Source: a virus
Direction: 5' to 3' (one strand)
IMG/VR virus record: IMGVR_UViG_3300037540_000302
Coordinates: 3,551-67,550 of that record
Length of the DNA stretch: 64,000 bases
This document shows, one piece after another, positions 1 to 64,000 of this stretch. A program made the translations under genes and the position numbers. The notes under the pieces were generated by a model. That model did no database searches. It worked only from the letters and a program-made list of their open reading frames with translations, and was not told the DNA's origin. The stretch's first letter is position 1, and every line of letters starts with the position of its first letter.

Positions 1-258
1 CAGCTTCTGCCTGGATTAATTCTCTTTTTTGATCTTCAATATAAGTTCCAAAATCGGTAAGACTTTTTGCTATTTTGTTTTTATATAACGTTTCATCTGG
101 TATAGAATTCCAAATAATTTTTAAATAACCTATATCATCTCGCCATTCATTAAGTTTTTCTTTTGTAATATCAGTCTGGCGCTTTAATCGGAGTAAGCGC
201 AAATATTTATCCCTATTTATTTTCCCAACTTCTGGCGATGGCGGTTGCCATTTTTCAT
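1..258 (-). CDS. Partial ORF running off the left edge (MKNGNRHRQKLGKINRDKYLRLLRL...); possibly the N-terminus of the gpF-like protein whose C-terminus is at the right edge
   Basis: Hand translation is open from ATG 258 to base 1; the link to gpF rests on gene order only. Confidence 0.45.
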
Positions 259-287
259 CTTTTTTTTCTTTTGTTGGGTTCATTTAT

Positions 288-479
288 TTACCTCCTTAAT
301 TTCTCAATCGGTATCCCGGTTTTCTCAGATATAATATTTTCAGTTTTAGTTTTCTTAATTTCACCGGTTATACGAATTTCCCGAAATGTAGAATATGATA
401 TGCGAAACATTCTACACATGGCTCCTATCTTTATATCTTTTTTATTCTCGTCTATCCAATTGTTTAGTAGTTTATTCAT
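288..479 (-). CDS. Small HTH (Cro/XRE-like) DNA-binding protein
   Basis: 63 aa; IGAMCRMFRISYSTFREI and ISEKTGIPIEKL fit an XRE-type HTH pattern. Confidence 0.5.
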   Translation of the reverse strand: MNKLLNNWIDENKKDIKIGAMCRMFRISYSTFREIRITGEIKKTKTENIISEKTGIPIEKLRR

Positions 480-1361
480 TTAATATACTCTCTATATTGA
501 TTTACAAAGATTTTAAATTCCGATTCATCCATAAAGTTTATCATATTATTTTTTACTAAATGATTTAATCTTATTTCACTATTTAAATGACAGCTCACAG
601 AGCCTATATATTTACTATCAAAATAAATCAATATGGATTGAAGATTATGCTTACAGTTTGCCTGGCAAAATCTACATTTAAAATCATTTAATCTAATCTC
701 TATTTCTTTAGAATGGGAGAATTCGCAATTTAAATGAACTATAGTAGGTCTTTGATATTTAGTTTCATCATTATAATAAATATATACTTTATCCATTATG
801 TTATACCTGAATTTTCTCTTAATTTACAAACACTACCAATAATTTCTGATATTGAATCATATAAATATGATTCGCTTTTGTTTTTAGGAAACCAATGTGA
901 ATATCGCCCTAAAAGTTTTATAATTTCACTTACCAAAGTACATCTGTCAAAATGATAACAATTTCGGCAGTCTTTTAATTCTTTTTGTTTATTCATTCAA
1001 TAACCCCTGTATTTTATCATCAAGTGCTTTTAGCATAAAATGAAAAGGATATATTACTACTAAATTCAAAAGCTTTTTTATTTCTTTCCAATCTTTTTCA
1101 TTACAATGGTGATAATCATAATCCCATTTATTATTTTCCATAAAACCTAATTTCATTATTGGAGTAGATTGCAAATTAATAAATCCGGTTTCTATAGTTG
1201 CTCCATAACCTTGATATGGCAATATCCCAAAATCATAATCTTTAGAATCAAAATTTACTTCTCGCCAACCCCATCCTATATAGGGAATTGATTTGCCTCC
1301 GAAAGATTCATATTCAGATGAATCATCGCAAATTATTTCTATTAGATTGTTAAGATTTTTG

Positions 1362-1946
1362 TTATTCATTTAGTGTGCCTTTTATAATTTCCCTCATTTT
1401 TAATTCAGCTTTCTTCCTGTCTTGTTTTATTAAAGTTGCGTAATCTGATTTTACATCATCTATATTTTTGCCAGTTATAGTTGCATAAGCCTCAGTTATT
1501 TCTTCTATATTGATGCTGCATTCTTTTGCTTCCTTTATATTCTTAGCTATTTCTTTAGAAAGTAGAAATAATTTTTTATACTCTTTATAATTAAGCACCT
1601 TTTGTCTCTTGAAAAGTAATTTGAAACAATGTTCACATATACATTCAACTTTGCCTGTCTTTTTTATTTTAACCGGGAGATAGTTATCTCTATCAATATC
1701 TATTAAATTATCACAATGACAACATGCAGTCATATGATTGTTTATTAATTGTGTCATTGGTAAATTTATCTTAGCATAATGGGTAGGCTTATATAATGGC
1801 CATGTTTTTTGTGTTTCATCTGACCGCCAAAAATCCTCATCTTGTCTTATCCAGGCAGTTAGCCAGTAATTATTTTTAAGTATTATTATAACCCGGATTC
1901 CTATTGGTAGATTATCGCCCTTATTGATTTTGATCCAGTCTATCAT
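1362..1946 (-). CDS. Hypothetical protein, DUF551-like N-terminus plus CxxC pairs
   Basis: WIKI...LP...W...PTHYAKINLP pattern, then CCHC and CEHC. Confidence 0.4.
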   Translation of the reverse strand: MIDWIKINKGDNLPIGIRVIIILKNNYWLTAWIRQDEDFWRSDETQKTWPLYKPTHYAKINLPMTQLINNHMTACCHCDNLIDIDRDNYLPVKIKKTGKVECICEHCFKLLFKRQKVLNYKEYKKLFLLSKEIAKNIKEAKECSINIEEITEAYATITGKNIDDVKSDYATLIKQDRKKAELKMREIIKGTLNE

Positions 1947-3479
1947 TTTATCATATGTCCATTCTTATCAATAACTATGGCCTCACCTGATTTTGAATTC
2001 TCAATATCATTTATAATCATCAATATCGTTTCGTGAGAATCTTTTCTCTTTAGCATTTCTTTGACAAGCTCTAATATCTGATAACTTCTCAATAATGATT
2101 CATGGCATCGCATCATTGATGTAGGGAGATTTTTAATCCAGTTTAAATCAGTCATAGTGCTAACTCCTTTTCTTTTTCAGCATGTTTTAATGTATAGCCT
2201 CGCAATACATACCAATTCCGCCCACAATTAGGGCAGGATAAGGCGCCGTAAAGGCCGATATCATCAATAAATATTTCTTTACAATTTTGGCAATAGGCGT
2301 ATCTATCATTATTGGCTTCAAGGCTTTCAGATAGCTTTCTGTATTTAGTTGGTTTATTTTGAATTCTATTTATTATTTCTATTTGCTCTCGTATTCGCTT
2401 ATTCGATTTCTTACAACTTTCTTCAATCTTTTTCATATTAGTCATACTTTCTCCTTGCTTGCATCTACAATTAAAGTGTCCAGGCGGCGAAATATAGATT
2501 CTTAATTTTAAGCATCGCCAACAAATAACATATGTTTTCATAAACGATTTATAAGCAAACCATTTGTGATTGAATAGCTTACAGATTAATTTTTTAAATA
2601 TTTCATTCATTTTATTAGTTCCTCAATAACTTTTAGAATTATATCAATGACAATCAATATCCCAATAATATAAATGATCCATATTTGCTGTTTTCTTTGC
2701 CTTTCTATATACTTAGTTAATTCACCATGATCCATATCATCAATATTTCTCATTTTCAATTTTTTAAATATTTTACCCATTTTAATCCTCCTTACATTTA
2801 ATATCTTCCATCTCATTCTGTACATTTTTACAGACTTCATTCATATATTCCTTTAGTTCTTCACATAGCATCTTTTTTAAGTTATCGATATATGGCTTTA
2901 TGATTGGAGTAATGGCATTGTTTAGCTTATCACACAATTCTTGCATAGAGTTTCTATCTTTAAATAAATCTGGGAAAGAATGAACGACAGATCCATGTTC
3001 AAACATTATGTCCCCACGCTTATCTCTTGTTACATTAATATTCCTTTCACAATTAAAAATAATTCTTAGCTCTTCTGGTTTTTTTTCTATTTCATTCCCA
3101 AGGTAATCAACTTCATACCCATGCCATGATTTATTTATATCAGCAATTTCAAATTTAAGATTATCTAAGGATTCATTTTTTTCCTCTAAATTCTTTATTC
3201 CAAATTTATCAGTATCTTTCATATTTATTTCCCTTATTCACCTTATGCTTTCTGATTCCAATGCTTCTTTTATTGTTTTGCCAATACCAACATGATATAA
3301 TTTAGTTCCTTTTATTATGTCAATTACTTGTTTATCGAAATTCTCTTCTAAATCATTCAACTTATCAATTATTCTATTTTGCTGTTTTATTATACATTTT
3401 ACAATATTGAATTGTACCCCTGTAAAATCTTTTAAATTTTCCTCATCAATTAATAATTTTAATAATTTTTCCATACCCT

Positions 3480-3508
3480 ATTATAGTATAACTTCAACTA
3501 TTTTTCAA
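3480..3508 (-). promoter_or_regulatory. sigma70-type promoter, leaderless, for the accessory operon starting at 3474
   Basis: TTGAAA-N17-TATAAT-N5-ATG. Confidence 0.75.
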
Positions 3509-3529
3509 CAAAAATTTAATTATTTTTAA

Positions 3530-4867
3530 TTACTGAGTGAGATATTGATAATCCTGTAAGAATCTTTCAATTCCATCTATCCCTTCCGTAAAAGCTTGCA
3601 TTCGTGGTGATTCTTTAGCTTCAAGAGTCTCTTCACCTTCCTTAACATCTGGTATACCCAATTTCTCCTCAAACCAGGACTTGCCAATACTTGCGCCTAA
3701 CTTAACGGCTTCTCTCATAGCTTCAACCCAATCTTTGGGATCTGCTGCTTCTGGCCGAACTATATTCCATTTAGGATATACTGGATTTTGAAAATTAAGA
3801 TCGCAAAGCTGTTTTATTATTTCGTGGTTAATAAAATATTCAAGCCCCATAATGTAAGAATCTATTAAAAAATTAAACAACTGCATTCTCACGCCCTCTT
3901 TGGCCTGGCTGCCGGCAGCTTCATTTATTGCAAGCCCCTGCCCATGCAATCTATACGCTATAGACAGATTACAAAAATTGATAAGGTTATCATAGGCTTT
4001 CCCTGGGTCTTGAAGATTTTTATTTAATATTTCAACTATCACTTTTTTGTTTAGTCTTATTCCCTTAGCAGCTAAAGGTTTCTTTAATAATTTACCAATT
4101 ACTTCAAGGTCATCTTCTCCAAGTGTTTCTCCCGCTTCTGGCATTATGATAATTTTTGGAAAAACATAACCCTCCCCTAACAATCCCCACAATCTCACCT
4201 CTTCTCTTTTCAGCCACCAATAATTATAAACATCATTATAAATGCCCTGGCCATGGGGATTACTGTAGGCTGCCCCATATGTCATATATTTAAATTTGCG
4301 TGGATCAAGTGGAATGCCATTCCAACAATCATTCATTGAAATTCCCCAATTATCATTAGGATTATAATTTATTTGCCATAATCCATTAGCCTCTTGTTTA
4401 AAACAAAACTTTGAAGGTGGACGCACTAATATCCCACCCAATGATCCATCAAGAACCCAATGAAATCCATCTTGTATGTATAACAATTCAGTAAATGAAT
4501 TGCCCAATTGAATAGCACCTAAAATATCTTTTAATTTTTCCATCCAGTTTGATATGGCCTTGAATTGCTCTTCAATAAACTGTGCCTCTCCTTTATCTCC
4601 CTCTCTTTTTTCTATAACTGTATCTAAGCCTATAATACGAGCGACTAATGTATACCATAAGCCTGCTAAGACAGGATCGGATTGATGCATTTTTTGTACT
4701 GCCTCTTCTTTTGTTCGGAAATCAGACCTCACTCCCAATACTTCATTTGGATCTTCCGGTTCATCACTACAGAAAGTAAACCTATCACTTTCCGCTAAAA
4801 ATGCTTTATTAATTCCCGTTTCTAATCCTTTACTCTCTTGATTTTTTGTTTCTATTATATTTGCCAT
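3530..4867 (-). CDS. Portal protein (DUF935 / Mu gp29-like)
   Basis: 445 aa downstream of terL; AIQLGNSFTEL, NPHGQGIY..VY..W..K, LINFCN..I...LHGQ, GSQA motifs of Mu-type portals. Confidence 0.9.
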   Translation of the reverse strand: MANIIETKNQESKGLETGINKAFLAESDRFTFCSDEPEDPNEVLGVRSDFRTKEEAVQKMHQSDPVLAGLWYTLVARIIGLDTVIEKREGDKGEAQFIEEQFKAISNWMEKLKDILGAIQLGNSFTELLYIQDGFHWVLDGSLGGILVRPPSKFCFKQEANGLWQINYNPNDNWGISMNDCWNGIPLDPRKFKYMTYGAAYSNPHGQGIYNDVYNYWWLKREEVRLWGLLGEGYVFPKIIIMPEAGETLGEDDLEVIGKLLKKPLAAKGIRLNKKVIVEILNKNLQDPGKAYDNLINFCNLSIAYRLHGQGLAINEAAGSQAKEGVRMQLFNFLIDSYIMGLEYFINHEIIKQLCDLNFQNPVYPKWNIVRPEAADPKDWVEAMREAVKLGASIGKSWFEEKLGIPDVKEGEETLEAKESPRMQAFTEGIDGIERFLQDYQYLTQ

Positions 4868-4873
4868 ATTGTA

Positions 4874-4902
4874 ATTATAATCTTATTTTCTCATTTTTTC
4901 AA
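4874..4902 (-). promoter_or_regulatory. sigma70-type leaderless promoter of the portal gene
   Basis: TTGAAA-N17-TATAAT-N6-ATG, no Shine-Dalgarno (SD). Confidence 0.75.
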
Positions 4903-4911
4903 CTAATATTA

Positions 4912-6447
4912 TCAAAAGCTCATCTTTTCATATAGTTCGCTTTTATATATTTCGGCTGGTTTAGATGATTTTTTTTGGATGGGATTGATGTAATGTAAAA
5001 CAAAATAACGCGTTTCATCCTGAGTGTGATTATTTTTATCAATAGGTTTTCCCTTTTTATTTAACTTATAGCTAAAATATTCCCGTCGGCTTGCCTTGCA
5101 GTGTTTTGCTATATAAAACATTGGCCTGCCTATAACGGGCGATAATGCACCTTTTACTTTTTCGATGCCAACATCAATTGTATTATCGGCGGCAATCATG
5201 CGAATGCCTTCGGGCTTTGCCTCTTCCCATTCTTTCCGCAAATCAGAGCGTGATGGATCATAAACGCATTCTTTAATATAATTCCACCATGCACGCTTTT
5301 TACATATTTCTATAACTTTTGGATTTGATGTATTTTCTTCAAATATTTCATCAACTCTTGCCCATGCGTTAAGAGCAGTATTTCTGAAATCTTGCCATAC
5401 TCCTATAGAAAATGCATCAGTACCGCCCCAATCTATAGAAAGATAAACCATTCTGTCGGGGCTAAAATGTACATCAATGAAATGATGCTCTTGAATTTCA
5501 TGACCATATACTAAATCGGGATGGCCGATTTTATTACAAAACCATTCCGTTTCTATACTAAAAAGTGATAGAGTTTGTAGCTTTGTCAAGAAATCTTTTA
5601 TTGTATAATATCCTGTGGCTTCTTTCATTTGCTTACCGGGGCAATATGGAGATAGTGGACAGGTGCTGCAAGAGTAATCTGTGCAGGCTTCGAGGCATTC
5701 CCAAATACACCAACGATATATCCGGGCATCTGGATTTTTTGAAGCACGCTCAAGCTGTTCATCCATATTTCCACCCATAACATGGTTAGTAGATGAAATT
5801 TGGAGGCAAGCTGGTATCCCATTTTTTGACATTGGTTGCGATAAAGCAATTTGCAATATATTGTCATCCATTACGTCAACTTCATCAAGTGCTGTAGTGT
5901 TGGGATGTGGACCTCTGGTTGACTTTTCAGATGCAGTCAAAATGCCTATTTTGGCTCCATTTTTAAGCCTCACCTTTTCAATTAATCTTTGTCCCTTTAC
6001 ATATCTTTCTTCTAAATAACATCTTCCATTATTTGCTCCTATACTCCAATAATCAGCCATTGCTTCATAAGCCCTAGAGGATTGTTCTCCACTTCCACCC
6101 AGGATAACAATATCCATAAGCTTATTCCAGAGAGATTTTAACCAATTTATCAAAGCCAAAAAATATGTTTTACTACCGCTCCTATTAGCCCATACTATTA
6201 CAACAGAATAGAAGTTCAAAAGCATATCTGATATATAATCGAATTGAGAGCAATGATCTTCATTTTCACACATGCGCTTAGTAGATACCTTTATGGGTAA
6301 TATGCTGTGCTTATACCTATTGTCTGCGTTCGTAAGTCTTATTATGGATTCCCTGTCCTTTACTCCATGTTTAATATACCACATTATTGAGACAAGTCTA
6401 TTTGCTTCTATTTTGGCTCTTTTGATTTCATCCTGGGTATAATCCAT
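4912..6447 (-). CDS. terL: Terminase large subunit
   Basis: Walker A ANRSGSKT, STRGPH, Walker B LDEVD, RNase H-like IDWG and terminal DKNNHTQDETRY. Confidence 0.93.
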   Translation of the reverse strand: MDYTQDEIKRAKIEANRLVSIMWYIKHGVKDRESIIRLTNADNRYKHSILPIKVSTKRMCENEDHCSQFDYISDMLLNFYSVVIVWANRSGSKTYFLALINWLKSLWNKLMDIVILGGSGEQSSRAYEAMADYWSIGANNGRCYLEERYVKGQRLIEKVRLKNGAKIGILTASEKSTRGPHPNTTALDEVDVMDDNILQIALSQPMSKNGIPACLQISSTNHVMGGNMDEQLERASKNPDARIYRWCIWECLEACTDYSCSTCPLSPYCPGKQMKEATGYYTIKDFLTKLQTLSLFSIETEWFCNKIGHPDLVYGHEIQEHHFIDVHFSPDRMVYLSIDWGGTDAFSIGVWQDFRNTALNAWARVDEIFEENTSNPKVIEICKKRAWWNYIKECVYDPSRSDLRKEWEEAKPEGIRMIAADNTIDVGIEKVKGALSPVIGRPMFYIAKHCKASRREYFSYKLNKKGKPIDKNNHTQDETRYFVLHYINPIQKKSSKPAEIYKSELYEKMSF

Positions 6448-6452
6448 ACAAT

Positions 6453-6481
6453 ATGATAGTATGGGTTTGGGATTTTGTCAA
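6453..6481 (-). promoter_or_regulatory. sigma70-type leaderless promoter of terL
   Basis: TTGACA-N17-TATCAT-N5-ATG, no SD. Confidence 0.75.
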
Positions 6482-6620
6482 TTATGGTTATTTTGTTGAA
6501 TGTTAGATTATCTTTATTTAATGACAAATAATTTAGGGTAATGACCCATCTATAGGTAGTGAAAAAAATAAAAAACATTTGATGCAGATTTTTATTTTTA
6601 ATAAATTTGTAAAAAAAAAG

Positions 6621-6649
6621 TTGACAAATAAAAAAAATCATGCTATTTA
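6621..6649 (+). promoter_or_regulatory. Putative promoter firing antisense into the tRNA-like element
   Basis: TTGACA-N17-TATTTA with TG extension; the same -10 variant occurs at 62196-62224. Confidence 0.45.
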
Positions 6650-6662
6650 TTAAAAATTGAAG

Positions 6663-6731
6663 TGGAGCGGCCGGGAGTCGAACCCGGATTGTTGGATGCG
6701 AAGCCCAAATTGTTAACCGTAACACCGCCCC
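6663..6731 (-). ncRNA. Atypical tRNA-like RNA (Ala-type acceptor; anticodon UCG or CGC depending on register)
   Basis: GGGGCGG/CCGCTCC-A acceptor with G3.U70, T-arm CCGGG-TTCGACT-CCCGG, anticodon arm TTGGG-CTTCGCA-TCCAA, minimal D-arm GTTA-CGGT-TAAC, no CCA; stem extended by about 10 bp of flanking inverted repeat. Confidence 0.75.
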
Positions 6732-6756
6732 ACTTCAATTTATTTTAATTTCATAA

Positions 6757-7381
6757 TCAACATATTTTCTTTTTCGGTAAAGGTCTATATTGGATATTTA
6801 GTAAATTAAATAATGCAATATAATATTCATCAGGGAATCGTTTTTGCCATTTCATCAATTCCTTAGAAATATATTTTGATAATATTTCTTGTAAAGCAAT
6901 TCTATCTCTTACTTCTTGATACCCAGTAGCCTCATCTACAAGTGCAATTATTCCAATTGTTGCTAATCCTCTCATTAAAATTTCGGCTTTTTTAGCGGTT
7001 TCCATTTGCTTATGAGCAAGAGCGCCGTTTTCTCTTGCTTTTAGCCAAATATTACATATTTCTGGTAATAATTCTGCATTAATCCCTTGGGCTTCTGTCC
7101 CCTTAATTGTTTTGTAAACTATCGGTATCAAAAGCTTTTGGCGAATATCACTATCAATAAATTGCTCTAATCTTTTTGCCGAAACATATTCCGGTAGAAC
7201 AGCGCCGTTTTTGACTTTTTTTCTTTGCCAATGAGCGCCGCCACCCCTTTTCCCAAGCGCCCTTGCTACGCTTCTTTCCCTCAATATCCTCGTGCCATCT
7301 TCTAATACTGCACAGGGTATTGAGCTTTCCCCTAATTTAATATCCCACTTGACGGGTTGCCATGGGACGCTGGTTATTCAT
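6757..7381 (-). pseudogene. P63C-domain (antirepressor-like) protein, frameshifted and C-terminally truncated
   Basis: GIIALVDEATGYQ..R...ALQ.IL..YI..EL..W.K.FPD.YY; IPCAVLEDGTR lies upstream in frame, but the ATG at 7381 is out of frame by one base. Confidence 0.75.
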
Positions 7382-7656
7382 TTTAATTTTCTAATTTATA
7401 TTATTAACTTTCACTAATTTACCATCAACCATTGTTAATTCCGTAGGATATTTTTCTTGCATTTCATTAAATGGATTTACTATTGGATTTTTAATAGCTC
7501 CATTATTCTGAATATCGGCCCATGACCAGGATTCAGCGCCAGAAACATGCAGCTTGAATTGGATTTCACCTTCTGGCAATTCGGGATGATTTGTTTCTCT
7601 TAAAATTTCTTGCACCTTATCGGCAATTTGCCTTTTTTGATTAATTGAAAACATAT

Positions 7657-7878
7657 TTATCTCCTTATTTTAATTTTAATTTCATCCGGGCTTATATCAC
7701 GCCCTAATTTTTCAGATAAGACAAGAGCTACCATAAGCCGCTTCCCCTTGCTTACCAATCCCGTCTTATTCCATTTCGAGAGGGTTTGTCTTGTTATATC
7801 GAAGTCCTTTGCAATTACTTCAAGCTTCCTGCCTATCTCGACGTTTTGTTGATCAATATATTGCTGAATTAAGGTCAT
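7657..7878 (-). CDS. HTH DNA-binding protein
   Basis: LEVIAKDFDITRQTLSKW HTH motif. Confidence 0.6.
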   Translation of the reverse strand: MTLIQQYIDQQNVEIGRKLEVIAKDFDITRQTLSKWNKTGLVSKGKRLMVALVLSEKLGRDISPDEIKIKIRR

Positions 7879-8167
7879 TTTATATCCTATTTATTTTCTT
7901 CATACCAATTAACCATTGATTTCCATTCTTGGATTTTTGCCCAAAGATATCTTTTGTTTATTCTATCAAATTTGATATTATTAGGGCAGGAGACACACAT
8001 ATTGGAAGGTGCTTTATTTTCATCTCCAACAAATATATGTATACTTTTCGGCCATATACCGCCCTTTAATCTCAAATACTGAGAGCGATCTATCATCCAG
8101 TTGTTAGGATTGGATAGTAACTCTTTTGCAATATCTTGTGTTATATTCCATATTTTATCCATATACT

Positions 8168-8196
8168 ATTATACACCAATTCCCTTTTTTTGTCTA
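8168..8196 (-). promoter_or_regulatory. sigma70-type leaderless promoter for the ORF starting at 8162
   Basis: TAGACA-N17-TATAAT-N5-ATG with TG extension. Confidence 0.7.
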
Positions 8197-9485
8197 CTTT
8201 ATTCTCAATTTTGTTGATTTAGGTTACAATTGCTTTTTAGCTATTTTCCGTAATGCAAGCAGTTCGCGCCAAATACCATCTCTAAGGTAATCAGTTCCGT
8301 GTATATTATATTCGTACTCTAATCGGTCAATATCATCCCCGCTTAACCAGTGATAATATAATTTATAAGCCACATCTAAGGCATCCCAATTTAATAACTC
8401 CACTGCAATCATCTTGATATTTTTACTATGGTTGATCTTATCGGGCCATATAATCTTACATTCCTGCACCATTTTTTCATGTTGTTGGGATTGATAAACA
8501 ATCTTATACATAGATTTTGGAATCATTGAAGCAGCAATCATTAATTTTTTAAATTTAGTAAACATAATGTGGCTTATTTGATATAGATTTAATCAATATC
8601 AAAATCCCTTTTCCCGCAGCATGGGCAATAAGCGATATCTTTATCTTTTAGCCAACTTTTATAAGTCCACCATCTTTGCGTAAACAATCGCTTAATATGT
8701 CTTTTTAAATTCCATAATAACATTTTCCATGAATGCACAGGAGTTGATTTAATTCCCGTTTCTTTTAGGAACCAGGGATCAACATTAATATAATAAGGTT
8801 TTATATTTCTTTTGAAATCTTCTATTATAAGTGATAAAGGATTGTATCCAAATGGCCTTGATTCCCAAAATTTTAAAGTCCATTTCCAATTCCAAAAGTC
8901 ATCTTGACTCCAATCGCATGAATGACAATGTAAATAAGCCATATATTATCTCCTACCCATAATAACCAATATTATTTAATATTTCTTTCTGCTTATTCCA
9001 TGTATTAATATGTATATTTATCGTTCTTTTTAGATCAAGTGAGAGCAACGTAAATGTCGTATCGCAAATCTTGTCTATTTCATAGGGTATTAATCTCCCA
9101 TCTTTTGATGAAAAAACTATAGTATCGCCTACTTTTGGATCATTTATTTCTTTCATAATTCACTTATCCCAATTATATAATTCTTTTGCTATCCCAAAAA
9201 GACCTACAGGTGCCATAATTATTGCAAATAAGCTAGCCCATCCTAAAATTTTTTTTGCTAAATTTTCATTAAATACTGAGATTGTTATTCCAAATATCAA
9301 TAATATAAAAGCAATCGTTCCTAAAATATGTAGAATAAAGCCAATTATATCTTTGTCTTTAAAATAATACATTAAGTCTCCTTTAAATCCCTCACCAGAG
9401 CTTACAGGGGCGCCGAGGGCAAGTTTTTATTGAAATCACGTAGGGTAAACCACTAATTAGAAAAGATAGAAGGATGTAGTCGATT

Positions 9486-9725
9486 TTACGCTGGGCATAT
9501 AACGCAACTCGTGTCCCATGGCCATGTATCACACATGGCGCCGCATGTCTCGGTATCGGGAGGACATCCATATGTAGGGCAATGTGGGTTACATGTAATT
9601 GTGCACCCAGCTGGATCGCAACTAAGCCACGGATCTGTACCTCCTTTAATTTTGCCCATTATATTACCATTCAAATTAGTAACCGTAATTTTGTTTAACT
9701 TTAATCTCTTAAATTTTGATTTCAT
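9486..9725 (-). CDS. RiPP (class I lanthipeptide-type) precursor peptide with double-glycine leader
   Basis: Leader LKLNKITVTNL (LxLxKx5L) ending MGKIKGG; 50-aa core with 9 Cys and 10 Ser/Thr; SD AAAGGAG upstream. Confidence 0.8.
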   Translation of the reverse strand: MKSKFKRLKLNKITVTNLNGNIMGKIKGGTDPWLSCDPAGCTITCNPHCPTYGCPPDTETCGAMCDTWPWDTSCVICPA

Positions 9726-9815
9726 TTATTTTACTCCTTTAAAAATGTTTTTTTTCTTTCCCACCATAACCCCGCATCCCCCTACACATCCAGGAGATTC
9801 CCCTTAAAAATAAAT

Positions 9816-10292
9816 TTATTCATCTTCATCTTTCATCATGCCATCAATAGATTTTTCTTCATCTCCCATCTTATCCAGGATTTTATCAAATGGAGTTTCT
9901 CTAAGTTCCACTTGCGATCTATCTGTAAATTTATGATGGTGCTTCAGCAAAAATATTGCCATTGTAGTATCTATATTTTTGTGTATCGCAAATTCCTGTA
10001 ATTTCATTTCCTGTAATTTCTTTGCTTTTTTTAGATACTGTAAAAACGACTTGAAATTATCTTTCAAATATGTTATGGCATGTGGGTATAGGTCCTTTTC
10101 AACTACAAGGAATTTCTCAAAAAATATATTGCCAGCATGATCGTCTGTCAATTCATTTTTATTTTTAGGGTCTTGAATATATTTAGGCATTAGCCATTCT
10201 ATTAAATCTTTCCCTAATTCAATAACTATTTCTTCCGTCCACTTCACGGCATTATTATTTCCAGGCTGGCCACCTTCTTTTTTTTTATCCAT
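9816..10292 (-). CDS. terS: Terminase small subunit / DNA-packaging protein
   Basis: GGQPGNNNA N-terminal motif, MAIFLLK..H...D C-terminal motif, acidic tail. Confidence 0.75.
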   Translation of the reverse strand: MDKKKEGGQPGNNNAVKWTEEIVIELGKDLIEWLMPKYIQDPKNKNELTDDHAGNIFFEKFLVVEKDLYPHAITYLKDNFKSFLQYLKKAKKLQEMKLQEFAIHKNIDTTMAIFLLKHHHKFTDRSQVELRETPFDKILDKMGDEEKSIDGMMKDEDE

Positions 10293-10293
10293 C

Positions 10294-10815
10294 TTAAAAT
10301 TCACACCCACATTTTGGACACTTATGTTTTTTGAACAGCTTTGTATTTACATCCTTATCTTTGAATTTCACATCCTCAAAATAGTTCTCCCTTATAGACT
10401 TCATGCCCTTATGTTTCTTTGTAAGGCTGTCAAGATTCAAATTGTGCACTGTTATTTCTTTATAGGCACCATCTTCCGTAATTTTTGTATATTTTTCTGC
10501 ATATAAAAATATCAATTCCACGGCTTCTGTCATATCCTTACAACCAATCCATTCGCCCGATAATAAATCAGGTACATCCTCCCCCAATCCTATCTGCTCA
10601 TTTAAAACAGCTTGCAAGTGGCAACCATCTAAAATCCATAATGCATCAGTGCTTTTTTGCCACAATCTATATGATCGTATAACCCCATGCTGTTTCAAAG
10701 ACTGTACCAATCGCTCCTTATCCTCTTTATAAAAATCTTTTAAATCATCTACTTGTAACCACTTTGCTTTTCTCCAATCGAATAGCCCTTGCTTAATTAT
10801 TCTATTTTCTATCAT
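10294..10815 (-). CDS. ParB-like N-terminal domain protein with C-terminal CPKCG zinc ribbon
   Basis: L..SL..HG....WILDGCH; HKCPKCGCEF; usual position upstream of terS. Confidence 0.7.
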   Translation of the reverse strand: MIENRIIKQGLFDWRKAKWLQVDDLKDFYKEDKERLVQSLKQHGVIRSYRLWQKSTDALWILDGCHLQAVLNEQIGLGEDVPDLLSGEWIGCKDMTEAVELIFLYAEKYTKITEDGAYKEITVHNLNLDSLTKKHKGMKSIRENYFEDVKFKDKDVNTKLFKKHKCPKCGCEF

Positions 10816-10821
10816 GCCCCT

Positions 10822-10850
10822 ATAATAATATCAATCTCCTATTTTGTCAA
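10822..10850 (-). promoter_or_regulatory. sigma70-type leaderless promoter of the parB-like/terS operon
   Basis: TTGACA-N17-TATTAT-N6-ATG. Confidence 0.75.
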
Positions 10851-12361
10851 CTTTCTTATCTTTTGATATTCGCTTATTAAGTATAGCTTCCATTTTAATA
10901 AATTCATCTCTTGTTGATAACTGGCTTATATCAAAATCAACATTTAATTCATCCTCTGCATGATATTCAGCGGTATCTTGCATTTGAATATCAGGCATTT
11001 TAACTATATGCCTAAATCCATCCGTAGCCTCAATAAAATGATCAACTCCATCACAACGCCAACAGAATCCCTCTTGCCATTTCGCCGTTTCCCTTTTCTT
11101 AGCTTCTAAAAGACAGGCCTTTTCACTACCTAATTTAGCAAAATTTTCATAAACTATAAGCCTAAACTTACACTTTCTTGCTTTTTTAAATTCCATAATT
11201 TACTCCTTTAATTTTTATACAAATGATATGGTTTATAATATAACATTATTCCCCATCTTTTCAGAAATTTTAATAACCACACAAAACTATCTCTTTGTAC
11301 TGCGTATTCATAAGCGGTATTCATTTCACGATCAAAATATTCAGAAGTATTGCTATTGCTATGATCTACTAATATTATGCTATCGCAGCTATTGCAAATC
11401 ACAATATCTTTTTTTATTCCAGATTTCCAATTTGTCCATTTATATTGACATATAGGACAAATCAATCTAAGCTTGTCTTTATTGAATCTTCCGATTTTAA
11501 TTTTATTCATTTTATACTCCTTTAATTTATTAATTTAATAACTTCGCCATCCTTTTGGCTGCCCTTGAAATTCTTTTCATTTTAATAAACATTAAGAGAT
11601 TTTTTAACCATAGTCTTTTTTGTGATTTCCCTATTTTATCCTTCAATAGTTTGAAATTTTCCTTTACTTTGGTATCATCTCCACCGATTATAGAAATCTT
11701 AAATCTAATCTCTTCTAATTTCATTTTAAAACAATCCCGTCAATTTTAGAAAAAGATATGCAAGGTGAACACCAATAATAACCATAAGCTTTGGATAAGC
11801 ATAATCTCTGATAATAAAATAGGATTTCCAAAATATTGATTTTATATCAGTACCTTTAACTTTTGTTAAATTGCCTATTAAAAATACTGAAAATGAAATC
11901 CCATAAACTATCCACAACAAAATTTTAAGTACTATCATTTTGACCTCCTTTAAAATATTCAATGAGCTTATGGCCTTTAGTTTTTGTAACAATTGGCTTT
12001 GTAATTTTTATTTCCTTCGCCATAATGGCTCCCTTATCCCAGGAAGGATCAATTGAAATTCTAAATTCCTCTGGTGTTAAATGATAAAGGGCTGCTGCGC
12101 GGGGCAAAGGAGTTTCCCCCTTTATTTCACATTCAAAAGCAAAAACATAATCCCCAATTTCCTTTGGCATAGCATTAATTAAATTGCCTAATGTATTAAA
12201 GCATAAAGGATGATAGCCCTTTTCAGCAAGCCATTTATGAGCTTTGCAAAATACTCCAATCTTATATTCAATACATGCTTCTTTATTGTCTGTTGGCACT
12301 CCGATTGATACATATTTGCCATCATGAGACCGACATACAGCTTTATAATATTTTCTTCTTT

Positions 12362-12745
12362 TCATTCCTCCACCTCCCTAACCCCACTCCAATACTCTTC
12401 CAATTCTGCAATATTAACCATTTTGATTTTTGTCCTCTTGCCTCTACCACCCCGTCGCCATAAGCGAGTTATACTTCCCTCGTTATATAAATCGTTTATT
12501 GTGCCCTGCGAGGGCTCCGTCCATTTCGCCGCCTCTCTTATGGTTGCATATTGGGGCTTAACTATAACTATAGCATCGAAGGGTATTATTGTTTGCTCTC
12601 CCTTTTTTTCTCCCTTTATGCAAACTACACCATAAGTTATATTATCAAATACATATATCATGTAGAAATTTGAGTCATCCTTAATTTTAAACTCAACCCC
12701 CCTTTGTTCCTGTATCTCTTTAAATTCAATCATTTTCTTTTCCAT
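12362..12745 (-). CDS. Protein with C-terminal excisionase-like HTH
   Basis: YATIREAAKWTEPSQGTINDLYNEGSI pattern. Confidence 0.45.
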   Translation of the reverse strand: MEKKMIEFKEIQEQRGVEFKIKDDSNFYMIYVFDNITYGVVCIKGEKKGEQTIIPFDAIVIVKPQYATIREAAKWTEPSQGTINDLYNEGSITRLWRRGGRGKRTKIKMVNIAELEEYWSGVREVEE

Positions 12746-13869
12746 TTATTTCTCCTTATCAGCCTGGATTTTAAGTTCATCAATAAAGCCATTTCTAAGC
12801 TCCAATTTACCCCTATCAAATACCCATCCTCTTTTTGATTGTAAAATCTCTACTCTTCTACTATGTGGATTTAATGGCATTGCTATAAAAGAATAATCTC
12901 TTAAGTTGAACAGATCATTAAACACACATGTTTCAATTGTGCACCCTTCGCATGGTGCCGCTTTACAATCAATTATTTTTTTGTTCATTTTTATCTCCTA
13001 TACATATTCCTAAAAATCCATAAAGTTCTTTCATGGTCTCCTTACCGGGTTCCGCTTCTTTCTCTTCCGGTCCCTCTAACCATAATTCCTCAATTTTATT
13101 CCAATCAACTTTCCTTTTCATTTCAATCCTCCAAATCTTAAATCAACCGGTATCCCCGGTTTAATTATTCCGGCTTTCTTTACTCGTACCTCAACCCGCT
13201 TTAGAATCTCACGGGTATAGTGAGCGCCCCCATCGGGCTTAATTTGATACTTTTTGACTATTATTTTTTTCATGATTACCTCCTATGATTTTTTATCCTT
13301 TTTAAATCTTTTCAATGCCGCCGTTTTAATCAAAGCATGTTCAGCATAATATAGGGAATGATTGTAAGGCAATACTCCTATAACTTCAAATATAGGATTA
13401 GGATAATCCTTAACGCTAACCAATGCCATAATTTCTCCTATATTTGCAGACATTGTGACTTCATAAATCTTACATTTAAAGCTTTGATTGATTTTAATTT
13501 CTTCGATACTTGTTACTTTGTGTTGATATTCTTGATCTTTTTGTTTCATGATTACCTCCTTAAGTCTTCTTTTAAATCTTCATTAATGAGTAACATTTCA
13601 ATTTTTTTAGGAATAATCTCTAATGCTTTGGCTATCTTCCAGTCTATTTCGTCCAGCCCCATCCAATCGTTTTGGATGCACCTGCTTTGGAAATCCGTTA
13701 CTAATTGCTTAATGGCTTCTTCTTTAGTCATTTTATTATCTCCTATTATTTTGACATTGCTTCGTGTTGGCATTCATAATAATAATAACACTCTTGACAC
13801 TTGACATTGCTCGGAACCTGCGTCAAAATTATAATCCCTATCATCTTCATGTAATGCTTGATCTGGTTC

Positions 13870-14117
13870 GTTAAGCCATTCTTGCTTTTCTTCTCTATTC
13901 ATCTTTATTACCTCCTATTCATCCCCAAAAGGCGTGTATCCTTCGGAGTGCTGGTCATATTCAATGGGGTCTCGAAGTTGATCCCCGCTGAAATTATAAT
14001 AGTACCCGGTCTTTTCATCGTACAGTGCCTCAGTATCGGTCTCACCATACGGGACTTGCTCTAAGTTGTTAAGCCATTCTTGCTTTTCTTCTCTATTCAT
14101 CTTTATTACCTCCTATT
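13870..14117. repeat. Exact 50-bp direct repeat (13870-13919 and 14068-14117) covering the RBS and first 11 codons of two tandem ORFs
   Basis: gttaagccattcttgcttttcttctctattcatctttattacctcctatt occurs twice. Confidence 0.95.
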
Positions 14118-14514
14118 TAAATTTATTTGCATATTTTTCATTGCCATTTCTCTTGCTAAATAATACGATGTTGCCAGACAATATTCTCCTGGCTGCCCGT
14201 AATTATCATTTATCCAGCTGACAAGAGTCTTTGAAATCCTACCATTATCAAATTCGATTGAAGCTATACCATTTCTTATTTCGATTACGGTTCCGACTTC
14301 GCATTCCCGGTGGTCGTAAATTTTTGTGTTTAGCATGTTGTTGTCTCTCTAAGCTTTAGTATTTTCTAGCTTAATGATTTTAAGCTCTTTTGTTTTCCTG
14401 CTCCACTCAAAAATCACTTTGCCGATTTTTACTTGAAAAAAATAAGTTCCTTTTCTATAAGTCATTTTAACACTCCTTGCAAGTCGTTAGCTCCCGGCTA
14501 ACTCTTACACTATT

Positions 14515-14543
14515 ATTATAGTATAATTTTGTCCATTTGTCAA
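14515..14543 (-). promoter_or_regulatory. Consensus sigma70 promoter with leader hairpin and RBS
   Basis: TTGACA-N17-TATAAT, then GTTAGC-CGGGA-GCTAAC, AAGGAG and ATG 14465. Confidence 0.85.
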
Positions 14544-14636
14544 CTATTTTGTACAATTATTTTTATTTTTGTACAATATATTGTTAAAAATGGATTATAT
14601 ACCCCTATGTCGTAACGTTATGTTACGATTTTTAGT

Positions 14637-15746
14637 TTATTTCTTTTTTAATCCCTTCCAATATTGTCTTGCGAATCGTTTCGCTTCACTTTTAAACGTC
14701 TTATTTGGAATGTACTTCACGTCATACGGCGACATAAATTTATTAAACTCTCTAATATAATCAAATAGCATGTCCTGGTACAACCCATAATCATAAGTTA
14801 TATTATCGCATTTTTTCCTGATATGGCCAGTCCTTTTTAGCCAATGCTCAAAGGGCAATCCAGGATTAATCCCCGATATAATAGCCTTCGTGGTATTTTT
14901 TATAGTCCCTTTCATGTTACGTAATTCCCTGCCTTTCTTGAAACATGCGCAAAGCTTCTTTAAATCTTTCTGACTCAAAAATCCATCCGGGTCGCAATGA
15001 TAACCCAATAATAGTATTAGGAATTTGTCCGGCTTTTTCGTTTTCGACTTCTTTAAATGCCAAAATACATCGCCTCCCTCAAAGACTCCGAAAACCTCTC
15101 TTTTGGTTCTATTATTCAAATACGTTATTTGATCATAGAATGGCGTCCCAATACCTATAGGTATCCGTTTGTCAAGCTTATGACAAAAGTTTACCATCTG
15201 CACGCTCCATTCACGTGCCCCACTTATCCAAGCATTGTATATTTCCCAATTTAGGCATAGTAATGTATTGTCGGGTAGCATAGGGGTGAGCTTCTTTAAG
15301 AATTCCTTTTGCTTAGATATTCCATAATTAAAAAAGCCTCGCACCAGGTTACGTCCTTTTGGCACCGGCCCACCGTTTTTAGAGTTCCACAGATGCGAAT
15401 CCGCAAACCAGCGCCGCAAGGATGAACCGTCTATAATAATAACAAGGGCACAGCCAATCCCATCAAGTCTTTCCGCTTCATTCTTGATATAAGCGAATGC
15501 TGCTTCATTCCACCCGGCCCAATTAGATTCAATTTTAGACCCTTCCTTATAAAGCCATGGACATGTCTTTGCGCCTATGAGAAATTGCATTTGGATATAA
15601 AAGGTATTTACGCCGGATTTTATCATTTTTCCAAATAGTGGCCCCTTGGGCACACCATTTTGACCACTCGCGAAAAGATATTTTATCTCTTCACCGACCC
15701 CGACCTTAAAGAATCGCGGGTTTTCTTTAGAGATTGTTAATTTCAT
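14637..15746 (-). CDS. Putative glycoside hydrolase-like TIM-barrel protein (GH-A clan / DUF4038-like)
   Basis: ISKENPRFF, WNEAAFAYIK, HLWNSKNGG and LNWE resemble GH5/GH140-type motifs. Confidence 0.45.
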   Translation of the reverse strand: MKLTISKENPRFFKVGVGEEIKYLFASGQNGVPKGPLFGKMIKSGVNTFYIQMQFLIGAKTCPWLYKEGSKIESNWAGWNEAAFAYIKNEAERLDGIGCALVIIIDGSSLRRWFADSHLWNSKNGGPVPKGRNLVRGFFNYGISKQKEFLKKLTPMLPDNTLLCLNWEIYNAWISGAREWSVQMVNFCHKLDKRIPIGIGTPFYDQITYLNNRTKREVFGVFEGGDVFWHLKKSKTKKPDKFLILLLGYHCDPDGFLSQKDLKKLCACFKKGRELRNMKGTIKNTTKAIISGINPGLPFEHWLKRTGHIRKKCDNITYDYGLYQDMLFDYIREFNKFMSPYDVKYIPNKTFKSEAKRFARQYWKGLKKK

Positions 15747-16328
15747 GTTATTCTCCTATTTTACTTTTTTATAAACACAGCCATCGTAAATTAGATTGTC
15801 GCCAACCTTAATTACTTGACTTCTTTTTATTTCTTGTTTTGAAACTAAATAAATCCGTTCATGCTGATAGGGCTTGGTTATAGTTCTCATAATCACAATA
15901 ACTAATAAGAAAGTTATCAAAGACATTATAATTGCTATCATTATTGGCAAAACTTTCTCTTGATAAAATTTTTTCATGTTTCACTCCTTTTTTAAATCTA
16001 AAAATCTAATCGAAATCTTACCATCATGATTATATAGCCCAATAACCTCGCCTACATGGGGCATATCAATCACGATTAATAATTTATTTAGCCAATCATT
16101 TTTAGAATCCTTTTCCCAATCCGGTATATCAATATCTTTAATTTTGTTTTCTGAATAAGGACTCAATTTATGATCTGGCAAAATTATTTTTAACCACTTG
16201 ATGGCCACCTCAAAGGGTATATCAATTAAGTGGCTAAACCCATAATCATGGGGATATGTTACTGTATCCCCTGGCATCCAATTTTCCTTTTTTAAAATGT
16301 TCATATTTTATTCTCTTTATTTTTGGAT

Positions 16329-17285
16329 TCAATTAATCTTCGTTAAAAAATTAAAGCTTAATTGTTTATTTTCCATGACAATATGTTCCAGGTTTAATTC
16401 CGCTTGCCTATAATAACTTTCTTTCAATTCACTTCCTATTCCTTTTCTGCCCATAGCAACTGATTGATAAACTTCTGAGCCGATCCCCATAAATGGAGAA
16501 TACACAATATCTCCAGGATTACTCCATAGCAATACTCCCCTTGCTATCGTATCTAATTGTAACGGGCATATATGCTTTTCATCTTTTTCATCTCTTGCAG
16601 ATGTTTTTTGTAATGTTTTTGATTGCCTTATATCCATCCATACAGGAGATGCATATTTTTGCCATGTTACATGCTGATATTTTAATCCTGATATTTTAGG
16701 TGGATTAGATCCAAAATATTCAAATTCTGTTAGCCCATTTGGGTGTTCTATTGGCTCTTTATTTTCTCCATGCTTCCGCATTGTAATTAGATAATCCGGT
16801 AAGCCAGCCCGGCATACAGCGGAATCCTTGACTATTTGCTTATGCATTAACCCCAGGGCTTTTGTTCTTGTCGCTTCAATTAAAGGATCTTTCCATATAA
16901 TGTGCCTTGAATGATATATTAAACCAATCGACTCAAAAAGTCTAATGATATCTCCTGGAAAATCTCTTAAGCCAATATACCCATGATTTTGTTTTTGAAT
17001 TGGCACATCAATGCAGTGAATAACAATGCATCGGCCTGGCTTTATCATCCTTTTTAATTCAATCGCCAAATATTTAAAGTGTTCAAAAAATTCTTGATAA
17101 TTTTGTGAATTTCCTAAATCACGACCTGAATCTGAATATGTATACAATTCAGGAAATGGTGGTGAAAAAATAATAAGTCCTACTGAATTATCAGGAAATA
17201 CTTTTGCTATTTCAATACTATCGCCTTGATAGATAGCGTAATCTTCTGTTATTTTTTGATTTAAACAATTAATATTTAATTCCAT
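16329..17285 (-). CDS. DNA methyltransferase (N4-C/N6-A, beta class)
   Basis: Catalytic FSPPF precedes SAM-binding SPFMGIGSE; HICPLQL motif. Confidence 0.92.
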   Translation of the reverse strand: MELNINCLNQKITEDYAIYQGDSIEIAKVFPDNSVGLIIFSPPFPELYTYSDSGRDLGNSQNYQEFFEHFKYLAIELKRMIKPGRCIVIHCIDVPIQKQNHGYIGLRDFPGDIIRLFESIGLIYHSRHIIWKDPLIEATRTKALGLMHKQIVKDSAVCRAGLPDYLITMRKHGENKEPIEHPNGLTEFEYFGSNPPKISGLKYQHVTWQKYASPVWMDIRQSKTLQKTSARDEKDEKHICPLQLDTIARGVLLWSNPGDIVYSPFMGIGSEVYQSVAMGRKGIGSELKESYYRQAELNLEHIVMENKQLSFNFLTKIN

Positions 17286-18687
17286 TTTTATCTCCTTTTA
17301 GCCACACTGGTAAATGTATTTGATTTTTTGGACTATAATTTGATTTTTTTTTATCTTTTCCTTTTATATTTTCCATAACGTATTTTTTAGTATGTTTTAT
17401 CATATATTTTCTCATTTCTAATGCATTTTTTTCTTTTCTTTTGATATTCTGTAAAACATTTCCTTCAATACTTGATGTCAATATGTGAGCGGTTACATTG
17501 TTTGTTTGCCCAAACCTCCAGCATCTGCGGACAGCTTGATAATATCTTTCAAAAGAATCAGATAAGCCAAAAAATATAACATTTGAACATAATTGAAAAT
17601 TCAAACCAAACCCTAAAATAGATGGCTTACTTATCATTATTAGTTTTTCTTTATTTAGCCATCCATATATTTGCGCTTCTCTAATTTTTTCACTTTGCGA
17701 TCCTTGCAATCCCCTTAATGAGAATGCATTTACAAATATTTTCTCTAAATAATCTTGCTCAGCATTCAAGTCTACCCAAATAAGAAGTGGTTTATTTAAA
17801 TAACCATCATAATTATTAATTATTTCTAAAGTTTTTTTTGCTTTATCACTTATCGCCTTACGTCTCGCCAATCTTCTTTCGGTTAATGTTTCTGCCATTT
17901 TAGGGAATAAACATCCAGGCATTATCTCTTTAGATTCTATTATATGATTAATAATTTTCAACTCTGGCAAATCAAATCCATCATTCTTATACCCCAAATC
18001 GGACGGCTCGTGAATAATCGCTGCCCACGATGCTACCCATTCCCAAAATTTATCAATGCAATGCCTTTTTAATCTCCATTTTTGAGTTTGCGTTTGATCA
18101 TTTATAAAGAAGATCGCTTTCATTTCTCCAACTGTCATATAACCTAAAAATTCAGCATGATTACCTAATTCCATAAAATCATTTGGTGCAGGAGTTGCAG
18201 TACAACATAATTTATATTCTATATTTTTGGTATTTTCAATTAGCCATGACCGCCATTTTCCTGTTTGGGATTTTAAGATACTTGATTCATCTAAGCAAAT
18301 AGCCCCCATTTTAGATAAGTTAAATTTGTGTAATTTTTCATAATTAGTTATATTAATTCCCCTTTTTATATCATCTTGACTTTCTGCAATATTTATCTTA
18401 TAGCCAAACTTAATGCCCTCTTGCTTTGTTTGCTTTGCTACATTCAAAGGAGCAACTATCAAACTTTTATTCACTATAAAATTGAGACATTTCAGAAATT
18501 CCATTTGCATAAACGTTTTGCCTAATCCTGGACTTGCAAATATTGCAGCTTTCCCTTTCCTTAAAGACCACCAGGTTATATCTTTTTCAAATTCAAACAT
18601 TTTTAAATTCAAATCTTTCCTTTTAATATTAATGCCATAGTTTTTAATTGGCAAAGTCTTACTATTTAAAAATTCTTGATAATCCAT
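17269..18687 (-). CDS. SNF2/SF2-type helicase
   Basis: PGLGKT, LDESS, TATP, GFGLNFQ, QAVRRCWRFGQ. Confidence 0.92.
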   Translation of the reverse strand: MDYQEFLNSKTLPIKNYGINIKRKDLNLKMFEFEKDITWWSLRKGKAAIFASPGLGKTFMQMEFLKCLNFIVNKSLIVAPLNVAKQTKQEGIKFGYKINIAESQDDIKRGINITNYEKLHKFNLSKMGAICLDESSILKSQTGKWRSWLIENTKNIEYKLCCTATPAPNDFMELGNHAEFLGYMTVGEMKAIFFINDQTQTQKWRLKRHCIDKFWEWVASWAAIIHEPSDLGYKNDGFDLPELKIINHIIESKEIMPGCLFPKMAETLTERRLARRKAISDKAKKTLEIINNYDGYLNKPLLIWVDLNAEQDYLEKIFVNAFSLRGLQGSQSEKIREAQIYGWLNKEKLIMISKPSILGFGLNFQLCSNVIFFGLSDSFERYYQAVRRCWRFGQTNNVTAHILTSSIEGNVLQNIKRKEKNALEMRKYMIKHTKKYVMENIKGKDKKKSNYSPKNQIHLPVWLKGDKNGIKY

Positions 18688-18873
18688 TTTGTCTCCATAT
18701 TGAATTCATTGTAAGCCTTGTTAACCTTCAATTCAACTTCCTGTTTATGCTCTGATTTCGGCTTAATAAAAGCCATATAATCAAAAAGTGTTTCTCCTGA
18801 TAAAGTAAATTGTGATATTCCTTTCTAAATACTATTTTACTCAATTCATATAATTCATTTTTTTCTTGTATTG

Positions 18874-19176
18874 TCATCCCGTCACCTCCAATAAAAAATC
18901 CTTTATTTCATTTTTTGTCAATAAGCCCGTTTTAATACCTAACGTTTTGCCATTCTTAAATATGGCTAATTTAGGAAATTTTACAATCCTGAATCGTTTC
19001 TCCATTTCGGTCTCTTTTTCAAGATCGCATTCATACATTTTGATACTCGCGAGATTGCAAGACTTAAGGTTTTCAATAAGATTCCTACCGATTTGATCAT
19101 TCTTTCTAAACACAACCATAATTATGAATGGCTGTAGCAATACTTTTTTATAGTTTTGATCTGTTAGTTTATTCAT
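18874..19176 (-). CDS. Thioredoxin-fold protein lacking CxxC
   Basis: LTDQNY...VVF, D.E.E.EM..RFRI..FP.LAIFKNGK....TG...K.EI..FL matches the thioredoxin scaffold; WCGPC absent. Confidence 0.7.
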   Translation of the reverse strand: MNKLTDQNYKKVLLQPFIIMVVFRKNDQIGRNLIENLKSCNLASIKMYECDLEKETEMEKRFRIVKFPKLAIFKNGKTLGIKTGLLTKNEIKDFLLEVTG

Positions 19177-19429
19177 ATTATTACCTCTATAATTTCATCA
19201 ATATTTTTATCTTTCATTTGTTTCATTTTATTACCCCCCTGTTCTTAGCTTCTTCCATGGTATCTTTATGAAATTGAAATATCCCATGCTCTATAAAAAG
19301 CTTTAATACATGGGAAGCTAAAATATCTTCATCTAATTTTTCACTAGCGTGTAGATTCATGTGTATTTTAATCGCCTCTTTGAATTTTTTTTCACTTTGT
19401 TTATTATCATATTTTATTATAAACATTTT

Positions 19430-19849
19430 TCACCATCCTATTACAAAGCCCTGATAACTATTTAACTTCGTTACTTTAAAGAATTTTTTTTGTTCTTTGA
19501 AATTTATGAATCCATCTTGCCGTGCAAAACTATCCAATATAATGGATCCTTTGACTTGATTAAATTTATCTATTTCAATCTTATCATGATAACTTATTAT
19601 CTTACTGTTTAAATTTAATTCATTTCTGAAATAATCACTTGCTATAAAATCATTTGATATACTTATTCTATAACACCATTTGCAAACAGGCTCTTTTCCT
19701 TTAGACCATACCCGTTCACACGTTTTTTTTCGTAAGTCAACGTATTGATAAAGTGTTTCTCCTATCTTTGCAGGCCTACCTCTTATTGTATGCGGTTTTG
19801 TCCAATCTCTAAGATCGTTTAAGAATCGTCTTTGGAATCCTAATAGCAT
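19430..19849 (-). CDS. ASCH/PUA-like domain protein
   Basis: MLLGF..RF......TKPHTIR....K.GE.LYQY...R.K.C and FARQDGF. Confidence 0.7.
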   Translation of the reverse strand: MLLGFQRRFLNDLRDWTKPHTIRGRPAKIGETLYQYVDLRKKTCERVWSKGKEPVCKWCYRISISNDFIASDYFRNELNLNSKIISYHDKIEIDKFNQVKGSIILDSFARQDGFINFKEQKKFFKVTKLNSYQGFVIGW

Positions 19850-20136
19850 TTTTTCACCACTTATTTATTATTTCATTTCGATTTATTATATCTTGCACTA
19901 CATATTTATGTGCTAAAAGTGTACTATATGCATCCATTAAGGCGCCCTTTCTGCTTCCATTAGCAGCAATATAACATCCCGTTGAATATTCGCTAACCCA
20001 AAAGAGATTAGTATTTTCATCAGGATAAGTCAGGACACACCTAAATGGAAAATTTTTGAATTTGATTAAATTGCCAGTTTTTATATGTGACGTTATGCCA
20101 CATATTCTAAATCTTATCTTTTCACCTATTATCATT

Positions 20137-20874
20137 TTATATCTCCTGGCCATCGCTTATATTTATTTCGTAATAAAAATCAATAATTTTCCCATTTAAT
20201 ATGACTTTAAAATTATTCTTAATAAATAGCGGTATTTTATTCTCTTCACAAAAATGTATTAATTTAATAGCCCATTCCCATGATGGATGAAAATTGCTTT
20301 TCCTTTCAGGGGTTTCGGTGCCTACCATAATCCAATTAAACCGATTAAGTATTTTTTTAAAGTCCTTTAATTCTACTTCTTCTTGAATAGGCTCAATTGA
20401 AAAAAACCAATTTTTACCATAATTATTCTCAAAAAGGTTAGTCATTTTAAGTTTTCTTAAGTCTGCATTTTTTGTTATCGTTATGCCTAACCAGCAATTA
20501 GGAGGGAATATAAAATGCTTATATATCTCTGGATATTTCGTTAAAAATATAAAGGTATGATTTTCGTTTTTGTTTAAATCAGTCACCTTCAAAACTCTTT
20601 GTATCCATTCAGGTTTCCAGAATCTTATGTCACTCATGGAGCCTACAAAAATCCTTGAAGGTTTTTTTGGGAATGATTTTTGGAAATTATTTTCATTCCA
20701 TTGGACATCTTGAAATGACTCCATTTTTTTGTATTGGGGTAGATAATCCTTGAAGCGATTATAATATTTCTCAGCATAACACTGAAACTTCTTTTTTTGT
20801 GTGCAGTTTCCCTTACATCCATCGACCGGATTCCAAATATAGTCACACCATTCAATACCTGATTCACTTATCAT
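20137..20874 (-). CDS. DUF5131 (phage Gp37/Gp68, radical SAM-like) protein
   Basis: IEWCDY.WNPVDGC...C...CYA, IFVGSMSD, FLTKYPE, SIEP, W.MVGTET, PLFIK. Confidence 0.9.
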   Translation of the reverse strand: MISESGIEWCDYIWNPVDGCKGNCTQKKKFQCYAEKYYNRFKDYLPQYKKMESFQDVQWNENNFQKSFPKKPSRIFVGSMSDIRFWKPEWIQRVLKVTDLNKNENHTFIFLTKYPEIYKHFIFPPNCWLGITITKNADLRKLKMTNLFENNYGKNWFFSIEPIQEEVELKDFKKILNRFNWIMVGTETPERKSNFHPSWEWAIKLIHFCEENKIPLFIKNNFKVILNGKIIDFYYEINISDGQEI

Positions 20875-21476
20875 TCTGCCCTCTCATAATTATCACATTG
20901 CATGCAAATCTCCACCATGAGATTATAATTAATCCATGACATAGCCTGGGTTAACTTTATATTGTGTTTTTTATTAAATTCATTCCAATCTTTCATTTTT
21001 TCACATTCAGTCAAATGGATACAGATAAAGCAACCTCCTCTAAAATTGATAAAATTAACTAATGATTGTTTTTTCATCTTAAGTCCTCCTCTGTAATCTC
21101 AATTCCATCTATCATGCAGCGCCTTTCTATTCGTAGAATCTCTTCTTCCCATAAAGCTATAGAGGTAAATATAGCAATTCTTTTTTTACTATCCACTGTA
21201 GGCTTTAATTCTTCAAGTATTCCAATATAATGCTTTGCTAACTTAATACTTTGAATGACTCTTTGTCTTTCTGCTTCTTTTTCGGTTTTATAGGTCATTT
21301 CTTATCCTTCCACCATTCTAATCCATCATATTTTTTAGGGGTTTTACATGATGTACAATCATCAATTTCATTTATTTGATAATATGAGCAATAGTGAAAT
21401 GATTTAAAGCCAAATTTCTTTAATGTTTCTTTTGCTTCTATGTATCTGTAATACGGACAAGCTTTATTTAATTTTT

Positions 21477-22085
21477 TCATTTTTTATCCTCCCACAACTC
21501 TGGGCTTTCGTGGATATTGCCGATTTTTTCTATACCGGATATATATTCAATTAGTTCTTTTTCAGATTTTAATTTGTATTTTTTTAATAAATATTGCAGT
21601 TCGCCTTCTTCTGGATCATCCCATTTTAAATCTGAATCCTGAACCCTAAAGCCTCCCAACATTTGCTCTTTATCAATTTTTTCATGGTATATCCAAGATA
21701 ACGGAACAATATGACCAAAAGAATTATTATCAACCTCCCGTTGGATCGTAAATCGATCTTTGTAATATACAATTGGGCTGACAATTTCTCTTATATATGG
21801 TTCGAGCGGCTCCCTGTAGTGCCCATCGGGGCAAGGCATATTATCGCCATAATGATCTTGATAATAACGAGATGGTAACCTGATTCTGACTATATCATCT
21901 TGATAAAGCTCTGCTTTATTTTTATCTTCAAGTCCGATCCGCTTCATTCTGATACATTCTATAAATTTAACTCCCGTTTCTATTCCTTTATGATCGAAAT
22001 ATACACGTTCTTCTTTGAAATTTATTGAAACTACATCAAAAATCTTATCCAAACAATTCACATAGACTCTATATTCTGAATTCAT
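21477..22085 (-). CDS. YopX family protein
   Basis: IGLEDKNKAELYQDDIV and EKIGNIHESPEL. Confidence 0.85.
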   Translation of the reverse strand: MNSEYRVYVNCLDKIFDVVSINFKEERVYFDHKGIETGVKFIECIRMKRIGLEDKNKAELYQDDIVRIRLPSRYYQDHYGDNMPCPDGHYREPLEPYIREIVSPIVYYKDRFTIQREVDNNSFGHIVPLSWIYHEKIDKEQMLGGFRVQDSDLKWDDPEEGELQYLLKKYKLKSEKELIEYISGIEKIGNIHESPELWEDKK

Positions 22086-22982
22086 TCTAATCCTCCCTAT
22101 TTAATTCAGGAAATCCCCGAAAGCCTGATGGGGTAAATCTGTATGCTGGCAAAGATTTAAGAATCGGTAAATATTTTCGATAGAATACGGCGCGGGCGGT
22201 GAAGGCTTTTTTGATTTCAGGGGTTAATTCATGTAATATTCCATTATTTCCCAATATTTTAAAAACTTTTTCATAGGAATTAAATCCTGAGCAAAAAATA
22301 TCTAAAGATAAAAAATCATGAGAATATTTAAGATAAAGTGGGCATGGGATACAACGTTTTGTTATTTTGCATAATTCGCAAGTGTAGGGCGAACAATAAG
22401 GTTCCCCTATTCTCGGATTCTCATATCTATCAAGCTGCCGTTCCCAGGCTGCTAATATTTTTATTTTCCAGGTCATTTTAATCCCTCCACATTTTTCTTG
22501 AAATATTTATGCCAGCAATCTTTACATTCATAACTTCTCCCATAACTTGCAAATTCACAAATTGATGAACTTGTGGGGGGACACGGGGGTATAGTCTCAT
22601 TAAAACTTAATAATTCAAGGTATTTTTTATAACCTATACCTATTAATTCTAAATTTTCATTGAGAGTTTTTAATTCCATTTTAACTTACTTCCACATTTC
22701 TTTTATATTTTCGTTTACTTGCGATATGTCAATCTTTGTAATTGTATCCATAATATCACTAAATAAATATTCAATTCCACATGAGCGGCAAATAATTATA
22801 TCACCATAAATATACCAGCGCCGACAATTACAGCCGCACCTTATGGCTTCTTTCATTTTAGCCTCACTTCTTCCCAAATGGCCTCCTATAAACATTTAGT
22901 TTGAACTTATCATTAAATGACATTATGTTAGCGCTCACTATTTTACATTGAGGATTTTGTAATTTAAGATATATCTCATCTT

Positions 22983-23684
22983 TCATTTTAACCTCCTGTC
23001 GGGGCCGGTCATTTCTTTTATCATCTGATACCAAATTGCCTTATAAATAGATCCGGTTTCAGCAAACCTGTCGTGTGTTGTGGGGTAATTTTCTTCTAAG
23101 CTTCCCGTTATTACATTTCCATAATCATCCTTTGTAATATCAGGATTATCATTTATCGTAATAATAATTTTATCAGCCCTTAAGCTATCCCAAAATTCCT
23201 CAAATTCACCAATAAAATTTTCAGTTTTTACTTTCGGTGTATTCCAAAAGTCATCAATTATAAGAAAACTACTATCAACTAATTTTTCATATTGCATACA
23301 ATAATCAGTCTTTTCAATTCCACCATATGTTATTAAATGAAATATTTGTTGTAGTTTGGTCGCGCGGATACAATTCGTAAGCCCAAATCTATATCTGTTA
23401 ACTTTAGCAAATTCACTCATAGCCCAATAAGCAAAAAATGTTTTGCCAATTCTTGTTTTACCCCAAATCAAAAGAGTACGAGCGTCTTTATCTTTTAAAA
23501 ATTCATTGCCAATTTTTATCCAATCCCTTTTATAGCCTGCCGGATTCCATTCAACCTGATATTGTTTAGGGATGTATTTAGTTTTTGATATTTCATGCTG
23601 ACAGCTACAGGGGCGGAAATATTCTTTTTCATCTTTTTTATATCTTTCCATATTGGTTCCATTACAAATTTCACAAACTTTCAT
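22983..23684 (-). CDS. DnaC/IstB-like ATPase (helicase loader)
   Basis: N-terminal CxxC..CxC, Walker A GKTRIGKT, Walker B LIIDD; directly follows the initiator gene. Confidence 0.8.
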   Translation of the reverse strand: MKVCEICNGTNMERYKKDEKEYFRPCSCQHEISKTKYIPKQYQVEWNPAGYKRDWIKIGNEFLKDKDARTLLIWGKTRIGKTFFAYWAMSEFAKVNRYRFGLTNCIRATKLQQIFHLITYGGIEKTDYCMQYEKLVDSSFLIIDDFWNTPKVKTENFIGEFEEFWDSLRADKIIITINDNPDITKDDYGNVITGSLEENYPTTHDRFAETGSIYKAIWYQMIKEMTGPDRRLK

Positions 23685-24454
23685 TTTCCCCTCGGTCTCC
23701 TTGGTTGCTGTACATTATTCCATTTAGCCATATCTGCAAATTTTTCCATAAGATTTTCGTTTGATAAAAAGACGGTTAAATTTTCAAATATCTTATACCA
23801 CTTTTTTCCATATTTATATTGAGTCCACCCCCTTTGTTTACATTCATTAAAATATTGGCTGACTCTCCTTGCGATACATTCCATATCTGTACTATTTGCC
23901 TTTGCTAATTTTATAGCTTGCTTAAAAGTTTTAATATTAGTTACTGTTATTTTTGTAATTTCTTCAAAAATATTTTTGGCCTCTTCTTCTTTACTTTCCT
24001 TTACTATACTCTCCTTTCCTTTACTTTGGGGTTTAATGTCAGCATTAACCTCTTTGAGTGGGGTTTCTGTGGACTTTAACGCCAATATTTGGGTCTTAGT
24101 GTATACATTTATATCCCTACGCTGGTAAACTGTAGACAAGTTGTCGATAAAATTTTGACTTCTTATTATTTTTATTTTCCATAATTCTTGATCTATTGCA
24201 TCAACTTCCGCAAGCGTGTCCAGTATCTTTTCTGCATTTTCCCCACTCAATAGGGTTTTTGCTAACAAAAATTTCCATGTATTTTTGTTATTGCAATCAA
24301 CAAAATGATGCTCTGTGCTGCCTAATAATTCTAATATTTTAAACCAAAATGCGTATCCATCATTTTTAAATTCCGATTCAAGTATATAAATCGTTTTTCC
24401 ATTTGTTGTAAAATGTGGAAAATAGTCAACTGTTGCTTTTTTTGGTCTTGACAT
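23681..24454 (-). CDS. Replication initiator (DUF4373/Lin1244-like N-terminal domain)
   Basis: MSRPKKATVDYFPH...ILES.F.NDGYAFWFKILELLG; QSKGKESIVKESK linker. Confidence 0.85.
   Translation of the reverse strand: MSRPKKATVDYFPHFTTNGKTIYILESEFKNDGYAFWFKILELLGSTEHHFVDCNNKNTWKFLLAKTLLSGENAEKILDTLAEVDAIDQELWKIKIIRSQNFIDNLSTVYQRRDINVYTKTQILALKSTETPLKEVNADIKPQSKGKESIVKESKEEEAKNIFEEITKITVTNIKTFKQAIKLAKANSTDMECIARRVSQYFNECKQRGWTQYKYGKKWYKIFENLTVFLSNENLMEKFADMAKWNNVQQPRRPRGK
24027..24115. repeat. Three imperfect repeats with about 32-bp period inside the initiator gene; candidate origin iterons
   Basis: tggggtttaatgtcagcattaac / tggggtttctgtggactttaac / ttgggtcttagtgtatacatttat beside a strand-biased purine tract. 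Confidence 0.5.
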
Positions 24455-24902
24455 TTTCTTTATTTTTCTCACTTAAATATTTAAAATATGAATCAATTAC
24501 TATTTGTTGTAATTTAGGATTTCTCATAACATGATCTATTGCACTAAAAACAACGTGTTTTAAATGATTGAATTTCCAAAATGGAATTTGATAAACCATT
24601 TCATCAATATCGCTTGATGTCACCCCGATCATTGATAGTCCGCTAGAAAGCATATTGATTACTAGTTGGAATTCATCTTTTTCTGTTTTATGGCAATTTT
24701 CACATAGTGTTACCAGGGATTCATTAGGATATTCCCATGGCTCAAGAGTATTATTATAATAACAATGATGAACGTGTAGTGTGGTTTCAGTATCACAGCA
24801 ACGCTGACATATCCATAAGTCCCTTTCTAATATCTCTAACCTCTTCTTTTGCCACCGTGGATCACGGAGCTTCTCTGAATAACTCTTATAATCGTTTTTC
24901 AT
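24426..24902 (-). CDS. HNH endonuclease
   Basis: DPRWQKKRLEILERD..CQRC....LHVHH..Y....PWEY....LVTLCENCH. Confidence 0.88.
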   Translation of the reverse strand: MKNDYKSYSEKLRDPRWQKKRLEILERDLWICQRCCDTETTLHVHHCYYNNTLEPWEYPNESLVTLCENCHKTEKDEFQLVINMLSSGLSMIGVTSSDIDEMVYQIPFWKFNHLKHVVFSAIDHVMRNPKLQQIVIDSYFKYLSEKNKENVKTKKSNS

Positions 24903-25120
24903 ATTTTCTCTGGCTCCGGGATTTCCAATCCCCTTTCAATTGATACTTCAAGCCACAGCTTTTTTGCGTCTTTGATGTTCTTTAATACCTCTTCTTCCGT
25001 TTCGCCCTGAGTACAACAGCCCCTTAACTCTACAATCCGTGCAACAAACCCCCCGTAAGGGTCAGGTATTATAATTGTGCTATAGGATAAGTTTAAATAA
25101 TATTCAAGATTTTTTTTCAT
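24899..25120 (-). CDS. hicB: HicB-family antitoxin (short, no partner toxin)
   Basis: LEYYLNL.Y...I.PD..GGFVARI.EL.GC.TQGET.EE.L.NI.DAK.LWLE...E.G.EIPEP; probable start 25120. Confidence 0.85.
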   Translation of the reverse strand: MKKNLEYYLNLSYSTIIIPDPYGGFVARIVELRGCCTQGETEEEVLKNIKDAKKLWLEVSIERGLEIPEPEKI

Positions 25121-25309
25121 GACCGATCTCAAAAATAACACAGCCACCCGGAAGGACACATCGGTCATGTGGAATCTTCCGGGTATAGGCTGTGCATATA
25201 TCTTTATATGGGCTTCGCAACCCACAACGGGTGTCAAAATTGCTTTTTTTAACCGATGTGTCATTTTTCATAACATCCTTATTATATCATTCCTTCTTCT
25301 TTTTTGCAA
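25104..25309 (-). promoter_or_regulatory. Promoter plus structured attenuator-like leader with a 55-codon leader ORF (25271-25104)
   Basis: TTGCAA-N17-TATAAT (25309-25281); long hairpin 25138-25195 followed by TATTTTT; competing 11-nt pairing 25252-25262 with 25155-25165. Confidence 0.65.
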
Positions 25310-25455
25310 GCTTTTTCTCTAAAAAATCTCTCATTTGACTTTTGTTATTTATCTTATAGCTAAAAAAATTACCGATTTTTTTATTAAAATCAGGAAATTT
25401 CGCTAAACTAAAAAACCAGCACATTTTTATTAATTTATTTTTTTTCATTTTTTAA

Positions 25456-26337
25456 TCATTTGTCAACTATTTTTAATTTTTCACCTAATGATATATACCA
25501 AATGCCATTAATTAATTTTGGTATATAGCTTCCTTCTACATTACCATTTTCTAATCCTATCTTTTTGTTTAGCTTTAAATAACTAATTACTATGGTTAGC
25601 TGATAACTTAGAGTATAGGCGTTTGATTTATTAATTTTCCTAAACTTTAAAGAGTTATTTTTTTTTGAATATGCAATACTGATTCGATCTGGCCATTCCC
25701 ATTTTGAAATATCACCAAAATATCTACTAAGATAAATATAATAATTATAATAACTTTCAGAAGTCTTATATAATTTTATAGTTATAATCGGTTTTTTATG
25801 TTCATAATTATACATTTTAACTTTATGTTTTCTTAAAATTTGATAAGCCATACTATTGGCTATTTGATATTTTTTAGCAATTTTCTTTATATCTTTATGC
25901 TCCCTGTATTCATCACAAATCTTTAATTGCTTAGTGATATTAATCCCCTTTTGATGTTCCGCACGATGGCAAGATGCACATAAAATTTTTATATCATCAA
26001 TTGATGTGGCTGGTTCTTGGATATGGTGTATGTGTATATTCTTTTTACTTCCACATTCACAACATTTATTTTCAGTAAATCTTTGTAAAACTCTATAGCT
26101 ATCGCTTTTCCTATTATTAGAATTTTTAAAATATTCTTTTAGTGAATTAACGGGATTGCCCGCATTCTTATTGCCACGCTTTATTCTCGGTATTCCTAAT
26201 TTTTCCATTTCTTGTTGTATGTATTGATGAGAAAATTTAAATCTATCAGCTATTTCTCTTAGGGTCATATTTTTGTTGTGATATAAATCTGTCAGTTCTT
26301 TTTTTAGTTCTGATTTATTAGAGTTTAGTTTTCTCAT
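25456..26337 (-). CDS. HNH endonuclease with flanking HTH domains (homing-endonuclease-like)
   Basis: TLREIADRF HTH; CCECG...IHIHH......ILCASCH; second HTH IKKIAKKYQI. Confidence 0.75.
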   Translation of the reverse strand: MRKLNSNKSELKKELTDLYHNKNMTLREIADRFKFSHQYIQQEMEKLGIPRIKRGNKNAGNPVNSLKEYFKNSNNRKSDSYRVLQRFTENKCCECGSKKNIHIHHIQEPATSIDDIKILCASCHRAEHQKGINITKQLKICDEYREHKDIKKIAKKYQIANSMAYQILRKHKVKMYNYEHKKPIITIKLYKTSESYYNYYIYLSRYFGDISKWEWPDRISIAYSKKNNSLKFRKINKSNAYTLSYQLTIVISYLKLNKKIGLENGNVEGSYIPKLINGIWYISLGEKLKIVDK

Positions 26338-26526
26338 TTTTTATTAATTATTTCTCTTGAAATTTCTTACATTGCTTTTCTTTAATATACACAAATGTAG
26401 TTTTATGTTGGTTACATGCAACACCTATTCTATTTAAGCATATGAAAAATTTCGCATTTAAGCATGTATAGCAAAGAGATTCTTTCACAGTTTCACTTGC
26501 CATCTGATAATGCCACAAAGTTATAT

Positions 26527-26745
26527 TCACATCCCCTCCAGTTCCGGTATATCAAGTCCCATTTTAAATGCCGCTTCAAGCCACATTTTTTTGTGAATTT
26601 TAAGTACTCTCATGGCCTCCGCTTTAGTTTTCCCCCACGCCACGCAGCCTTTTAGCTCTTTAATTTTTATTCCAAATCCGCCGTCATATGGCTCCACAAT
26701 TACCGTATAAGGTAACTTCATATAATAATCAATATCTTTTTTCAT
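26527..26745 (-). CDS. hicB: Second HicB-family antitoxin
   Basis: IDYYMKLPY...VEP.DGGF...I.ELKGC.AWGKT..EA......K.MWLEAA...G.DIPE. Confidence 0.85.
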   Translation of the reverse strand: MKKDIDYYMKLPYTVIVEPYDGGFGIKIKELKGCVAWGKTKAEAMRVLKIHKKMWLEAAFKMGLDIPELEGM

Positions 26746-27079
26746 TCGTATCTCTCCTAACACTCTTAATTTCTACCCCATCACTATTTTTAATTTTAGT
26801 AATGCCAGGTATTTCGTGCCCATCTATTGTATAAAATGAATATCCACTTATCCCCACTACCTTCTTAATATTATCAATCCAGGTAAGCAATTCTCCTAAA
26901 CCTAAATCATCTTTTGGGATTCTATAGTGTATGGTTCCTTTCCATCGTAGGACTATTTGTTCATTGTCTTTTTTCATTATTGTCTCTTTTCTCATAATAA
27001 CGAAAATGCCCGTAGTATTATATAAATAGCCCCGACAACCAATAAAGAAAATCCTATATCGAATATCCAATATTTTATT

Positions 27080-27469
27080 TTATCTTTCATCCCTTAACTC
27101 CTTATCCCATTTCCATCCTTCAATCTCAAAAACAGGAGTTGGTTCTTTTTCACCATTTTCAACAAATAATTTATTTAGCCTAAATAATCCACCACTTGTA
27201 TAATTGCAAGGTTTTATTTTATTTCCTATTTCACCCTTGCACCCAGGTATTAATCTACCTATGCAACTAAAATGAATTAATCCCATAATTCTATCAGCCG
27301 ACATATCAATATTCAATTCGCCACCTAACTTTAAAAAATCATTATAGCTTTGAGTATTTCCACAATTGGGGCATATAAATTTAATATCTCTTTTGTGGCC
27401 AGCTTTTCCACCAGCAATTTCAATCATTTCCTGAAACTTTTCTAATGTTATAGTTCTTATTTCATCCAT
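27080..27469 (-). CDS. VVA0879-like zinc-binding phage protein
   Basis: FICPNCG..QS..DF, FSCIGR, CNYTSGGLF.L. Confidence 0.7.
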   Translation of the reverse strand: MDEIRTITLEKFQEMIEIAGGKAGHKRDIKFICPNCGNTQSYNDFLKLGGELNIDMSADRIMGLIHFSCIGRLIPGCKGEIGNKIKPCNYTSGGLFRLNKLFVENGEKEPTPVFEIEGWKWDKELRDER

Positions 27470-27914
27470 TTTAATCTCCTTTTAAATTTTTAATATTGCG
27501 AACCGGGGAGAGGGCATAAACCTATACCCTGGTCGCTAATCTCCCCGGCGTCGTTATAGGTTAATATTTTTGTATGATTTAGTTTGCAGCCAGCTTTCAG
27601 GGTCACCACTCCCTGTTTATTTTCCGCCTCTTGCATGACGTACTTCTGGCCATGTTGCACCTCCTTTTTTAGATTAATTAATTTCATTTATCTTCTGCTT
27701 TTTCTTATTATTAACTCAATTCTAAATTCCCAAAACAAAAAAATAAAACCAAAATGAATTTCATCATTAAGCCCAATTGTTGAATTTCTTAAAAAAGATA
27801 AGCTAATATAGATGGTAGGAATTAAAAATAATTGCTTTATATAACGTGCAATAATTATTATCCGTTTATACTCTTTTATCATCTTTGCTCCTTTTTTAGA
27901 TTTTTAATAATGCG

Positions 27915-28357
27915 GAATAACCGGCATGGGGTTGGATACTTGTGCTTACTTTGTGAATCGCGCGTGGTAAACATATCCTTTGGGCGCCTGCTTGTCAAGA
28001 TTTCCCCGATATTATATTGCCTGCTTGACCGGCATATCACGGAATGCTCTCGGTTATTCAAATTAATGCCGTGGGGCGCAACGGTTCGGGGGATGGGGAA
28101 ATCTATTCCGGTTAGGAGGCCATCTATTCGTTTATCCTCCCGTACTTGTCTCAATTCTCTATTGTAGTTACTGCGCCCCTTAATTATGGGATTCATAGTA
28201 TTGCAAGCACCCGGTGAGCACCTTTCCATATGGGACATTTGTTTGACACTCACCGGGGCCTCTAATGTATTAATGCAAAACCCGGCAGGACTTTGAACCG
28301 TGTGATCAAAAAATATAGGAGGTTTTTTGAATTTGGCCTTTGCGCCTGCCGGGCTTT
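27915..28357 (-). ncRNA. Tandem array of four GC-clamped stem-loops (candidate sRNA cluster)
   Basis: Stems 28277-28357, 28207-28259, 28073-28179, 27915-28059; mismatches in three of them resolve as G.U only on the minus strand. Confidence 0.55.
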
Positions 28358-28588
28358 TATTTTTATTGGAGGGAAATAGTTCTCTTATTGCCTTATCAAA
28401 TTTTTCTTTATCTTCCTTAAGCTCCTGCTCGTTTTTGCGTTGCCTATGATCTTCATTGCAGATTCTTTTCCCACAATGAATCCCCATAAAAAATGTCAGG
28501 ATAAGAAGGATGCACCATATTATAAAAAATAAAGTAAAATAATCGCACTTAAAATCCTGCGCTGGGGTTATGGGATCGCCGTGCTTTC

Positions 28589-28996
28589 TCATTCTATCTC
28601 CTCAATCCAAATATCAATCCCTGGAATTTCGCTCCATACTTTTTTTAAATTATGCATTTCAACTACTTTGCAATCATCCTCAATTAATCTGTCTTTAATC
28701 GCATCAAAAAGGGGCTTCTGCAAATTATCAGTCAAATCAGGTTCTTGCCCACAATGCGAACCCCACAATATTTCCCATTTTGTAGAAATATAATATATCA
28801 ATTTTCTTACAATTAGATTGCCCCTTAGCTTCCTGAAATCCCTACCTAATTCTTTACGCATGAGATAATAAACAGCCTTTTGATATTCTCTTTTCTCTTC
28901 TGTTTTGTATACATGGGGCTTGCCATTCTTAAACCCAATTCCATCCGATTGATAACACCGGGGTTCAATTTTGATTTGGACTTCTATTTTGTTCAT
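28589..28996 (-). CDS. rusA: RusA-family Holliday junction resolvase
   Basis: PDLTDNLQKPLFDAI....IEDDCKVV. Confidence 0.85.
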   Translation of the reverse strand: MNKIEVQIKIEPRCYQSDGIGFKNGKPHVYKTEEKREYQKAVYYLMRKELGRDFRKLRGNLIVRKLIYYISTKWEILWGSHCGQEPDLTDNLQKPLFDAIKDRLIEDDCKVVEMHNLKKVWSEIPGIDIWIEEIE

Positions 28997-29140
28997 TATG
29001 CTTTTGTCATCGTGACATTTGAATCAAGTTCGTAAATTTGACTACACTTACTACATTCCACCTGAATAATTTCTTCAAAGTTCATCTCGGTATATATTTT
29101 GGACTGACAATTTTGACAAATCATTGTTATTTTTCCCATT

Positions 29141-30094
29141 TTATACCTCCTGATAATCGGGATTTGAACCTGATAAATCCAATTTTATAATCGAAACTCT
29201 ACAATATTCACTTGCACTTACAGTATATTCTTTTTTTTGTACTAGTTTTTTTTCGATTACAAATTCATTGCAAATAAACTTATCACCATCAGCGTCTTTT
29301 ACGAGATGTTTAATTGATCTATCAAGCTTTTCGTATTCCTTCGCCCTTTCATATAGTTCTTCTCTTTTCTCTAACATGCCCAAAAATTCATGATCTTCAA
29401 TCATTTTGGCAGCATCCATCTTTATGGGCGGTAAGCAAATATGTCGATATTCACATTTCTTACATATGTCAACATTAACCTCTCGCTCTGGGAATGTCTT
29501 TTTTTCAACATGCTTATTTATTAACTTGCATTTGTTTTCAATTTCAATAAACTTTTTCCCATCTGCCAGTATTTCGATTACTCTCAAATCCTTAGCCGTT
29601 TTGTTCTTTAGGAGTATCCAAAATTTTGGATATGACGACAACATCATGTAGGCTTGCATCTGCCATTCCCATTTTTTCATCCAGTATCGCCTTTCAAAAT
29701 CTTCAATAGTTTGAATTTGTGGATATAGATTAGGATCACAAGTTTTAATATCAAAGGGAACCTCTTCTCCTGTAGCGGTGTCGGCCAATACGCCGTCAAT
29801 GTGCCCAGTTAAATTTAAATCATTTTTGGGGAAAGACATATTTTGGAGATATGCTCTATACCCCAATTCTTCAAGCCATTGAGTGACCGCTTTTTCTTGA
29901 TCATTTCCTTCTCCAAATATCATATGAGAATAAGGGCTTAATGGTAATGCTTTATCCCATGATGTTCTGCAGTAAACCAGATATCGCATACAGGGGTGCC
30001 CAATCCCACTCGCCCTATTAGAGTGAGTCGGGAAATTTTCCTGCTTCCTTTCGTAGTATTCCTTTATTTTATTTTCAAAATTTTCTTTTTCCAT
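29141..30094 (-). CDS. Cas4-like PD-(D/E)XK exonuclease with Fe-S cysteines
   Basis: RAS.IG.PC.R, GHIDG, DIKT, QMQAYM, CKKCEYRHIC. Confidence 0.85.
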   Translation of the reverse strand: MEKENFENKIKEYYERKQENFPTHSNRASGIGHPCMRYLVYCRTSWDKALPLSPYSHMIFGEGNDQEKAVTQWLEELGYRAYLQNMSFPKNDLNLTGHIDGVLADTATGEEVPFDIKTCDPNLYPQIQTIEDFERRYWMKKWEWQMQAYMMLSSYPKFWILLKNKTAKDLRVIEILADGKKFIEIENKCKLINKHVEKKTFPEREVNVDICKKCEYRHICLPPIKMDAAKMIEDHEFLGMLEKREELYERAKEYEKLDRSIKHLVKDADGDKFICNEFVIEKKLVQKKEYTVSASEYCRVSIIKLDLSGSNPDYQEV

Positions 30095-30102
30095 AATCTA
30101 TC

Positions 30103-31011
30103 CTAAAATGGCAAATCGCCCTTATTTCCTTCTCTTCTTATCATAGCTTTATTGTACCACTCATTTAATGTATGCTTTTCTTTTGTCTTAATGAATCCAT
30201 TTAGCCATTTTTCAGTTGTTATTTTTCGGACATCTGTTAAGCCTTTAAAACCATTTGCAATTTCAAATACTGTCATTTTATATTTCTCTTCATTGTCTTC
30301 AAAGTTTTTCAATATTTCATCATGTAACGCTTGTTTTTTTGTTTGATCCGCCGGTTCTTTTTTTTCTCCATTTTCTGTTTGGGATTGCGACTCTTTACCT
30401 TTGCCATATGTAACGGATGCACCTTTTTTGCCCTTTAAAAGTGGATCATCCCAGCTTAATCCATTTAATGCTAACATTTTCCGGACACAAATACCTAGAC
30501 CATTAGTAACGGATTTTTTCATTATATTAGGCTTTGAAATTTCAAGTCTATCTTTCCAAATCATTTTGCCAGTAGCCTTATCTTTTTTCTTTGCATAAAA
30601 CGGATCCCTTTCAGATGCTACACCTAGATTTGATTCTTCCTCAAACCAGGCGTGCCAGGCCCTCACCTTTGTAATTATTATATAGTATTTCCCCCTGGAA
30701 TCTTCTGCTTCTTTCTCAGTTTGCCATAATGGTTCATAGCTAATTCCAGTACAAAATATAATTCTCGCAATCCCTTTATCATTACAATAGGGGTTGCCTC
30801 CCATATCATCCCAATCTCCTTTAATCGTACGCTTAATAGCTGCATTCCTAATATGATCAGAAAGCTCCATTTTTTTATCAATATAAGCTTTTGCTTCGCC
30901 AACACTCATATTTAACAATGACATTGACGCTCCTGTTTTTTTTTCATGAACCACGCTATATTGCGGTTCAATAATTTCAATCGAATCTTTTCCGTTTTTT
31001 TCATCTTTCAT
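30103..31011 (-). CDS. Putative single-strand annealing recombinase
   Basis: Directly upstream of the exonuclease; acidic/aromatic DLPF C-terminus; family not recognised. Confidence 0.5.
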   Translation of the reverse strand: MKDEKNGKDSIEIIEPQYSVVHEKKTGASMSLLNMSVGEAKAYIDKKMELSDHIRNAAIKRTIKGDWDDMGGNPYCNDKGIARIIFCTGISYEPLWQTEKEAEDSRGKYYIIITKVRAWHAWFEEESNLGVASERDPFYAKKKDKATGKMIWKDRLEISKPNIMKKSVTNGLGICVRKMLALNGLSWDDPLLKGKKGASVTYGKGKESQSQTENGEKKEPADQTKKQALHDEILKNFEDNEEKYKMTVFEIANGFKGLTDVRKITTEKWLNGFIKTKEKHTLNEWYNKAMIRREGNKGDLPF

Positions 31012-34000
31012 TTTTTATTCTCCTTTTTATATTTTACCAATCCCTATCTTCCCATGGAACCCTAAGAAGCTGATTCTTTTTCTTTTTAAAGGCATTTTGT
31101 ATAACTTTAAAACTGCCTTCTTCTTCACTTTCTGCCTTTCTCATTTCTTGAACACTTTCAAGCCTAAGCTTGTCTAATTCAGGCATTGTTTTACAATCAT
31201 TAATTTTTTTTAATATCATTTTTTCTCCTTTTCATATTTTTTTATTATATCATATGCATTAAATTTTTCTCTAATCTTCTTGTCCTGATTAAAAGACAAG
31301 AGAACTTCAATCAACTTATCCGTTTCGTCTATACTATCTAAATCACTTCTTATATAACCCACAGTTGTGGACTCTGATTGCCTATTGACAATCATTAGTA
31401 TCGCTTCACATTCCGGCTTATCTTTGCCCATTTCATCACCTGAGACAGAAGATCAATTGATTATAGAAATATTCAATTTCATCTTTGCCTAAATCATGAT
31501 TGTCAATAAATTCCCATATTGCATTTACCAGTGTTTTTTTTGTTGCCTTTCTAATTAAATTCCCGCAATAAGAATCCAAGCTCTCTGTTCCAGCAGTATA
31601 AATGCGCCAATTTTTTAAACTTTCATATAATTTATCTTTGCTCATTTTCTAACTCCTTATAGCAATTATCACAAATGTCAGAATTGACATTATAATCATT
31701 TTTGGTAAATAAGCACCTACAGCGATTACACATTTTTTTATATTTATCCCAATTTGGACTTGATACATTAAGGGAATGTTCAATCATTTTTAATGAATCT
31801 TCTTTTTCTTTAATTTTTAATTTTAATTCTTGAATATCTTTTTTCAACTGTATCCTTTTAGCATATAATTTTAATATAGGATTATCTATTTTTTTATATA
31901 ATTTTTCTTCATGCCAGCATCCAGAGCCGCCGCCATTTCCCTGTATGTCAATGTAATTTTCAACATAAACCCATCCCCTATTCTCGGCATAATTGGGTTG
32001 GGCTAAAATAGATAATGAATGATATGAATAATGTTTGCTAGACGTAGAGACAATTTCACCATCTTCAAATTTATTTTTTTGCACTTTTTGAAACTTCCCT
32101 TTTTTATTTCTAATTATGATATATTCTTTATTGGCGTTATCCATTTTCTAACTCCCTGATTTTATCATGTACAAATTTTATCTTCCTATAATTATTACTA
32201 ACAAAATCAGCCACTTTTTCATATGACGTAAACATTTCCGGTATAAAATCATAATCGGCAGGATCAATTTTTGTTCGATTGTCATTATTGATTCCTAAGA
32301 ATTTTCTTTCCTCTCCTAATGGCAGCACATTTAGATAACCGCCATTTCCCGGTGCACCATCCGTTACCCATTGTAGATCAAAATAAATTATTTCTTTAGT
32401 AGTTTTATTTATTCCATATATAATCATTCTTCAATCACCTTTTTCTTTTTCTTCCAATTCTTGCAACTCAGACTCCAGGCCATTAATCTTGGTGCGAATC
32501 TCCCGCAAGGCATTTTCCAAACGATCCACCTTGCTATTGATTTCATTAAGTTTCCAATTTGCTTTATCATTCATTGCTCCCTAAGCTGATTTATAATTGA
32601 ATTATGTCCTAAGCCAAAATCATCAATTAAATTATCAAATTCATCTCCCGTCCATGCCAATTGCTCTTCTTTATTCATTCTTAGGAGATTATCACTAAAC
32701 ATTCCCATTGCTTTAATCAGCGCACATGCAATCTGAGATTGAACATATACTATATTTTGATCTTTATCCATCTTCTAACTCCTAAAAAAATTTTATTTTA
32801 CAATCTTTACTTTCTTCTTTATATTTATCTTGCCAATGCTCAGCAACCGGGGACTGGCCAATTGATGTTCTTAATACCTGAAAACCACAGCTTCCGCATT
32901 CCATCAAATCTGTACTATATAATTTATAGCTTTCCTTTTTCTCCCTATCTCGCATCTCTTCTGCTAATATGCCAGCTTCCTTCATAATCATTGAAATTCC
33001 ACATTTTACACAAATAATCATTTCTTACCTCCAAATTTTCTGTCAATTTCACTTTGATAGTAATTCCCTTTTATATTTGAATCATAAAAATCCGGATTTA
33101 ATGACTTTTCTATACCAGGCACATCTCCTATGGGATTAATCTGCCATTCAATAAATCTTATAAGATCACTATATCTTGCTTCAACCTGGAAATTTCCTTG
33201 TATCTGATGGAATGCTGCAATAAGTTTATATCTTTTTTTAATCTTTTCTAATTCAGCTTTATCCATTTTATTAACTCCTCATGCATTCAATATTAACTTT
33301 ATCATAATGCATACATAAGCTACCTATACATTTTGTAAAATTTTCTTCTTTTATTATTTCTTTTCTTATTTTTTTATATCGGCCATCTCTTTTAGTTTGC
33401 CTATATTCTATTATTCCTTTTTTAAATGAGCAATACCTATCTTCCATTTTGTTTAACCTCCAATCTTTTCCCTATCTCTTTTATTCATCTTAATCTCTAT
33501 CATATAACGGGATAGGTGGGACTTGATCAAATTCATCATGCAGATGAAATTCCCCGCTATTCCACATTTTTGTTATCATCTGTATTGCAAGCACAGCATT
33601 CCTTCTATTGTCGCTATCTAAATCGGCCTGTACAATTCTTATCATTGGCTTTGTTCTTGTTTCAAATCCGCAGAAAGCATAAGCCTTTATTAATCTCAAA
33701 AATTCTGATGGTAATGTTTTAAAATAATTTTCTAAAATATTCATTTCTTAACCTCCTTTTCCCTGGTCTCATATCCATCAAGCCAGGCTTCATAATAAAT
33801 TGTAGGATATAAGTTTACATCAATTCCTATTTTCTTAATCCACTTTAAAAATTCAAGATATTTTTCATTTGAAGTCATTTTTTTCTCCCGTTGAAATCAT
33901 ATTTCACAATCATAGAAATAGATTTATTTTTTATATTGATGGATAAATCCTTATTGCAGTTATGACAATGATAATTCTCAATCTCCATATAAAATTTATG

Positions 34001-35481
34001 ATCTTCAACTCTCATATAACAATTAGGGCAGAAAAATATAATTTTTTTCATTTCATATTCCTCAACATGGGTGTCCCTCATTTAAGGAACCACCATTATC
34101 TGTATAAAAATATTCATCAAAATATTCACAGTTTTCATTTTTACATTTAAAAATGTCTCCGACTTTTTCTATCCAGCTTCGAGGGTGTATCCAATAATGC
34201 TCTGAATGTTCAATTTTGCCATAATAATCAACCCAGGCTAAATCATATTCACATTCCGGGCATCTCATTTTTTAGTCTCCATTATTATGGCTTTTTCAAA
34301 TTTCATAGCTTGTTTTAGGCAACTACGATATAAACAAAATATTTCAGGTTGATTTTGTAAGTTAAGTTTTTTTATTTGAAATCCCATCTCCTTAAGTATT
34401 ACTATTGATTGGAAATATCCGTCTCTCAATGCCTCCATTTTGGTTTTATAAAAACGATTATAAATATCTACCCAACAAAAATGGGCATACTCCGGGATTT
34501 TGGAATCATTAAATTTTAAATCCATCCCATAAGGATATATTTTATGAATAATATATTGAATCGGCATTGCTACAAAATAATTATCATTTCTCGTAAACCA
34601 GATAGTGTCATCTTTTTTTAGTTCATTTAATCTTAACATTCCTTTCCCAATCACGCCACCCGACCCGGCTCCACCAACCGGGCCAGGGACGCTTAAATCA
34701 GTTATACTTAAGGAGGTATTGCTTTCATGATTTCCACATAATCCTTTATCTTCTTGACCTACATGTAATGTATTTAGGCATCCTGGGAATCGGCAGATTT
34801 GTAAATTATGAGAATTTTCGAGTTCCCGATCTTTAAAATCATCAAATCTGTTTTGATCCCAGGGGAGTAAATATTTACTAAGTCTCATTTTTTAATCCTT
34901 TTATCAATTGCCTCTCTCAGCAATTGCAAATCAATACCCATGTCAATATCACTACTATCCTTTATATCCGATAAAGAGTTAAATAAAATATCTATTGTGC
35001 AATCGCCATAATCATAACTTTTTAAAAGAGCTAATACTAAATACATTTTATGTAGATCAGTCATTTTAATTACTCATTATTTCTTTATATTTCTCAGGAT
35101 TCAATTTTCTCATTGTCTCACTAATTTCAATTATTCCATTATCTGCTTTTAATTGAGATATATGTGTTTCATGAATCTTTTCCTTACCTTTGATTTTTAA
35201 TTTAAACCAGACTCCCTTTGCGCGCAAATTAGAAATATCATCTTTAAAAAAATTTAATAATTTAACCTGATTTCCGTATATTGTATATATCATTTTGCTA
35301 CCCTTTGCTATTCAGCCTATCACATTCCCTCTTAGCCGCTTTCCATGTCAATCCTGAGATTACACAATAATGGTCTCCGTGAAGCCAGGTTTCAAAAACA
35401 CCATAACTATCAAAGTTATCTTCTTTTACAAAATATTGTTTCATGTTACCTCCTAATTTCTTGAACTCACGGTTCACCTAC

Positions 35482-35556
35482 AATATAGTATAAAAATCTC
35501 ATTTTGTCAACTTTTTTATTTTTTTTGTTGACAAAATAAGGAAATTGTACTATTAT
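35482..35556. promoter_or_regulatory. Back-to-back divergent sigma70 promoters at the strand switch
   Basis: Minus: TTGACA(35510)-N17-TATATT; plus: TTGACA(35528)-N17-TATTAT; 11-bp inverted repeat attttgtcaac/gttgacaaaat. Confidence 0.85.
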
Positions 35557-36162
35557 AAGATATTATGAAAAGGAGTAAAAAATGAGCAAAAATTATTTTG
35601 AGGATTTACCTGAAAATGAAAAAGAAGTAAGTGAATGTTTTGATACAATTTATAGCAAAGGCATCGCATTGGAAATGAAATCCATTTATAACGTGAAAAG
35701 GAAAATGGGTATAGGTCATATAGAAGCTTATGAACAAACCCTATTAATACACATTGATATTTGCAAGGATAAAAAATGACTAATAACACAACTCATAAAT
35801 TTACTGTCGAGATAGGACAGGAAGCAAATGAATTTTATATTGACTGGTCGAACGATCAGCTTCGCCCTGGCAAAACAAAAAAGAGTGTATGTGAATGGGT
35901 ATTGGGCATGTTTGCAGCAGGCAAGTTGAACGAGTTGAAAAGAATGTATAATGCCAAATGGTTAGATGTTGAAAAAGAAAAGGGGAAATCATGAAGGTAA
36001 CACAAGAATCTAAAAAAGATGAAGATGGTAATATTTACCTGATCGACACTAATTATATGAAATTTGAAGCTCATAAAATTAAGATCGAATTAGAAAATGG
36101 CACCAAATTTAGTATAACTGAAACAGATGGGATTATTGAATTGGAGACTATAGAGGAGAATC

Positions 36163-36597
36163 ATGAATAAAAAACTCACCCTCTACATGGAAACAACTAA
36201 AAAAACACCGGAGCAAACAGCATCCGAAATTCAAAAATTAATGAGCAATTATGAATTAAGACATTTTATGTTTGCCTATGAGAATGGAAATATTTCAGGA
36301 GTAACATTTTCAATAATAGTCAATGATGAAGAGCTCCCGTTTAAACTCCCCATTAATCATCTACCATTATGGGGAAAAGCACAACAGGGGCTGACGAGAT
36401 ATATACGTGATGAAGAACAAGCCCGTAAAGTTGCATGGCGACAGGTCTATAAATGGATTCAATCTCAATTGTCACTTGTAGATACGGGAATTAGAAATAT
36501 TACGGAAACCTTTTTCAGTGATTTGATTGTAGAAAATGATAAAACTACTTATCAATTATTTCTTGAGAAAAGGCCAGCACTGAAAGAGAAATCATGA
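36163..36597 (+). CDS. Conserved hypothetical phage protein
   Basis: T..EIQ.L...F.LP......EQA.KVAWR....WI..QL pattern, which I recall from other phages. Confidence 0.6.
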   Translation: MNKKLTLYMETTKKTPEQTASEIQKLMSNYELRHFMFAYENGNISGVTFSIIVNDEELPFKLPINHLPLWGKAQQGLTRYIRDEEQARKVAWRQVYKWIQSQLSLVDTGIRNITETFFSDLIVENDKTTYQLFLEKRPALKEKS

Positions 36598-38750
36598 ATG
36601 ATATAATAAAATCATTGAGCGGAATAAGTGGAATTTGCGGATTAAATTGTCGTATATTCTTGCGAGGTAGATGTAAAGCGTATACCTCGGAAGAAATAGT
36701 ACAGGAAATTAATACAATGACTCCTGAAAATAGAAATAAATATATTAAAGAGACTGAGATTTTAGAATTATATCCTGGAATAAAAGAGGCAATTGATAAT
36801 GTATAAGAAAATATTGATAGGAGTCCCGATTTATGTTGATAAAAATAATCCTAAATGTTGCAATTTTAGATGTAATAATATTTGCTATGGTGAAAACTTT
36901 GCAGAATGTGGAGAATTTAAGGATAAAGAAGATAGGAGAAAAAGATTAGAATTATCTAAAAATAATAAATGGCGCCGATGCGCAGCTTGCAAGAAAGCAG
37001 AGATAAAAAAGGAGAAAGCATGAGTAATGACCGTTGTATAGTAGTTCAAGAGAGTGAGAAGCACCCGGATGGATTGATAAGGGTTCCAAAATGCGATAAA
37101 TGTATTACTATGGACGAGTGTCACGATTGGTGTATTTTGGTAGATGCATATATTGAAGATTATGAAATAATCCATAAAGACTGCCCCCTCCCTCTCTATG
37201 ATAGGATGCGATGGCATATGCCGGATGAAGTGCCACCCGATGGGAAAATTGTTAGATTAAAATTAAAAATCAAGTATATAATAAGCGATAAATATATAGG
37301 ATTTTATCAAAGCTTGCCGGATGAATGGAGAGGTTGTGGATATAGGAGTGCTGATAAGATCATAGAAAAATCTCAAATTGTCTCATGGAGGCATTTATGA
37401 CATTAAAAGAATTTAGAGAATGGCTTGAAAATAAATTAAAATCTGTATACAATTATAATGATATTCCCCAAAGAGAAGCAGCAATACATGAACTTAAATT
37501 AGTTAAACAAAAATTCGATACTATCAAATTTCCTGAGTGGGCAAACCCGGATAAGCCACCGAAGCATAGCAATGAAATTTTATTAAAATTGAAATCTCAC
37601 CCATCCCTTCCTGAAAGATACCAAAATCACATATGGTATAAAATAGGATGGTATGATTTAAAAGAAAAAAAATATACAAAACATTATGGGCTTAATGGTA
37701 ATAGTGTAATTGTTTTAGGCTATATGGAGATTCCAGAATGAAAACAATAACAATCGAACTGACAAATAAAAATGCCAAAGAAATAGAAAAACTTCTGAAG
37801 GATCGCTATAACCCTAATTATATAATAGGCTTAAGCTCGCTTGCCCATATGGCAATATTGGAAATAATAGAAGACCAAAGGGTTAAAAATCTTTTTAAAG
37901 AAACACGAGGTAATAGAAAATGTATAAAAAACAAATAACAATAAAGCAATATCAGGAAGCTAAGCAGATTATGAAAAAATATCATGAACAGGATCAAGAA
38001 AAACTTGAAGAATTAGAAAATATTATTTTGCCCTTACTGATAGATTATGGAAAAAAGGGTTATAATTATGAAAATGCTGAATTTGTATTTAATAGTATTT
38101 TGAAGATTATATTTGAGCTTTTCAATTCAAAAGGAGTTTAAATTAGATGAGTGAAATGTTAAATGAATTAAAGAAAACCACAAAATACATATGGCTTTAT
38201 TTTCTTTTGGGGATTATATTGACAATATCAACCTATATATCAAATAAATTATTTTGGAAAATCATTCTTGACCTAATGAGCATAATCTCATTTATTCTTT
38301 TTGCAATTGGCATATTGGGAATTTGGATTTTAAAGAAATTAAGAATTATTCCAGAAGACATTATAGAAGATGACTAAATTTACAATAAAATGTGATAGTT
38401 GCGGAAAAGAAATAATAGTAAAATATTATTATAAAGATTATGAAAGGGATAAGTTGATTAGGTGCGGACATTGTAACGATACAGAAATATTAAACTATTG
38501 GGATTTAATGGATCGGGAAAAAGAGAAATGAAACAAGAAAAAGATAAAATTAAAAAATACCAGGTTGTTTATGAAGAAAATAATTATTTCGATGAAAATT
38601 ATGGCCCTTATGGCTACAGGAAAGTCGGGATTAAAATTGATAATAGAATTATTTGGCTATATACTCAAAGTTGCGGAGGTACTGATAAATTTCTAAAATG
38701 GGAAAAGGAAGCTTCCTTTATAGTTGATGCGTGTAATGACAAAAATGAAA

Positions 38751-39770
38751 ATGAATAAAGAAATAACTGATAAAAAATTAAAATGGTGGCAGTCCTCCTG
38801 GCTTACAATGTTTGGCTTGCTTTGTATCTCCTTTACTCTTGTTTCTCTATGGAATCAAGGGGTATTTTATTATGAGTCTTTAGGATTTGCATTGGCTGTG
38901 CTAATTAGCCTATCCCTTGAAGCCTCACGATTGACCTGTCTGCACTCAATGTTTGTTGACAGTTCGCCAATTGCTATTTTGATTTATATTCTAATAGCTT
39001 CATGGTGCCTGTCAGCAAACGTAATTGCATTTAGTGTCAAATTTGAGTCAAAGCGCCTGTCAAATTTGACAGAATTTGACAAACTATTTAACCAGGTTGT
39101 CAATAAAAAAAAGTTGAAAATTGATTTTGACATACTAAATGCGAAAAATGAAATCCACCAAAATGAAGGATTATCTAAAAAGTATCCTCAAAATAAAGAA
39201 TATAATGGCTACACAGAGGATTGGAAATCACGAATTAGGGAACACATTAAGGAGAAAATTAAAATAACCAGTTTTCGCCCCTTAAATAAGGCTCAATTTA
39301 CCCGGTCAATCTTACTACATGGCGATCCGGAGGACATTAAGACCTTAAATGACATAAGATACCGTGCAAAAGAAAATAATGCGCTCACGGGCTTCCTACG
39401 CATTCCGGCAGAATTGATGGAATTTATAATTCAAATATGCCTTGCTATTCTTATTGAGATAATGATTCTCAGATTCGGCTATTTAGCAAAATTTCCTTTG
39501 TCAAAAAGTTGTCAAAAAAAGTCAAAAAAGAAAACTAAAAGTCAAGATTTGTCAAAAATAGAATTAAGTGATAATCAAAAATTATGGACACGTCAATTTT
39601 TTGATAAGTCTATCCAAATTGACAGGGATAAATCCGGGTGGCTAAATAGTGGGGCATTAAGACCGAGTCCCGAGAGGGATGAATTGGTAAAGCTTAAAAA
39701 AGCTTGCAAAAATAAAAAATATTTGGCTGCATGTTTGGCCGCAGCCGGGATTAATCAGGAGGTAAAATGA
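38751..39770 (+). CDS. Multi-pass membrane protein with coiled coil and basic C-terminal cytoplasmic domain
   Basis: Three N-terminal hydrophobic segments, a coiled region, a fourth TM, then a Lys-rich tail. Confidence 0.7.
   Translation: MNKEITDKKLKWWQSSWLTMFGLLCISFTLVSLWNQGVFYYESLGFALAVLISLSLEASRLTCLHSMFVDSSPIAILIYILIASWCLSANVIAFSVKFESKRLSNLTEFDKLFNQVVNKKKLKIDFDILNAKNEIHQNEGLSKKYPQNKEYNGYTEDWKSRIREHIKEKIKITSFRPLNKAQFTRSILLHGDPEDIKTLNDIRYRAKENNALTGFLRIPAELMEFIIQICLAILIEIMILRFGYLAKFPLSKSCQKKSKKKTKSQDLSKIELSDNQKLWTRQFFDKSIQIDRDKSGWLNSGALRPSPERDELVKLKKACKNKKYLAACLAAAGINQEVK
38956..39624. repeat. Array of TTGACA/TGTCAA hexamers including the perfect palindrome CTGTCAAATTTGACAG (39057-39072)
   Basis: 11 exact copies counted by eye, plus several one-mismatch copies. 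Confidence 0.8.
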
Positions 39771-41062
39771 AAATAAATCCAGAGAATGTAAAAGGAGATG
39801 AAATTCTCTATTTTGTATATAAGAAAAGGAGAATAGCAAAGATAAGAGCATATTGTTATGACGAATACAATGATGAAATTTTTATTAATTTTGGTCAAAA
39901 TGGAATTCCTATTAAAGGATTAAATTTTTATACTACACAATTAGAAGCTGCCCGCGAATTAAGGGTTTATCATTTTGAAGAATATTGGAGATATAGAGAA
40001 ATGGCTACAGCTCTAAGGGATAAAGAAAATGAATAAACCAAATAATAGAATAAGAAAATTTCGTCAGGAGAAATAATGATTACAGCAAAATGTGATATTT
40101 GCAAAATGCCAATTGATATATCAGATTGTGGAGATCCGCCAGACTCTGATGAAGCGCACTGGTGCGAAATTTGTAAAAAGATCAAAAAAGAAAAGGAGGG
40201 ATCATGACTGTAATGGAAGGTATAATTATTTTTTTATCAGTATGTATCATTTATGCCGTGGTATTATGGATTCTCTATGTAAAAGTCAAGAGGAGGGAAA
40301 ATGATGCAAATACATATAAATAGACCCAGGATTGATAAAAAAAGATTATCTCATGGGAAGTGCCCGGACTGTAAAAGGCATGTTTTTTTTATGTGGTTTT
40401 ATCAAGAGTGGTATGGATGGGATATAACATGCTTACGCTGCGGTAGAAGTTTTGGCGATGGTGAATGGCTGCCGCTTACATTTTCAAGAACTGCCCGGCA
40501 AGATAGTATTGGAAGTGCGAAAAGGAGGTGGAGACAAAATGAAAACAAAAATAGCGATAACAAAATATGTTGAAATTCAAACGGATGATTATTGTTGCGA
40601 AATGCCACCCAATAAATGTTCTGGGTTACAAATTGCTTATCAAAATATTTATCAAAAAAGCAGAAATCATGTAATAGAATCATTTTGTAATATGTTTTCA
40701 GTTGATAATTATGATAGGAAATTAGAAATCAACAAAGAAAAGCAAAAGCCCGAACGTTGCCGCGCTTGCATAGATGCTCAAATGAAAGCAAGGGAATTGG
40801 AGATGAAATGAAAAAGAAAATAATAATCGGGTGGGTTAATAAGCATAATAATATTGAAAATGTTGCATTTTGGGTGTATAGATTTGGCCTTGAACAGCTT
40901 CATATGAAAGATGGCATTTTTAGGAAAAAAGGAAAATTAGCAAATTGGCACAGAAGTGATCAGCCACCTAAAAAAATAAAAATTACTATTGAGGAGATAT
41001 GATTATTAAAGCAATAATTCTCCCTGTCAGTCCGATCCTGGCAGAGGATTTCAACAAAGGAT

Positions 41063-41093
41063 AGGGGCGGATTTCGGTTCGCCCCTTGATTTT
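41063..41093 (+). terminator. Terminator-like hairpin
   Basis: AGGGGCGGAT-TTCG-GTTCGCCCCT followed by TGATTTT; a second hairpin (CTGTCAG/CTGGCAG) lies just upstream. Confidence 0.55.
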
Positions 41094-41849
41094 AAAAGGA
41101 GTAAAAAATGATACATAAATTAAAATATTGGAATTATGAATGCGAATTATATATTTGTGATTTCTGTTATAAAAGATTCAAGACTTTTGATATTGTAATA
41201 GAGCATGAAAAAAAATGTATAAATAATCCTGAGAATCAAATATTATTATATATTCCGGGGTGTAATCTTAAAATTGTATAGGAGAATAGAAATGAAATTA
41301 TCAAAAAGAGCGAGCCAGATTTTAAAAAATCTTGAAAGAGATAATAGCTTCATCTATGGCGGATTTTGTATTAATTCATGTCATACCGCTGGGCATATTG
41401 ATTCAGATGATTATGAAGCAATAGCAGAGCTAATCAATAAGGGATATATAGAAAGCTTAACAATGAGTTTTGGAGCAAAAAGAGTATTTAGTATAAAAAA
41501 GGGGATACGAAATGATCAAACAAGATGAAAAAATAAAAAATTTAAGCCCTATGATTGCTGAATTTGGCACTGGGGACATAGGGGTAGCCACAACTGTATA
41601 CCCGGATAAATATGGAATGATTTTTTATAATAAAGAGCCCGCCAGGGTTGGCTCTAAAGATAAAAATATAAAAGCAGTAACGAAAATAAAAGATATTAAT
41701 CCAGAGATAATTTTTAAATTCAATAGCCATAAAAGTGTTAAAGTAATTATAAAATGTCTTTTAAAATTATATTGGTTTTTATTTTGGGGTAAACACAAGG
41801 CGGGGAAAGAATATCAAAGATGTTTGAAAAAATATAGAGAGGATAGGTA

Positions 41850-42299
41850 ATGTCTAAAAAAATGGTGATAAAAAGAACCAAATTTGAGAAAGTGCAGACT
41901 TTGGGGGAATTGGAAGTTATAGAAGAATTATTTGCTTACCATCAGTGGGTAAGCGATGATTTAATTTTTGAATCAAAAACGCTTGAACTCCCCTGGCTTG
42001 ACAATGCACCTTATATTTCATGCATTCCTGTAGGTATTTATGATGTCAAAAAAAGATGGTCGCCCCGATTTGGATTTCATTTTCATATATTAGATGTAGA
42101 AGGCAGAACCTGGATATTGATGCACGCTGGTAATTTTTTCAAGAATACAAAGGGCTGTACTCTGGTTGGAGATGGGTATAAAAAAATCAATGATGATAAA
42201 TGGTATGATCTTACGAATAGCAAAAGGACTTTAAGAGAACTATATCGGATCATGCCAGAGCGATTTGAATTGGAGATTAGGAATGCCAATTCAAATTAA
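41850..42299 (+). CDS. DUF5675 family protein (candidate endolysin)
   Basis: TLGEL, TLELPW.DN...ISCIP.G.Y, SPRFG, V.GR..IL.H.GN....T.GC.LVG. Confidence 0.85.
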   Translation: MSKKMVIKRTKFEKVQTLGELEVIEELFAYHQWVSDDLIFESKTLELPWLDNAPYISCIPVGIYDVKKRWSPRFGFHFHILDVEGRTWILMHAGNFFKNTKGCTLVGDGYKKINDDKWYDLTNSKRTLRELYRIMPERFELEIRNANSN

Positions 42300-42615
42300 A
42301 GCATGGAAATGTAAATTTCAGTTTTGTATGAAAATATTTCATACCAAAGTTGGACGTACAGTTCATAAAAAAGGAGAATAGAATGAATAAGCAAGTTACA
42401 TTTTTAGAAACAAGATCAAAGTCAGGCAATCCCATTGGTAGAGCATGTTTCCCGGATGAAGATGGCAGTAGGGTTGAAGTTTTATTTGAATTTGATTATG
42501 GTGAAAAATATTTACAAACAATCATTAATCATAATCTCAATGGAACTAATTATGCTACTGTTCATAGGTTAGCTGGCTGCCATAACCCTGAATGATTTTT
42601 GTTTTAATTACAATT

Positions 42616-42645
42616 GGAGGCGGCATTTACTGCGCCTCCTTTTTT
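42616..42645 (+). terminator. Intrinsic terminator between convergent operons
   Basis: GGAGGCGGCA-TTTAC-TGCGCCTCC followed by TTTTTT. Confidence 0.8.
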
Positions 42646-42657
42646 GTTTGATGATGT

Positions 42658-43314
42658 TTATTTCACTATCAGCAAGCTAATAAAAGTCAGTACTGCTCCA
42701 AAAGCACCGCCCTTGACATAATTCCAAAATTGTTTCCAAAATCTCTTTTTTTCTAAAGTATTAATTCTATCATTTTGTAATCCAATTTTCTCATTCAGCT
42801 TAACCCTTGATTGAGTACACAGGATATAATTTTGTTCTGAGAGATTTAAATTTTTACCTAATATATCTATAATTCCATCTTTTTCTTTTCCTAATTTTAA
42901 GCTTAATTCGTGATCTTTAATGCATAGCGAAAAGTTAATCCGACACTCTGCAAATAATGACTTGCACTCTTCAAGAGACTTAATTTCATTCTTATATTTA
43001 TCTTCATTTTCCTGGTATATCTTTTCTTTTTTCTTAAGAGACGCTATTCTATCAAGATATTCAATTTCAGTTACCTCACTTGATTCTCGTTTTGCCTTTA
43101 GCTCATCTTTCAATATGCTTATTTCTTCATTATTGGCTTTTTCTTTTTTTAGAATTGCTGTAATTATTTCGTCTTTTTCTGCAAGAAGCCGGTCAAGTTC
43201 GACGGCAGATATGGAATTATTATTATTAATAGTTAAAATAATAATCATAGCTATTGCTATTCCGACAAGTATTCCACCCAATACCCACCATAATTTTTTT
43301 GTGATTTTTTTCAT
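42658..43314 (-). CDS. Spanin-like coiled-coil protein with N- and C-terminal TM segments
   Basis: N-terminal TM, long heptad region, C-terminal hydrophobic segment; last gene of the late arm. Confidence 0.5.
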   Translation of the reverse strand: MKKITKKLWWVLGGILVGIAIAMIIILTINNNNSISAVELDRLLAEKDEIITAILKKEKANNEEISILKDELKAKRESSEVTEIEYLDRIASLKKKEKIYQENEDKYKNEIKSLEECKSLFAECRINFSLCIKDHELSLKLGKEKDGIIDILGKNLNLSEQNYILCTQSRVKLNEKIGLQNDRINTLEKKRFWKQFWNYVKGGAFGAVLTFISLLIVK

Positions 43315-43703
43315 AATTGTAATTTACCAGTCCATAATGTTTTTATAAATTTTATAAAAGTAGCAATCCAAATTGCACCTAAAATAATAAATAACAATAT
43401 CCAAAATCCCATAGTAGATTTATCACTTAAAATCCATGCTGTAATTAAGGATATAATAAAATCTATTAACCCCCATGTAAATAACCATTTAATCCCTGAT
43501 TTTATTATAGATGAAAAATCTCCATCTGCTATACCACTCATTTTTTTCTCCTTTTATTTTTATTCTCAATAAATCTTCTCATATTCCTAAAATGCCGTGC
43601 ATGCCCAGCTAATTTTGTATTACTCTTTAAGTCAACCTGCTTATTTTCTTTTTCCTCTTTTGTCATGTCATCCGGATTTATCTCAATCAAAGAATCTTTA
43701 AGT

Positions 43704-43734
43704 TTTTCTAAATTTTCTAAATTTTCTAAATTTT
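43704..43734. repeat. 9-bp tandem repeat (ttttctaaa) x3 encoding LENLENLEK
   Basis: Seen directly in the sequence. Confidence 0.85.
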
Positions 43735-43801
43735 GCTTTAACTCTTCTGAATCTTGCTCATCTGTATCCTGATATATTTTCCCCGTATCTATATCCATGT
43801 T

Positions 43802-44308
43802 TTATTCCTTTATAACTTTATCTAAAATTAATTTTGATGCATCTTGTATTATTCCAGAAGATGTTTTCATTACACTTAATCCTTCACTATATAATTTTGC
43901 TAATTCCCTATTGCTTTCTTGCACCCCATTGAATGCTTCAATGTTATTCGCAAAGCCACTTTTCATTTCTTTTCTTATGCTCTTTATATCACTCTTTATT
44001 GTTTCAATTTCTCTTGCATGAAGTTTGATTTCATCTGAATTTTTAGTTACTTTACTTTTCAGCTTTAATAATTCTCCATTTTGATCATAATTCTTATCTT
44101 TCATGCTGAGATGTTTTTCTTCATCCCGATCTCGAATGGCATCAAATTTACCTCTAAATTCTTTATTTGTTTCTTTTTGTTCTCTTTCATGTTTGTCAAG
44201 TCTTTTATTAAAGTTTTTGAAAAAAGATTTTGCAAAAAAAATAAAGATAGCAGATGCTACAGCAACTATTACTGGCGGCAATGCTATCTTTATTATTTCA
44301 ATAATCAT
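43802..44308 (-). CDS. Holin/antiholin-like protein (1 TM plus coiled coil)
   Basis: N-terminal TM, charged heptads, lysis-region position. Confidence 0.45.
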   Translation of the reverse strand: MIIEIIKIALPPVIVAVASAIFIFFAKSFFKNFNKRLDKHEREQKETNKEFRGKFDAIRDRDEEKHLSMKDKNYDQNGELLKLKSKVTKNSDEIKLHAREIETIKSDIKSIRKEMKSGFANNIEAFNGVQESNRELAKLYSEGLSVMKTSSGIIQDASKLILDKVIKE

Positions 44309-44532
44309 TTACTTCTTACCGTTTTCTTTTTAATATTGAAATTGGTTGTATTTAAGCCTTTATAGATGGCATATATGCCGCCGCAAAATCCACTTGCAAC
44401 TGGAAAGCTTACAGACTTTGTAAAGAATGCCACCACTCCAAATAGTATCAAGGATCCCGTGAATATAGTTTCAACTTTCCAAATTATACTTTGGTTTTTC
44501 CAGGTTTTTTTATTGAGTTCATCTTGTTCCAT
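44305..44532 (-). CDS. Holin-like 2-TM protein
   Basis: 75 aa, two hydrophobic segments, basic C-terminus. Confidence 0.5.
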   Translation of the reverse strand: MEQDELNKKTWKNQSIIWKVETIFTGSLILFGVVAFFTKSVSFPVASGFCGGIYAIYKGLNTTNFNIKKKTVRSK

Positions 44533-45005
44533 TACAATCTCCCTTCAATTAATTTATATTTCTTATAGATTGAAAATTTTTTTGAATAAATTAGATAATA
44601 AATCTTTTTAATCCATGACAGCTTTTTATTCCCTATAAATTCAGTCCATTCACGATTTATAATTTCTGTATATTCTCTGTCTAAATCGTATAATGGCGAT
44701 TCACTTTTGCTATTTTTGAAATATTTAGTTATTTCATTTATAGATTTGAAACCTAATTTTCTAAAATAATCAATATATTCTTGTTTCATTTATTTTTTTT
44801 AATCTCGCCATTGCCAATTAAAATAAATTACAAGAATTAACCATATCAGCAATAAGAACCAGTATTTGCCCAAGATGGCTAAAATTATAATTGTTATCGC
44901 AATAAAAACAATAGTCAGAATTATAATAGTTATAAGCCTTAATAATATTTTTGCTGCAATCCACAGCCATATTGTTTTAAAAAAGTTTTTCATATTTATC
45001 TCCTT

Positions 45006-45407
45006 TTAAAATCTTATTGACATTATAATTTTTAACATTTGCTTCAATTTATTACTCAATATATCTATTTTGCTCTCAATCCTTGCCAGTTGATATTCCG
45101 AAGGGTGCATATTGAGTGCGGCAGTCGGGAACATGGCCATTCCCGTGACTTGACCTTTTACAGTAAACAATTTTATCATATACCATCCCCTCTCACCGCT
45201 CGGTGTAAATGGTAAATCAGGATTATAAGCCGGGACTGGGTTAGGGATCCAACATAGCCAATATCCATTTATATCGGGGCTAACTCCAGGAATATCATAA
45301 ACTTCTGAATTTTCAGGTAAGTTATTTAATACCAATTCCTGGGTAACCTGCCCAAAGCATAGGCTTCCTATCATAATGATTATTAAAAATAAAATTGTTT
45401 TTTTCAT
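45006..45407 (-). CDS. Secreted hypothetical protein
   Basis: Signal peptide MKKTILFLIIIMIGSLCFG-Q. Confidence 0.55.
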   Translation of the reverse strand: MKKTILFLIIIMIGSLCFGQVTQELVLNNLPENSEVYDIPGVSPDINGYWLCWIPNPVPAYNPDLPFTPSGERGWYMIKLFTVKGQVTGMAMFPTAALNMHPSEYQLARIESKIDILSNKLKQMLKIIMSIRF

Positions 45408-45604
45408 ATTGTCTCCTTTATTTGTTTATTTATAAATATTTGATATTCCCTATCATTATCAGAATTTTCTTTAATCATTCTGTTAATTTCATCTGCCATA
45501 GATGGTGCTGGCGGATCATTTTCTTCTTTGATAAGCTTTAAATAATTAAGATAACGTCTATTTTCTGCTTTCAAATCGAAAGTTGTCATTCTTTTCATAC
45601 CCAT

Positions 45605-45633
45605 ATATTAATATATATTTATTTATATGTCAA
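45605..45633 (-). promoter_or_regulatory. sigma70-type leaderless promoter (ATG 45598) upstream of the lysis-region genes
   Basis: TTGACA-N17-TAATAT-N6-ATG. Confidence 0.65.
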
Positions 45634-45653
45634 CTTTTTAATTATTATACTAA

Positions 45654-47117
45654 TTAATCTGTCCATAAAATAGCTACATCAAACGTAATACCCAAATTGT
45701 CATCAAGATTTATTGTGCGTACCAATAGTCCGTCATTAGCTTTCAATTCTCTACTATTTTGAAAACGATCTGTAATGAAATCCCTTGAACTTCCTGCACT
45801 ATAATTAAATTCAGATGGATGCATTTCGTCAATTGTTGATCTAAAAATTAAATACATTACTTCCGTACCGGGATCATTTGTTGTATGGTCCCATCTTAAT
45901 CCTGTTCTACCGGAAGCAACTGTTTCCCTGGCTATGGTTATAACATTTGTAGCAATATTTGTAATTTTTACTATTTCTCCATCTGTTTTATAATCACTAT
46001 AAACCCAGATTAAATCATCTACTAAAAATATAGAACCATCAACTACTGTTAATATTGTCTCACCTTCATCCCAATCATTACCACCACTTTTAGCTGATTT
46101 TATAGTATTATTTATTCGATAGATATTGCCCTGTGCATTTTTATTAGTTGTATTCGCAAAGATATTTATCCCAACAAGAGACCAGATATTCGTTATGGTT
46201 ATTGGAGTAATTAATATTTTTGGTTCACCAAAATAATATTGATCATCCCTACCCCCACTATCAGTTTCATCTTTTGCTAAATTATCAATGGTTATGGGTG
46301 CAGCGGCAGCACCTTCGCCATCACATTGCGGCCATACTTCTTCATGAAATTCTACAGGCAATGTATCTACAAAATTAACCCACTGCGTACCTGTTCCCAA
46401 ATCTATTCTTTTCCCATCTCCTCCACCACTACTTGAATTTTTTATGGTATTAAATTCACATCCAATCGAAATTTCATAACCCGCCTGGGCATTCCCAATT
46501 GAAAAACAATTATTAATTGAGATGTTATCTGCACTGGAGGCTGAAAGATAAAATCCTCTCGTATTGCCGCCTACGCCAAATGCACCACTATCTATTATTA
46601 TTGCAAATTGAGATGAAAAATCATACCCGGTGGAAGTGTATCCAACAGCATGGCTCCTTTGAATAAAAATGTAAGATCCATTTACATCAAATGATGTAAT
46701 TGGGGTACCCACAACTGGACAAAGATCAACCACGCAATAATTACCATTTATAACTAATCCTTGATTAATAGTAGGAGAAATAACTATGCTTTGTAAATCC
46801 GCCCCATCACCATTTAATGTTATAGTGCCAATAATCGTAGTAGCAATTTCGCCATATAGTTTAAGATAATCTAAATTCACGCTAACGTTTTCAGTATATA
46901 TCCCGCCTTTTATTTTTATAGTATCACCTGCCGAACTAGCTGCCATGGCAGCTCCAATTGTTAAAAATGGATTATCAGGTATTTTCCCATCATTTGAGTC
47001 ATTGCCATCAGTTGCCACATAATGTATTATGCCGCTTGATTGACTTCCATAACCTGGACTAATACCGGACCAGCCCGCTCTTGATTCATATGTTTTTTGT
47101 GATCCTTTTGATCCCAT
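45654..47117 (-). CDS. Tail spike / receptor-binding protein with right-handed beta-helix (pectin lyase-like)
   Basis: YVATDGNDSNDG....PFLTI.AAM.A...GDTI.I.GG.Y.E followed by beta-helix-like repeats. Confidence 0.75.
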   Translation of the reverse strand: MGSKGSQKTYESRAGWSGISPGYGSQSSGIIHYVATDGNDSNDGKIPDNPFLTIGAAMAASSAGDTIKIKGGIYTENVSVNLDYLKLYGEIATTIIGTITLNGDGADLQSIVISPTINQGLVINGNYCVVDLCPVVGTPITSFDVNGSYIFIQRSHAVGYTSTGYDFSSQFAIIIDSGAFGVGGNTRGFYLSASSADNISINNCFSIGNAQAGYEISIGCEFNTIKNSSSGGGDGKRIDLGTGTQWVNFVDTLPVEFHEEVWPQCDGEGAAAAPITIDNLAKDETDSGGRDDQYYFGEPKILITPITITNIWSLVGINIFANTTNKNAQGNIYRINNTIKSAKSGGNDWDEGETILTVVDGSIFLVDDLIWVYSDYKTDGEIVKITNIATNVITIARETVASGRTGLRWDHTTNDPGTEVMYLIFRSTIDEMHPSEFNYSAGSSRDFITDRFQNSRELKANDGLLVRTINLDDNLGITFDVAILWTD

Positions 47118-47130
47118 GTTTTCCTCCTAC

Positions 47131-47502
47131 TTATGCTTTTGAATCTATTGTTACCGCCAAATCGACAACGGCATCGTCTGTGCCAGTAATAGAAATTTCA
47201 AAGATAATAGCCGTATCAGATTTGCTACAACCTACGACAACGGTTTCACCATCTCCACTCGTATCTGTCGTAAATATAGCAATCCATCTAGTCACATTGC
47301 CACTGCCATCAACAGTATCAATATAAATCTTTTTTGTTTCATCAGTATGCGGTACTCTCAATGCTCTTATAGTCAGATTTGTTGAATTATTTTGCGTATA
47401 ATTTACAGCTAAATTTATAGACTCAACTCCAAAAGTTGAAATTTGCCATTGATTAGAACCTAGATCTGTAAGCGATCCGTCATTACTTGTTATTGTGCTC
47501 AT
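47131..47502 (-). CDS. Putative minor tail protein
   Basis: Beta-rich composition, between tail genes. Confidence 0.45.
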   Translation of the reverse strand: MSTITSNDGSLTDLGSNQWQISTFGVESINLAVNYTQNNSTNLTIRALRVPHTDETKKIYIDTVDGSGNVTRWIAIFTTDTSGDGETVVVGCSKSDTAIIFEISITGTDDAVVDLAVTIDSKA

Positions 47503-47527
47503 TTTTACTACCTCCTAATTTATTTTT

Positions 47528-50314
47528 TTATTCAAAATCTATCCAATATTTTTGAAAAAAATTACTCATTAATCCATAAGGCATTACATTTAGAGTATCA
47601 GTTAGCCCTACATTTGGATTCAATTCAAACCAACCGGTTTGCCTATCTTCATTCAAAATACCGTTCGCAGCAAAATATAAATCCTGAATATTACCATCTA
47701 AATAGTCACCACTATTCCCATTATTGCCAACTGTTATTTCTGCACCTATTGAATAGGCAAGGGAAGTTGAATCATAATCCTCCTGAATTCCATCAATATA
47801 TAAGCCTTTATCATCTCCACTATTGCGATAAAATAAAATATGATGCCAATTGCCATCTGCGACTGTTGATGTTGAGGTCATTGTCAATCTTATAATATTA
47901 CTTTCTTCTAATATTATTCTAATTGTATCATCGGTTCTCTTAAATAGATACCAATAGTTTTGAGCATCATCATAAGAACTCACTATTCTTTCCCTATTAC
48001 TACTACTATTAAATCTTACCCAAACAGAAACCTGCACGCTTGGTATATCAAGGCTCCCTATATTTTCAAATATATGAAAATCTCCCACGCGAACATTATG
48101 ATTAAATGTTAAATCAGATGAAGAACCATTAAAGGCAATTGAAGATTTACCAAAAAGTGGATAACTATTATCATGAGTTACATCTGTTGAGGCAAACCAG
48201 CAAAAAGAATTTGCTCCTCTGTCAAGAAATTCCTTCGATCCGCTTTCGTCATCTGATTGTAACAATACGGTACATTCCGTATCAATTTCTTCAATATGTG
48301 AAATGTCAACAAAATCAACCATAGCGGTACCCCCTGGAAATTCCATATTGATACGTCTAATTTGCATTAAATGAAAATCATCATCTTTGAAATTATCATG
48401 TTTAAACTTCCAGATATGCAATGGGGTAAGAATGTCAATTAATTTTTGAGTGTCATTTATTTGTAATGATAATGGCATTACCCTAAAGGATACACTTTTT
48501 TGAGTATTGAATTTTTCTAACATCCATAGCTCTGCCGTTTGGAATGCCATTCTATTAGAAAATGTAACATTAACGGGAAATAGAGGACATTCAATCTTTT
48601 CGTTCCTGATTGTATTCCATCTTTTTTGACTTTCATAATTATTGAATTGATAATTTTTTTTATTGCCACCATCTGTATATCCCCATTCTGCATTAATCTG
48701 GTTTGTTAATTCTTGATATTCCTCTTTATCTTCAAATGGAATGAATGCACTACTAATGCCTGGCTGCAATTCAGTTCTATCAGAATCAAGATATATACTA
48801 ACGAAATCAAAGATACGGAATAATATTTTTCTATTGGAAGTTATATAATATGACAAATCAAATGTTTCGCAAATTTTACTTTTTAAAATTTCAATTCCGG
48901 TTATATCACTATCAACAACAAAATGTGGGTCTGTATGGTTTTGCGCTCCTGGAATATCAGCATTATAATGCCTATTAGACCAGCCCAATTCTCCCGTTAT
49001 ATCAGTAATGTCAAATTCAAATTTATCAAAAAGTATTTCTCCAATTTCTTCAATCAAAGTCTCTGCGCTTATGTTGGGATATTTAAACTGTACTTTCAAA
49101 TATTCTACATCCGCTATTGAATAATGCAAATCAACATAATGATATTCATCTGTTGCTGTAGGAACAATTAATGTACAGCTTGTAGTTCTGTCTACATCAT
49201 TTGAATCAACAACATACTGGAAATCTTTTGTTCCACTCCAAACTATTATATTTTGCACAGATTTGCCGATTATATATCTACCATCTGTAGTACCAGCAGT
49301 ATCTTTTGTTCTCCATGCTACAATATAATCTTTTTTGCCTGCTGCGCTTGCCCCTGATACTTGAAATTGACCGGAAAAATGCGGTATAGACTGACCGACA
49401 CTACTCTCGGGCGCATCTGGAAATCTGTCATTTGTTATCTTAGGAACTAAAGAATTGTTTTGTAATTCTGCATATCCATCCCCTAATGAGAAAGCAATTT
49501 CAAGCGGACTATAATTTATATCTGTTATTACATAATCTGATATTTTTGTTCCATCATCTCTTCTTGCTATAGCTCCATTGCCTATTATTCTTTGTGTTCC
49601 AAAATTGTCTAAAATGCTCCTGTAATATTTATCAGGATCGGCAATAGTTATTGATACCCCTGATGTTTCATATTCTCCTTTATAGGCTGCATTTGTTGAA
49701 ATATTAATTGAACTATTATTTATAATTCCAATATATTGAGCAGAATTATAGCTTACTGTTTTCCTGGCACAGAATAATGTATCTCTTCTGAACTCTATAT
49801 CGTCAATTATAATATAAGCAGACGTAATAGTTGATCCAGTTCCTGCAGAAAAAAAATAACTTGAATAATCTGCATGTGTTATAAATTTTATTTCAATATA
49901 TGTCCATGTCGTACATATTGGTAAATTTATATCATTATATCCTGCTGACATTATAAAATTATCTTGTAAAAAAACTGTAGCGGTTGTATCATTAAGCGTA
50001 AACCTAAACTCTTTTCCCGCAATCTCGCTTTCATATTTATACCAGATTTTTAAATAATACCATGTTTTTTTTAGCAAAGTACGCGATTGTCTTATTCTAG
50101 CTGTCCCGGGAGTTGCATCATAAGTAAACTTAGCAGCAGAACTGCCAGAGGTCAATGGAGCTAAATCACTTACTTCTTGCGTTACCGTTGAAGCTCCAGT
50201 CGTTATAATTGTCCAATTATCAAGATTTGGTCCAGTCCAGTTTTCAAAATCTCCATTCAAAAGCATCTCAACTGACCTATCAGAAAATTGTAATTGAAAT
50301 ATAACGTCACTCAT
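47528..50314 (-). CDS. Tail tip protein with N-terminal carbohydrate-binding-like and C-terminal LamG domains
   Basis: LLNGDFENW; FNGSSS.L, VSVWVRF, VADGNWHHI, LYIDG, YLDGNIQD. Confidence 0.8.
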   Translation of the reverse strand: MSDVIFQLQFSDRSVEMLLNGDFENWTGPNLDNWTIITTGASTVTQEVSDLAPLTSGSSAAKFTYDATPGTARIRQSRTLLKKTWYYLKIWYKYESEIAGKEFRFTLNDTTATVFLQDNFIMSAGYNDINLPICTTWTYIEIKFITHADYSSYFFSAGTGSTITSAYIIIDDIEFRRDTLFCARKTVSYNSAQYIGIINNSSINISTNAAYKGEYETSGVSITIADPDKYYRSILDNFGTQRIIGNGAIARRDDGTKISDYVITDINYSPLEIAFSLGDGYAELQNNSLVPKITNDRFPDAPESSVGQSIPHFSGQFQVSGASAAGKKDYIVAWRTKDTAGTTDGRYIIGKSVQNIIVWSGTKDFQYVVDSNDVDRTTSCTLIVPTATDEYHYVDLHYSIADVEYLKVQFKYPNISAETLIEEIGEILFDKFEFDITDITGELGWSNRHYNADIPGAQNHTDPHFVVDSDITGIEILKSKICETFDLSYYITSNRKILFRIFDFVSIYLDSDRTELQPGISSAFIPFEDKEEYQELTNQINAEWGYTDGGNKKNYQFNNYESQKRWNTIRNEKIECPLFPVNVTFSNRMAFQTAELWMLEKFNTQKSVSFRVMPLSLQINDTQKLIDILTPLHIWKFKHDNFKDDDFHLMQIRRINMEFPGGTAMVDFVDISHIEEIDTECTVLLQSDDESGSKEFLDRGANSFCWFASTDVTHDNSYPLFGKSSIAFNGSSSDLTFNHNVRVGDFHIFENIGSLDIPSVQVSVWVRFNSSSNRERIVSSYDDAQNYWYLFKRTDDTIRIILEESNIIRLTMTSTSTVADGNWHHILFYRNSGDDKGLYIDGIQEDYDSTSLAYSIGAEITVGNNGNSGDYLDGNIQDLYFAANGILNEDRQTGWFELNPNVGLTDTLNVMPYGLMSNFFQKYWIDFE

Positions 50315-51027
50315 TATCTTTTTTCCCTGAAACTTAAAGTGCAATTATAATTTTCACAACGATTTGTAGTTAATGTTGATATATCAATAATCCCATAAAA
50401 TGCCTCTTGCAATTGATCATCCCAAAGCACACAATCTTCTAATTCTCCATACGTTTGATCGAATAAATCAGCCTGCGCTTGTAATATATTAAGAAATGTC
50501 CATCTTCTTATATTGGCACGGTAAAGGAATTTTCTATAAATCTGACCTGCGCGCCCCCTTCTTATTTCAAATACTTTTTCACTTCCCATTTCTCGATCAA
50601 TTTGATTATTTTTCGTAAATGCATCCCTATCCTGATAAAGTTCAAATTTCCCAAATTCAGTATAACTTCCGCTTGCCTTTGTAACTTTCATTAAAAAATA
50701 TCTATATGTTTGATTAAGTTCAAGATATGATTTTGTATCTTTTGTAAGGGCTGTGGGACCCCAATCTGTTGCTGCTACTGTAGTGCCTGCTTGAATTGTA
50801 AATGTAGTATCCCCTGATTCTATGTTAGAACCATCAATAAAAACAGTTTTTATTGTTTTTGCAGCTCCATGATCTATCAATAACGATTCAGTTGTTATGC
50901 TTGTAGTGCGCCACTTGTTGGCCTGGCTATCATCATAAACAAATTCCTTTTCATAAGAATCTGCTTTGGAACTTGCAGTTAGCGTTGCATCTGCAACCGT
51001 TCCGTTATATGATATTTCGGCAGTCAT
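50314..51027 (-). CDS. Distal tail protein (discoidin-like fold)
   Basis: LTASS..., WRT, LLIDHGAAK, TYRYF; follows the tape measure gene. Confidence 0.6.
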   Translation of the reverse strand: MTAEISYNGTVADATLTASSKADSYEKEFVYDDSQANKWRTTSITTESLLIDHGAAKTIKTVFIDGSNIESGDTTFTIQAGTTVAATDWGPTALTKDTKSYLELNQTYRYFLMKVTKASGSYTEFGKFELYQDRDAFTKNNQIDREMGSEKVFEIRRGRAGQIYRKFLYRANIRRWTFLNILQAQADLFDQTYGELEDCVLWDDQLQEAFYGIIDISTLTTNRCENYNCTLSFREKR

Positions 51028-54000
51028 TAATCTGTAGCCTCTCTTATAGATTTAATTACACCTAGTCTATTATCTTTTATAGCCTCTTTGATTTTCCAGG
51101 CTACTTCATCAACTGAATCAGTTTTATCAACTGCCATGGTGATATTTAAATTTAATTCTGAATTGCTACTTGTCCGATTGTTAGAATTATCATGTTCAAC
51201 AAAAATTCTTTCACCTGAACTTGCTGCAAACAAAAAACTATCATTAGGATTTCCCGGTGGCACCTTAAGCCCTCCTGGTGGAGTTTCATGTTGAAATCCT
51301 GGTATTTGTGGCTGAATATTCAATCCTAAATTAGTTTTGCCTAATTTATTTAAATTTCCCAAAGCCGATTTTACCAATCCCGCAACGCTTTCTTTACCAT
51401 CTTCTGACATAAGCTTAAAACTTTCAGCCATATCTTGTGCGGTCTGATTGGCTTCATCTGCAAGATTATTCAAATTATCAACTGTTTTATCTGATAAATC
51501 TTTAATATCACCATCTATGCTTTCCGTTGCGGCGTCCATGCTGCTCGCCATTGTTTTTGCAGTATTTTGTGATGTATCTCCAACCTTTTCAATTTCACTA
51601 TTCATTTCCTCTAAGCCTTTCGTTGCTTCATCTGTACTGGTTATTGCTGCCTGGCCTAATTTTTCAAGCTCATCTTCATTTCCACCCAATTGTACAAATA
51701 TCTTTCCAAGTATATCGGCTACTCGATCGAGCGGATCCGCCATTGCATCAAAGATGCCCGCTTCTTCACCCTGGGCAATAAGCTTCTTAGTATTTTCATC
51801 AAGTTCAAGTCCATATTTTTCACTTTGCTCTTTAAGCGTTTTTAAAGATGGCCCCAAAAGCGTTAACGCTTCTCCTGCTGAAAATCCCTGCTCGATTAAT
51901 TTATCAAATTTTGAAGTAGCAGAACTTGCAAAGGCATCAAAGCTTTCTTGATTTAGTGGCCCTAATGCTGCCGTGGCTTCTAATACTGCATTTAATCCCT
52001 CCACAGACTCAACCAATTCCTTATTATCATCAATGAGAGTTTTAAATCGTTTCAAAGTTTCAAAGGTTTCATCACCTTCCACTCCTAAAGCTTCCTGATT
52101 TGCAATTAATTTATCAAAAGCCCCACCCATCTGGCTTAACGTCTCTGTAATCGAAAGTCCCGATTTCAACATATTGGCAAAAGTATTGAGTGTAATTGTT
52201 ACTCTATTATTGAATTCATCAACATTATCAGTCGGGACTTGCAAAAATTTTTCTAAATCTGGAATTATATCCCTGATTGGTTCAAACCATTGGCTTGTTG
52301 ATTTTGCCATTTCTTCTGCTGTCTTATCAGCTTCATCTTGTAATTTTTTAAATGCATCCTCCGCATCTAACAAATCTGAAATGTCCCATGATTTTGCCAT
52401 ATCTTCTAATTTTTTTGTAAGCTCATCTATTTCCTTTTGGCCTGTTATGCCAAATTTTCTTAATGCTTCAGCAGCAAGTTCTATCCCACCGGTCAGACCG
52501 TCCTTTCCAAATAAATCAGTTAAAGTATTTAGCCCACTTGTTAAAGCTCCCAATACATTACCGGACGCCACATTTGCGATTACATCTCCAAAGCCAGCAA
52601 ATGCAGTCGCTAAAGTATCAGGAACAAAAGATAATCCTGCAAGAGAACGCAAAGCATTTATTACAAAATTGAGATTTTTTTCAAGTCCCAATAATTCTTT
52701 TGCTAATTTTTTAGCTTTTTCCGCTGCTTCATCTGCTGCTTCGCTTTCCTCTTCGAGAGCCTTCCTGCCTTCTATTAAAGCAGTATTAACACTTTCTAAT
52801 CCTGGGACTAAATCAATTTCTTCACGGAAATTTCTATTTACAAGTTCCTGTGCTTCTGGCATCTCTTCAAAAATATCTTTTGTTTTCTTAAGGTTTTCTT
52901 TTCTTTCTTCCTCAATTTTAACCAATATTGGATATAATTTCGTAGCTTCTTCTAATGATATATTTAATGATTCTTGAATCTCTGCTATTTTAGCAAGTTC
53001 AGGCTTTTGAGCTTGCAGAATTGCCGTTGCCGACGCAAGCCCAACTCCATATTGCTTTGCTATTTTTTCAATTTCTGTTAATTCTTTGGCATTATCTTCT
53101 AAGCCTTTAGTATTTTTGTCTAATTCATCCGTTGCTTTTTTTTGTGTATCAATTTGGCCTCTTAATATTTTACGTGCCTTTTCAATTACAGATGCATTGA
53201 CACCATGCTGCTCTGCATTTTTAACTAATTCATGAAGTTGATTAACAAGTAGATCATTTCTTTCTGCTGTTATATTATTTAATTCTTTTGTGGCTTTTGT
53301 AAGATTTGCTTGTGCCTCTGTGTGCCCGAATATTCCCACTTCTGCCTTTGATAATATATCTTCTTGCTTTTCAATCTCTTCTCTCAATTTCTTTTGGCTT
53401 TCTCTTAACTCATCTATCCTTTGTGTGCTTTCCATTGTAGCTATTATTTTATTATATTCTTCAAATCCTAAACCCGCCTGCCTTAATGCAGAAAATATTT
53501 TATCAAAATCTGATTCCCATTGGTCTGCTTGACTTGAAAATCTTTCTTGGGCTTTGCCTGCTTGATCTACAAGTCCGGATATTGATGCAATAGTTGCTAC
53601 TATATTTGAAACAAATTTTGCAAGTAGGCTTGTAATGTTTGCTATAGCATCAATGAATGCTTTATTTTCAAAGGCTTCTTTCAATCCCTTTAGTGCGTCA
53701 TCAAATTGGGTACTTTGCAAAGTTGAATCTACAATTCTTTGGGTAAATACTGTAAAAGCCTGTTTCGTTTGTTCTAATGAGAAACCGGCTTTATTAACAC
53801 CGTCTGTGACTTCTCTAAGTGCTTCATCAGTTGCACCGGTAGATACTTTTATTTTTTCAAATTTTTCATTAAATACGTCTGCCTGTCCGCCCGTAAGTGC
53901 AAATACCGCTGTCAATGCTTCTGCTCTTCTGAAAAGTTTTCCTATCGATTCGCTGGTTCCATCTGTATTTTCTACTAACATGCGCATAGAGCCAATCAAT

Positions 54001-54785
54001 CCCTCTTGCTCAATCATTTGCTCTGCTGTTTCAAATCCCAACTCCTTAATGGCTGCTCTCATTCCTTCTGTAGGCTTAATCATAGCTCTTAAAATACCAC
54101 TCAATTGGGTTGATACTTCGGCAGCATTCCCGGTAACACCTGTTAGTGTAGCAAAACCAGCAAATAATTCCTCTTGTTTTACATTCATGGCTGCGGCTAC
54201 AGGTACAACTTTCCCAATACTTGCAGCCAGTGCAGGGAAATCAGTTTGGCCTAATTTGACTGTCATAAAGGCTAAATCACTTGCTTTTTGGAAAGCTTGA
54301 TCTGAGGTATCCCCATATCCTTTTGTTACCGCACTCAATAAAGATAAGCTTGCAGATGTTTCGGCATTGCCAGCGGCAGCAGCCTTTGCAGTTAATTCAA
54401 GTTTTTTGCTTGCAGCAGCTTGTGCACCAAAAGCAGAAACAACAAGAAAGGAACCTTTCGCCATATCAATTGTTGATTTTCCATATCTTATCGCTAAATC
54501 TTGAACATTTGCTTTTAATTCATTTACTTCTTTATCAAGATTGGGCATCATGGTTGCTGTCAGAGCAATTTCTTTATTAAAATCTATAGTTTTTTTAATA
54601 GCCAATGCTATACCAGCAGCAACAAAGGCACGACGCATTGTTTTAGCAAAGCCGCTCATGGATTTATTGGTTTTTTTCACTCCCTTATCAAGCTTATCCA
54701 TTTTAGAATCCATGACAGTTATATTTTTTACAGCCCCTTTATTATCAACCGTAATTACAAACTTTAATTCCCCTGCCGTTGCCAT
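51027..54785 (-). CDS. Tail tape measure protein (TP901-type core)
   Basis: 1252 aa, Ala/Glu/Lys-rich; SDLAF.TVKLGQTDF..LA.SIG.V.PVA, A.EVSTQL...L....KPT. Confidence 0.95.
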   Translation of the reverse strand: MATAGELKFVITVDNKGAVKNITVMDSKMDKLDKGVKKTNKSMSGFAKTMRRAFVAAGIALAIKKTIDFNKEIALTATMMPNLDKEVNELKANVQDLAIRYGKSTIDMAKGSFLVVSAFGAQAAASKKLELTAKAAAAGNAETSASLSLLSAVTKGYGDTSDQAFQKASDLAFMTVKLGQTDFPALAASIGKVVPVAAAMNVKQEELFAGFATLTGVTGNAAEVSTQLSGILRAMIKPTEGMRAAIKELGFETAEQMIEQEGLIGSMRMLVENTDGTSESIGKLFRRAEALTAVFALTGGQADVFNEKFEKIKVSTGATDEALREVTDGVNKAGFSLEQTKQAFTVFTQRIVDSTLQSTQFDDALKGLKEAFENKAFIDAIANITSLLAKFVSNIVATIASISGLVDQAGKAQERFSSQADQWESDFDKIFSALRQAGLGFEEYNKIIATMESTQRIDELRESQKKLREEIEKQEDILSKAEVGIFGHTEAQANLTKATKELNNITAERNDLLVNQLHELVKNAEQHGVNASVIEKARKILRGQIDTQKKATDELDKNTKGLEDNAKELTEIEKIAKQYGVGLASATAILQAQKPELAKIAEIQESLNISLEEATKLYPILVKIEEERKENLKKTKDIFEEMPEAQELVNRNFREEIDLVPGLESVNTALIEGRKALEEESEAADEAAEKAKKLAKELLGLEKNLNFVINALRSLAGLSFVPDTLATAFAGFGDVIANVASGNVLGALTSGLNTLTDLFGKDGLTGGIELAAEALRKFGITGQKEIDELTKKLEDMAKSWDISDLLDAEDAFKKLQDEADKTAEEMAKSTSQWFEPIRDIIPDLEKFLQVPTDNVDEFNNRVTITLNTFANMLKSGLSITETLSQMGGAFDKLIANQEALGVEGDETFETLKRFKTLIDDNKELVESVEGLNAVLEATAALGPLNQESFDAFASSATSKFDKLIEQGFSAGEALTLLGPSLKTLKEQSEKYGLELDENTKKLIAQGEEAGIFDAMADPLDRVADILGKIFVQLGGNEDELEKLGQAAITSTDEATKGLEEMNSEIEKVGDTSQNTAKTMASSMDAATESIDGDIKDLSDKTVDNLNNLADEANQTAQDMAESFKLMSEDGKESVAGLVKSALGNLNKLGKTNLGLNIQPQIPGFQHETPPGGLKVPPGNPNDSFLFAASSGERIFVEHDNSNNRTSSNSELNLNITMAVDKTDSVDEVAWKIKEAIKDNRLGVIKSIREATD

Positions 54786-54786
54786 C

Positions 54787-55586
54787 TTATCGCCTTCTGA
54801 CTTTTGATCTCATTTTAGCTTTCATTTCATCTTGTTTTCGTTTTTCAGCTATTCTTTTATAGTCTATATTCTTTATGGTTTGATCTATCATTGCTAATTT
54901 TCTTATGAATTCATTTCTATAGATTTCGGGAAATTCTAATTCATTAATCATTCGAGGTAAAAATCCATTCTCTTTAGTAAACGAATTAACATTATTAACA
55001 TAAAAAATATATGTAAATTGATTTGCAATTGTAAGCTCTTCAAATACTTCCTTAATTTTTGATTCCCAACTTTTGTAATAATCTTCCCATAAATCAAGGA
55101 AGTCTTTCAGTTTTTTGAATCACCTTCACAATAATTTTCAGTTGTGCTTGCGCAGTCATAAAGCCAATAATGTAAAACAACCCATTGCTCATTCCCATCT
55201 TCATCAACTTCAATGGTTCCATCGCCGTTCATTTTGGGGAATAATTTTTTACTCCACAGGCTATCAAGTAAAATTTCTAAATTTTTTCTATTGAATTCAA
55301 GTTCTTTTTTAGTTTGAAAATCTCTTATTCCAGCATATCCTTTAATTTTTATTAAAAGTAAATCTTTTAATCTTTCATAATATACTAAAGAATCTGTTTC
55401 CTGTGCATTTCTTTTACCATCCTTTATAACAATTTTTCCATTCGTAATTGTTTTAGAACAGCCCGCAGCAAGACGCAAATTTTCTTTTGCTGTTATTGGC
55501 TCAATCATAAATGATATTTCTGGTTTTGATTCGGGCATCACAAACTTTTTGGCTTTATTAAATTCAGTATTAACTATTAATTCCAT
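54787..55586 (-). CDS. Tail assembly chaperone pair (G 55586-55107; GT extension via -1 frameshift to 54787)
   Basis: Slippery A-AAA-AAC (55116-55110) just before TGA; -1 frame hand-translated open to the TAA at 54789-54787, next to the tape measure ATG. Confidence 0.85.
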
Positions 55587-55603
55587 ATATTTTCACCTCC
55601 TTT

Positions 55604-56656
55604 TTAAGTTTCTGTGACCGCTGGATAACCGGATAATGTTGACAACTCATTATACCAGACACAATAAGGTACTTTATAATCCATACTTGCAGTACCATCT
55701 TTATCCCATTGAGACATGAATATAGCGGTTGTTGGTTCTGGGGTTTCTTGATCATAAACGGGAGCTTCCATCAAATATAATTGAGGGAATGAAAATGTCA
55801 ATTGATAAGGAGTTGCACCTGTTATAATTGGGCCGATCATATCAATTGTCATTTTATAAATTTCTCCGGTTTGGTATTCAGCAAGAAATCCTCTATTCTG
55901 TGCAGTTTTTTTGGGATATTCAAGTGTTGGTGCAAATATATATTGGGTGTTATCAATCACATCTGAAACATAAGCTGTTCCAACAATCGGGGGAACGCTT
56001 GTATAGCCACGTTCTAATGATAAGCCATAGGCAGATACATCTTGGTCATCGCTTACGCTTAATGCACCTGCATCTTGTTCATTAATTCTAACTGTTGTAT
56101 TTTCATTCAAGAAACACGCAATTCTTGGGTCGGCGGTCACGCTTAATGGGGTTGCAAATCCTGATTTATATTGAAGTATATTCCCGATATAACTTGTAGT
56201 ATGCTTATATACCTGGTCTAATGCGATTACGAAGCTATTGAATTTAGCTGAATCGGTCGCCTTGACCTGGGCACCTTCATCATATGCAATTGTATGGAAA
56301 ATATCTGTTGACAAAATTCTTTGGCCAACAAACTCATGTTTATTTACACCCGCAACCGGGTCATCAACTGTAAATGCATAACTACCAAAAATACTTGCAA
56401 GTATTTCCATCAATTTGGTTTGAGCAACGTATATTTTGCCATCAAATCCTCCTGTCTGTTCTGGAAAATCAGCAAGACATAATTGAGATTCAAGCCCTTC
56501 GCCATATTCTTCTGCACTTGTAACCAGGTTACGTTCACCTGTAGGCGGGGAATTGTTTTCAACTGGAAGTTGATCTCCTGTGCTTGGTTCGACTGCCGTT
56601 CCCCATGTAGAACCCTTTACAAAAGCTATAACATTTTGCCTTTTTATAACACTCAT
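55604..56656 (-). CDS. Major tail tube protein
   Basis: TWGTAV N-terminus, Y.LTF.FP.L; upstream of the chaperone; no sheath gene. Confidence 0.75.
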   Translation of the reverse strand: MSVIKRQNVIAFVKGSTWGTAVEPSTGDQLPVENNSPPTGERNLVTSAEEYGEGLESQLCLADFPEQTGGFDGKIYVAQTKLMEILASIFGSYAFTVDDPVAGVNKHEFVGQRILSTDIFHTIAYDEGAQVKATDSAKFNSFVIALDQVYKHTTSYIGNILQYKSGFATPLSVTADPRIACFLNENTTVRINEQDAGALSVSDDQDVSAYGLSLERGYTSVPPIVGTAYVSDVIDNTQYIFAPTLEYPKKTAQNRGFLAEYQTGEIYKMTIDMIGPIITGATPYQLTFSFPQLYLMEAPVYDQETPEPTTAIFMSQWDKDGTASMDYKVPYCVWYNELSTLSGYPAVTET

Positions 56657-56899
56657 TCTATCACCTCTTCATCTAAAGAAATAAGTCCCACTTTACTATC
56701 GACCGTTTTTTTCTTGCCAGTTTTTCTAAGTCCTTCTTTAATTCTATCAATTCTATCCCGTTGTTTTTTTGTATATTTCTTTTTCCTTTTTTTTGAATCA
56801 GCTTTGGTTTCTGTCTTGATAAAGGGAGTTATTTCTTCTTCTTTTTTAATATAATCTTCTGCTATTTTTGCAGTTCCTAATTTGTTTATACTCATGTAA

Positions 56900-57376
56900 T
56901 CACCTCTCTTCTACTTGATACAACATACGAAAACCACCAGAGTTATTATAAAATTGATCTGGTATTCCTAATTGTATCGTACTTGTTGTGGGATTAAAAC
57001 TTTGCGCAGCAGCATGATAGCAATAATTAGGCAATTCAGTATCAAACATATACAAATCAAGTTTTAATTTAGCTTCATTTACTATATCAGCAATTGTTTT
57101 ATCACCTGTAGCTGTAACAGTATAAGTTCCAGCACCTTCTTTATCCCATCCATGCTTAAATACAAAAATGATAAATATATGATCTTGATCTTCATATCCA
57201 TGCCTATCCAGGATATTTGCACCTGAATATATTACAAGAATAAACGGATCTTTTCTACCTTTGAATTTAAAAGCTTCTGTTCTTTCATGAATCGGATATA
57301 CTTCATCATTGAGATATGGAAGTTCTGTCTTGAGCCTTTCGACTATTTCATTCATTATGTCGCCGTAATTGCTCAT
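56900..57376 (-). CDS. Tail terminator / completion protein
   Basis: 158 aa, I.ERLK..LP...P.ILV.Y.G; canonical position. Confidence 0.55.
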   Translation of the reverse strand: MSNYGDIMNEIVERLKTELPYLNDEVYPIHERTEAFKFKGRKDPFILVIYSGANILDRHGYEDQDHIFIIFVFKHGWDKEGAGTYTVTATGDKTIADIVNEAKLKLDLYMFDTELPNYCYHAAAQSFNPTTSTIQLGIPDQFYNNSGGFRMLYQVEER

Positions 57377-57870
57377 GTTTTCCTTTCAACTTCTTTTGTG
57401 ATAATAGGGGCGAGATTGTTAATTTCTTCAATTGCTTCATCTGAAATCCATGCAAATTCACGCGCCGGCACATCAATGTCAATTATGGTGCCATCCTCTT
57501 CAAGAATTTTGCCTTTACCGCCATCATTTTGTAATTCAGCTACATTTATACCGAAATATGCATCATATTTATTGAAAGCGACAATAGCATTTTTATTTGT
57601 AGTTTGATCTATATTCCCCGATTGTATTAATTGGCCTGTATCTTGAAGTGGTTTTGGAGAACCGCTTCCTCTTCCTTTTCTGCGCTTTTCAATAGTTATT
57701 TTTGCTAATGGTGGCCATGACATGCCGCTACTATCTTTTTCATCTCTGAAATGGTTTAATATATCGCCTAATGCAATATCAGCTATTTCACGATTTAATT
57801 CGATTCCAGTAATAATATCTTCAAATACATGAAGCGCGTCGTCAATTGTATTTTTCTGTATTTTTATCAT
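57373..57870 (-). CDS. Virion morphogenesis protein (Mu gpG / Phage_tail_S-like)
   Basis: F..E....G..W.PLA..TI..R, PLQDTG.L..S, VPAREF. Confidence 0.85.
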   Translation of the reverse strand: MIKIQKNTIDDALHVFEDIITGIELNREIADIALGDILNHFRDEKDSSGMSWPPLAKITIEKRRKGRGSGSPKPLQDTGQLIQSGNIDQTTNKNAIVAFNKYDAYFGINVAELQNDGGKGKILEEDGTIIDIDVPAREFAWISDEAIEEINNLAPIITKEVERKT

Positions 57871-58391
57871 GAGCTTCTCAGGAAACTTGAATCGCCGCAA
57901 TTGTCATTCCATGATTGATCTGGCCAATTATAAGGACGTTCAAGCGAATCGTATCCGCCCAAATCATCCGATTCGTAGGGATTATATTCTTTTGCACTTT
58001 TGGAATCTTTGATTTCAATATCTGGTATTTCTTTATCGCCGCTTGCTATTTCTTCTAATATCTTAGTGGCTTTCTGGCATAGCTCTTGCCGCCATTCAGG
58101 GCCGCCGGCTTCTGGAGTAAAAAATTGGCAAATTGCCTTAGCTCTTGCTATCCATTCTATTTTGTCGATATGATCTTGGTTTGTAAGAGGAACAGTGTAA
58201 CGCTGCCCGATATAACCATCTATTTCATTTGCTACAGTTTCAATTATTCTGTCAATTCTATCAGTATCAACCGTTGCTGGTATTATTGTTTTCCCATTTG
58301 AATCACTAACAGGAATGATTGTCAATAGTTCCCTCAGCGTTACATCATCCTCTATTTTCTGATACGTTGTATATGCTGGACTATGTGCCAT
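57867..58391 (-). CDS. Head-tail adaptor (Mu gp36 / DUF1320-like)
   Basis: EIDGYIG.RY.VPL and A.KILEEIASG. Confidence 0.85.
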   Translation of the reverse strand: MAHSPAYTTYQKIEDDVTLRELLTIIPVSDSNGKTIIPATVDTDRIDRIIETVANEIDGYIGQRYTVPLTNQDHIDKIEWIARAKAICQFFTPEAGGPEWRQELCQKATKILEEIASGDKEIPDIEIKDSKSAKEYNPYESDDLGGYDSLERPYNWPDQSWNDNCGDSSFLRSS

Positions 58392-58788
58392 TTCATGCTA
58401 CTTTACTTCATTATTTTGCTCTAGTCTTTGGAATCTTTAGTTTCTTTTCTGGCTCTTCTTTAACTTCTTTTTTGATTTCTATAGGTGGAACTAACACCTG
58501 TTTCGGTTTTACGATCCGGGGCAATTGCCAAAATTTAACAGGGAAAGCTTTATTAAGTCCTTCGTCCATTACTACAGGAAGCTTGTCTTTAAATGATTTC
58601 TTGTCAATATCAACTTCTTTTATAGCCAAAAAATCACTACCGATATCTGCTTCTATCACAACTTTGAAATTATCAGGGATTTCTTTCCAGTGAGCTTGGG
58701 TAAGTTTGATTTTATAATTTTCAAAATCATAATATTTTTCGTGTTGTATTTTACTTTTAACTCGTGCAATTAACATGCTTTCCTCCTA

Positions 58789-59712
58789 TTAATTTACGAC
58801 TTTAACTGCCGCTTCCCAATACCATGGATTGAACTGATAATGAGCATCCGCTCCATAATATATAGCATCTTTGAAAAAATCACTATCGCCTTGCGTATGC
58901 CACCTGGTAGTTAAGTCTTTGACAGTCATTAAGGCAAAGGGAGCCACTCCAATTCCTTCAATCAGTACATACCAATCATCTGTATTATTGGTACGTTGTG
59001 TACCCCACAGCATGGCTTCTTTGTACCAAAATCCTTCGGGTCGATCTGCTATAGTTTCAGTCGATTTACGCACGTGCTCAAAAACACTCCTGAAAACATC
59101 TTCATATTCGGAGGGGTAAATAATTGTGAATTTCATAAATTCAATATCTTCAAAAAGAGGATCCCCGCCACGCACAACCCAGCCTCGGATTGCATCTTTT
59201 ACGGATAACCAATCTGCAAGAATATTCGCCTCAGTCATTCCAGTTCCTGATACAAGATTTGAATTTGTATTCGTATCATCTCCAATTGGGTGAGCAACAT
59301 TAAAAAAAGTAACACCATCTGGCCCCAATGCAGTAGCATCGGTTAATAGATTAAAAAACAAACTTGTTCTATGCCTTGCAAATGTAGAAGCAAATTTTGA
59401 AATGTTACCTCTTTGCACATGCCTTTGATCTGGATCATTGAAGTTGTCTCTTTTGAATTCCGCTGCATTCTGCCATTTGTTACTTGTAATGGTATATGTT
59501 TTTTCACCCCATGAGTGAAGTTCACGCATACCTTTCCACTCAGTTACAGGTCCGACATCATTAGCCCAATTATATACAATTTCCTTTTTCCCATTGGTTG
59601 GAATATTAGTCGTAAATTTTATCCATCGCTGTTGATCTTTGATTTGGGTTTGCAACGTCTTGAAAAATGTTCGATTTAAGTCTCGCTGTACTTCTGTACT
59701 TACTATACTCAT
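58789..59712 (-). CDS. Major capsid protein (Mu gpT-like)
   Basis: YNW..D...V.EW.G.R, YTI....W, GPDG.TFF...HP, WY.L......PF, YYGAD. Confidence 0.92.
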   Translation of the reverse strand: MSIVSTEVQRDLNRTFFKTLQTQIKDQQRWIKFTTNIPTNGKKEIVYNWANDVGPVTEWKGMRELHSWGEKTYTITSNKWQNAAEFKRDNFNDPDQRHVQRGNISKFASTFARHRTSLFFNLLTDATALGPDGVTFFNVAHPIGDDTNTNSNLVSGTGMTEANILADWLSVKDAIRGWVVRGGDPLFEDIEFMKFTIIYPSEYEDVFRSVFEHVRKSTETIADRPEGFWYKEAMLWGTQRTNNTDDWYVLIEGIGVAPFALMTVKDLTTRWHTQGDSDFFKDAIYYGADAHYQFNPWYWEAAVKVVN

Positions 59713-59724
59713 TTTTTCCTCCTA

Positions 59725-60657
59725 TTAACCAGATCGCTGGTAGACAACAGCTACCCTATCAATCGTTGCCGCAAGGGCTGAGCCTGCCGATTCAATAACC
59801 GATGTTGATAATTTGATATTCAATATATCACCTGGAACCAGTCCTGTAGGCGTTACTACAAAGGTCGATTCTACATAAGTTGTCTTTTGCATTGCCTGTG
59901 CTGCGGTAGTTACCAAATCTGCACCAACTGCACCATCAGTCTGTTCATAAGCTGAAAAATCAATAGTTGATCCATTATTGGTGCCTGCGCCTGTCAATAC
60001 ATGATTTATTCGTATACCAATTGTGCCAGCTGCTAAATAGTTATAGGGAATACGATATTGATACCAGGATACAGAAACTTCCGTTTCGCTTATTGCCTCT
60101 TCACCATCAAGCGTAAGAGTATTGGTTCCTAAATTAAGAAAATGATCTCCAGGACTTTCTACAATCCCCATAGCTGCCATATCGGCTGCACGCCAGGAGT
60201 GTAATGGGATACCATCAACTGTAGTTGCTGAAACATTTGCAAGCATTTCCTCTGTAAGTACCCATATCCAGACAACAGTTGCACTATCTACACGCTTTAC
60301 AATACCGGCTTTTACTGAATTGCCAGGATCGGTTAGAGCGACTACGTCATCATTTACAACATAGACAATTTGTTCTCGCCATGCTTGGGTTGCACCGGAA
60401 GTTGAAAATTGGAATAAATCACCCACGTGGACATCAACTGTAATGGCTCCATTAGCGCCTGCCGAATTGTCTGCACCCGTTACTGAAACACCTGTAACTT
60501 TATGACCTGCCGTATTGGCAGCCGGCACAGTATAGCCAGTTGCATCAACGGCAGTCAATCCACCTTTATAAATTGTAGTAGAGGCTTTAACAAGGCCAGG
60601 ATTTTCAACTCCTAACCATTGCTCTTCACGCCGATTAAAATCTTCTGTTAATGGCAT
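59725..60657 (-). CDS. Capsid cement/decoration protein with C-terminal extension
   Basis: VKASTTIYKGG...D.TGY..PA, DNSAGANGA, VYV.NDD.V; lies between protease and capsid. Confidence 0.75.
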   Translation of the reverse strand: MPLTEDFNRREEQWLGVENPGLVKASTTIYKGGLTAVDATGYTVPAANTAGHKVTGVSVTGADNSAGANGAITVDVHVGDLFQFSTSGATQAWREQIVYVVNDDVVALTDPGNSVKAGIVKRVDSATVVWIWVLTEEMLANVSATTVDGIPLHSWRAADMAAMGIVESPGDHFLNLGTNTLTLDGEEAISETEVSVSWYQYRIPYNYLAAGTIGIRINHVLTGAGTNNGSTIDFSAYEQTDGAVGADLVTTAAQAMQKTTYVESTFVVTPTGLVPGDILNIKLSTSVIESAGSALAATIDRVAVVYQRSG

Positions 60658-60667
60658 GATTCACCCC

Positions 60668-61909
60668 CTACTGTTCCAACTCTTGAAGATATTTGTCGCC
60701 CATCGCCAAGGTATTGATGTTCAAGCCTACATTGCCCATTTTATCAGTATATTCAGAAACGATTTTTTCAAAATCGCTCCCACCTGTCATCTTTTCATCA
60801 ACGCCGAACTTAATGGGGCTTTGATCTTCGTAAAATTTTACCATTTCTTTATAAGCGTCTTCACTTTTCAATCGGATATCATAGAGAATTTTAAATTTAC
60901 CTGGTTTATCTCTCGGTTCAATACTATTACATGTATAGACAAATACAGCAACTTCCTTTTTTATTGTTTCTTCTTGCGATTTTGCAAATTCAACTTTTAG
61001 TTCCTCTTTTTCTTCCTTTAACTTTTCTACTTTTTTATTTAAGTCTACAATAGTTGTATCTTTTTCCGAAATTGTTTCTTTGAATAAGGCAATTTCATTA
61101 TCTTTAGCTTCAATCGTATCTGTCTTTGATTTTACTTCATCACCTATTTCTTTAATTTTTGCTGTGAATTTGGTTTCTTGATCGGCCATGTCCCTCTTGA
61201 AATCTCGACTGGCCTGCTCTACAGCATTTTTTTCTGCTAATTGTACATCAGCATTAGTTATGTCTGCCATTTTAACTTTCTCCTTTTCTTTAGATTTTAA
61301 ATTTTTATCCTGTACATTCACAGTCGAACCATCATTTTGATTCTTATTCTTTTGATAATCAACATTTAGATTATCAGGGCTATCAACATTTAGACCGTCC
61401 TCTTCTTTATATGTAAATTCAAATCCCTCGCCATTTTGAGAGAAAAGATTTATTCTTTTTATACTTTTTGCAATTTCACAATCAGTTCCATCTTCAAAAA
61501 TTGATAAATGATTTAGCTTAAGATTTTTAATTTGTGGCTTTTGCAATCCACATAATGCTATGTGTTTAATTTCAACTTTTTTACCATCTTTAGATTTATT
61601 GAGCCAAACTGATTTATGATCATATAATTTTTTTTCAAGTAATAGAGCGGCTTCTTTTAAAAATTCACCATTGCCGCTCCATTTACCATTTGGTTTTCGC
61701 CAAATTTCTTTTAAAAATCCTAATCGTGCTACATTTTTTTTATCATCTTCGTCATGCGCATCTTTTGAATTTAATATAATTGGTATATCAATGCCACTTT
61801 TTTTAAAATTTTCATATGCTTTTTCAAAATCTTCTTTTGTCCATTTCTCTTTTCCCAAAGCTGTATAATCACCTTCTTCAAAGAATTCAAGATCAATTAA
61901 TTTTTTCAT
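60668..61909 (-). CDS. Prohead protease / scaffold fusion (Mu gpI-like)
   Basis: H, LG, Y..KS and HIAL.G...P.IK.L protease motifs; acidic coiled-coil C-half with internal Met (MADIT). Confidence 0.85.
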   Translation of the reverse strand: MKKLIDLEFFEEGDYTALGKEKWTKEDFEKAYENFKKSGIDIPIILNSKDAHDEDDKKNVARLGFLKEIWRKPNGKWSGNGEFLKEAALLLEKKLYDHKSVWLNKSKDGKKVEIKHIALCGLQKPQIKNLKLNHLSIFEDGTDCEIAKSIKRINLFSQNGEGFEFTYKEEDGLNVDSPDNLNVDYQKNKNQNDGSTVNVQDKNLKSKEKEKVKMADITNADVQLAEKNAVEQASRDFKRDMADQETKFTAKIKEIGDEVKSKTDTIEAKDNEIALFKETISEKDTTIVDLNKKVEKLKEEKEELKVEFAKSQEETIKKEVAVFVYTCNSIEPRDKPGKFKILYDIRLKSEDAYKEMVKFYEDQSPIKFGVDEKMTGGSDFEKIVSEYTDKMGNVGLNINTLAMGDKYLQELEQ

Positions 61910-62151
61910 TATATAGCCTTATGTCCATGATCCCTAAGCCATTTTCTTATCATTTCCATAGTCCATTTCTTTTTTCTTTTATCAAATCTAAATGACTGAG
62001 TTGCGGTTGTTGTTTTTCCTTTAGGTCGCCCTATAATCGCAAATATGCCCTCTTCTGGATTTATTGGAATTCTCCGAAAGCTTCCTGGCTGAAAATCTCC
62101 TGGATTTTTAACCCTTGCTCGGAATTCGTTCGGCATCTCCTCTAATGGCAT
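61909..62151 (-). CDS. Conserved head-associated small protein
   Basis: PNE.RAR...P..F...SFRR...GI.AIIG..K...QS.RF....WT....RKWL..H pattern, which I recall from phage head loci. Confidence 0.65.
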   Translation of the reverse strand: MPLEEMPNEFRARVKNPGDFQPGSFRRIPINPEEGIFAIIGRPKGKTTTATQSFRFDKRKKKWTMEMIRKWLRDHGHKAI

Positions 62152-62195
62152 TGAAAACCTCTACAATTATCTATAAAATTCAAGTACATATTTAT

Positions 62196-62224
62196 TAAAT
62201 ACTACCTGTTTTTGAATCTGTCAA
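62196..62224 (-). promoter_or_regulatory. Promoter of the head-tail operon
   Basis: TTGACA-N17-TATTTA. Confidence 0.55.
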
Positions 62225-62267
62225 CTTTTGCATTGAAATCTAATTTAAAATTAAATGTATATTTTAC

Positions 62268-62296
62268 TTGAAATTTAAAAGGAATTATACTATTAT
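62268..62296 (+). promoter_or_regulatory. sigma70-type leaderless promoter of the RHH/tRNA cassette
   Basis: TTGAAA-N17-TATTAT-N5-ATG (62302). Confidence 0.75.
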
Positions 62297-62301
62297 ATGA
62301 T

Positions 62302-62493
62302 ATGCAATATAAAAAAGAAGAAGATAAGCTTAATAATTATATTACAGTGGGCTTTAATAAAAAACAACACTTTATCCTGGAGGGTTTGTCTAAAATAATT
62401 GGTATTGGAATAGCTTCCATTATAAGAGATGCTATAGATTTTAAGAAATTAGAAGAAGAATTAGAGGAAAAGCTAAAAGAAAAAAGGCAATAA
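62302..62493 (+). CDS. Ribbon-helix-helix (CopG-like) regulator
   Basis: YITVGF.......LE.LS...GI.IASIIRDAID. Confidence 0.65.
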   Translation: MQYKKEEDKLNNYITVGFNKKQHFILEGLSKIIGIGIASIIRDAIDFKKLEEELEEKLKEKRQ

Positions 62494-62504
62494 TTATAAA
62501 TGTA

Positions 62505-62599
62505 GGGCGTTATTGCTTTGTTATTGTAGGCAATAGTAATTATAGCTTATGGCGCCAATGGTTATAATTAGCCCGGTTCAATTCCGGGACGCCCGCCCA
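62505..62599 (+). ncRNA. tRNA-like RNA with elongated D and anticodon arms
   Basis: GGGCGT/ACGCCC acceptor, T-arm CCCGG-TTCAATT-CCGGG, 8-bp and 10-bp arms. Confidence 0.65.
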
Positions 62600-62603
62600 A
62601 TAT

Positions 62604-62676
62604 GGCTCCATAACTCAATTGGAAGAGTATCCGACTTTTAATCGGGCAGGTTTAGGTTCAAATCCTAATGGAGCCA
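62604..62676 (+). tRNA. tRNA-Lys(UUU)
   Basis: GGCTCCA/TGGAGCC-A, D-stem ACTC/GAGT, TCCGA-CTTTTAA-TCGGG, TTAGG-TTCAAAT-CCTAA; CCA not encoded. Confidence 0.95.
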
Positions 62677-63644
62677 GGAATTATAAAAAAATAAGGAGAT
62701 TAAAATGAAAAAAACAAAACAAACTTTACCAGATTTTGATACAGATATCCCCATGCCGAAAGTTGATCTATCGCCCCAAAATAATATGAAGATATTTAAA
62801 GCTGAAATATTTAATATACGTGGAACAGCTATTTTAAAAATATCTATACCGCTTGAAAATGTTGATTATTTTGAAATAGTAAAGGGTTCAGAAATTATGA
62901 ATATATATCTCAAAAGCGGTAAAGAGATAAGTATCTGTCCTTTAAACAATGAAGGTATACAAGAAATGTTTATCAAAGCTTATGAAGTATTTATAAATTA
63001 AAAGGATTGAAATGATATTTTACAAATGTGATAAATGCGGAGAAAAATTTAATGATATTTGGCATTTGAAATTCAGTAAATGGCATAATAATTTAGGCAA
63101 TTACGATGCAAGACTTGTTGAAATTGATATTTGTGAAGATTGCTTGTCTAAGGATATTGGGTTATCTACAATTCAAGATGAATTAAAAAAACAAAAACAG
63201 CCATGGAATATAATGCCCGATTCTATGGATAAGATTGTAGATGATAAAATATTGACAAAATGATAAAAAGAAAACTATTTCACAAAATCCTGATTAACAA
63301 TCGAATGATAGCCCGGTTTGATTAATTAATATCTTGATGGATTATGTTGAATGATTTTTCAAAACTCCCACCCTCAATACCAAAATAGTAATGATTTCTT
63401 GTATTTATATCATCAACAAGAACTAAATAGTCATTTTCTTTAACATCTTTCTTTATCCCATATTCCCTTTCGTGACTAAGTATTTTTAGCTTTTCAATAT
63501 TAAAATGAGTATTTTTATCTTTTACTTTCCAACATTTATAGCTAATCATATTGGAAAAAGGGAAAGTTCCTATTGTTTTAATAATGGCAATATCGGAATT
63601 ATTCATCTTTGTTTTGCTTGTTATTGTTAGCATTTTTTACTCCT

Positions 63645-64000
63645 TTATATGTTTATTTCAGCCGTTTTTTTAACAGCTTCTTTTTGTAATCTCTTATTTA
63701 AATTAAATAATGTATTTTTGCCTTGAAATTCTTCTGGTAAATCTCCTAATGCCTTTCTAAGCTTATCATTCATTTTTGTAGGCTGCAGCCCTCTTTTCTT
63801 AGCTCTAAAAATTGTTATAGGTACAGTGTAACATCTACAATTATAATCTAATGGTGGTGTAATGCCTGCCCATACGGAATCATTTTTCTTTGCCCTAAAT
63901 TCATCTAATGCAGAATGAGAATCTCTTGTTCTATCATCTATTATTGCTCGGAATTCAATCATTTCGATATTTCGATCTCTTCTAAAATTATCGAAACGTG
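63645..64000 (-). CDS. Head morphogenesis protein (Mu gpF / SPP1 gp7-like), C-terminal part
   Basis: FRAIIDDRTRDSH..LD......D.VW....PPLDYNCRC; frame open to the window edge. Confidence 0.9.
   Translation of the reverse strand, partial: RFDNFRRDRNIEMIEFRAIIDDRTRDSHSALDEFRAKKNDSVWAGITPPLDYNCRCYTVPITIFRAKKRGLQPTKMNDKLRKALGDLPEEFQGKNTLFNLNKRLQKEAVKKTAEINI

Follow-up and report, generated by a model that had tools for sequence, protein, structure and literature searches.

A lone class I lanthipeptide-type precursor gene in the packaging region of a phage and its putative maturation by the host

The analysis of a stretch of 64,000 nucleotides (hereafter, the window), which covers bases 3551-67550 of the genome of an uncultivated virus of 67,550 bases, identified a real phage gene whose product has the make-up of a class I lanthipeptide precursor (Table 1). 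The explanation put first here, and held with about even confidence, is that this gene encodes a class I lanthipeptide-type precursor that was probably captured from a bacterium and is putatively matured in trans by enzymes of the host. Both the leader family and class I lanthipeptides were known already and, as far as the literature was searched, what is new is the presence of a lone precursor on a phage. No published naturally phage-borne lone lanthipeptide or RiPP precursor was found in these literature searches, nor any characterised product of the leader subgroup to which the phage peptide belongs. A study that connects RiPPs with phages (PMC11118758) does so, in its main text, through host-phage networks and not through phage-encoded precursors.

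The gene has the same orientation as all the neighbouring genes. An earlier note, based on the letters of the window, had described this open reading frame, and the translation obtained here was identical to it letter for letter, with the minus strand now added; the division into a GG-ending leader of 29 residues and a core of 50 residues with nine Cys and ten Ser/Thr was likewise reproduced when the residues were counted. The core also contains eight Pro and three Trp, has no Lys or Arg and carries a net charge of -6. Eight overlapping Ser/Thr-x(0-4)-Cys stretches recur along it, which, judged from the sequence, provide the capacity for (methyl)lanthionine rings only, the rings themselves being putative. 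The peptide bears the precomputed Pfam label PF28317. Shine-Dalgarno-like (SD) motifs precede 49 of the 87 ORF starts of the phage, compared with about 10% of random positions. That the frame is open merely by chance, or that the true gene is instead a 98-residue antisense ORF (9511..9807, plus strand), appears extremely improbable. The antisense ORF is the longer of the two and, since a simple picker of the longest ORF settled on it, the precursor gene could escape gene callers; however, it gave no Pfam match and runs against the local gene direction, whereas the precursor is matched by two independent leader models, has homologous peptides elsewhere and is preceded by an SD site. The codon composition gave a further indication of its history. 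The GC content at third codon positions is 0.42 in the core, 0.28 in the leader and 0.25 in the large genes of the phage, and the commonest codons of the core for Thr, Pro and Asp (ACA, CCA and GAT) are those preferred by the phage. These codon data suggest an old capture followed by partial adaptation to the codon usage of the phage. As to expression, no RNA run is listed with the stretch, and one DNA run, from a marine sediment metagenome, contains it.

Table 1. Features of the precursor gene and its surroundings (positions in the window)
Feature	Position	Strand	Details
Precursor peptide gene	9486..9725	-	ATG start, TAA stop, 79 codons + TAA; ORF list and translation
Leader codons of the precursor	9639..9725	-	29 aa, GG at end
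Core codons of the precursor	9489..9638	-	50 aa, 9 Cys, 10 Ser/Thr
Shine-Dalgarno AGGAG of the precursor gene	9734..9738	-	9-13 nt upstream of ATG
Spacer between upstream ORF and precursor gene	9726..9815	-	90 nt, GC 0.356
Upstream ORF, possible terminase small subunit	9816..10310	-	164 aa; phrog_309 E 2.4e-5
Next gene downstream	9160..9372	-	70 aa, two hydrophobic helices, own AGGAG; translation
P63C-domain protein	6757..7284		phrog_2384 E 2e-57
tRNA-Arg(TCG)	6662..6731		
Terminase large subunit (TerL)	4912..6447	-	phrog_10250 E 2.4e-12; Pfam TerL_ATPase below cut-off

The assignment of the peptide to a family relies on its leader. A search against lanthipeptide leader families, which had been proposed in the earlier note as a check, returned the NCBIfam model NF038153 (lant_leader_L1a, "class I lanthipeptide") over residues 1-29 at 22.2 bits (E 1.2e-4), a score that passes the curated cut-off of 22 by only 0.2 bits and stands well below the approximately 31-49 bits of the bacterial members among the matches listed. 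The motif LxLxKx5L is readable in the leader as L8-x-L10-x-K12-x5-L18, and G28-G29 is invariant in the alignment of the phage leader with six homologues. The leader type named earlier, LxLxKx5L with a terminal GG, is therefore borne out by the motif and by the model at its cut-off, and it concurs with the passages of Walker et al. (2020; bioRxiv 10.1101/2020.03.13.990614) that describe the LxLxKx5L motif, the GG end and a C39 protease in Bacteroidetes; pinensin is the sole isolated product named there for Bacteroidetes. The pinensin family itself (NF038180, leader_pinensin) was rejected, at 9.3 bits and E 1.1 against a cut-off of 24. An additional HMM, built from 39 bacterial leaders only and leaving out the phage peptide, was applied to 13,148 ORF segments from the window and 59 related phage loci; the precursor ORF scored 32.5 bits (E 3.4e-8) and the next best segment had an E value of 1.3. 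Further, a phmmer search of 1.84 billion representatives yielded 16 proteins at E<=0.001, the phage peptide itself among them. Nine of these, long Cys-rich proteins, were set aside, and the other six are metagenomic peptides of 65-81 residues that have the same leader and a Cys-rich core, one of which (P0004) also aligns over the core (W, GCT..C, MCD..W..C). The phage peptide shares with class I LanA precursors of the NF038153 type its leader motif, the terminal GG and the abundance of Cys and Ser/Thr in the core, and differs from the bacterial ones in being carried by a phage, in the absence of LanB, LanC and C39 genes from the same genome and in a leader score that lies at the cut-off.

A related K-rich leader ending in GG, together with a Cys-rich core, is also found in TIGR04149 (GG_sam_targ_CFB), the radical-SAM-modified GG-leader peptides of Bacteroidota. 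The phage peptide matches this model at 12.8 bits (E 0.081), far below the cut-off of 25, and membership was rejected; moreover, the phage has no canonical Radical_SAM/SPASM enzyme. It is very improbable that the precursor is the substrate of a radical-SAM/SPASM enzyme, whether this enzyme belongs to the host or is the DUF5131 protein of the phage (20137..20874). Besides the weak leader match, such a reading could draw on the similarity of the DUF5131 ORF to TIGR04471 (rSAM_mob_pairA, "radical SAM mobile pair protein A"), at 84 bits, and on weak Radical_SAM fragments near two bacterial loci of the leader family (L011 and L058). However, the cut-off of TIGR04471 is 355, the DUF5131 ORF is located at a distance of 10 kb, in a group of replication-type genes, the fragments at the two loci are below the Pfam cut-off, and the enzyme found next to the family, in 11 of 38 bacterial loci, is LanC.

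The search for maturation genes could be carried out over the whole phage genome. The ends of the record overlap by 127 bases and a Mu-F-like head gene runs across them in two parts (63645..63962, minus strand, plus genome bases 3..788), which means that the assembly is closed. Because the head gene is split in this manner, the 127-base "direct terminal repeat" is best seen as an overlap left by the assembly of a circular or permuted genome and not necessarily as a physical end. A contig of 67,235 bases produced by a second assembler from the probable source run, a marine sediment metagenome, is identical over 7000..12000. The genome encodes a Mu-type head module (portal, gpT-like capsid, gp36 and F), TerL, a tape-measure protein, a DNA methylase, an SNF2 helicase, RusA and a Cas4-like exonuclease. 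Six-frame searches of the whole 67,550-base record gave no match to LanB (PF04738) or LanC (PF05147), and the same searches, used as a positive control, gave matches in five out of five bacterial genomes. Pfam scans of 15+125 ORFs of the window and of 11 ORFs outside it found no LanB, LanC, LanM, Radical_SAM/SPASM, YcaO or C39. The earlier note had claimed that LanB, LanC, LanM, SPASM and C39 genes were missing from the window, which these scans bore out, and the same was true of the 3,550 bases outside it; modifying genes beyond the window, which the note had named as evidence to the contrary, were looked for in the closed genome and none was found. Its proposal that the phage supplies only a substrate agrees with a closed genome that has no maturation or export gene. 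Sublancin 168, encoded on the SPbeta prophage of Bacillus subtilis, is also a phage-borne, ribosomal, Cys-rich, leader-bearing and exported peptide. SPbeta carries the full sublancin operon, including the modifying enzyme, the exporter and thiol-disulfide oxidoreductases, whereas the phage described here carries the substrate only.

Regarding the lifestyle of the phage, no integrase was found by Pfam, PHROG, NCBIfam and PDB searches. A 348-residue ORF (38724..39770) considered as a candidate integrase was discarded, with no match in PDB, Pfam, PHROG or NCBIfam. Were the phage strictly lytic and the gene expressed late, a product that depends on an exporter would have little time to act. Two other minus-strand genes deserve mention. 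The DUF5131 (phage Gp37/Gp68) protein has an N-terminal Cys cluster, and a 100-residue protein with a thioredoxin fold (18874..19176) matches Pfam Thioredoxin at E 2.4e-7 and has no CxxC active-site motif.

The behaviour of the leader family in bacteria turned out to be central to the interpretation. The back-translated leader motif was scanned over 185,579 species genomes and gave 55 loci, 38 of which were accepted as containing a GG-leader, Cys-containing peptide of 40-120 residues. The accepted loci come from Aminicenantes/Acidobacteriota, Bacteroidota, Delongbacteria, Deferrimicrobium and some MAGs labelled "Clostridia", whereas Walker et al. (2020) described Bacteroidetes. MAGs of Aminicenantes or Acidobacteria/Acidobacteriota contributed 14 of the 38 accepted peptide loci and 16 of the 55 loci fetched. 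The link with Ca. Aminicenantes, which the earlier note had given as an unverified hint to the host, is thus true for the leader family; no report joining Aminicenantes and lanthipeptides was found in the literature. Within 2 kb of the 38 loci, a LanC-like ORF was present at 11, LanB also at two, C39 at one and HlyD at one; no other enzyme comes near LanC in frequency beside members of the family. Because the other 27 loci have no LanC-like ORF within 2 kb, the enzyme link of the leader family is statistical and not locus-specific.

Five genomes whose copies had no enzymes nearby (G001 to G005, reached through loci L017, L013, L030, L058 and L022) were then searched whole. They contain, respectively, 78 (G001, an Aminicenantes MAG), 50, 23, 41 and 32 leader matches, in comparison with 5, 3, 3, 6 and 4 matches to LanC, 4, 3, 3, 3 and 3 to LanB-N and 1, 1, 2, 2 and 1 to C39. 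The five are MAGs labelled Aminicenantes, Acidobacteria/Acidobacteriota and Deferrimicrobium, and their precursor genes are scattered over many contigs. Among the 150 leader matches listed, to which 74 more have to be added, four share a contig with LanB or LanC, in MAGs that are fragmented; on one contig (G005:C71) the C39, LanB and LanC genes are adjacent. An important conclusion of these searches is that lone precursors are the rule for the leader family in bacteria, with most genes located away from any LanB or LanC. The word "orphan", applied to the phage gene in the earlier note, holds in the sense that the phage has no enzymes; it does not set the gene apart, as most bacterial genes of the family are also distant from LanB and LanC. 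The precursor sets of the five genomes amount to a class I counterpart of the combinatorial library of prochlorosins. Prochlorosins (ProcA/ProcM, marine cyanobacteria) belong to class II and have a leader of the Nif11/NHLP type. The two systems have in common few enzymes and many scattered precursors (here, 23-78 leader matches per genome as against 3-6 for LanC); Walker et al. (2020; bioRxiv 10.1101/2020.03.13.990614) describe prochlorosin precursors as encoded distantly from their LanM. Contrary to the prochlorosins, the present system uses LanB and LanC in place of LanM, with a different leader and in different phyla. No phage-borne prochlorosin was found in the literature.

The 39 bacterial cores have a median of six Cys and eight Ser/Thr and a median net charge of -2 (range -8 to +2), and the phage core falls within this range; across the family, Ser/Thr counts track Cys counts. 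These figures bear on the possibility that the GG leader serves a C39 ABC exporter only and that the peptide is exported with no lanthionine, as an unmodified, disulfide-bonded or metal-binding Cys-rich peptide, in the manner of class II bacteriocins or signalling peptides. This is considered decidedly unlikely. The GG end and the Cys-rich core would fit such a peptide, as would the 27 of 38 bacterial loci that have no LanC within 2 kb and the presence of a C39 exporter in each family-bearing genome. However, nine Cys is an odd number for disulfide pairing, the Ser/Thr counts follow those of Cys in the family, the leader model is tied by NCBI to class I lanthipeptides, and LanC is the commonest adjoining enzyme. 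In addition, the marine-sediment source suggests an anoxic habitat, which would be poor for disulfides.

Maturation of the phage peptide in trans by host enzymes, although putative, is plausible. It is credible because, in bacteria that have the family, a single LanB-LanC-C39 set serves tens of scattered precursors and, because lone precursors are normal in the family, a foreign precursor with the right leader should be accepted. The precursor gene would be transcribed together with the genes of the packaging region and, in a host with a cognate system, its leader would be bound by the LanB dehydratase of that host. Ser/Thr residues of the core would be dehydrated and LanC would close thioether rings onto the nine Cys, after which a C39-peptidase ABC exporter would cut behind GG and release an acidic, polycyclic peptide of 50 residues. 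The benefit of this product to the phage may be that of a weapon in competition, a signal or an interference with the host's own peptides. Several observations weigh against this explanation: the NF038153 score at the cut-off, the near absence of the leader family from the Planctomycetota genomes searched, where nearly all genomic relatives of the terminase are found, its patchy occurrence even in the phylum of the Aminicenantes MAG, the 27 of 38 bacterial loci with no LanC close by, the lack of an integrase, the strongly acidic core and the absence of the precursor gene from phages related by TerL. Classical lantibiotics are cationic, unlike the phage core.

Among these roles, export of a modified peptide to the advantage of the phage or the infected cell is favoured over a pure decoy. 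A decoy would be an overproduced, leader-bearing substrate that saturates the LanB, LanC or exporter of the host and thereby blocks the host's lanthipeptides, some of which are perhaps antiviral. Lanthipeptides with anti-phage activity have been reported in Actinomycetota, according to a preprint (bioRxiv 10.1101/2024.06.26.600839) and a review (PMC12360287, section 2.1.8), and one enzyme set for many substrates could be open to competition. Nevertheless, such an anti-defence role is highly unlikely for the phage peptide: the leader alone would suffice for it, yet a long, family-typical core has been kept; a system that serves 23-78 substrates seems hard to jam by one more; and nothing marks the leader family as antiviral.

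If promiscuous host enzymes do finish the phage substrate and export it, 240 bases would be a very cheap means for a virus to give its host a new secreted molecule, and phage ecology would be linked to the large, unstudied precursor libraries of sediment bacteria (23-78 genes per genome). A broader proposal, which is put forward here as doubtful, is that phages of many-precursor lanthipeptide lineages repeatedly carry lone precursors and have the host make and export a modified peptide specified by the phage. If true, such peptides could act as phage-to-phage or phage-to-host signals, a modified-peptide analogue of arbitrium, as weapons on uninfected competitors or by interfering with host peptides. 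Their genes would make up a new kind of auxiliary gene of phages, one that encodes nothing but a substrate and thereby reprograms the natural-product machinery of the host. Because RiPP genome mining starts from enzymes, lone precursors, above all viral ones, go uncounted.

The search for solo precursors in viral databases that had been suggested earlier was undertaken in IMG/VR, by motif scans, and in INPHARED, and produced no further copy. A tblastn search of INPHARED with the peptide at E<=1 found no copy. A pattern derived from the alignment matched 130 stretches of IMG/VR, none of which was confirmed by tblastn, and three DNA motif scans of the same database gave 4, 33 and 30 loci (67 in total), all of them false by eye or HMM; the IMG/VR scans leave out the record of the window itself and miss leader variants outside LNKxT[IV]x[ND]LN. 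The 39-leader HMM detected no such precursor gene in 59 TerL-related phage loci (697 kb), and the peptide, when scanned against JGI metagenomes, had a single marginal match, of 20 residues (L192). The fact that the gene is a singleton across the related loci, the IMG/VR motif matches and INPHARED is what would be expected of a passenger, that is, a host precursor picked up in the variable region between the putative terS and terL that has no role in the phage and is perhaps left unprocessed. The gene sits among about ten small ORFs with no assigned function, and capture would be easy from bacterial genomes that hold tens of such genes. Despite this, a passenger is considered unlikely, as the gene has kept an intact frame, a strong SD site and a codon choice that is partly phage-like, and useless DNA is purged from phage genomes.

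The hints as to the host of the phage conflict with one another. Leader similarity singles out no lineage. TerL has 170 homologues at E<=1e-10, and of the 75 genome loci that contain a relative of it, 74 are in MAGs of Planctomycetota, at 24-34% identity. These MAGs belong to Pirellulales, Phycisphaerae and Sedimentisphaerales, the lone exception being a Ca. Aegiribacteria MAG, and the TerL loci of Planctomycetota are probably prophages, because some are on contigs of 0.6-6 Mb. The leader family, in turn, was present in 0 of 5 and 1 of 151 Planctomycetota genomes searched and in 6 of 151 genomes of the phylum of the Aminicenantes MAG, that MAG counted. Searches for TerL in 301 genomes of this phylum were negative, as were those in five genomes that bear the peptide family (Delongbacteria, "Clostridia" or unnamed MAGs). 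Against INPHARED, TerL gave one partial match of 26%; as single queries, TerS and TerL found nothing in IMG/VR, and TerL found nothing in bacterial genome contigs. An Atlas search with the portal returned viral clusters only. Bacteroidota make little use of SD sequences, and the SD usage of the phage (49 of 87 starts) therefore argues against a host from this phylum.

The position of the gene gives an indication of how it may be expressed. The earlier description of it as directly downstream of terS is accurate as to adjacency with the upstream ORF, the identity of which as terS is weak: its PHROG match is the one given in Table 1, and no Pfam or NCBIfam match was obtained. A scan of 8900..10400 returned 0 terminators, and no sigma-70-like promoter match lies inside the spacer, the nearest promoter-like site on the minus strand being at 10151..10123. 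Because the spacer has neither a terminator-like site nor such a promoter match, the precursor gene and the upstream gene probably share a transcript. Just upstream of the SD, the spacer contains a G-rich tract (G4, G5, G4 and GGTGGG within 45 nt) that contrasts with the otherwise AT-rich phage and, on its sequence, may form a G-quadruplex or serve in regulation. An Rfam search of 8800..10500 gave nothing credible. The 70-residue ORF next downstream had no Pfam, PHROG or NCBIfam match, none of the bacterial or phage loci fetched contained a homologue of it, and its Atlas matches were all <0.9; an immunity-like role for it is only a guess. The small ORFs neighbouring the precursor gene likewise lacked homologues in any fetched locus.

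The gap between the putative terS and terL spans 3.4 kb (6448..9815) and contains, besides about ten small ORFs, the P63C-domain protein and the tRNA-Arg; it represents a variable island of an unusual kind within the packaging module. The TerL of the window has no insert, whereas some of its homologues (P0021, P0060, P0076 and P0109) reach 625-891 residues, and their precomputed Pfam labels point to the insertion of mobile elements: PF14890, which we take to be the intein splicing domain, on P0060, P0076 and P0109, and PF14528, presumably the LAGLIDADG homing-endonuclease domain, on P0021.
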